31,913 nucleotides of DNA from a virus. Made by a program: the position numbers and the translations under genes. The stretch's first letter is position 1, and the number at the start of each line of letters is the position of its first letter. Below the pieces are notes generated by a model that did no database searches, was not told where the DNA came from, and saw only the letters and a list, made by a program, of their open reading frames with translations. This document shows, piece by piece, positions 1 through 31,913 of the stretch. Location: positions 149,411 through 181,323 of the IMG/VR virus record IMGVR_UViG_3300045988_119030; one strand, written 5' to 3'.

Positions 1-591
1 AGTATACAAACGTGGACAATCAATAGGACATGTCTCATCTACCAGAATCTCAATTCTACTTCTTTTATTTTCTGGAACAGAGTTTAAAAAATCCCAATCT
101 CTATTCTTACGACGAGGAATAACTACACTTTCATAGGTGTCAAGTGCTTTTACAAAATCATAATCTTCCTTTGTAGCTGTAATACTCTTTGTAAGTTTAT
201 AATTAGGAAACTTATCTCGAAGATACTTTTCGAGGATAGGAGAATTAACAATAATTTCATTCATTCCATTATCAAAAAGTTTAAGCATTTCATTACATTG
301 TCTATCATATACATCTGTTTCTTCAAGATTAGGATTTGTAAGGGTAAAACGCAAAATAATATTATTCTTTTCATAAAATTCTCGTACAGCACAGAGATAA
401 TCAATATTATGTTCTGGCATTCCGCCCATAAAACCTCCACCATTCCAAATCATGCCAGGAAGTGCGCCATAAACATATTTTACTTTTGCTTCTGGATAAA
501 AAGCTTGAGGTTCAAGCTCTTGAAGTTCAAGTAATCTATCATAAACATCAATACCATAATAAAATTCAGGGCAATTAAAATTAATATCCAT
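1..591 (-). CDS. Partial CDS (N-terminal 197 codons visible; C-terminus lies beyond window start). Hypothetical protein, last visible gene of the rSAM/YcaO operon
   Basis: Uninterrupted minus-strand frame from ATG 591..589 to position 1 (translated by hand: MDINFNCPEFYYGIDVYDRLLELQELEPQAFYPEAKVKYVYGALPGMIWNGGGFMGGMPEH...). RBS GGAGAA 5 nt upstream. Absent from the ORF track only because no stop lies inside the window. Confidence 0.55.
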   Translation of the reverse strand, partial: MDINFNCPEFYYGIDVYDRLLELQELEPQAFYPEAKVKYVYGALPGMIWNGGGFMGGMPEHNIDYLCAVREFYEKNNIILRFTLTNPNLEETDVYDRQCNEMLKLFDNGMNEIIVNSPILEKYLRDKFPNYKLTKSITATKEDYDFVKALDTYESVVIPRRKNRDWDFLNSVPENKRSRIEILVDETCPIDCPRLYT

Positions 592-604
592 TTATATTCT
601 CCTA

Positions 605-2392
605 TCAGTAATTTGCAATCATTGTTTTAAAATCTTTAGAATTAAAAATTTCTCTCATTGGTTCAAGAATACATTTTTCAACCAAATATTTTCTATTTAA
701 GATATTATTAAAATCTTCATTAGTATATTCATAATTATATTCTTTTAAAATATTAATTATTTCATCTTTAGAGTATTTTCTACTTTTTACATAAGAATAT
801 AAATTAAGATACTTTTTAAATTTTTCATAATAAGGACTTACAGTAATATCTACTGCGAATTGATTATCTTCAAGAAGATAGTCTGCGGAATCTTCAAATA
901 AATTTTTTACGAAAATTTCATTAGGAATTGTTTGAATATCTTTATTATTATAAGAAACCAATAAATCTCCTTGAGATAAAAGACCTAAAAATCTATCTGT
1001 TAATATATCGTCCTCAATTAAATCTACAAAATTTAAACAGTCTTTGATTATATTATAAACTCCATCGCCGTTATTTAAATAATTTTGAATATGTTTACAT
1101 TTATTTTTAGTAAGAATTGCACTTTCTTTAAGGGTTTTTAAAGTTTTACATTTATCTAAAAAAGAATACCAAAAGCCGTCAAGATTATTTAAATAAATAT
1201 CAATAGCTACAACCTTATCACTTAAAGATACATCAGCATAATAAATTTCAGCTTCAATAGATTCCGCGATTTTTTTATTCCATTCAAAAATTTCTTCATT
1301 CGAATAATTTTTATCTTCATAAGATAAAAATACATTTTTATTAATAGTATTTACATATTTCTTATGAAAAAAAATATTCTCAGGAAATGTATTTAAATTA
1401 GTAATACAAGATCCACCCATGATAATAATATCGTTATTATCTAATGTTTCATAAGGAAGAATAACAGAAAACTTTCTATCATCATAAGAAAAGCAATTTT
1501 GATACATTTCAGTTAAAATACGTTCAACCGCAATTTCAAATACAGGAAAAGCACCAAAATTAACTGAGATAGTTCCATTTTTATAATTAATAAGAATTCC
1601 CATTACTACTGGAACATTAAACGTTCTTGACATATCAATAATATAATATTTATTGCCATGGGATTCAATAGCATTAATAATCTTAATTAACTTTTCATCA
1701 GTAATACTATTAATATCAACAAAATAATAATCCTTATTAGGATTAGTATAAAAATGACTAACAACATAATGTTCAAAAATTTCTGAAAGTCCTTGATTTA
1801 ATGCCTCAATTATAGTATTACCAGCAGCCATACCTGAACTTCCCTGATAACGCTGAATGAGACGAGGATCTAAATACTTTACATCTTTTTCATTATTTAA
1901 ATTAATATAAGGAATACCAAAAAATTTATTATTATACATAGAAGTAAGACAATCTTTAATTATATAATTAGTTTCTTCGTCAAAAGAATTAAAAAACTTA
2001 TACATTAAAGAATCTTTTCCACCAAGGGCTTCTTTAAAGTTTACTTCTTTTTCATTTCTAAATAATGAATAATTATAATTTTTTTGGTTTACTTTGATTT
2101 TTTCATTACACAAAAAAGGATTACATAAATAATGTAATCCATTGCAAAATCTTTCATACATTTCAGCATATCCAGAAGCCATAGCGAACTCTTTAGATAC
2201 TCCTTTTCCAAAAGATCTTAAAATAGAATGACCTTTATAGTATAAACGAAGAGCAAGACTCCATGTTGTAGATTGTTCTTGACGTAAAACTTCTTCTATA
2301 CAATAAAAGCCTCGATCCGCAAAGAATTGCTTAATATTATTTACTGTATCTAAAGGATTAGTTTCTTTATAATGCTGTGAATAATTATTCAT
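605..2392 (-). CDS. ycaO: YcaO-domain protein (ATP-dependent amide-backbone activating enzyme family), 595 aa, stand-alone E. coli YcaO-like size
   Basis: Hallmark YcaO motifs seen in translation: SFGKGVSKEFAMASGYAEMYERF (GKG-x-S/T...A.ASxxAExxER) and YQGSSGMAAGNTIIEALNQGLSEIFEHY (SxGxAAG...EAxxxGLxExxE). TGA stop. No in-frame TAG. Confidence 0.75.
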   Translation of the reverse strand: MNNYSQHYKETNPLDTVNNIKQFFADRGFYCIEEVLRQEQSTTWSLALRLYYKGHSILRSFGKGVSKEFAMASGYAEMYERFCNGLHYLCNPFLCNEKIKVNQKNYNYSLFRNEKEVNFKEALGGKDSLMYKFFNSFDEETNYIIKDCLTSMYNNKFFGIPYINLNNEKDVKYLDPRLIQRYQGSSGMAAGNTIIEALNQGLSEIFEHYVVSHFYTNPNKDYYFVDINSITDEKLIKIINAIESHGNKYYIIDMSRTFNVPVVMGILINYKNGTISVNFGAFPVFEIAVERILTEMYQNCFSYDDRKFSVILPYETLDNNDIIIMGGSCITNLNTFPENIFFHKKYVNTINKNVFLSYEDKNYSNEEIFEWNKKIAESIEAEIYYADVSLSDKVVAIDIYLNNLDGFWYSFLDKCKTLKTLKESAILTKNKCKHIQNYLNNGDGVYNIIKDCLNFVDLIEDDILTDRFLGLLSQGDLLVSYNNKDIQTIPNEIFVKNLFEDSADYLLEDNQFAVDITVSPYYEKFKKYLNLYSYVKSRKYSKDEIINILKEYNYEYTNEDFNNILNRKYLVEKCILEPMREIFNSKDFKTMIANY

Positions 2393-2440
2393 ATGATATT
2401 ATGCCTTTCTTTTTTCTATCATATAAATATATTACTATAT

Positions 2441-2492
2441 TTTTTTAATAAAGTCAAAAACCTACCATTTTATTTGGTAGTTTTTGACTTTA
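2441..2492 (-). promoter_or_regulatory. 16-bp near-perfect inverted repeat (AAAGTCAAAAACCTACC / GGTAGTTTTTGACTTT) directly after the stop of gene 2493..2996. It embeds a TTGACT -35-like hexamer 17 nt from TAATAT. Candidate terminator/promoter junction for ycaO
   Basis: Stem-loop read directly. Lacks a clean U-tract on either strand, so its terminator role is uncertain. Confidence 0.3.
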
Positions 2493-2996
2493 TTAAATTG
2501 AATAAAAGCAATTAGGACATAAATACTAATTATCATCTATTTTAAATAATGGAATATTACTTACTTGTAAATTACATTTAAAGCATTGTTTATTTTTATA
2601 AATTTTTGGTATAAAAATTTCTATATTTGGCTCAAATAAATTTAAAAGATTATTAGATATTTTTTGAAAGTAAATATCTTTTTCTTTATTAGTATCATTA
2701 TAATTATATTGTAAAATATATTTACATATTACTTTACAATGATTTAAATTAGTTAATTTTAATTCTTCTACTGGAATAATAATATCAGATATATTATCTA
2801 AATTTATTTTAGATTTAATTGTATATTGTATTTGAAGAATTATAGTTTTATCTTTTTTAATAATTCCTAAATTAAAGCAAACAAAAAGTATCCAATAGTC
2901 ATAAATACTATTACTGTCAAAATCAAAAGATAAAGCTCTTATTTTATCCCAAAAGATTTGTTCTGGAATTTTAAATCCGCCATTACTAAATTTCAT
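2493..2996 (-). CDS. Hypothetical protein (~167 aa) with C-terminal 4-Cys zinc ribbon (CFKC...CPNC). Contains an in-frame TAG at 2526-2528
   Basis: Track ORF 2526..2996 ends in TAG. The frame continues QYLCPNCFYSI to a TAA at 2493-2495. RBS GGAGAG before ATG 2996. Confidence 0.5.
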
Positions 2997-3154
2997 TTAA
3001 CTCTCCATTAAAACAATACTCATAATAATTATTTGTATCTTTTTCAATTTGAATACTCCGAGGATAATCTAACTCCCAAGATGTTCTTTTATTATAAAAC
3101 TATAAAAAATTTTTTACTATATCTTGTATAAATTCTTTATATTCATCGTAAGTA

Positions 3155-5212
3155 TCAATCATATAAATCATACTCTTCTTTCTCAAGATAATTTAAAAAT
3201 TGATCATGGGCAAATTGATAATATATATATCCATTAAAATAATTTAATATTGGATATATTTCTTTTTTTAAATTATCAAATGATTTAATATATTCTCCAT
3301 CTAAACAATGAAAATTAATAGTATTGTTTTTTATATCACCTATAATTTTTTTACTTAAAGGGCATAAACAATCATTATTTATTTGTTTTAAAGGATAAAT
3401 TAAATTTATTTTATATAAAATATAATAACTTGTTTTAATAAAATTTTCTATAAAATAATTATTATGTTTTGTATAAATTAAATTATCATATTCATAAAAA
3501 TATTTTATTTCATATAAAATTCTAATAATTATTGATTGTAATATTTTATTTTTTTTATCTAAATTTAAATTATAGATATAAAGAAACTGTAAAAAGAAAA
3601 TAACTATTTTTACTAAATAATCTATAGCCTCAGACAATCCCGTATGAGATATGTTACCTGGATTAGTATTTAAATCAATTATATAATTTCCAATAGTCTA
3701 ATCAATTAGTTGTCCTTCTCCATATAAATTACATAAATCAAAAAATAAACTATCTTCGCATAAACAAAAATTACTATATTTTATATTATATTTCTATAAA
3801 AAACTTCGTTTTAAAAGTAATCCAAGTTTATTATCAGGAATAATAAACTATATAAAATCATTTTTTTCGTTATTTTTTATAAAATTATAAAGAATTTCTA
3901 ATTCATTATTTATATTAAATAAATCATCTGAATCCCAAAATAAAACATATTCATTAAAAGAATTTTCTAATCCTACGTTTCGTGCGACTCCAGGTCCTTT
4001 ACGAGTAAGATTTTTAAAAAAGAAACAAGGAAAATCCGCGTTATCAAATATTTTAATAACTTTTCTCTCACAAGCTGAATTATCACTTATTAAATATATA
4101 CAACAATCTTTAATAATTGTTTGCGCTCTTAATGAATTATATAAATCAATTATCTAATTATCATTAAGGTTATAATAAGGAATAATTATATCTATTTTGC
4201 CATCAATAAATCTATTTATACATTTTTGTAAATAGTAATTATTATATCGAAAGTCAATTGGAGTTTTACCATTTAAAAATTCCTAATAATTATTTAAAAA
4301 ATCTTCTTTATTATTTATAAGTTTTAAATAAAAGTCGTAGTCTTCAAAATAAGCATTTTCCATTGATACAGTAAATTCTGATTTAATGTTATAACATTTA
4401 TGCCATAGCCAAGAAGCGGTTGGTAAAGTAGCATCACAATATTTACAAATTTTCTTAGGTGAAAATATAAAATTATGTAAATCATCTAAGCTATTTATAT
4501 CTTCTAACTACAAATAATCTTCTTCCTCTTCTGGAATATTCAAATTATATTTTTTACAATAAATATCTAAGAATGCGGAAAAAGGACAGATATATATCTT
4601 ATAATTTTTTAATGTAAAACAAGGTATTTCATGTGGACAATATTGATAATAAGCCTTTGCTGGATCAGTATCTCCATTTTCATTTACAAGCTACTAACGC
4701 ATAAATAATCGCTCTTGATGATTAAAAGCAATACCATATTCTTGGCATTCTTCAACATCTTCATAATTTGTATAATTACTATAAGCAGTTATGTCGAACA
4801 TTATATCCATATCAAGGTATTCTTTTTTATGTTTAATAATATTTTTCATATTTAATCCATTAGATAAAACTTTTAATTGAGTTTTTTCTTTTGGAAATAT
4901 TTCACGAGCTATTTTACATAATTCAAATAGTTGTGGGTGAAGAGTTGGCTCTCCACCCACAATCATAAATACTTTTATATTAGGAATTTTTTTATTAGCC
5001 ATAATAACCTAATTGCGGAAATCATTTATATCAATAAACCAAGGCGTGGCTAAAGGTGAAAAATGATTACATCCCGCGCAATTAAGATTACAATGATCTA
5101 CTACTTGTATTTCTAAGCTTACACCATCATAAACAGATTTCCAAAGACTATGTGTATATGGAGGAATCCCACGATAATCTTTATCTTTCTTTATCTGTAT
5201 ATCGTTCATCAA
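3155..5212 (-). CDS. Radical SAM enzyme (N-terminal) fused to or translationally coupled with a GT-A/family-2 glycosyltransferase domain plus a C-terminal domain of unknown function. 12 in-frame TAG codons, including a TAG-TAG pair at 4691-4696
   Basis: One frame from ATG 5212 to TGA 3155-3157 with zero TAA/TGA. It links track ORFs 5009..5212, 4694..5002 and 3155..3637. Motifs: CNLNCAGC (CX3CX2C) and GGEPTLHP (rSAM). IDIIIPYYN...SLRAQT, ARNVGLENSFNEYVLFWDSDD (GT2 Rossmann start, ARN...DxDD). Cys-rich stretch after the rSAM core. Confidence 0.6.
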
Positions 5213-5762
5213 ATTCTCCTAATATATGTGTATTATAATCAACTAATTCTCTTATTTGATTATTGCGTTCATGTAAAAAACATTGAGTACAAATTTCATT
5301 TAAATTGTTTAAAGGTTCATGGAAAAAATTGCAATAATGTTTTTCAAAATCAACATATTTACAATACTTATCGCATATTAAAATATTACTATCTTTATTA
5401 TAAATCACAGGATGATCTTCTCGTAAGCGGAAAGATAGCTGAATTTTAAACATTAAAGTTCCTTGATAAGAATATAAAAAAGTTTTATAAAATATATCTT
5501 GGACTTTACTTTCAAAAGTAAATTTCTATTTATCTGTAGTAATAAGCTCAATGCATTCTATTTCATTCTAATCTATAGCTTTAACTTGCTAATAAACCTA
5601 ATTTAGAAAAGAATAATCAATATCATTCTAATTTTTAATTATTTTTGCAAAAACTATTTCTTTTGGAAAATTTAATTGAAATATAATATCATCACATTGA
5701 CGCTCATTAAATTTAACAGATTTTAAAATTTCTTTATCTGAATTAATAAAATTAATAACCAT
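5181..5762 (-). CDS. Hypothetical small Cys-rich protein (CDKYCKY...HYCNFF...CTQCF). Possible N-terminal extension to ATG 5762 containing 6 in-frame TAGs. The core 5181..5453 is a clean ORF
   Basis: Frame from ATG 5762 runs into track ORF 5181..5453 with only TAG interruptions. The high TAG density makes the extension uncertain. Overlaps the rSAM start by 32 nt. Confidence 0.3.
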
Positions 5763-6090
5763 TTCGTTTATCAGGAATTCCTTTTAATCGATCTCCTAAG
5801 AAATATCTATATAATTCATAAGAATCAGCAATATTATCGCATAAACAATTATTATTATTTTCATTGTTATTATTATCGTTATTATTATTATTATTATTAG
5901 ATTTTTCTGCATGATCTGTAATAATTATTTTAATGAAATTATTGATAATAGTATTAATTTCTTCATTTTCACCATTATTTTCAATCCAATTTAAATAAAT
6001 AACATATAAAAGATCTCTATAATCTTCTACATTGCTATAATCAAAAGTTTCAATTAAATGATTAATTTGATTTTTCATTTCTTCAATCAT
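5752..6090 (-). CDS. Small Asn-rich protein (112 aa) with a poly-N tract and a C-terminal CLC motif. Candidate precursor peptide or accessory protein of the rSAM-SPASM enzyme
   Basis: ORF overlaps the stop of the upstream rSAM-SPASM gene (ATGATTGA coupling). Low-complexity KSNNNNNNNDNNNNENNNNCLCDN. Confidence 0.5.
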   Translation of the reverse strand: MIEEMKNQINHLIETFDYSNVEDYRDLLYVIYLNWIENNGENEEINTIINNFIKIIITDHAEKSNNNNNNNDNNNNENNNNCLCDNIADSYELYRYFLGDRLKGIPDKRNGY

Positions 6091-7489
6091 TGTAATACCC
6101 CAAATTATGGCAAAGATTTAACCAATTTTCTTTATATTTTTCATCTGGAAAATAATTTTTTTCTAAAGCAATTTTAGTTAATCCTAATTCACAATAACTT
6201 TTAACTAAAAAAGATATTCTTGTTTTATGTAATTCACAAACACTTTTAGGCGGTAAAAATAAATCTCCAGTAGCTTCGAGTGCCGCACCAAGGCAAAGTT
6301 TTAAACAAAACGGATCATAAGGACAAGTAACACATCCAACATTTAAATGAGTATTGTTTGTCTTAATTACTGTATAAAGACTTGGATTAATTGCTGTAAT
6401 TCCAATAATTTTATCATTTTCAACTTCAAATTTACCGCCAATAAATTGCTGATAAGAAGTTCTGTGGCAAGGAACTAATTCCATAGTAGCAACATATAAA
6501 CAAGTTTGATGAGAAATTGCACAAGTGTAATTTCCATCTTTCCAAGTGACAGTTGGTTGTAATGGATCATAATTGTGTAATCCAATTAAAGATCCTTCTT
6601 CCCCATCTCCTAAAAAGATATGTCGAGCTAACTTATCTAATGAACTATCATTCATTTGGAATCTAATTTCAAGCATGTGAGTTAAGAATTCAAGATAGTG
6701 ATTTAATTTTTCTTCAGTCCATTCATCATTACGAACTTCTAAGAACATGGGCTGAAATTCATCGCGAGGCCCTTTACATAATTTATATTTCTCAAATTGT
6801 TCAAGCCACCAATCATAATTTTTAATAGCGCTTTCAATATTATTTGGAGAAATCATTGGATGAATACCGCAACAGTTCTTAGAAAGAAATTGCATAATCT
6901 TATCATAATATTCAAAATCTTTATTTTCTTCTCTTACACTATCATAAGGACCATCTACAGAACAAGATAAATTTAATTCCATTTCAAGGTCAAGAAATTT
7001 TTGAAGATATTCTTCCACTTTAGCTGCTTTTTTATCATCAGCAACAAAACTAAAGTTATTGGGGAAAGCAATACGAGGATGATGATTCTTAAAAAGATTA
7101 GGATGTTCTTCAAAGAGAGCTCCATAATATTTTAAAAGTAAATCAAAAATACTAAAGCCTAAATTATCATAAAATAAATCTCCAGCAAAGAGTTCTATTT
7201 CAAGGAATAAGACTTTTCTTTCGTTAAAAATATAATCTAATATAATGTTCATATTTTTAAGAATTTTTTCATTATTTGCTCTTGTTTCAAGTGGGTATAA
7301 ATCTTTTCCGTAACGAGCAATATAACAATATTCACACTTTTGATTACATTCTGGACGAATAATAAACTCAAAAGAGCTTTCATTTATCCAATATCCTTCT
7401 TCTTTATCCCCTTGATTAAAGCAATGGTTATCAAGAAATTTTTCAAAATATTTATTATTATCTAAAATACAACCTTCACTAATATTCAT
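6083..7489 (-). CDS. Radical SAM / SPASM-domain enzyme (peptide/protein-modifying maturase class), 468 aa
   Basis: CNQKCEYC (CX3CX2C) near the N-terminus. C-terminal CAISHQTC...C and GCVTCPYDPFCLKLC (CX2CX5CX3C SPASM signature). Start overlaps the TAA of the upstream gene by 1 nt. Confidence 0.8.
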   Translation of the reverse strand: MNISEGCILDNNKYFEKFLDNHCFNQGDKEEGYWINESSFEFIIRPECNQKCEYCYIARYGKDLYPLETRANNEKILKNMNIILDYIFNERKVLFLEIELFAGDLFYDNLGFSIFDLLLKYYGALFEEHPNLFKNHHPRIAFPNNFSFVADDKKAAKVEEYLQKFLDLEMELNLSCSVDGPYDSVREENKDFEYYDKIMQFLSKNCCGIHPMISPNNIESAIKNYDWWLEQFEKYKLCKGPRDEFQPMFLEVRNDEWTEEKLNHYLEFLTHMLEIRFQMNDSSLDKLARHIFLGDGEEGSLIGLHNYDPLQPTVTWKDGNYTCAISHQTCLYVATMELVPCHRTSYQQFIGGKFEVENDKIIGITAINPSLYTVIKTNNTHLNVGCVTCPYDPFCLKLCLGAALEATGDLFLPPKSVCELHKTRISFLVKSYCELGLTKIALEKNYFPDEKYKENWLNLCHNLGYYND

Positions 7490-8991
7490 TAATTGTATAC
7501 TCCTTGTTCTGTATATCTATCGTCATCCCAACATTCTTTAGGTAATACCCAATTATTTTCTCTATCAACATAATTATATAAAGCAGAAGAAATTCTTAAA
7601 GTTCCAATGCTTCTTAATAATTCACTACCAGTAGAAACCAAATTATTATAAGTACAAGCAAGATTTTTTGTTGTAATAAAAGCTAAGTGAAGCAATTTAT
7701 TATAATCATATTTATACACTGAATTTAATTGTCCGCACTCATTTAGCATTTGATATTCATTTAAAATAGTTTGAAACATGAATGGAAAAGAAGTGGTTTT
7801 AAATAAATTATATTTATAAAACACCTTATCAATTTCTTCATCTGATGCTGTTAAAAGATTAACACAAGAATGTCCTCTTGTCATTAAGTCTTTACGGGAA
7901 AGAGTGTCAATAGTGCCATCATCTTTAATGTTGTTTGGGTTTATATCAAACATATAATTTTGACAAGATACCATAGTACCGTCCCATAAAAGCTTTAATT
8001 CACTCCAATTAGAGCCACAAAAATTATTCATAGATAATGATCTAATAACTTCTTCATTTTTATCTTTAATGCATTGTAAAGCTTCTTCAATTGTTAAAGG
8101 GCATCCTTTTTGAGTCACATATTCTCCCAAATCGCATAAACTATCTTCATAAACACTTCTATATCCAACGATTAAACTAACTGGCATTCGTGGATCATGA
8201 AAATCAGACACATCAATATTAATTAATCTTTGTAAAAAAGATTCATACTCAATACGCTCATCCACTGATCCGTCTCTTGGATGTTCTGGACAAATAGAAA
8301 CTGAAGGATTAAGCGTAATAGCTTGATTAATAACTTTTTCATTTAATTCATATCCAAAAGTATCTAATTCTTTATAATAATCATGAACTTTTTCAAGAGT
8401 ATCTAATTGATTAATGAGCATTCCAGACAATACACCATGTAATTGTATTGAAATATTTGTATGATTAAATTTAATTTTATTTAATCCCTCTATAACTGTT
8501 GAAATAGTTTGAAAAATACGTTCATTATTTGCATTTCTAATATTATTAGTAGAATAAGCTCCATCATATGAAAATTGAATTGATAAATTCACATCATCTT
8601 GAGTTGTTAATTCATCTACTCTTTTAGCAAAAGCAATTATACGTTCTGGAAAATCCATTCCATTAGTTGAAAAATCAATATTTCTAATATTAGGAAAAAA
8701 TTTAAACCAATCATCTAAATGCTCTGTAATAAGATGAAGTGTTAGTGTTGGTTCTTGACCCCAAAATCCAAAATTATCAATTATATATCTATCAAGGTCT
8801 AATCTTTTAAAAATTTTTTTTACATTTTCAAGATAAGAACCATCAGTTAAAGCTTTAATTGTATCTTGTTGTAATTTAGCAGAACAACCATTTAAACTAT
8901 TTTCTATCATGCAATACTAACAATGTAAATTACACCCACATGAAGATACGAGTGTTACTGCTCTAACATCTATATCTGTATTTTTTTTCAT
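7489..8991 (-). CDS. Radical SAM enzyme (~500 aa) whose CX3CX2C motif is split by an in-frame TAG at 8917-8919 (SSCGCNLHC-TAG-YCM). True start is ATG 8991 with RBS AAAAAGGAG
   Basis: Track ORF starts at 8910. Upstream same-frame reading gives MKKNTDIDVRAVTLVSSCGCNLHC*YCMIENS. GFWGQEPTL aligns with the GGEP motif. Confidence 0.7.
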
Positions 8992-9017
8992 AAATTCTCC
9001 TTTTTCTCTTAAAAAAT

Positions 9018-9770
9018 TTAAGATCTTGATCTTCCTGCTCCACTTCTATTCGCGCTGTTAGAAGTATAAGCCCCTCTATAGGAGCAAGGTCTATAACTGC
9101 CTCTATGAGTATCATTATTAGAGCCTCTATGGCTTGTATAATAAGTATAATTACTTGAATAATTAGAACTATTATAAGCATTATTAGAACTTCTATTAGA
9201 ACCGTTATAAGCATTATTAGAACCTCGATGAGTTCCATCATAAGCATAGTACCCATTTCTATGTGTACCATTATAACTAGCGTCATAAGCATTATTAGAA
9301 GCTCTATAACTACCATTATAGCCACCATCATAAGCATAATTAGAGGCTCTATAACTACCATCATAACTAGCGTCATAAGCATTATTAGAAGCTCTATAAC
9401 TACCATTATAACTACCATCATAAGCATTATTAGAAGCTCTATAACTACCATTATAACTACCATCATAAGCGCAAACCGCGTTTACTTCTTCAAGTTTTGT
9501 CCTAATTTGTGATAATGGAATATATCTAGTTAACTCATTTACTCTTGGGGCTGTAAAGGTGTCAAAAGTTGCTTTTGTACCAACGTAAGATACATTTCTT
9601 AAATTTTCAATTTCGTTCTTTATTGTGATAACATCTCGCGCCCCAACTCTTTGTTTAGTCTTATCAGGAATAGCAGTTCTACTTTGAGAAAATCTTGTTT
9701 GCGCTGTATTTAAGTTATCATATAAAGCACGAACATCAGCCCATGAAATTCGACTTCCTGTTCCTGCCAT
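9018..9770 (-). CDS. Tyr/Asn/Ser/Gly-rich tandem-repeat protein (250 aa): a ~95-aa N-terminal domain followed by ~15-aa repeats AYDGSYNGSYRASNN. Second gene of the operon, just upstream of the three rSAM genes
   Basis: Clean ORF, RBS AAAAAGGAG, TAA stop. Overlapping track ORFs 8963..9466 and 9228..9512 are repeat artefacts. Confidence 0.7.
   Translation of the reverse strand: MAGTGSRISWADVRALYDNLNTAQTRFSQSRTAIPDKTKQRVGARDVITIKNEIENLRNVSYVGTKATFDTFTAPRVNELTRYIPLSQIRTKLEEVNAVCAYDGSYNGSYRASNNAYDGSYNGSYRASNNAYDASYDGSYRASNYAYDGGYNGSYRASNNAYDASYNGTHRNGYYAYDGTHRGSNNAYNGSNRSSNNAYNSSNYSSNYTYYTSHRGSNNDTHRGSYRPCSYRGAYTSNSANRSGAGRSRS
9111..9470. repeat. Tandem direct repeats (45-bp unit, four perfect or near-perfect copies at 9291-9470, degenerate 30/45-bp copies upstream) encoding the repeat tail of the protein above
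   Basis: Exact 45-bp duplication ATTATTAGAAGCTCTATAACTACCATTATAACTACCATCATAAGC at 9381-9425 and 9426-9470. Confidence 0.8.
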
Positions 9771-9784
9771 AATTTTGCTCCTTT

Positions 9785-10195
9785 TTAATTATTAATTGAA
9801 TATTTAATTACAAAATCAACAGAAGAATTATATTCTTGTGCAAAAACTTGGTCCCCAATATCATTACTATACTCAAAAGAAAGTTCTTCAATATCATTTA
9901 ATTTCTTATCAAAAATAACACGATAATCTTCTGAAGTTGTTAAATAAGCAACTGTTATTTTATCCATAGTCTCTCTATTTAACTTTTTAATAATATTAGC
10001 TCCCTATTTAGCCAAATTTACTTTTTCCATATCATATTCTTGGCTAAATTCACGCATACGAAGAAAACAGAATTTGTTTTCAGTATTGGAACTAGAAGTA
10101 ATAGTAAAAGTAATTGGACCTGTAAGGATAGTATCCTCTACGTTTCCATCTTTATTAGTAATAGTAATTTTAAAAGTATTATCTAAATTTACCAT
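9785..10195 (-). CDS. Hypothetical beta-rich protein (136 aa) with one in-frame TAG (10004-10006) that joins track ORFs 10004..10213 and 9785..9967. First gene of the long operon
   Basis: Start ATG 10195 preceded by GAGGAGG at 9-nt spacing. The ORF ending in TAG continues in frame into the next ORF. Confidence 0.55.
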
Positions 10196-10224
10196 TTTAA
10201 TTTTCCTCCTCAAAAATTTTATAA

Positions 10225-10256
10225 AATATAGGATATATTATTTATTATCCTATATT
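10225..10256. promoter_or_regulatory. 11-bp inverted repeat AATATAGGATA-N10-TATCCTATATT in the promoter region of the operon. Candidate operator
   Basis: Palindrome read directly. Lies between terminator 10345-10374 and the first gene start at 10195. Confidence 0.4.
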
Positions 10257-10344
10257 TTATAAAAAAAAATTTTATTAATTTAATCTTTTTTGATTAAGTA
10301 TTTAAGTCTTTATTTAATTTATATTAATATAATAACAAAAAAAA

Positions 10345-10374
10345 AGAGTAATGTCAAATGACATTACTCTTTAA
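10345..10374 (-). terminator. Rho-independent-like hairpin (AAAGAGTAATGTCA-AA-TGACATTACTCTTT) after gene 10376..10681
   Basis: Perfect 14-bp stem flanked by A/T runs. Confidence 0.55.
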
Positions 10375-10375
10375 A

Positions 10376-10681
10376 TTAACTTAATCCTAATCTTGCCTTT
10401 AGATCAGCAATATTTTTCTTTTCATCTGTAGTAATTTCAATCGGGGTTTCTCCACCTGCGGTTGCCCCATCTTCAAAATTCAAAACATTTGAATCCGCGG
10501 TTGCGCCTGCTTCACCGACCGGAGTCTTTGGGCATGTCATACTAATAGCAATCTGAATTCGCTCACCATTCTCATTAGCCCAAAGATAATACTTTTTATC
10601 TCGCTCGCCGATCCAATCAGCGCCAAATACTTCCGCCATTTTCTTAGCGATCTGTTCCTTAGCTACTGCACCTTTAGCCAT
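10376..10681 (-). CDS. Hypothetical protein (101 aa)
   Basis: Clean ORF, TAA stop, ~45% GC. Confidence 0.65.
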   Translation of the reverse strand: MAKGAVAKEQIAKKMAEVFGADWIGERDKKYYLWANENGERIQIAISMTCPKTPVGEAGATADSNVLNFEDGATAGGETPIEITTDEKKNIADLKARLGLS

Positions 10682-10693
10682 ATCTAATTCTCC

Positions 10694-12127
10694 TTAACTA
10701 AAATTATGTATAAAGTCTTTTAAAGACCTAAAATTATTAACTTTTTCTTCACCAGCATCTCTAAAGCACCAAGGACATAAATACATATCAGTTCCTTTAT
10801 GATAGTGAATATCTTCTGTATAATATAAATTATTACAACATTCGCATCGTTTACAATAAGTATCCGCACAACTATCGCAAACTAATTCATTTTCATCGCC
10901 TACGGAATTTGCTTCGTCAAGGATTATACGAGAACCGCAACAAGCGCAATAACCATAGTTATCGTCTTCGTTTACTCCATAACTGAATTCACAATCTCCG
11001 CATCGCATATATTCTCCACTTTCAATTATAGTTTTACCGCATTGTAAACAAGGAACATCACCACCAATAGACCAATGAGGAAGATCAGTCTTGTCAAATG
11101 GATAATAATACAATTTTAAACTATAAATAGGCAAATAGCAAGAAGAATAAAGCAAATCATTATATTGAAGAGTATGCTCACCAATATCTTCAACGATATC
11201 ACTAATAGGATATAAACGAGACAAAATAGGAATCCATGTTTCAGATAATCCGATAGTCTCTTCTCCAAAAGGAATGCTACTCATCCTATTAGAGACAGTA
11301 GTAATACCTCCGTCTACCCATTCACGCAACTGAAAAGTCTTATCAAAAGTATTGATAATATCTTTAATTTTAATTAAAGCATTGGTTGTCATAAAAGGAT
11401 ATTGACGGCCAGCCATCAAACCGCGTCGCTTATCTTCCATATAAAGAAGCATACGCCATTTCTTAGAATTCCAAAGAACATCTTCGGGAAAGTGCGGAAG
11501 TTTCTGATTCTCTGCTCCGCGCAAATAGCAAATAAAAGTGCTTCTATCTACCATGTAAGATAAATTTCCTGCTCTATATTCACCATCAAGCGCATGGCAA
11601 GAGCGCCAATTATAAGTATTTTCACTTACGCTTAAAAAATCCAAAGGATGAACTGAGAAACATAATGTTCCCTCAATCTTGTCCTCTTGGATAATACGAC
11701 TTGCGTAATTTTGAATATCTTCCAAAGAGCGCGGATTCTCTTCAAAATACTTAAAAGCCTTAACTAATTTCATCCCTCTTGGAATCTTTTTATCCTTATA
11801 GAAATAAGTATCTATAACCGTATTGTTAAAGAATCCTTCTTTGTTTACTGAAATAAAATCCTTTAAGTCTTCATTGTTATAAGTATAATTAATTGTTTCA
11901 AGAAACTCTTCAAGACGATGTTCTTTAGTTTTATCATCTAAGGAAAAAGATACCTTTTCCGGCCATTCATAAATTAAATGACCATGAAAAAATTTAATTA
12001 AGTCTTTTTTGGCTTCGAGGAATCTTTCGAATAGTTCTTCTGTTTTTGGATTACTGATTCCTTGGGAGTAACTGATGACTTTGTTGAACTGTTCTCTAAT
12101 GCTTTCGATGTCGAAGTCATATGACAT
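10694..12127 (-). CDS. Large hypothetical protein (paralog A). Conserved core LCFSVHPLDF...W.SC...GEYRAG...WNSKKWR and a C-terminal tail with at least 5 CxxC zinc-ribbon pairs. Start is probably ATG 12127 (RBS GGAGGA), not the track start at 12148
   Basis: Paralogy with 14635..16239 seen directly in the translations. Confidence 0.7.
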   Translation of the reverse strand: MSYDFDIESIREQFNKVISYSQGISNPKTEELFERFLEAKKDLIKFFHGHLIYEWPEKVSFSLDDKTKEHRLEEFLETINYTYNNEDLKDFISVNKEGFFNNTVIDTYFYKDKKIPRGMKLVKAFKYFEENPRSLEDIQNYASRIIQEDKIEGTLCFSVHPLDFLSVSENTYNWRSCHALDGEYRAGNLSYMVDRSTFICYLRGAENQKLPHFPEDVLWNSKKWRMLLYMEDKRRGLMAGRQYPFMTTNALIKIKDIINTFDKTFQLREWVDGGITTVSNRMSSIPFGEETIGLSETWIPILSRLYPISDIVEDIGEHTLQYNDLLYSSCYLPIYSLKLYYYPFDKTDLPHWSIGGDVPCLQCGKTIIESGEYMRCGDCEFSYGVNEDDNYGYCACCGSRIILDEANSVGDENELVCDSCADTYCKRCECCNNLYYTEDIHYHKGTDMYLCPWCFRDAGEEKVNNFRSLKDFIHNFS

Positions 12128-13104
12128 TTGACTAATCCTCCAATACAATCTTTACAATACTCGCTGTGTGGGTTCGCAGGGTCAATTTCAAATGCCTCTT
12201 CACACTCCGCACACCATTCAACATTACTGGGAATACAATCAGGGCAATAAAAACATGTATGTCCATCTAATCCCTTTACTGGAAATGTTTCATACTCACT
12301 AAATAGCTGACCGCATCCTCTACAATGAACGTAGAATCCATCGCCATCAGTTGGAAAATTCTTACAAATATTATCGAACCAAATATTATGATAATTACGA
12401 TAATACTCAAAATTAGGGATATCTTTCTCTTGGAGCATGCGGATTACCTTATTAATCGTATCAAAAAGAGCACCCGCATTTAATGTTTCAATACGGTTAT
12501 GTTCATTTTTATAACCTACTGAAAGATTTACACCACAAATTTTCCATTCAGGGCATAAAACACTAATATCACTAAACGTGCCAAAATCTTCTACAAATCC
12601 AAAAGATTCAATGTAATCGATGAATTTAGGATTGTAAAGGTCATAAAACACACAATCATTTGTGCCCTGTCTATCCAACTGAATAATATATTTCAAGTTG
12701 GGAAATGGACACTCAAAATATTGTAATACTAATGCTTCGGCGCCCAATCCACCGATTTCTTCATCAGTGGTAAAAATAATAGAAGGGCGCAAAGACGTAT
12801 TTCTCAAAATATGAAGAATCGCATATACTCCTGCTCTATCATCTGCGCCAAGACCATCGGGCGACCAAAGCACATTTTTTCTTGTGTCATAATATAAATC
12901 TTTGACCGGTTTCTCAAACACGGTATCAAGATGAGCTACTAAAGCAATCGGAATATCACCAACCGCACAAACATACTCTTTAGTAATAACTACTTCAGTA
13001 TATTTAGATTTCAATACATCGGCAACATATTCTCTTAACTCATCTTGCGTCGAGCGAACCAGATATTCAAATAACCAAAGTTCATTAGTTTTAAAACCTC
13101 TCAC
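11998..13104 (-). CDS. MH-clan zinc metallopeptidase-like protein (M28/M42-like) with a C-terminal Cys-rich zinc-ribbon tail
   Basis: HLDTV, GADDRAG and DEEIGGLGAEAL motifs (metal ligands of aminopeptidase-type MH-clan enzymes). CRGCG...CFYCPDC...CAECEE...CKDC tail. The last ~40 codons are low-complexity and overlap the next gene by ~130 nt. Confidence 0.65.
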   Translation of the reverse strand: MRGFKTNELWLFEYLVRSTQDELREYVADVLKSKYTEVVITKEYVCAVGDIPIALVAHLDTVFEKPVKDLYYDTRKNVLWSPDGLGADDRAGVYAILHILRNTSLRPSIIFTTDEEIGGLGAEALVLQYFECPFPNLKYIIQLDRQGTNDCVFYDLYNPKFIDYIESFGFVEDFGTFSDISVLCPEWKICGVNLSVGYKNEHNRIETLNAGALFDTINKVIRMLQEKDIPNFEYYRNYHNIWFDNICKNFPTDGDGFYVHCRGCGQLFSEYETFPVKGLDGHTCFYCPDCIPSNVEWCAECEEAFEIDPANPHSEYCKDCIGGLVKCHMTSTSKALENSSTKSSVTPKESVIQKQKNYSKDSSKPKKT

Positions 13105-13155
13105 AGTTTATTCTCCTATCTTTTATCTTATATTTATATTATAACATTATTTTTT

Positions 13156-13956
13156 TTATTTGTCAATTGAGTCCTCTTCCGCCTCGGGGATAGGATTATT
13201 CTGCTTGCTTGCTTGAACGGCTTTATCTATAACACGAGAGAATATAAATGCGGTTTCACAATAATGACACGTCCCTTGTCGTTGACAGCGCTGACCGCAA
13301 TTGATGCGGTTGGGGCCAAAATCTTCGGGGATTCCACGATTATCCGCATTATAATTTAGATTGGTTAATAAAAGGTTTAGATTACCTTGCCAATGACCAC
13401 TTTGATAGATATCCAAAAGCACAGCTTCTTTGGAGAGCGCGGGTTCGTCAAATTCTAAGGTTGAGACATATGTTCCATAATAATCTACATCTTCCGGTCG
13501 GACATAAGAACCGCATATTCCATTTTCTCTTGGAAGGTTATCGTCATAGCATTTATTCGCAATCATACGAATTGGAACTTTTGCTTGCTGATTTAATTGT
13601 CTCAAATCAAACGTAAGCGGTGCCCCGATGAAAAGTTCGCTAACTCTAAGATCAAGGAGAACGCGGACTTCTGCCCATGTAGTAGCGGGATAAGCGAAAT
13701 AATACTTTACATCAATATTACATCCATTACGAGTAAGCATATCTTCAAATGCTACAATAAGATCGACTTTATTCTTAAAGGAATCAATTTCTTCCCAATT
13801 CACTTCTTCGTTTTTGCGGATTCTGATAATATATCGCTTATTGGGGAATTTCTAAATCATATCATACATAATGTTTATATCATTATAATTAACCATAAGC
13901 TCATCAGCCTTCTCGCGGACAACATCAGGTTGACGCACAGAAACACAATATTTCAA
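13156..13956 (-). CDS. Hypothetical protein with a C-terminal Cys cluster (CGQRCQRQGTCHYC). In-frame TAG at 13852-13854. TTG start after AAAGGAG
   Basis: Track ORF 13156..13803 extends upstream in frame through one TAG to TTG 13956. Confidence 0.5.
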
Positions 13957-13980
13957 ATTATATCACTCCTTTATAATATA

Positions 13981-14009
13981 ATTATAACAAAAAACTCCAA
14001 TTTTGTCAA
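13981..14009 (-). promoter_or_regulatory. Sigma70-like promoter TTGACA-N17-TATAAT for gene 13156..13956
   Basis: tgtcaa at 14004-14009 and attata at 13981-13986 on the plus strand, spacer 17 nt. Confidence 0.5.
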
Positions 14010-14082
14010 GAAAATTCTAAACGGCTTTTTACTTTTGGACTTTCGGTGTATGCGACCAGCACCGGTCGGAGCAGATAACAAG

Positions 14083-14114
14083 AAAAAATGGACTGAAAAT
14101 TTTTCAGTCCATTT
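14083..14114 (-). terminator. Hairpin GGACTGAAAA-TTTTTCAGTCC followed by a T-run. Terminator of gene 14128..14544
   Basis: Stem, loop and U-tract read directly. Confidence 0.65.
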
Positions 14115-14127
14115 AATCATTTAACTC

Positions 14128-14544
14128 TTAGTCCTCAGCGACAATCTTGCGATAAGCCACTTTCTTTGAAGCCTTACCGCCATCAGCGCCCGGAATAGAA
14201 ACCTCAGTTTTCTCCGCGCGGTTCTCGCTCACAAGAGTGCGGAGTCGATAACTGGCACGCTGTGCGGAAACACTCTCATCGCCGAGAGCCTTGACGATCT
14301 CAGGGATGGTCATAAACTCATCGTCATAAAGAACATTATAAATCTGCTCAGTCAGCTCATCGCCCTCAGCACGCTTGGCGGCCGCACGCTCCTTAGCCTT
14401 AGCAGTCTTCTTATCAAGCAACTCAATCTCATGCTCGCAAAATGCGATCACATCATTGGGATCATACTTAATCTCACCAGTGTGCATAGCTCCGATAATC
14501 GCGGTCAGATAATCGCGCTTAGAAACCTTAACTTCATTAGTCAT
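14128..14544 (-). CDS. Hypothetical Lys/Ala/Glu-rich protein (138 aa). Markedly GC-rich (~50%) compared with its neighbours
   Basis: Clean ORF. Compositional island. Confidence 0.7.
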   Translation of the reverse strand: MTNEVKVSKRDYLTAIIGAMHTGEIKYDPNDVIAFCEHEIELLDKKTAKAKERAAAKRAEGDELTEQIYNVLYDDEFMTIPEIVKALGDESVSAQRASYRLRTLVSENRAEKTEVSIPGADGGKASKKVAYRKIVAED

Positions 14545-14617
14545 AATTTTTACCTTAACCTTTCATAAATAACAATTTTATTTTTAGGAAGTATTTCTTC
14601 CTTTACCTTACATAAAT

Positions 14618-14646
14618 ATTATATATTATTTTTTTTAAAAAATCAA
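14618..14646 (-). promoter_or_regulatory. Conserved promoter motif TTGATT-N17-TATAAT
   Basis: aatcaa at 14641-14646 and attata at 14618-14623, 17-nt spacer. Same extended motif as the other promoters listed here. Confidence 0.45.
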
Positions 14647-14661
14647 AGAAGGTCTTTGATT
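14629..14661 (-). terminator. Hairpin ATCAAAGACCTTCTTTGAT plus T-run overlapping the stop codon of gene 14635..16239
   Basis: Inverted repeat read directly. Confidence 0.45.
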
Positions 14662-16239
14662 TGGGTTAGTGCCATTAACCCAAGAAATAAACTCCTTTTC
14701 ATTAATATCAAAGAGGTCTCTACCCTTTTTAGTGAGAGTTTCTCCATCGACATAATAATTGGAGCGCCAACCGTCTCTGTCTTCTTCAATTTCACCACTG
14801 AAAAAAGTTTTTACTTTTTTATCTCCACAACAATCCCAACAAATATCCACATAGAATCCAACTGGCTTCTTCTGGAATCGAAGGCGGATTTGCTTCATGT
14901 CATCATAATCTTTGCGGACTCTGCAACAAGGACAAATTTCTGTGCTTTCATCATAACAATAAGCACAGTAAGTTTTTCCATCAACATTATAAGTGTCATC
15001 GACATAAACAATATCGCCACACTTATCGCACTTTACCGCATCCGAACAACTCGTACAAATGGTCATTTCCGCGTTATTCTCTCTATCATCGAGGAGAGAA
15101 TCATCAAGAAGCTCTCCACAACACATACACTCAGATTCACCCGAGTAGTTAAGATCAATGTTTTCGTCCGTAGGAATCTTAGTGGAAACGTAAGCATTAT
15201 GCTCTGAATAGATATCGTTATACATGAAATTGGTATCAAGATTGAAATAAATATTTCTATCAAGCTCACCAATAATATTATTACTGTAATTCTGAATCTT
15301 ATTTAAATACTTGGTATAAGGACCAAAACCAAGATTCTGTTCAGCGAGCTTTTTGATCCAAGCAAGACAAATGCTTTCAAGATTTTCATTACAATAAGGA
15401 TAACCCTTGATGCCAAGAATAAGACTTTTATCTACAATGAAAAGCTCACGCCAGCGCTTGCTATTCCACATAACAGGCTTACCAACCTTATACCAAATTT
15501 CCATATCCTTATCAGATTTAAGGTAAGCTTCGAGGATAATGGGAGAATTCATCATCTCAACGGTTCCCTGACGATACTCGCCACCACCATTCTGCCATCT
15601 CATACAAGAGTCCCAACCGCAATTATTATCACTCATAGTGATATAGTCAAGAGGATGAATAGAAAGACAAAGTTCACCAGAAATATTTTTCTGATTAAGG
15701 AACTGAGAATGAGCAATACGGAACTTTTCATAGATATCGCGGTCAATCTCCAAGATATCACTCATCTTACCAAGCATCTTGCTAAGCTTCATACCCTTAT
15801 TAATCATAAGAGTTTTATTGTTATAAGTGAATTTAAAAGATTCACCATCATAAATATTAGACATTAAAGGATCAACATCCAAAAGACTTGCCAGATTAAA
15901 ATACTGAGTATTAGAGATGGTTGTTTTAAGATAAAGATCTCTTACCTTATTATTAAAGGTATTTCGGAATTCATATCCATCACTATTTCGACCGAAATAA
16001 TCATAAAAATCCTCACTCATCTCTTCATAAGAGCGAGAATAACTTACCTTACGAGAAATGATAAGATTATTTCCCAACATCTTGTAAAGATTCTGCTTAT
16101 TATAAGCCCAAAAACGGAGAATGTAATCGAGAGATGTCTTCATATCGGAACTATCTCCACCGAGACCCGCAAAATTGCGGATATACCCTTCAATCTTTTC
16201 GCAATCTTCTTTGGAAAGGAGTTCAAATAAATTAGCCAT
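14635..16239 (-). CDS. Large hypothetical protein (paralog B, 534 aa). Core LCLSIHPLDY...W.SC...GEYRQG...WNSKRWR and a C-terminal tail of multiple CxxC zinc ribbons
   Basis: Clean ORF. Paralogous to 10694..12127. Confidence 0.8.
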   Translation of the reverse strand: MANLFELLSKEDCEKIEGYIRNFAGLGGDSSDMKTSLDYILRFWAYNKQNLYKMLGNNLIISRKVSYSRSYEEMSEDFYDYFGRNSDGYEFRNTFNNKVRDLYLKTTISNTQYFNLASLLDVDPLMSNIYDGESFKFTYNNKTLMINKGMKLSKMLGKMSDILEIDRDIYEKFRIAHSQFLNQKNISGELCLSIHPLDYITMSDNNCGWDSCMRWQNGGGEYRQGTVEMMNSPIILEAYLKSDKDMEIWYKVGKPVMWNSKRWRELFIVDKSLILGIKGYPYCNENLESICLAWIKKLAEQNLGFGPYTKYLNKIQNYSNNIIGELDRNIYFNLDTNFMYNDIYSEHNAYVSTKIPTDENIDLNYSGESECMCCGELLDDSLLDDRENNAEMTICTSCSDAVKCDKCGDIVYVDDTYNVDGKTYCAYCYDESTEICPCCRVRKDYDDMKQIRLRFQKKPVGFYVDICWDCCGDKKVKTFFSGEIEEDRDGWRSNYYVDGETLTKKGRDLFDINEKEFISWVNGTNPNQRPSLIF

Positions 16240-16290
16240 ATCTTATCAACCTCTTTTTAATATCTTTCTTAACTTTATATATATATATAT

Positions 16291-16319
16291 ATATTATAAT
16301 ATATTTTTTTATAAAAATA
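16291..16319 (-). promoter_or_regulatory. Promoter-like element (TATAAT with a weak -35) for gene 14635..16239
   Basis: Conserved ATAATATATATATAAAGTTAAGAAAG 5'UTR motif. Confidence 0.35.
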
Positions 16320-16355
16320 AAGAAAGCCCTTTGCGGTCAATCAAAGGGCTTTCTT
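16320..16355 (-). terminator. Hairpin GAAAGCCCTTTG-N8-CAAAGGGCTTTC after gene 16377..17744
   Basis: 12-bp perfect stem. Confidence 0.65.
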
Positions 16356-16376
16356 GCGAAAGGGGTTTTATTATAT

Positions 16377-17744
16377 TTACTTACAAAGATTACCCATGAA
16401 CATGAGCGGAAGAAGATCATCCGCGTTCTTGGAGTCCTTCATAAGGAAATACATCATCATCATAGGATTCTTAGAGAAATCCATGCCACCCTGACCGCTC
16501 ATCATAGAGAGCATCAGCATGGTGTTCATGTCAAACTCGCCACTATTCTCACTCATCATGAAAATGGGGAGCATATTACCAAACGGATTCTCCGCACTCG
16601 GCGCATTCTCAGGACTCTTCATAAAAGAGTCAAACAGAGAAACAACACGAGTGTAGAAGTTAAAGTTGAAGCAATTCTTCGTAGGAAGAATCTTCTTCTC
16701 CTCACCGGCCTGCGGATCGACAACCGTAATACCGCTATCGCCGACCTCAATTACGAACATAGCCTTGCGGTTATGAACAATAACCATACCAGGGGCGATA
16801 TCCTTGATGGCAACCGGCATCTTGTAAAGGAACTTACCGCCATCAAAGTTGAAGATATCGACGTCGATAATCTCCTTACTCTCAGGGTTGTAAGAAACCC
16901 AAGTGCCGTTCGCGTTCTTTACGGCCAGGCCATACATAGACATACGAATGTTATCAGTGGTGCAGGGGCCAAAATCAAAATTAAACGCCTTCATTTTCTT
17001 ATTTCCTTTCTTATCATCAACATTATTATTAAATGTATTTTGTTCGTTCAAAACTTTATTGATTCGATCATCAATATAATCGTTATCAAGCATAGCGCAT
17101 TTATCTTTAATTGCATCAATTTGACTACCGAGTGTAATTGTGCCAGGAGTAGAGGTAGCGAAAATTGCGTTAGAATCAATTGAAGCAACTTTTCCAGTTA
17201 TACAATCGTTATCAGGAACTATCATAACAGGTGTAGTATTTAACTTTCCAAGAATCTTCTGAGCTTCTTCATCGGAAATAGTATTCGCACAAGAAAATTC
17301 TGTGCTCCATATTCCCTTGTCATACACTTTGATATAATCAAGGTTATCGCAGGTTTTGCTTATATTGTTATTCTTTTCAACAGTCTTCTTTGCCCTACGC
17401 ATCTTATATTCAAGAAACTTTTCAGAACATTCAATCGCATAATCATTCGTAAAAATATTACAAACATTATCAGCTAAAAATTCACCAAAAGAACCATCAA
17501 TACCATCGGCAAAGAAAGAATTCATAATATAAGTATCAGGAAAAACCTCAAAGAAAATTTTGCCATTAAGGTCAGATTTGACAACAATCCTAACACTATT
17601 TTTAGTAGTCTTTAACTTACGCCAAAAGACGTAATCAAGCTTATGATACTTATTATCTTGAACTGCTTGACTAAAATTGTCTAAGATTTTATCAAAAACA
17701 TTAGGTGGGAATTTATAAGTTCCCATTACATTAGTTTCAGCCAT
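16377..17744 (-). CDS. Hypothetical protein (455 aa) with an unusual Met-rich C-terminal tail
   Basis: Clean ORF. Tail reads FMMSENSGEFDMNTMLMLSMMSGQGGMDFSKNPMMMMYFLMK. Confidence 0.75.
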   Translation of the reverse strand: MAETNVMGTYKFPPNVFDKILDNFSQAVQDNKYHKLDYVFWRKLKTTKNSVRIVVKSDLNGKIFFEVFPDTYIMNSFFADGIDGSFGEFLADNVCNIFTNDYAIECSEKFLEYKMRRAKKTVEKNNNISKTCDNLDYIKVYDKGIWSTEFSCANTISDEEAQKILGKLNTTPVMIVPDNDCITGKVASIDSNAIFATSTPGTITLGSQIDAIKDKCAMLDNDYIDDRINKVLNEQNTFNNNVDDKKGNKKMKAFNFDFGPCTTDNIRMSMYGLAVKNANGTWVSYNPESKEIIDVDIFNFDGGKFLYKMPVAIKDIAPGMVIVHNRKAMFVIEVGDSGITVVDPQAGEEKKILPTKNCFNFNFYTRVVSLFDSFMKSPENAPSAENPFGNMLPIFMMSENSGEFDMNTMLMLSMMSGQGGMDFSKNPMMMMYFLMKDSKNADDLLPLMFMGNLCK

Positions 17745-17898
17745 TTAGTCTCCTCTCCACTTCTCGTCGGATATATTCCATATCGCTATCCGTCAGAGTG
17801 AGTTCAGTCTAGAAGGTTGTCGCGCCCGCACTAATTTCCTTGATAATTCTTTCAAGTTCCTCAGTGTAATTCGCATAACACATAAACAAATTATCCAT
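17736..17898 (-). CDS. Small protein (~53 aa) with an in-frame TAG (17809-17811). Start and stop overlap both neighbouring genes
   Basis: TAATG start overlap with the gene above. Its TGA stop overlaps the ATG of 16377..17744. Confidence 0.4.
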
Positions 17899-18173
17899 TA
17901 CTCCATCCACTCCAATGTATCTTTATCGTCCCAAAAGAAATCAAACTCAGTATGAGCTTTGCCGTCCTTATCTTTCTTAATAAGGATATCCATCATATGA
18001 GCATGAATACCATCTTCGGGATAATCCATTTCCCAAATTTCACGAATCTTATAACGAGACTTGTGCGGAATGGCTAAATGAGTAATGAATTCTTCGGGAG
18101 TCCAAGTCTCAGTAGCCGTGCAAAACACCAAGCCATAGTGCTCACTATGAATTGCGATTACTTTTTCAATCAT
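17898..18173 (-). CDS. Small hypothetical protein (91 aa)
   Basis: Clean ORF, TAA stop. Confidence 0.6.
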   Translation of the reverse strand: MIEKVIAIHSEHYGLVFCTATETWTPEEFITHLAIPHKSRYKIREIWEMDYPEDGIHAHMMDILIKKDKDGKAHTEFDFFWDDKDTLEWME

Positions 18174-18408
18174 TGTTATCCTCTCCTAATATATCACAAA
18201 TTGCCTGATGACTAAATGTAATCTTCGCTCCAAAATAAGGAACTGTTCTATCATCAGCGATAATAATTTCCACAAAAGCGATATCGTATTTATAGAAATA
18301 TACAATACGCTTAATTGCTTCCAAATAATCAGAAGCTACTATTACACCCTGAAAATCTTCCTTTCCTGGGTCTACTGCATTAACATAAGCTATGTAGTGA
18401 TACTCCAT
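18166..18408 (-). CDS. Small hypothetical protein (80 aa)
   Basis: Clean ORF, TGA stop, 8-nt overlap with the downstream gene. Confidence 0.6.
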   Translation of the reverse strand: MEYHYIAYVNAVDPGKEDFQGVIVASDYLEAIKRIVYFYKYDIAFVEIIIADDRTVPYFGAKITFSHQAICDILGEDNND

Positions 18409-18442
18409 AACAAATAACCTCTTTTCTTATTTTCTATATATA

Positions 18443-18471
18443 TTATATATTATTTTTTATAAAAATGTCAA
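18443..18471 (-). promoter_or_regulatory. Conserved promoter TTGACA-N17-TATAAT
   Basis: tgtcaa at 18466-18471 and attata at 18443-18448. Confidence 0.55.
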
Positions 18472-18478
18472 AAAGATC

Positions 18479-18763
18479 TTACCAACTACGACATACGAGT
18501 ATACTTACATAGTCAGTATCACAAAAGGCATTACGAAGCTCGGCATAAACACGATTCACATTAGCGAAAATTTCGCGCTCATCTTCATCAACAAGAGATA
18601 AATCTTCATCATTGTTGATGAAATAAACTTCGGTATAACTCCAATCACCAAGAATAACATCTAAAACATCATTTATATCATCCTCAGTCCAATCGGGGAA
18701 AGTGTCATGCAGCCATTCAATGAACTGATCATGACGCACAACAGGCTTAGAAATATAAGTCAT
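18479..18763 (-). CDS. Small acidic hypothetical protein (94 aa)
   Basis: Clean ORF. Confidence 0.6.
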   Translation of the reverse strand: MTYISKPVVRHDQFIEWLHDTFPDWTEDDINDVLDVILGDWSYTEVYFINNDEDLSLVDEDEREIFANVNRVYAELRNAFCDTDYVSILVCRSW

Positions 18764-18797
18764 ATAAAAAAAAATCCTTTCTTAACTTTCTATAAAT

Positions 18798-18826
18798 ATT
18801 ATATAATAATATTTATAAAAAATCAA
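18798..18826 (-). promoter_or_regulatory. Conserved promoter TTGATT-N17-TATAAT
   Basis: aatcaa at 18821-18826 and attata at 18798-18803. Confidence 0.5.
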
Positions 18827-18846
18827 AAAAAGGACTTTTAATTTAT

Positions 18847-19518
18847 TTAATTATTGAATAAATCAGTGTCAATGATGGCGAAATTCGCACGATGAATATA
18901 TACTGCCTTACCATCAATTGTCAACTGAGTAGTCTTAGGAAGATTCTTCGGAATATTCCAAGAGACATTATCACCAGTAAACATACAAATGGGGTCGCCC
19001 ATCTGAGACTGAATCACCACAATCTTATTGCCGGTATCCGCATTGTTCAAATCCTTAGACTTCCAATACCACCAAGAAAGATCCCAATACTCATCCCAAC
19101 TGCGGTCGGTAGGCGCGGAAATGCTAGCTCCATTGCCACTATTAGTCGAGGCTTCCGCAGGAATGTCTACATCATACTGAGTGAGACGGCTATCAGCAAA
19201 AATAATAGTAGAACCGCAACTCTCAATACTCTTACCATCAATATCGACGCTTATAACCGACGAAAGAGAATAATAACTAACCCAACTACCGTCAGTGTTA
19301 TAACCCCATTCCTTCACTTTGTTAGGCTTAATGTCAAAGGTCTCGCCTTCACATTGAAGCCACTGAGCGCCGTGGTTATCATAAAAGGTAGCGAGGAAAG
19401 AAAGCTTAACGTCGCCATCCTCCGGCTCGGCGGTAATTGTAGTTGTTTCTGGACTGTCGCACGCAGTCAACGAAAGGCAAAGGATAATCGCAATAATACC
19501 ACAAATAAATCTCTTCAT
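18847..19518 (-). CDS. Lipoprotein (223 aa) with a signal peptide and lipobox LTAC
   Basis: MKRFICGIIAIILCLSLTAC then a Thr/Glu-rich linker. RBS AAAGGAG. Confidence 0.7.
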   Translation of the reverse strand: MKRFICGIIAIILCLSLTACDSPETTTITAEPEDGDVKLSFLATFYDNHGAQWLQCEGETFDIKPNKVKEWGYNTDGSWVSYYSLSSVISVDIDGKSIESCGSTIIFADSRLTQYDVDIPAEASTNSGNGASISAPTDRSWDEYWDLSWWYWKSKDLNNADTGNKIVVIQSQMGDPICMFTGDNVSWNIPKNLPKTTQLTIDGKAVYIHRANFAIIDTDLFNN

Positions 19519-19521
19519 AAT

Positions 19522-19698
19522 TTAATGCTCCTTTGGATTATTTTCCATATAATTTTTGATACGTTCACCATCAAACCGAGAAGGACATTTGAGACAAATA
19601 TAAGTATTATAACTACTGCACCAATGCTTCTCAGTTCCATCAGGATTGATGGTAGGATTCAAAGTGTCATACGCACAATAAATAGGTTCCATTTCCAT
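19522..19698 (-). CDS. Small 4-Cys protein (58 aa), translationally coupled by a TAATG overlap
   Basis: MEMEPIYCAYD...HWCSS...CLKCPS. Below the track's size cut-off. Confidence 0.4.
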   Translation of the reverse strand: MEMEPIYCAYDTLNPTINPDGTEKHWCSSYNTYICLKCPSRFDGERIKNYMENNPKEH

Positions 19699-20417
19699 TA
19701 TTTTACCTCACTACATCTTGTTAACGTGTTAATCTTTACATTCTTACGAACATCTTGCGATTTCACGGTTCCGCGAATATGATAAGTATTTCCAACAGTC
19801 CAATCACTCTTGGAAGAAGTGATCCACATAAACTGATTACCATCGGCATCGCTCATAGAATAAGCAATGGTATGACCATATTTGCTTTCAAGAGCGTGCT
19901 TATCATCAATTTTCACGGTAATGTCAATGCGGTCGCCAATATTGCCGATCCACTGAGCTAAACTCTCGTCATACACAAGGGCATCAACCGCGTGCTTTAC
20001 CACTTCTTCACGATAAAGCTCACCATCCGCTCCGCCAACCTTATCCCAATCAAGACGAATCGGTTCAACATCTGCGGGAAGCGCAGGAATCTCATCACAT
20101 GAGCGGAAATACCAACCCCACAACCGCGTATAGCGTGCGGAACTCATCTTAAACCAATCATTCTCTTCATCACAATTACCTTTGAAAATCGTGATATAGC
20201 CCGCATCGCCAAACCCAAGAACTTGACGATGCGGAGCCATCTTAGTTGCTACCTCTTGGGATTTTTCAGGGTAAAGCTTAGCATACTCCGCGTCTTCATA
20301 CCACCGGACTTGTCTCACATTAAGAGTTCGGGGATGCTGAACCTGAATATACTTTTTACCACCGGAAATATAAACATCACCGATTACTTTATATGACTGA
20401 AAACTCGGAGCTACCAT
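19698..20417 (-). CDS. Hypothetical protein (239 aa)
   Basis: Clean ORF. Confidence 0.7.
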   Translation of the reverse strand: MVAPSFQSYKVIGDVYISGGKKYIQVQHPRTLNVRQVRWYEDAEYAKLYPEKSQEVATKMAPHRQVLGFGDAGYITIFKGNCDEENDWFKMSSARYTRLWGWYFRSCDEIPALPADVEPIRLDWDKVGGADGELYREEVVKHAVDALVYDESLAQWIGNIGDRIDITVKIDDKHALESKYGHTIAYSMSDADGNQFMWITSSKSDWTVGNTYHIRGTVKSQDVRKNVKINTLTRCSEVK

Positions 20418-20420
20418 GCT

Positions 20421-20708
20421 TTACACCTCCCACATACTAACTATGCTAAAATGTTTTTCATCCTCTAAAATATAAGCTTCAAGCGTTTCATATTTCTTAG
20501 AGTTATTATACTTATTATATAGCTCAAAAGAGCATTTCATACTATCAAAATAATCTTCAATGGATAAATCGTGATAAACACAAGACCAAAGAAAATCATC
20601 ATAAGTTCTTTCTTCATAAAAAGAAAGAAGCATTTCATATGCATCTGAAAGATCACTGCAAGCTAAAACGGGGCGAAATTCATCACATACTAAGTGGACT
20701 CTTTTCAT
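20421..20708 (-). CDS. Small hypothetical protein (95 aa)
   Basis: Clean ORF. Confidence 0.55.
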   Translation of the reverse strand: MKRVHLVCDEFRPVLACSDLSDAYEMLLSFYEERTYDDFLWSCVYHDLSIEDYFDSMKCSFELYNKYNNSKKYETLEAYILEDEKHFSIVSMWEV

Positions 20709-21019
20709 AGGATTGTCTGCTCCTCAATATAATATTCATGGCTCTTAAACTGAATTGCGAACCCTTCGGTTGTGATATAGGGAGACCGCATTGCTTGAAG
20801 CTTGCTATACCAATCTTTCAAACTGGCGACCTCAGTCCACCACTTTTCAGGTTTAATGGTAAGATAAGAGCTGGTGAATCGCACGGTATCACTAAGGAAT
20901 CGCTCATACATTGCTTCCTCTTGGAGAGAAAGAACTATCTCCTGAGCGTCATCAATAGTTTCTGTAAGAAGAACAATCTCCTCAGTCTCATTGTCCCTAA
21001 TAGCGTAAATCGTTTTCAT
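20705..21019 (-). CDS. Small acidic hypothetical protein (104 aa)
   Basis: Clean ORF, 4-nt overlap. Confidence 0.6.
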   Translation of the reverse strand: MKTIYAIRDNETEEIVLLTETIDDAQEIVLSLQEEAMYERFLSDTVRFTSSYLTIKPEKWWTEVASLKDWYSKLQAMRSPYITTEGFAIQFKSHEYYIEEQTIL

Positions 21020-21021
21020 AA

Positions 21022-21273
21022 TTAAAACTCCTTATACTTTTCATATTCTTCTTCTGAGACTTCCCAAACATTATACCCACATTCGGCAAGATAAGCGTCA
21101 TACTCATCATAAAAGTCTTCTTCGCTTTGCTGATCCCACCACTCCATAGCGTCATCTTCAACACAAGACTCCGCATATTGTTCCATTTCTTTTTCCGTGC
21201 CTTTAAAGAAATGGTCTATTGTTTCACCACAATAGCAGGTATATGTTTGAATATGATAAAATTTAACTTCCAT
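21022..21273 (-). CDS. Small highly acidic protein (83 aa, ~29% Asp+Glu). Candidate DNA mimic/anti-defence protein
   Basis: Composition read from the translation. Confidence 0.55.
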   Translation of the reverse strand: MEVKFYHIQTYTCYCGETIDHFFKGTEKEMEQYAESCVEDDAMEWWDQQSEEDFYDEYDAYLAECGYNVWEVSEEEYEKYKEF

Positions 21274-21274
21274 A

Positions 21275-21547
21275 TTAATTCTCCATTAAATAATCAAATT
21301 CATAACTACACAAATAGCCTTCCTCCATCCAAGAGACAAAGCAAGCACCACCTTCTTTATTGGGCCATTCAGCGCAAGAAAGAATCCATTGCTGAGATGT
21401 ACGCTTAGCCTGGAAGTATTCAATAATTTTATCAATTGCGCTCTTGTCGCAAGTCATTACATCATAACCGCCATGACCATACTCAACGCAAATATCCTCA
21501 ATGTCTTCTTTAATTTTAGAATAAGGAATATTAACAGTTCCAAGCAT
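21275..21547 (-). CDS. Small hypothetical protein (90 aa)
   Basis: Clean ORF. Confidence 0.6.
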   Translation of the reverse strand: MLGTVNIPYSKIKEDIEDICVEYGHGGYDVMTCDKSAIDKIIEYFQAKRTSQQWILSCAEWPNKEGGACFVSWMEEGYLCSYEFDYLMEN

Positions 21548-21590
21548 AAGCGTCTCTCCTTTTTTTATCTTCTCTTTAACTTTCTATATA

Positions 21591-21619
21591 TATTATATAT
21601 TATTTTTTATAAAAAATCA
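21591..21619 (-). promoter_or_regulatory. Conserved promoter TTGATT-N17-TATAAT
   Basis: aatcaa at 21614-21619 and attata at 21591-21596. Confidence 0.5.
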
Positions 21620-21803
21620 ATAAAACTCTTTTTTGGAGGTATCATACAATCAAGGATTCAGCGTATATAATATAGCCTATTCAAGTTTGTTAGCAGAACT
21701 ATCATACCTACTTATAATCTAACCTTATTGAATAGCATCCCTAAGCGGTATGGACTGAAACTTTATCCTATTGGGGAAGAGAATGCCCTTCCAGAGTTTT
21801 ATA

Positions 21804-22121
21804 TTAAGTATTGTGAATATCTACACAACAGTACTCGTTAATAAAGAGACTTCTACCGAGGTTCGCAAATTCGCAGTCAAGTTCACTAACGGAAAGTCCA
21901 GTGTTATCGCGGACGGGCCAAACTTCCCATTCAATGCCTTCCTCTACCTCTTCCAGGTCGTAATCTTCAAAGGCATGACTATAACCGTCGATTACATCAT
22001 AAGCCATTCCTTTGCCAATATCATCAGCTTCTGCGACACTATCAACCTCAAAAACACCGCCAGTATTGATGCCGTGGAGTCCGCAATAGACGCTTTCATA
22101 AGCATAAATCATTACAACCAT
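21804..22121 (-). CDS. Small acidic protein (105 aa)
   Basis: Protein-like composition. Chosen over the antisense plus-strand ORF 21771..22124. Confidence 0.55.
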   Translation of the reverse strand: MVVMIYAYESVYCGLHGINTGGVFEVDSVAEADDIGKGMAYDVIDGYSHAFEDYDLEEVEEGIEWEVWPVRDNTGLSVSELDCEFANLGRSLFINEYCCVDIHNT

Positions 22122-22378
22122 TAGATAGTCTCCTTATCAACTTCCATAATCTTTACATAGTAGTCGCCATAGCTGTGAACGAAAAACCCATCAAACGAAG
22201 GCTTTTTGCAATATGAGATAGACTTATTTTTTTCCCAACGCTCTTGCGCTTCCTTTTCTTTCTTTCGTCCTGCTTCAAAAGCCTTTTCCTCAGTAGAATA
22301 AAGGCTAAGCACCGCGGTATCATCACCGCCAAAACTATCATAATGATAACAAAGAGCATAAACAGTCATTAATGACAT
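22121..22378 (-). CDS. Small hypothetical protein (85 aa)
   Basis: Clean ORF. Confidence 0.55.
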   Translation of the reverse strand: MSLMTVYALCYHYDSFGGDDTAVLSLYSTEEKAFEAGRKKEKEAQERWEKNKSISYCKKPSFDGFFVHSYGDYYVKIMEVDKETI

Positions 22379-22653
22379 ACCTCCGTATAATAAGTTCCAA
22401 GAGAGCCATCTGCATTAATCCAAGAGACAATTAGCACATAAACCATTTCGATGCCGATTGTGTCGAAGACGCAGGGGATTTCAATGTTATACTCGCGGAT
22501 TCGACCCTCTCCCTTAGCCTTAGAGAAAAGAATCTCAACCGCATTAGCGATATGAACGCCGTCCTTAGAAACGAGCATTGCGTATTCATCATCTTCTGGA
22601 TCAGTATACTTTCTACCAATCAAATCCCAAAGCTCTACATACATAATTTTCAT
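22369..22653 (-). CDS. Small hypothetical protein (94 aa)
   Basis: Clean ORF. RBS AAAGGAAAT. Confidence 0.6.
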   Translation of the reverse strand: MKIMYVELWDLIGRKYTDPEDDEYAMLVSKDGVHIANAVEILFSKAKGEGRIREYNIEIPCVFDTIGIEMVYVLIVSWINADGSLGTYYTEVCH

Positions 22654-22706
22654 TTCCTTTCTTAACTTTATATATATATTATATTATATTTTTTTATAAA
22701 AATAAA

Positions 22707-22740
22707 ATAAGGACTTATGAATTAACATAAGTCCTTATTG
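22707..22740 (-). terminator. Hairpin AATAAGGACTTATG-AATTAA-CATAAGTCCTTATT after gene 22742..23332
   Basis: 14-bp perfect stem. Confidence 0.6.
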
Positions 22741-22741
22741 T

Positions 22742-23332
22742 TTAATGAACTGAATGAGCATCGCCCATGTAATAAATAGTTTCACCTACGTCTGTGATTT
22801 CACCACAAACGGTAATGTAAGAACCTTTCTTGGCATCCTTAATGAAATCGTAAACATCAGAGCCCTTGTCCATACTCCAATGGATATTATCTAAGAGAGT
22901 AAAATCGTCAGGATCAGATACAATGGTGAAGTATTTACCATCACTATCAACAGTGTCAAGATAACCTGATACCTGAATATACTTACCAGTATACTCTTCC
23001 TCAGCTTTGATAGGATAATCTTCTACCATATCAATCATCTTAGAAAGAGATTCGGATGAATATTCAGCGGTTTCCTGCTCATCGGTCTCTTCGCCTGAAT
23101 CAACCGAACTCTGAGACGAGGCTCCCGCACTTTCCACAATCGGAGTGCGGTATACAGTAGGTTCAGGATCGGGATTCCTAATGACATAATCAATCCCCGT
23201 AAAAATGATAAGCACAAGGAGAATATGGAACCAAGTCTTATCGTAGAAAGGAACCTTTACATTGCCTCCACAAAACGGACAAACTTTTGACTTATCAGAA
23301 ATGGGCTGACCGCAATGTTTACAAATAATCAT
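22742..23332 (-). CDS. Membrane protein with an N-terminal zinc ribbon (CKHCG...CPFCG), one TM helix, an acidic linker and a C-terminal beta-rich domain
   Basis: Motifs and hydrophobic segment seen in the translation. Confidence 0.65.
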   Translation of the reverse strand: MIICKHCGQPISDKSKVCPFCGGNVKVPFYDKTWFHILLVLIIFTGIDYVIRNPDPEPTVYRTPIVESAGASSQSSVDSGEETDEQETAEYSSESLSKMIDMVEDYPIKAEEEYTGKYIQVSGYLDTVDSDGKYFTIVSDPDDFTLLDNIHWSMDKGSDVYDFIKDAKKGSYITVCGEITDVGETIYYMGDAHSVH

Positions 23333-23343
23333 TTTTATTCTCC

Positions 23344-23748
23344 TTATTTCAGCTCAATAAATTCAAGCCGATCAACATATTCTCCGGCATAGATCTTCAA
23401 CCAAGGGTTCGCGCGATTAGATTTTGCGCTCGCAAGGGTTTCATTATACTCTTGGATGTCTTCATAAAGTTCGGTTGCGCCAAGGTTATTATCATTATCG
23501 GTATAATCCTGTTCAAGTCGCCATTCAAGAGCTTCTCGACGAGCCGTATATTTCTCGTAAAGAGAATCACTATATACATTTTCATTGATAACCACAATAG
23601 TAGAAAATACCATTACGATTCCAAAGATAACAGTGCCGATGAAGCCAACAATCGAACTAATACAACCAAGAGCAGAATATCTATTAGAACTCCAAACTAT
23701 GAGAGCGATAAAGCCTGCAAGCGCAAGAATAAAAACTACATAAAGCAT
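23344..23748 (-). CDS. Membrane protein (134 aa, two N-terminal TM segments)
   Basis: Hydrophobic N-terminus. Confidence 0.6.
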   Translation of the reverse strand: MLYVVFILALAGFIALIVWSSNRYSALGCISSIVGFIGTVIFGIVMVFSTIVVINENVYSDSLYEKYTARREALEWRLEQDYTDNDNNLGATELYEDIQEYNETLASAKSNRANPWLKIYAGEYVDRLEFIELK

Positions 23749-23761
23749 AACTATCTTCTCC

Positions 23762-23968
23762 TTAATGAATAAAATATTGAATTACTCCATACACTCCTGA
23801 TATGATTGGGAGCATAGAGATTATAAGTAGCAAACTTCCAGTAATGACACAAGTGTCAATTAAAAACGTATCTTCGGGAGCACTTGCGCCGTCAGCAAGC
23901 TTGAAGATACATAAGGCAAGCCTTGCTATAATTAATCCAAGAATAATTTCTACAATAAACTCTACCAT
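23762..23968 (-). CDS. Small two-TM membrane protein (68 aa), holin-like topology
   Basis: Strong RBS GGAGGAGG. Hydrophobic segments. Confidence 0.5.
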   Translation of the reverse strand: MVEFIVEIILGLIIARLALCIFKLADGASAPEDTFLIDTCVITGSLLLIISMLPIISGVYGVIQYFIH

Positions 23969-24044
23969 ATATCCTCCTCCTTAATCTAAGTCATCGAACA
24001 AAACGGATAAAATGCCAAGAGCGCAAAAACAAAGAATAATTACT

Positions 24045-24215
24045 TTAAGCATAAAAGACTGACTGAATGAAGCCGGCAAACAGGCAAAGCAACATACCCA
24101 TACCGCAGTAATAATACTTCTCATTGAGAGACATAGTATCATCATCCAGTAGATCCATATACATAAAGCCGAAAAATACTAATATAATAAATAGCATAAT
24201 AATCATTTCTCCCAT
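24045..24215 (-). CDS. Small membrane protein (~56 aa)
   Basis: Start ATG 24215 after RBS GAGGAGG. Overlaps the end of the phosphoesterase gene by 13 nt. Confidence 0.35.
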   Translation of the reverse strand: MGEMIIMLFIILVFFGFMYMDLLDDDTMSLNEKYYYCGMGMLLCLFAGFIQSVFYA

Positions 24216-24943
24216 ACCTTTTTACCTCCTCGCTTCTGCTTTCTCTTGGTCGCGGTGTCGATTGTTTTTCTGTGGACGCTCCCGATTTTCGCAGTCGGAC
24301 CATTTTTCATGAACTGATTCAAGTTCAAAGGGGCGGGACCAAACACATCCACACAAACATTCTTGTGATAGATGTCCGTCTCTTTATAATTGTGGTCGTG
24401 GCCATGAAGATTGAGAGCCCAGTCCTGCTTAATCGGTTCGTGAGAAAGCATAAGTTTCTCACCAATAAGGAGCGCACCATCATACACTTCGTCAAAAAGA
24501 CCGTTATCCGCGGAAACCTCCCAATATTCAAAGGGAGTGTGGAAATCAAATCCCGAATCAATAGAATATTTACAATCAGGATAAAGACGCTTCATTTCCA
24601 TGAGCGCTTCGTCCTTTTGGTAGTAATCCATAGAGAATTTCTTCTTGACGATTTTGCGCTTATAGTTTTCAGATCCCGCATCATGGTTGCCCTTGATGAG
24701 AACCTTATAACCGGCGCGCAGTTTCCGCACATAGGAGATATTGCCTACATCACCAAGATGAATTAATAGATCGCTTCGACCGCACTTAGAATTAATTATT
24801 TTAACAATTTCTTCGTCGGAAGGACGATTATGAATTCCCTGATGAAGATCTTCGTCTCCAAAATGAGTATCACTAATAACCCAACAAGTTTGTAGATTTT
24901 TCCATCTATCTAAAAAACTTTCATAGACACCAGGTAAATTCAT
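24203..24943 (-). CDS. Calcineurin-like metallophosphoesterase (phage Ser/Thr phosphatase-like, 246 aa) with a C-terminal Lys/Arg tail
   Basis: Motifs DTHFG, GDVGN, GNHD and HGHDH. Confidence 0.75.
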   Translation of the reverse strand: MNLPGVYESFLDRWKNLQTCWVISDTHFGDEDLHQGIHNRPSDEEIVKIINSKCGRSDLLIHLGDVGNISYVRKLRAGYKVLIKGNHDAGSENYKRKIVKKKFSMDYYQKDEALMEMKRLYPDCKYSIDSGFDFHTPFEYWEVSADNGLFDEVYDGALLIGEKLMLSHEPIKQDWALNLHGHDHNYKETDIYHKNVCVDVFGPAPLNLNQFMKNGPTAKIGSVHRKTIDTATKRKQKRGGKKVWEK

Positions 24944-24955
24944 AATTATTACTCC

Positions 24956-25885
24956 TTAACAAATTCTAAAAATTGTTGTATCCAATTTCAAATCATTAAT
25001 TGATAATTTATCTAAATGAAAATATGGGATTCTAATTAACGGGATGTTATTTTCTTTACACCATTGATTTTTAAAAGCATCATGTTCTTTTGTTTTTTCA
25101 AACTTTTCTAATGTATTCCAACCAGTTCCAGATTGATAATGCTATATTCCATCAAATTCAATTAAATAAGAATTATCAATATAAAAATCAAATTTAGCTT
25201 TATGGTTAGTATCCTAAAATTTACAATTTTCAAAAGTTTTTTCACAAATATACTAAATATTATGTTCTTTTAATAAAGAGATAATTTTTTCCTAACCTGC
25301 TGATTGTAAACAACCACAAGATTTACTTTGTCCTTTTCTTAAAGTAGTTCCTGATACAATTTTTTGATTGCCACAAGAGCATTGGCATAACCACATAGCA
25401 GTATTATGCTAATTAGATCCACTACGTTTTAACACTGTCCATCGACCAAAAGTTTGTCCTGTTAAATCAATTGTTGTAAGTTCACCGATCTTTTTATGAA
25501 TATAACAACCACATGAAATAACGGCGCCACTTACTAAACCATCTTTACGAATACTTTTAATAGTTCCACAATCACACTAACATTTCCAATAAGTATGCCC
25601 TTTTCCTTCTGTTCTATCATATCCTAAAACTGTTAGCATACCGAATTTTTTACCTGTTAAATCTTCTAACTGTTTTAAACGTTTCTAACATCCACACGAA
25701 GTTGTATGATTTGAAGTTAAATGAGAAGCAGAGACTACTGTCTTATTACCACATTCACATTGACATAACCAATACGATCCTTTTCTTGAATATTCAACTC
25801 GATATAAAACTGTTAATTTTCCAAAATGCTAATTAGTCAAATCTTTTGCTTGTCCTACTGGAATCTATTTATAAATTTTTTCCAT
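24956..25885 (-). CDS. DNA endonuclease-like protein: three N-terminal zinc-finger repeats (FG.LTVL...W.CQC.CG...SCGC) plus a C-terminal DUF559/Vsr-like PD-(D/E)xK domain (DFYID...IEFDGIQH). Nine in-frame TAG codons
   Basis: Region has no track ORF. Frame from ATG 25885 (RBS AAAAGGAG) to TAA 24956-24958 contains only TAG interruptions. TAG occupies positions that are CAA (Gln) in the sister repeats. Confidence 0.6.
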
Positions 25886-25979
25886 AAAATCACTCCTTTT
25901 CTATTATATGTATAAATAGAAAAGGATAAAATAATAAAATTTATCCGAAGTCGCCAACCCGATTATTCAACCGGCCTCC

Positions 25980-26255
25980 TTAAAATGCGTAAGCATTAAA
26001 TTTATACATATAGAACTCGCCATCCATAAGAAGAAGTTTATCAATCTCTTCTCGATGATCGATCTTCCACCAATCAGGAGCAGGAAAAGGAAGATCGTAA
26101 TACTCGATTCGCTGAGTTTCCATAATATCTTCTTCGATTGCACCTTCGAGGAAAGCAAGATATAACTCTTCCGCTTCTGCTTCTGAAATGTTGGCGAATG
26201 TCCAAGACTTACCAGTCATTTCATCTTCGATTTTATAACAAGTAATTTCTTTCAT
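25980..26255 (-). CDS. Small acidic protein (91 aa)
   Basis: Clean ORF. Confidence 0.55.
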   Translation of the reverse strand: MKEITCYKIEDEMTGKSWTFANISEAEAEELYLAFLEGAIEEDIMETQRIEYYDLPFPAPDWWKIDHREEIDKLLLMDGEFYMYKFNAYAF

Positions 26256-26266
26256 AGTTATTCTCC

Positions 26267-26587
26267 TTACATTTCAACCGCATCAACGAAATCAATGAAA
26301 ACATCATTGGCGACCTCGTTCATCATATCGAGGTAAGAAGAAAATCTCCTTGTCCACTCGCCGGTCATTTCGCCGTGGTAAAGATACCAATCATAATCAG
26401 AATCTTTCTGAATCATTTCGAACTGACGCTCCATAAGACTATCATCGACCATATCTCGACAATATTCCATAAACATTTCCTGCATATCGGCTTCGGACGC
26501 ATTCAGGAAATAGAAATTATGGTCTCCGGCCGTATCACAAAGAATACCAATAGAATGAGTTTTAATCTTAGAATTAGAAGTAGTCAT
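26267..26587 (-). CDS. Small acidic protein (106 aa)
   Basis: Clean ORF. Confidence 0.6.
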   Translation of the reverse strand: MTTSNSKIKTHSIGILCDTAGDHNFYFLNASEADMQEMFMEYCRDMVDDSLMERQFEMIQKDSDYDWYLYHGEMTGEWTRRFSSYLDMMNEVANDVFIDFVDAVEM

Positions 26588-26620
26588 AATTTTTATTTCC
26601 TTTCTTTACTTTATATATAT

Positions 26621-26649
26621 ATTATATATTATTTTTTTAAAAATGTCAA
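26621..26649 (-). promoter_or_regulatory. Conserved promoter TTGACA-N17-TATAAT
   Basis: tgtcaa at 26644-26649 and attata at 26621-26626. Confidence 0.55.
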
Positions 26650-26680
26650 AAAAGGATTTGCGGTTTGCGCAAATCCTTTT
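26648..26680 (-). terminator. Hairpin AAAGGATTTGCG-N5-CGCAAATCCTTTT after gene 26686..26901
   Basis: Stem plus U-tract. Confidence 0.65.
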
Positions 26681-26685
26681 AGAGA

Positions 26686-26901
26686 TCAGAGAACGGGAGC
26701 ATAATTATAATAAATAATCATGTCTTCCAGTGCATCTTTGTAAAGTTTTGTATCAAATTTACGACAATGGAATCGTTTCTCGACATTCTCTTCGATCGCG
26801 GACATAGCGATTTCGAGAGCGTCAGATTCACTTACGTTTGTAGCGCAGTAAATCTCATCACAAGGCGCGTCATAAACGAATACGACAGGCATATGATTCA
26901 T
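26686..26901 (-). CDS. Small hypothetical protein (71 aa)
   Basis: Clean ORF. Confidence 0.5.
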   Translation of the reverse strand: MNHMPVVFVYDAPCDEIYCATNVSESDALEIAMSAIEENVEKRFHCRKFDTKLYKDALEDMIIYYNYAPVL

Positions 26902-26959
26902 ATATTATTCCTCCATTAATTGATTTTACCCAAAATTTTTGTTATAATATATTTAGAAA

Positions 26960-27199
26960 TTAAAAGAGTTCAGTCGCATCAAAGAGATTTAAGAACTCTT
27001 CGGCAATCTCAGATGATACAAGTAAACTTGTTGATCCATTGAACCAATCAATGTAAATACGAGTAAGTGGACTACCACCGGCTTCCGCGATTTCATCAGC
27101 ATACTGTTTAGAATCAACGGGAGAGAAGCTAACTGCATTAATGTTATTTGTGTTAATAAGATATTTATAACCGCGGAAATTGCGAATAATTACATTCAT
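26960..27199 (-). CDS. Small hypothetical protein (79 aa)
   Basis: Clean ORF. Confidence 0.55.
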   Translation of the reverse strand: MNVIIRNFRGYKYLINTNNINAVSFSPVDSKQYADEIAEAGGSPLTRIYIDWFNGSTSLLVSSEIAEEFLNLFDATELF

Positions 27200-27480
27200 C
27201 TAAATGCCTCCTCAGAAACAAAATTTTTGAGTTGTCTTATAACTCTCATACCATCAGGATCTCTATCGGTAAAGGTGTATTCATAGCGAGATTTATCTTT
27301 TAGACAAAATTCAAGCTTTGTTCCAGAAGTCTCGGTGGAGATATCATCGTCATCTGAGTTATCCATAGTAATGCGGTTAGCCAAAACCACGACAATCTCA
27401 TTTATATTAAGGAAAACACGGTCGCCGTTAGACATTTTTAAATAAATCAATTCACCTTTATTCATTTTACTTCTCCACAA
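27196..27480 (-). CDS. Small hypothetical protein (94 aa)
   Basis: Clean ORF, 4-nt overlap. Confidence 0.55.
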   Translation of the reverse strand: MWRSKMNKGELIYLKMSNGDRVFLNINEIVVVLANRITMDNSDDDDISTETSGTKLEFCLKDKSRYEYTFTDRDPDGMRVIRQLKNFVSEEAFR

Positions 27481-28066
27481 TATAATCTTTCGCTACATCT
27501 GTTCCTTCTGGAATATAGAGATAAGTGCGCGTTGACTTAGAACAAATGAAGAACCACTCTCTCCAATCGCCGTAGCGCGGGAGTCGCTTCTCAACGTGCG
27601 GAACCTGATTAGAGTAAACAACTACCGTGTCATTTGCCGGATAATTCTTAGTGCTTGTAATGCCATCAGCGCTAAGGGTAAGATAAGTGTAATAAATACT
27701 TTCACCCTCGAAAGCGCGGTAAGTATAGATATTGCCATCATCATCCATACTTGTTAACTCTTGGGCTTCCGCAATCGTATAATCATATTCGGAATAATCT
27801 TCCTTAACAGAAGACATTATAACTCCGCCAAACATACTTACGGCAAGATAAAGACAAACGCCGATCCAAAAGGCAGGAATAATTTGACGGGGAATGTCAA
27901 CGCGGTCGCGGTGAGACCAATTGCGGAAGCGCTTGGCCTTAGGATCGGAAAGAGTGCTGTAATAGCCATAGCTACAATATGCAGAATGAATGGCGAAAAT
28001 CAGAAAAATAATTAAGGTCGGTAGAACAAATCCGCCCACGAGCGTTTTCAAGAAGAAGATAAGCAT
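27467..28066 (-). CDS. Membrane protein (199 aa, two TM segments)
   Basis: Hydrophobic segments. Confidence 0.65.
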   Translation of the reverse strand: MLIFFLKTLVGGFVLPTLIIFLIFAIHSAYCSYGYYSTLSDPKAKRFRNWSHRDRVDIPRQIIPAFWIGVCLYLAVSMFGGVIMSSVKEDYSEYDYTIAEAQELTSMDDDGNIYTYRAFEGESIYYTYLTLSADGITSTKNYPANDTVVVYSNQVPHVEKRLPRYGDWREWFFICSKSTRTYLYIPEGTDVAKDYIVEK

Positions 28067-28080
28067 ATTTAAAAACTCCT

Positions 28081-28530
28081 TTAAAGAATAGGTTTAAGTT
28101 TATTGCAACAATTGAAATCTCTCATACAGCCATTTTCTTCGCTGAAACAAGAACAACCATTTTGGCAAGTATTACGAATAATGTCGGGATTACGGACATT
28201 CGTGATGGCTTGCATATTTCCAACGATTTCTCGCTTTTGGATCATTTTCGGCGTGTCGGGAGAATCATTAAACGCGCAGTTCACATTTTGTTCACAATTT
28301 GCGCATGTACTAAGTTTTGCCCAACATTTATCGCAATAAGTGTTGCCTTGATCGTCGATGATCATTTGCTTATGGAAAATTGGAGTATGACATGCTTTAC
28401 AAGTGTAATATTCACCGCAAAGAAAATTATCGCAGATCGCATGATTTGGGTCAATTGTATTGCCTGTGATTTGACATAATCCGGTCGTTGGCCGGTAATA
28501 ACCGCAGTTATTACAATAAAAAGTCATCAT
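28081..28530 (-). CDS. Cys-rich protein (149 aa) with multiple CxxC pairs
   Basis: YCNNCG...CDNFLCGEYYTCKAC...CDKC...CANC read from the translation. Confidence 0.65.
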   Translation of the reverse strand: MMTFYCNNCGYYRPTTGLCQITGNTIDPNHAICDNFLCGEYYTCKACHTPIFHKQMIIDDQGNTYCDKCWAKLSTCANCEQNVNCAFNDSPDTPKMIQKREIVGNMQAITNVRNPDIIRNTCQNGCSCFSEENGCMRDFNCCNKLKPIL

Positions 28531-28781
28531 AGCACTTTGGCAGAATATGGAGCATCTTCGCCATCAAATTTTAGAATCTTGTTAGCAAGATCGTGATTGA
28601 CGCGCAAAGGGCCATCATCAAGAGGAGTAAATGCAACAGTAATAAGATCGTCGAAATACTCTTCGGCCCAACGGCCAGCTTCTGCGAGAGTTTCCGCGAA
28701 GATAAAACCGCACGTAAGTCTATCCATTTTATCAGAGTCGTCCCAATAACGTGCTTCATAATAAACGGGGCATTGTTTCAT
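28527..28781 (-). CDS. Small hypothetical protein (84 aa)
   Basis: Clean ORF. Confidence 0.55.
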   Translation of the reverse strand: MKQCPVYYEARYWDDSDKMDRLTCGFIFAETLAEAGRWAEEYFDDLITVAFTPLDDGPLRVNHDLANKILKFDGEDAPYSAKVL

Positions 28782-28797
28782 ATTTATTTTCCTTTCT

Positions 28798-29136
28798 TTA
28801 AGAGATTGTAGAGATTAGAAAAATCTCGGGATCATCAAGGCTTTCGATGGGGATTTTGAGAAACTTTGCGTAAGCTTCCTTCATTGTGTTATTAAGGCGA
28901 TAATACTCCTGCGGAGCGATGAAGATATTGTCGATGCGGACGGCCTCGCCTGCGGAAGACTCACCGAGAAGATAGCCGAAGATAGGATTTTCGTCGTTAT
29001 CATAGTCGCTTGCGCGATGCCAATAACCTTCCTCGGTAAGCTGTTCGATAGCCTCAGCCATATTATCATAGTTTTCAAGAAGGTTCTTGGGGACTTTATA
29101 ACCACACACGAGCTTAGAACCAAAATCAACAGACAT
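28798..29136 (-). CDS. Hypothetical protein (112 aa). First gene transcribed leftward from the divergent control region
   Basis: Clean ORF. Confidence 0.6.
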   Translation of the reverse strand: MSVDFGSKLVCGYKVPKNLLENYDNMAEAIEQLTEEGYWHRASDYDNDENPIFGYLLGESSAGEAVRIDNIFIAPQEYYRLNNTMKEAYAKFLKIPIESLDDPEIFLISTIS

Positions 29137-29178
29137 TATTTATCACCTTTCAATAGTTTTTCTTTATTTTATATTTAT

Positions 29179-29207
29179 ATTATATATTAAAATTTAATAA
29201 AAATCAA
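29179..29207 (-). promoter_or_regulatory. Conserved promoter TTGATT-N17-TATAAT driving the leftward gene block
   Basis: aatcaa at 29202-29207 and attata at 29179-29184. Confidence 0.5.
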
Positions 29208-29261
29208 TAAAGCGGTTTTGTCGCCTCAGGGTAGCATAAAGACTGGATTTAATGATCGGCT

Positions 29262-29640
29262 TATCAAAAATGGTCATTTTAAATGAAAATGGTCAAAATT
29301 TTCTGATAAATGGTTAAAATTTTCTATATTTTTGTCCGTTTTTTTCTATATTTCTGGTCAAAAATTTCTGATGAAGAGATCGGATAGCAAGTATAGAGGC
29401 GGATTAGGGCAAGGGAAACCGCATAGGTAATTTTTCATAGTTCCCTATTTTTATATAGATGTCTAAATTTTAAACAAAATAGGTAAAAATTTTAGGTAAT
29501 TTTTCATAGTTCCCTATTTTTATTTAGAATTTGTAGGTAATTTTTAATAGTTAGCGATCGGTTTGGTTAGAATTTTTAAGAAATTTTTCATAGTTGCCTT
29601 TAAAAATATACTTTGGGTAAAAATTGTTAAAATTACTATT
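29262..29640. repeat. Iteron-like direct repeats of two families: TGGTYAAAAWTTTCTGAT (3 copies) and TAGGTAATTTTTCATAGTTCCC (3-4 copies). Putative replication origin / divergent regulatory region
   Basis: Repeats read directly at about 29289, 29309, 29355 and 29424, 29493, 29534, 29581. Confidence 0.55.
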
Positions 29641-29846
29641 TTAGATTTGAAGTATATATGAAGGAGGTGAAAGTATTGTCAATAGAATAGAAAAGATTTC
29701 CTGCTAATGTAGATATGAATATATTAACTTTTTTAAATAATAAGAAGATAAATGGTGAATTATATGCTTATTTGTAGAGTTTATCTGATTATAATGTGAT
29801 TAATAAATAGCATAATATTTATAAAACTTATGTATTAAAAAAATGG

Positions 29847-30308
29847 TTGCCGATTCAAAGTAAGATGTGTCAAATGCTTGGTATTAAAAGTCCTAAAACA
29901 TTAAAAACGCATTTGAATTATTTAATTGAGCAAGGGTATATTATCGAAGAAGAAGATAGATATATATTACCTGAAATGGAGAGTATATATTTTCTTATTC
30001 CGCTACCTACATTAAGATATATAAATGATAACTGTAAAGAACATATTATAAAGATATATATTTATTTAGGATAGCGTTATAAATATGCGTTAAATAATGG
30101 AAGTTAGTATGAATTTACATTAGAGGAAATTGGAGAGCATAGTGGTATAAAAGTAAAGAATAACAGCAGGGGCTATGAGATTATTAATAATGCTTTAACA
30201 TTTTTATAGAATTCAGAATTAATTGATTATGTTAGCTTTTTTGATGGATAGACGCAGAAAAAGAAATTAACAAAATTTAGTTTTGAATATAAAAATTAGA
30301 ATAGGTAA
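29847..30308 (+). CDS. Putative DNA-binding / replication-initiator-like protein with two HTH-type segments. Five in-frame TAGs (30072, 30105, 30207, 30249, 30297). Start is TTG 29847 or ATG 29865
   Basis: Track ORF 29847..30074 ends in TAG. The frame continues to TAA 30306-30308. Flanked by iterons on both sides. HTH-like segments LGIKSPKTLKTHLNYLIEQGYI and FTLEEIGEHSGIKVKNNSRGYEIINNAL. Confidence 0.45.
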
Positions 30309-30360
30309 TTTTTACTAGTTCCCGATGAGCATTTTAGGTAATTTTTCATAGATGCTTCGA
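30303..30360. repeat. Two more copies of the TAGGTAATTTTT(A/C)ATAG iteron at the 3' end of the Rep-like gene
   Basis: Direct sequence match to the 29424 family. Confidence 0.5.
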
Positions 30361-30423
30361 CTTAAATTAGGTAAAAAATCATAGATTATCTAAGTAATAA
30401 GTAGAGGGTGTTTTCTAAGTAGT

Positions 30424-30473
30424 TTGTATGATACAAACGATCGGCATCCGCCTCACTTTGTATCATACAAACG
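30424..30473. promoter_or_regulatory. Two near-identical palindromes GTTTGTATGATACAAAC and TTTGTATCATACAAACG about 30 bp apart. Candidate operator pair upstream of gene 30506..30709
   Basis: Palindromes read directly. Confidence 0.45.
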
Positions 30474-30505
30474 TTTGATTTTTAAATGAAAAGAAGGGTA
30501 ATAAA

Positions 30506-30709
30506 ATGAAAAGAAATTTATATCAATTTGATTTTAGTATGTATAGTTTAGCAGGAATGCCAGGTAATGATAAAAATTTACAATCAGATTTTGCCAGAGG
30601 GTTGATAGAAATGTATTATAAAGGTAGATATACAGGCAATAATAAATTAGTTAAATAGTATTTTGAAGAATTAACTGATAAATATATGATTGATCATAAT
30701 ATTAAATAA
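30506..30709 (+). CDS. Small protein (67 aa) with an in-frame TAG at 30656-30658
   Basis: ATG after AGAAGGG. TAA stop at 30707-30709. Confidence 0.4.
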
Positions 30710-30722
30710 GGAGTAAAAAGTA

Positions 30723-31046
30723 ATGGCATATAGTTATGAAGATGTAGTAAGAGGTGGAAAGGGTAATATGTCAATAATAAGATTTGTAAGAGGAACGCAA
30801 GAATAGTTTGATAAAATGGATAAAACAGGTATTATACAACCTAATATATATATGAAAGATGATATTCTTTATTTTGTTGTTCCAGATGATACAAAACCAG
30901 TAAAGGTAAAGTATGATGATAGAAAAGTAGAATGGAATGAATCAGGAGTAGGAAGTTTAGTTAAAAATAATGATAGACCTGAATCAATAGAAGAGAATCC
31001 ATTCTTACAAGAGTCAATTAACTCGGATACTACGTATCCTCGTTGA
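30723..31046 (+). CDS. Hypothetical protein (107 aa) with an in-frame TAG at 30804-30806 that joins it to track ORF 30816..31046
   Basis: RBS AAGGAG before ATG 30723. TGA stop. Confidence 0.5.
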
Positions 31047-31214
31047 TAAGGGTATAAATGCCCTCGTTTATAGGGGTATTATTTGATTTATAATAAATAA
31101 TATATTATAATATATATAATAAAAGAAAAAATGAAATGAAAATTTGAATTGAAAGGAGAAAAGACGGGGTAGGGTAAAATGAAATGAAATTCCCGGCCCG
31201 TCCGGCCTGAGGAC

Positions 31215-31601
31215 GTGAAATTTGATACTAAAACCTTAAAAGAGAATAATGGAGAAAAGGTAGGCGTCTTCCGCAATTGGAATGTTATTGCAACTACTAA
31301 GAAAGAGTTCTTTAATAGAGAGGATACGCGAGGCGCATACCTTATTTGGGACGACTGTAATAAGTTGGTTTTTCATGGTAAGGTTCTTGGTCGAATTACT
31401 GAGCAAGGTAGAGTGGAATATATCGAGAATGAATATAGTTATGTGAGGCCCGTGCTTGAAGAGAGACCAACTTCGGGCACAAGTGCCCTCGTTAATGGGG
31501 TTGCTTCTGGATCGGAAGATGTGGATCTTAGCAAGCGCACACTTGCCGATGACATTCTTGATAGTGCATTTAAGACAAAGTTAGAAGAGCTTTTAGCATA
31601 A
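31215..31601 (+). CDS. Hypothetical protein (128 aa), GC-rich (~45%). GTG start with poor RBS spacing, so the start is uncertain
   Basis: Clean ORF with no internal Met. Preceded by an ATG-AAA-TGA mini-ORF in the same frame. Confidence 0.5.
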   Translation: MKFDTKTLKENNGEKVGVFRNWNVIATTKKEFFNREDTRGAYLIWDDCNKLVFHGKVLGRITEQGRVEYIENEYSYVRPVLEERPTSGTSALVNGVASGSEDVDLSKRTLADDILDSAFKTKLEELLA

Positions 31602-31610
31602 GGAGGATAT

Positions 31611-31685
31611 TATGAGTGGTATTATTTGGTTTTTAATTGGTGTAGCTGTTGGATATTGCCTATGGAACGCTGGAAGAGACCGATA
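31611..31685 (+). CDS. Tiny hydrophobic peptide (24 aa, one TM segment)
   Basis: RBS AAGGAGG 7 nt upstream of ATG 31611. Confidence 0.35.
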
Positions 31686-31789
31686 ATAGACCTATATTGG
31701 TTGATTCGCTTCTGGATAACAATTAAATTAATGGGTTCGGAGTCGGAAGACGTGAAGTAATTATATGCTTTGAGAATTGTTGAAAGTGT

Positions 31790-31913
31790 GAAAATGTTAG
31801 TAATTGTTAAAAACTAATATTGTTAAAAATAAAAAATTGCTTTGAAATTGTTAAAATTACTAAAATTGCTGGAAATTACTGAAAATTGTAGAAATTACTG
31901 AAAATTGTAGAAA
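31790..31913. repeat. Tandem direct repeats (ATTGTTAAAA x4 and GAAATTACTGAAAATTGTAGA x2) running off the window end
   Basis: Repeats read directly. May mark a genome terminus, a packaging site or a second origin. Confidence 0.5.

Follow-up and report, generated by a model that had tools for sequence, protein, structure and literature searches.

A probable free-standing homing endonuclease gene with nine in-frame TAG codons in a phage that reads TAG as glutamine

A gene hidden by in-frame TAG codons

Does a stretch of about 1 kb without any standard-code open reading frame (ORF) contain a gene, and if so, what kind of protein does it encode? This question is raised by the window studied here, the whole stretch of viral DNA that was analysed (31,913 nt). 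No standard-code ORF of at least 60 aa was found between 24943 and 25967 on either strand, and the plus strand of 24956-25885 is interrupted by stops throughout. Once TAG was read through, a single 309-codon frame was obtained on the minus strand from 25885 to 24956, with a start ATG at 25885-25883 and a terminal TAA at 24958-24956. Its nine in-frame TAGs, read as Gln, are located at codons 7 (25865-25867), 19 (25829-25831), 67 (25685-25687), 103 (25577-25579), 159 (25409-25411), 198 (25292-25294), 211 (25253-25255), 224 (25214-25216), and 248 (25142-25144). Neither TAA nor TGA precedes the terminal TAA in the 309 codons, and no frameshift is present. Given a background of approximately 0.061 TAA plus TGA per codon (six frames, whole window), the probability of such a run by chance is approximately 4e-9. 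A ribosome-binding site, AAAGGAG, is located at 25893-25899, 7 nt 5' of the ATG. An earlier sequence-only reading of this DNA had proposed that the ORF-free region hides a gene, and its coordinates, TAG count, ribosome-binding site, and stop codon were all correct; the strand, which it did not state, is minus.

The assignment of 24956..25885 (minus strand; 309 codons plus TAA) as an endonuclease coding sequence is based on its translation, its homologues, and a codon comparison with orthologues. A metagenomic protein collection contained 5677 homologues, some of them full-length proteins of 309 aa with 97, 79, and 75% identity, and orthologues in related phages of 160-197 kb showed 62-97% identity. 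The database protein was not obtained under table 11 from any of five orthologue DNAs; these genes contain 9, 4, 4, 5, and 5 in-frame TAGs at partly different positions. Nine standard-code stops and the lack of a standard-code ORF would also be seen in a decaying pseudogene that had accumulated nonsense mutations, yet this explanation is scarcely credible: every one of the nine stops is TAG, with no TAA, TGA, or frameshift in 309 codons; the TAG positions vary among orthologues, with TAG and CAA replacing each other; the columns of the catalytic and Cys residues show no variation; and further genes in the same genomes contain TAG. Moreover, pairwise dN/dS between orthologues was 0.15-0.26 at a saturating dS of 1.1-1.7, and a pseudogene is thereby excluded. 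The orthologues are under purifying selection. The gene is real, it is under selection, and its TAG codons stand for Gln.

The meaning of TAG was read from aligned codons. In a codon alignment of six orthologues, TAG occurred in 16 columns, and CAA, by far the commonest codon opposite TAG, was found in 8 of them. Among 73 homologues, the column of TAG248 contained Q in 71, that of TAG19 contained Q in 49 and K in 18, and that of TAG103 contained Q in 37 and K in 20, although some of these Qs may themselves be TAGs translated under code 15, so that the evidence is not fully independent. The assignment of TAG to Gln made in the sequence-only reading therefore stood, and the argument by which it had been reached, that the internal repeats of the protein identify TAG as Gln, was upheld only weakly. 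Codon 103 is matched by Q in both other repeats, codon 19 by Q in one and K in the second, and the remaining TAGs are uninformative. On these alignments, the decisive evidence comes from the orthologues and not from the internal repeats.

The source phage (~190 kb) decodes TAG as glutamine (code 15) in part of its genome. Four long ORFs of the window, including the endonuclease gene, exist only with TAG as a sense codon. The others encode a radical-SAM/GT2 fusion (3155-5242; 10 TAGs), which gave clean Pfam hits with TAG translated as Q, a 193-aa protein (5181-5762; 5 TAGs), and an HTH protein (29658-30308; 8 TAGs); most remaining genes of the window contain no TAG. In-frame TAG occurs at Gln positions of conserved genes, which, at the level of sequence, places the phage among code-15 genomes. 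Genes called under code 15 in related loci all reached TAA or TGA, and 30 of 128 contained an in-frame TAG; such run-on fits recoding, but the argument is circular. The endonuclease gene illustrates the amount of coding sequence that is overlooked when recoded phages are annotated with the standard code. No match was found when 12 kb of the window was compared with GenBank phages by megablast.

A tRNA able to read TAG was found in relatives. The 595-aa YcaO protein of the window is also encoded, with identical sequence, on an ENA contig of 190.6 kb, in which a tRNA array starts approximately 4 kb past the left end of the window. Relatives were collected via the phosphoesterase gene adjacent to the endonuclease gene, giving ten contigs from IMG/VR with lengths of 97-197 kb. 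Five relative contigs have an exact 60-nt segment of the array in common, and in the part retrieved from three of these five a tRNA with anticodon CUA lies between tRNA-Val and tRNA-Tyr. The tRNA(CUA) was present in the contigs of L011, L012, L014, and L015, which were anchored on the phosphoesterase gene, and of L022, which shares part of the array; it was recorded in L019, L021, L022, L024, and L025. It was not found in the 31,913-nt window or among the 13 tRNAs of L017, a part of the window's own genome in which the array continues further. A degenerate suppressor-tRNA pattern matched 70 mostly unrelated contigs, and the two closest relatives of the window were not among the matches.

It is very unlikely that TAG encodes another amino acid, such as Tyr, Lys, or Glu, or is read so inefficiently that little or no full-length protein results. 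Such a reading could appeal to some TAG columns in distant homologues, in which E is dominant at 198 and 7, Y at 67, and K at 159, to the unusual 17-nt extra region of the suppressor tRNA in L019 and L021, and to the number of TAGs, nine of which would compound any inefficiency. It is opposed by the predominance of CAA opposite TAG and of Q at columns 248, 19, and 103, and by the suppressor tRNA, which is unrelated to the adjacent tRNA-Tyr and has an unpaired 1-72 position and G73. These two features are identity features of tRNA-Gln. In other gut phages, furthermore, Gln at TAG has been proven by proteomics (Peters et al., PMC9523058).

Cysteine-rich repeats and a predicted Vsr-like nuclease domain

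The structure of the protein was examined in an AlphaFold2 model of the 97%-identical database orthologue P0001, built from a 73-sequence alignment (mean pLDDT 90.2). As the sequence-only reading had described, three tandem repeats of about 60 aa each are present; they are Cys-rich and occupy residues 13-198 (25292..25849, minus strand; R1, 25670-25849; R2, 25475-25669; R3, 25292-25474), with the shared pattern DLTG..FG.LTVL ... W.CQC.CG ... L..G...SCGC. Each repeat is predicted to form three beta-strands and a short helix. The CxCxCG and SCGC motifs are invariant, and the five Cys residues per repeat are invariant or nearly so in 73 homologues. In the model, CxC is placed at a predicted beta-hairpin and SCGC immediately before the helix, an arrangement in keeping with a metal site of the treble-clef type. 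Judged from the Cys pattern and from the secondary structure predicted for them, the repeats may well bind zinc and be stabilised by it, as the "zinc finger" of the sequence-only reading implies, and we presume that they are DNA-recognition modules that read sequence. By motif count in the top 120 homologues, proteins of this family contain one to eight repeats, mostly three or four. No Pfam model matched the repeat, and a Foldseek search of the repeat region against the PDB gave only weak matches to the SETDB1 triple Tudor (best 1.8e-3), none at E <= 0.001. The repeat array is very common in phages (more than 5600 homologues) and has no Pfam entry; should a single repeat recognise a few base pairs, the array might be of interest for programmable nucleases.

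The C-terminal domain (aa 199-309; 24959..25291, minus strand) carries the motif FDFYID...LIEFDGIQH and is predicted to be a Vsr-like or EDxHD-like PD-(D/E)xK nuclease, its modelled fold being that of a Vsr-like catalytic domain. D233, E243, D245, H249, D269, and K272 do not vary among 73 homologues, and the order and spacing of D233, E243, D245, H249, and D269 fit D51, H64, H69, and D97 of Vsr when compared by eye rather than by superposition. HMM profiles of the full-length protein and of the C-terminal domain retrieved only noise (FimG and MutT) from PDB sequences, and neither Vsr nor I-Bth0305I, implying that the Vsr-like assignment rests on the predicted structure. In Pfam and NCBIfam, nothing was above threshold for the endonuclease, and NCBIfam gave no meaningful match; the Pfam DUF2726 score was 15.2-17.8 bits against a cut-off of 24.7. 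Among homologous domains at E <= 0.1, 23 of 25 matched DUF2726 and 2 of 25 matched DUF559. The proposal of a DUF559/Vsr-type PD-(D/E)xK nuclease thus held for the C-terminal motif, and needs amending as to family, for the sequence is nearer to DUF2726, both matches being below threshold. No HNH motif or HNH Pfam match was found in the endonuclease, nor was any NUMOD or HTH match found with Pfam. RAP domains and TnsA were also listed in the comparison of the protein.

A resemblance to homing endonucleases, which the sequence-only reading had also suggested, was confirmed by annotated phage proteins. The endonuclease matched PHROGs 374 (2.6e-60), 559 (1.1e-29), 9084 (1.2e-25), and 7140 (9.6e-18); phrog_9084 (homing endonuclease) and phrog_7140 (intron encoded nuclease) match the C-terminal domain. 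Full-length BFVD neighbours from Bacillus phage Eldridge, Staphylococcus phage MCE-2014, and Enterococcus phage EFP01 are annotated as homing endonucleases, a neighbour from Lactobacillus phage LpeD as a group I intron protein, and a full-length neighbour from Listeria phage P70 as a treble-clef zinc finger protein. In Bacillus phage Mawwa, the homologous stretch falls under features labelled "putative group I intron protein" and terminase large subunit.

Insertion site and chimeric flank

Is the gene a mobile element? The sequence-only reading had proposed looking for an intron or intein signature around it, and none was found: Rfam detected no group I or group II intron in the window, nor in 24600-26300 at E <= 1. 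Both neighbouring genes are complete, and these two observations together indicate that the endonuclease gene is free-standing; the intron-encoded interpretation was therefore rejected. Residence in an intron or intein is not obligatory for homing endonuclease genes.

The prediction that the gene would be distributed sporadically was borne out, and a diverged flank was found in addition. An orthologue was present in L001-L007, with L006 and L007 carrying a 97% orthologue directly 5' of the phosphoesterase gene, and was missing from the site in seven relatives (L008-L011 and L013-L015). In L012, the same site is occupied by a 38%-identical paralogue. Paralogues were also located downstream of the phosphoesterase gene in L015 and 2.3 kb upstream in L008, and no gene of the family was found within 4 kb in L009, L010, L011, L013, and L014. 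Each genome contains several paralogues at different intergenic sites. Alleles of both kinds, carrying or lacking the endonuclease gene, are represented in IMG dataset 3300045988.

The relatives without the gene show the site before insertion. In L008-L011 and L013-L015 it reads ...TTTTAAGGAGGATATAAATG..., with L011 and L015 differing by one or two spacer bases; the stop of a 91-aa ORF overlaps the ribosome-binding site of the phosphoesterase gene, and the junction is seamless. In the window, TTTTAAGGAGG ends at 25975; next come a leader of 89 nt, the endonuclease gene, and then the phosphoesterase gene behind a new ribosome-binding site. The leader (25886..25974, minus strand), which is found only in endonuclease-carrying genomes, starts right after an orphaned AAGGAGG at 25975-25981, the sequence that serves as the phosphoesterase ribosome-binding site in genomes without the endonuclease gene. 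The TAG-free 91-aa ORF (25980..26255, minus strand) is conserved with or without the endonuclease gene, and its stop is 5 nt from the insertion point.

The two flanks behave differently. Upstream, homology to the endonuclease-lacking loci is 86-93% and extends up to exactly 25975-25976 (in L010, only to ~26263). Downstream, it resumes only at ~24755, within the Metallophos phosphoesterase gene. The first ~190 nt of this gene (24755..24943, minus strand) are diverged and form a candidate co-conversion tract; the TAG-free remainder (24203..24754, minus strand) is mostly 85-98% identical, in 60-nt windows, to the L009 and L014 types. By sliding identity, nt 1-180 of the gene match the endonuclease-lacking alleles at ~50%, and the value is ~90% or more from ~nt 190; with L002 and L004, distant loci that carry the endonuclease gene, the first 180 nt share 70-78% identity. 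In the phosphoesterase protein, the N-terminal ~65 residues are correspondingly of the endonuclease-carrying type and the remainder of the endonuclease-lacking type. The phosphoesterase gene of L012, next to its own paralogue, has a longer diverged tract, which reaches ~nt 470. As far as sequence comparison goes, presence and absence at one site together with a diverged flank form the pattern expected from homing with co-conversion. A deletion in the relatives would leave no diverged flank, so the chimeric flank speaks for a homing-type insertion. The target probably lies somewhere in the opening ~190 bp of the phosphoesterase gene or at the junction itself, and we infer cleavage there from the position of this tract.

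Rather than being a homing element, the endonuclease gene might encode a domesticated or offensive nuclease, for example a sequence-specific enzyme that attacks the DNA of the host or of competitors, or one that works together with the Metallophos protein; we consider this rather unlikely. Its place directly 5' of the Metallophos gene is kept in four divergent lineages that are only 62-75% identical, which would fit a functional partnership, purifying selection is strong, and several BFVD neighbours are labelled "Restriction enzyme." However, adjacency to a single gene is also what site-specific homing predicts, and close relatives with an 81-86% identical Metallophos gene lack the endonuclease gene entirely, with a seamless junction. 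The chimeric flank lies exactly beside the gene, the paralogue in L012 occupies the same site with its own longer tract, and the several paralogues of each genome are placed at different intergenic sites.

Taken together, we regard a free-standing homing endonuclease gene in a phage with TAG as Gln as the likely explanation of this locus. The protein would consist of three Cys-rich beta-repeat modules and a Vsr-like (EDxHD-type) nuclease domain. In a mixed infection, the enzyme would cut the endonuclease-lacking allele at or close to the point where the adjacent Metallophos gene begins, and repair off the carrier genome would copy in the endonuclease gene along with ~190 nt of the donor phosphoesterase gene. 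The outcome would be a chimeric, presumably cleavage-resistant allele such as that of the window.

Expression of the gene and comparison with known systems

The promoter element that is repeated in the window has no copy directly 5' of the endonuclease gene. The nearest copy, a sigma-70-like element at 26598..26653 (minus strand; TTGACA-type -35 and TATAAT -10), lies at ~26640 before two TAG-free small ORFs. It probably drives the operon to which the endonuclease gene belongs, so that the gene is probably cotranscribed with its TAG-free neighbours. A scan for consensus promoters and terminators around the endonuclease gene gave results no better than shuffled sequence. As a separate candidate, TATAATAGAAAAGGAG was considered as a shared late promoter and rejected, its five matches in the window (one exact) against 1.3 expected being not significant.

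Among such neighbours, endonuclease genes stand out by their TAG content. In four tabulated loci, all seven genes of the endonuclease family contained TAG, whereas of the 121 other genes only 23 did so (Fisher p 2e-5), and TAG density was 13.5 per 1000 codons in the family and 3.0 in the others (Fisher p 3e-5). Recoding in these loci also affects one gene of the GIY-YIG type (5 TAGs) and one of the LAGLIDADG type (1 TAG). Among 79 distant family members in IMG/VR, 16 had at least three in-frame TAGs, suggesting that the endonuclease family lives in standard-code and recoded phages alike.

The leader of the gene may hold a second element of control. A perfect 12-bp hairpin with a 9-nt loop (25894..25926, minus strand) contains in its 3' arm the GGA of the Shine-Dalgarno GGAG (25893-25896), and it is predicted to sequester the endonuclease ribosome-binding site. 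Its folding energy was -13.1 kcal/mol (z -4.24), and none of 200 shuffles was as stable. In each of the divergent orthologues and in several paralogues, the Shine-Dalgarno was likewise predicted to be buried, by hairpins of different sequence. The pairing probability of the Shine-Dalgarno was 0.64-0.95 in the seven endonuclease-family genes against a median of 0.46 in the 121 others (p 1e-6); in 78 distant family members from IMG/VR, whose starts were guessed automatically, the median was 0.57, a marginal enrichment. RNAalifold found no common structure and no covariation support in six leaders, the hairpins being in different registers.

From these features we infer how expression might be timed. 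The nine TAGs would block translation until the phage tRNA(CUA) is available, and the 12-bp hairpin would hide the Shine-Dalgarno; in an endonuclease gene located inside a TAG-free operon, both locks would delay or limit nuclease production. A wider suggestion, which we put forward tentatively and hold to be doubtful as yet, is that endonuclease genes as a class are, in this phage group, double-locked by dense amber codons and a hidden ribosome-binding site, and may therefore have long evolved within a "genetic-code enclosure." If this is true, the reassigned codon would time endonuclease expression, which would begin only after the suppressor tRNA appears; endonucleases would fail after transfer to standard-code phages; and code reassignment would shape the traffic of mobile elements, beyond the timing of lysis.

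The locus illustrates known biology cleanly and does not represent a system of a new type. In cultured phages, proteins that join the repeat to a nuclease have been annotated as homing endonucleases before, and Vsr-like homing endonucleases have been described. What the locus adds is a TAG-recoded, free-standing member, the exact insertion junction with a co-conversion breakpoint, the enrichment of TAG across the family, and the candidate second lock at the ribosome-binding site. The locus offers an unusually clean natural before-and-after pair for free-standing homing, and the target site can now be sought within ~200 bp.

The free-standing seg and mob genes of T4-like phages lie between conserved genes, are sporadic, and show co-conversion of adjacent genes, and in T4-type systems hairpins that hide the ribosome-binding site delay translation. 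The window endonuclease resembles seg and mob in its sporadic presence between conserved genes, its apparently co-converted flank, and its candidate ribosome-binding-site hairpin. Unlike it, seg and mob belong to the GIY-YIG and HNH families and involve no codon reassignment.

As for the protein, PHROGs 374 and 559 (both labelled "HNH endonuclease"), 9084, and 7140 contain the same repeat unit and C-terminal domain as the window endonuclease, a combination that occurs in phages of Staphylococcus, Bacillus, Listeria, Lactobacillus, and others. The members from cultured phages use the standard code, and the window endonuclease has no HNH, implying that the "HNH" label comes from other domains to which the repeat is fused elsewhere. 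The EDxHD family is defined by I-Bth0305I of Bacillus phage 0305phi8-36, with an N-terminal NUMOD/HTH part and a C-terminal Vsr-like domain, and the free-standing Hef enzymes of T-even phages are further members (PMC3239194). Judged from the predicted structure, the window endonuclease would have the catalytic half in common with this family. In place of the NUMOD/HTH part of I-Bth0305I it has three Cys-rich beta repeats, and it differs further in that it does not reside in an intron or intein, is TAG-recoded, and has no detectable sequence similarity to solved structures.

With respect to the genetic code, recoding of TAG to Gln with suppressor tRNAs is established in large gut phages, where it is thought to delay the translation of late genes (10.1101/2021.08.26.457843); TAG read as Gln has been demonstrated in proteomes, as cited above, and another TAG-recoded phage group has been described (PMC10607447). 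The window phage resembles these recoded gut phages in its large genome, its tRNA array, and the recoding of only a minority of its genes, and its relatives encode a suppressor tRNA. The closest precedent for the endonuclease gene was reported by Borges et al., who found that in the Agate phages, which recode TGA, the endonuclease of a group I intron inserted into an early gene is preferentially recoded, and proposed that in-frame stops postpone endonuclease production (10.1101/2021.08.26.457843). As in the Agate case, a stop-rich endonuclease gene lies among code-neutral genes. In contrast to it, the recoded stop is TAG and not TGA, the gene is free-standing, a hairpin predicted to hide the Shine-Dalgarno is added, and recoding extends to a whole paralogous family, so that the single recoded intron endonuclease reported earlier is now joined by an entire family of endonuclease genes that are free-standing and contain TAG.

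Endonuclease paralogues and the Cys-rich repeat

The related genomes each contained several paralogues of the TAG-recoded endonuclease at differing intergenic sites. In-frame TAGs were present in four of the four paralogues counted, namely those of the relatives L002 (11743-12546), L003 (15162-16250 and 16464-17348), and L004 (12988-13875). The L008 paralogue (1044-1739) was inserted at a point equivalent to window ~28094-28173, the L015 paralogue (4912-5844) lay between the equivalents of window 24270 and 24206, and a further copy was located at 3075-3965 in L012. TAG was also found in homing-type endonuclease genes of other classes in two relatives: five were counted in a GIY-YIG endonuclease gene (L002 5872-6477) and one in a LAGLIDADG endonuclease gene (L003 19548-20318).

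The label "HNH endonuclease" attached to PHROG 374 / 559 does not fit the window's endonuclease, in which both an HNH motif and a Pfam HNH match were absent. It is apparently the Cys-rich repeat, fused to different nucleases, that defines these PHROG families. This repeat is very common, and no Pfam model exists for it.

A second polymorphism and a promoter-like element

Lying 1 kb from the endonuclease, a 196-aa gene on the minus strand (window 22742-23332), whose L001 copy gave tRNA_anti-like and Zn-ribbon matches, is a second case of presence/absence polymorphism. The gene was carried by the window and by relatives L001, L009, L010, L011, and L014, and was precisely absent from L006, L008, L012, and L015.

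An intergenic element of ~70 nt occurred in six copies on the minus strand of the window (~16310, 18470, 21620, 22700, 26640, and 29200). Each contains TTGA(C/T)A, a 17-nt A/T spacer, and TATAAT, and the element was 80-90% conserved in L002, a relative that is distant in other respects. The six copies are likely to be strong host-type promoters at the head of TAG-free operons.

Biosynthetic cluster and tRNA array

The minus strand of window 605-9770 carries a phage-borne, RiPP-like biosynthetic cluster. It includes a YcaO gene (605-2392), a radical-SAM/glycosyltransferase-2 fusion with 10 TAGs (3155-5242), readable only with TAG as Gln, a 193-aa ORF with five TAGs (5181-5762), and two more proteins with weak radical-SAM-family matches (6083-8910). 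The cluster's last member is a 250-aa protein (9018-9770), with a C-terminal half that consists of ~8 tandem copies of AYDGSYNGSYRASNN; it could serve either as a repetitive precursor or in a structural role.

In L017 (16158-21743), an ENA contig stretch with a YcaO identical to the window's, at least 13 tRNA genes form an array that starts ~4 kb past the window's left end. One odd tRNA-like gene in the array (16158-16228) has an anticodon loop of 6 nt. The suppressor tRNA(CUA) of relatives took two forms, one of 73 nt (L022 6282-6354) and one of 90 nt with a 17-nt extra variable region (L019 7965-8054 and L021 3369-3458).

TAG-rich, possibly HTH-encoding gene and tandem repeats

Tandem repeats of 19-29 bp occupied window 31819-31913, reaching the window's right end. 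A plus-strand gene (window 29658-30308) encodes 216 aa, contains eight TAGs, and gave weak HTH/LexA-like matches; its L002 homologue (5058-5678) has three TAGs. A 43-bp tandem repeat (2.7 copies, window 29488-29599) lies ahead of this gene, and the pairing resembles an initiator-plus-iteron layout.
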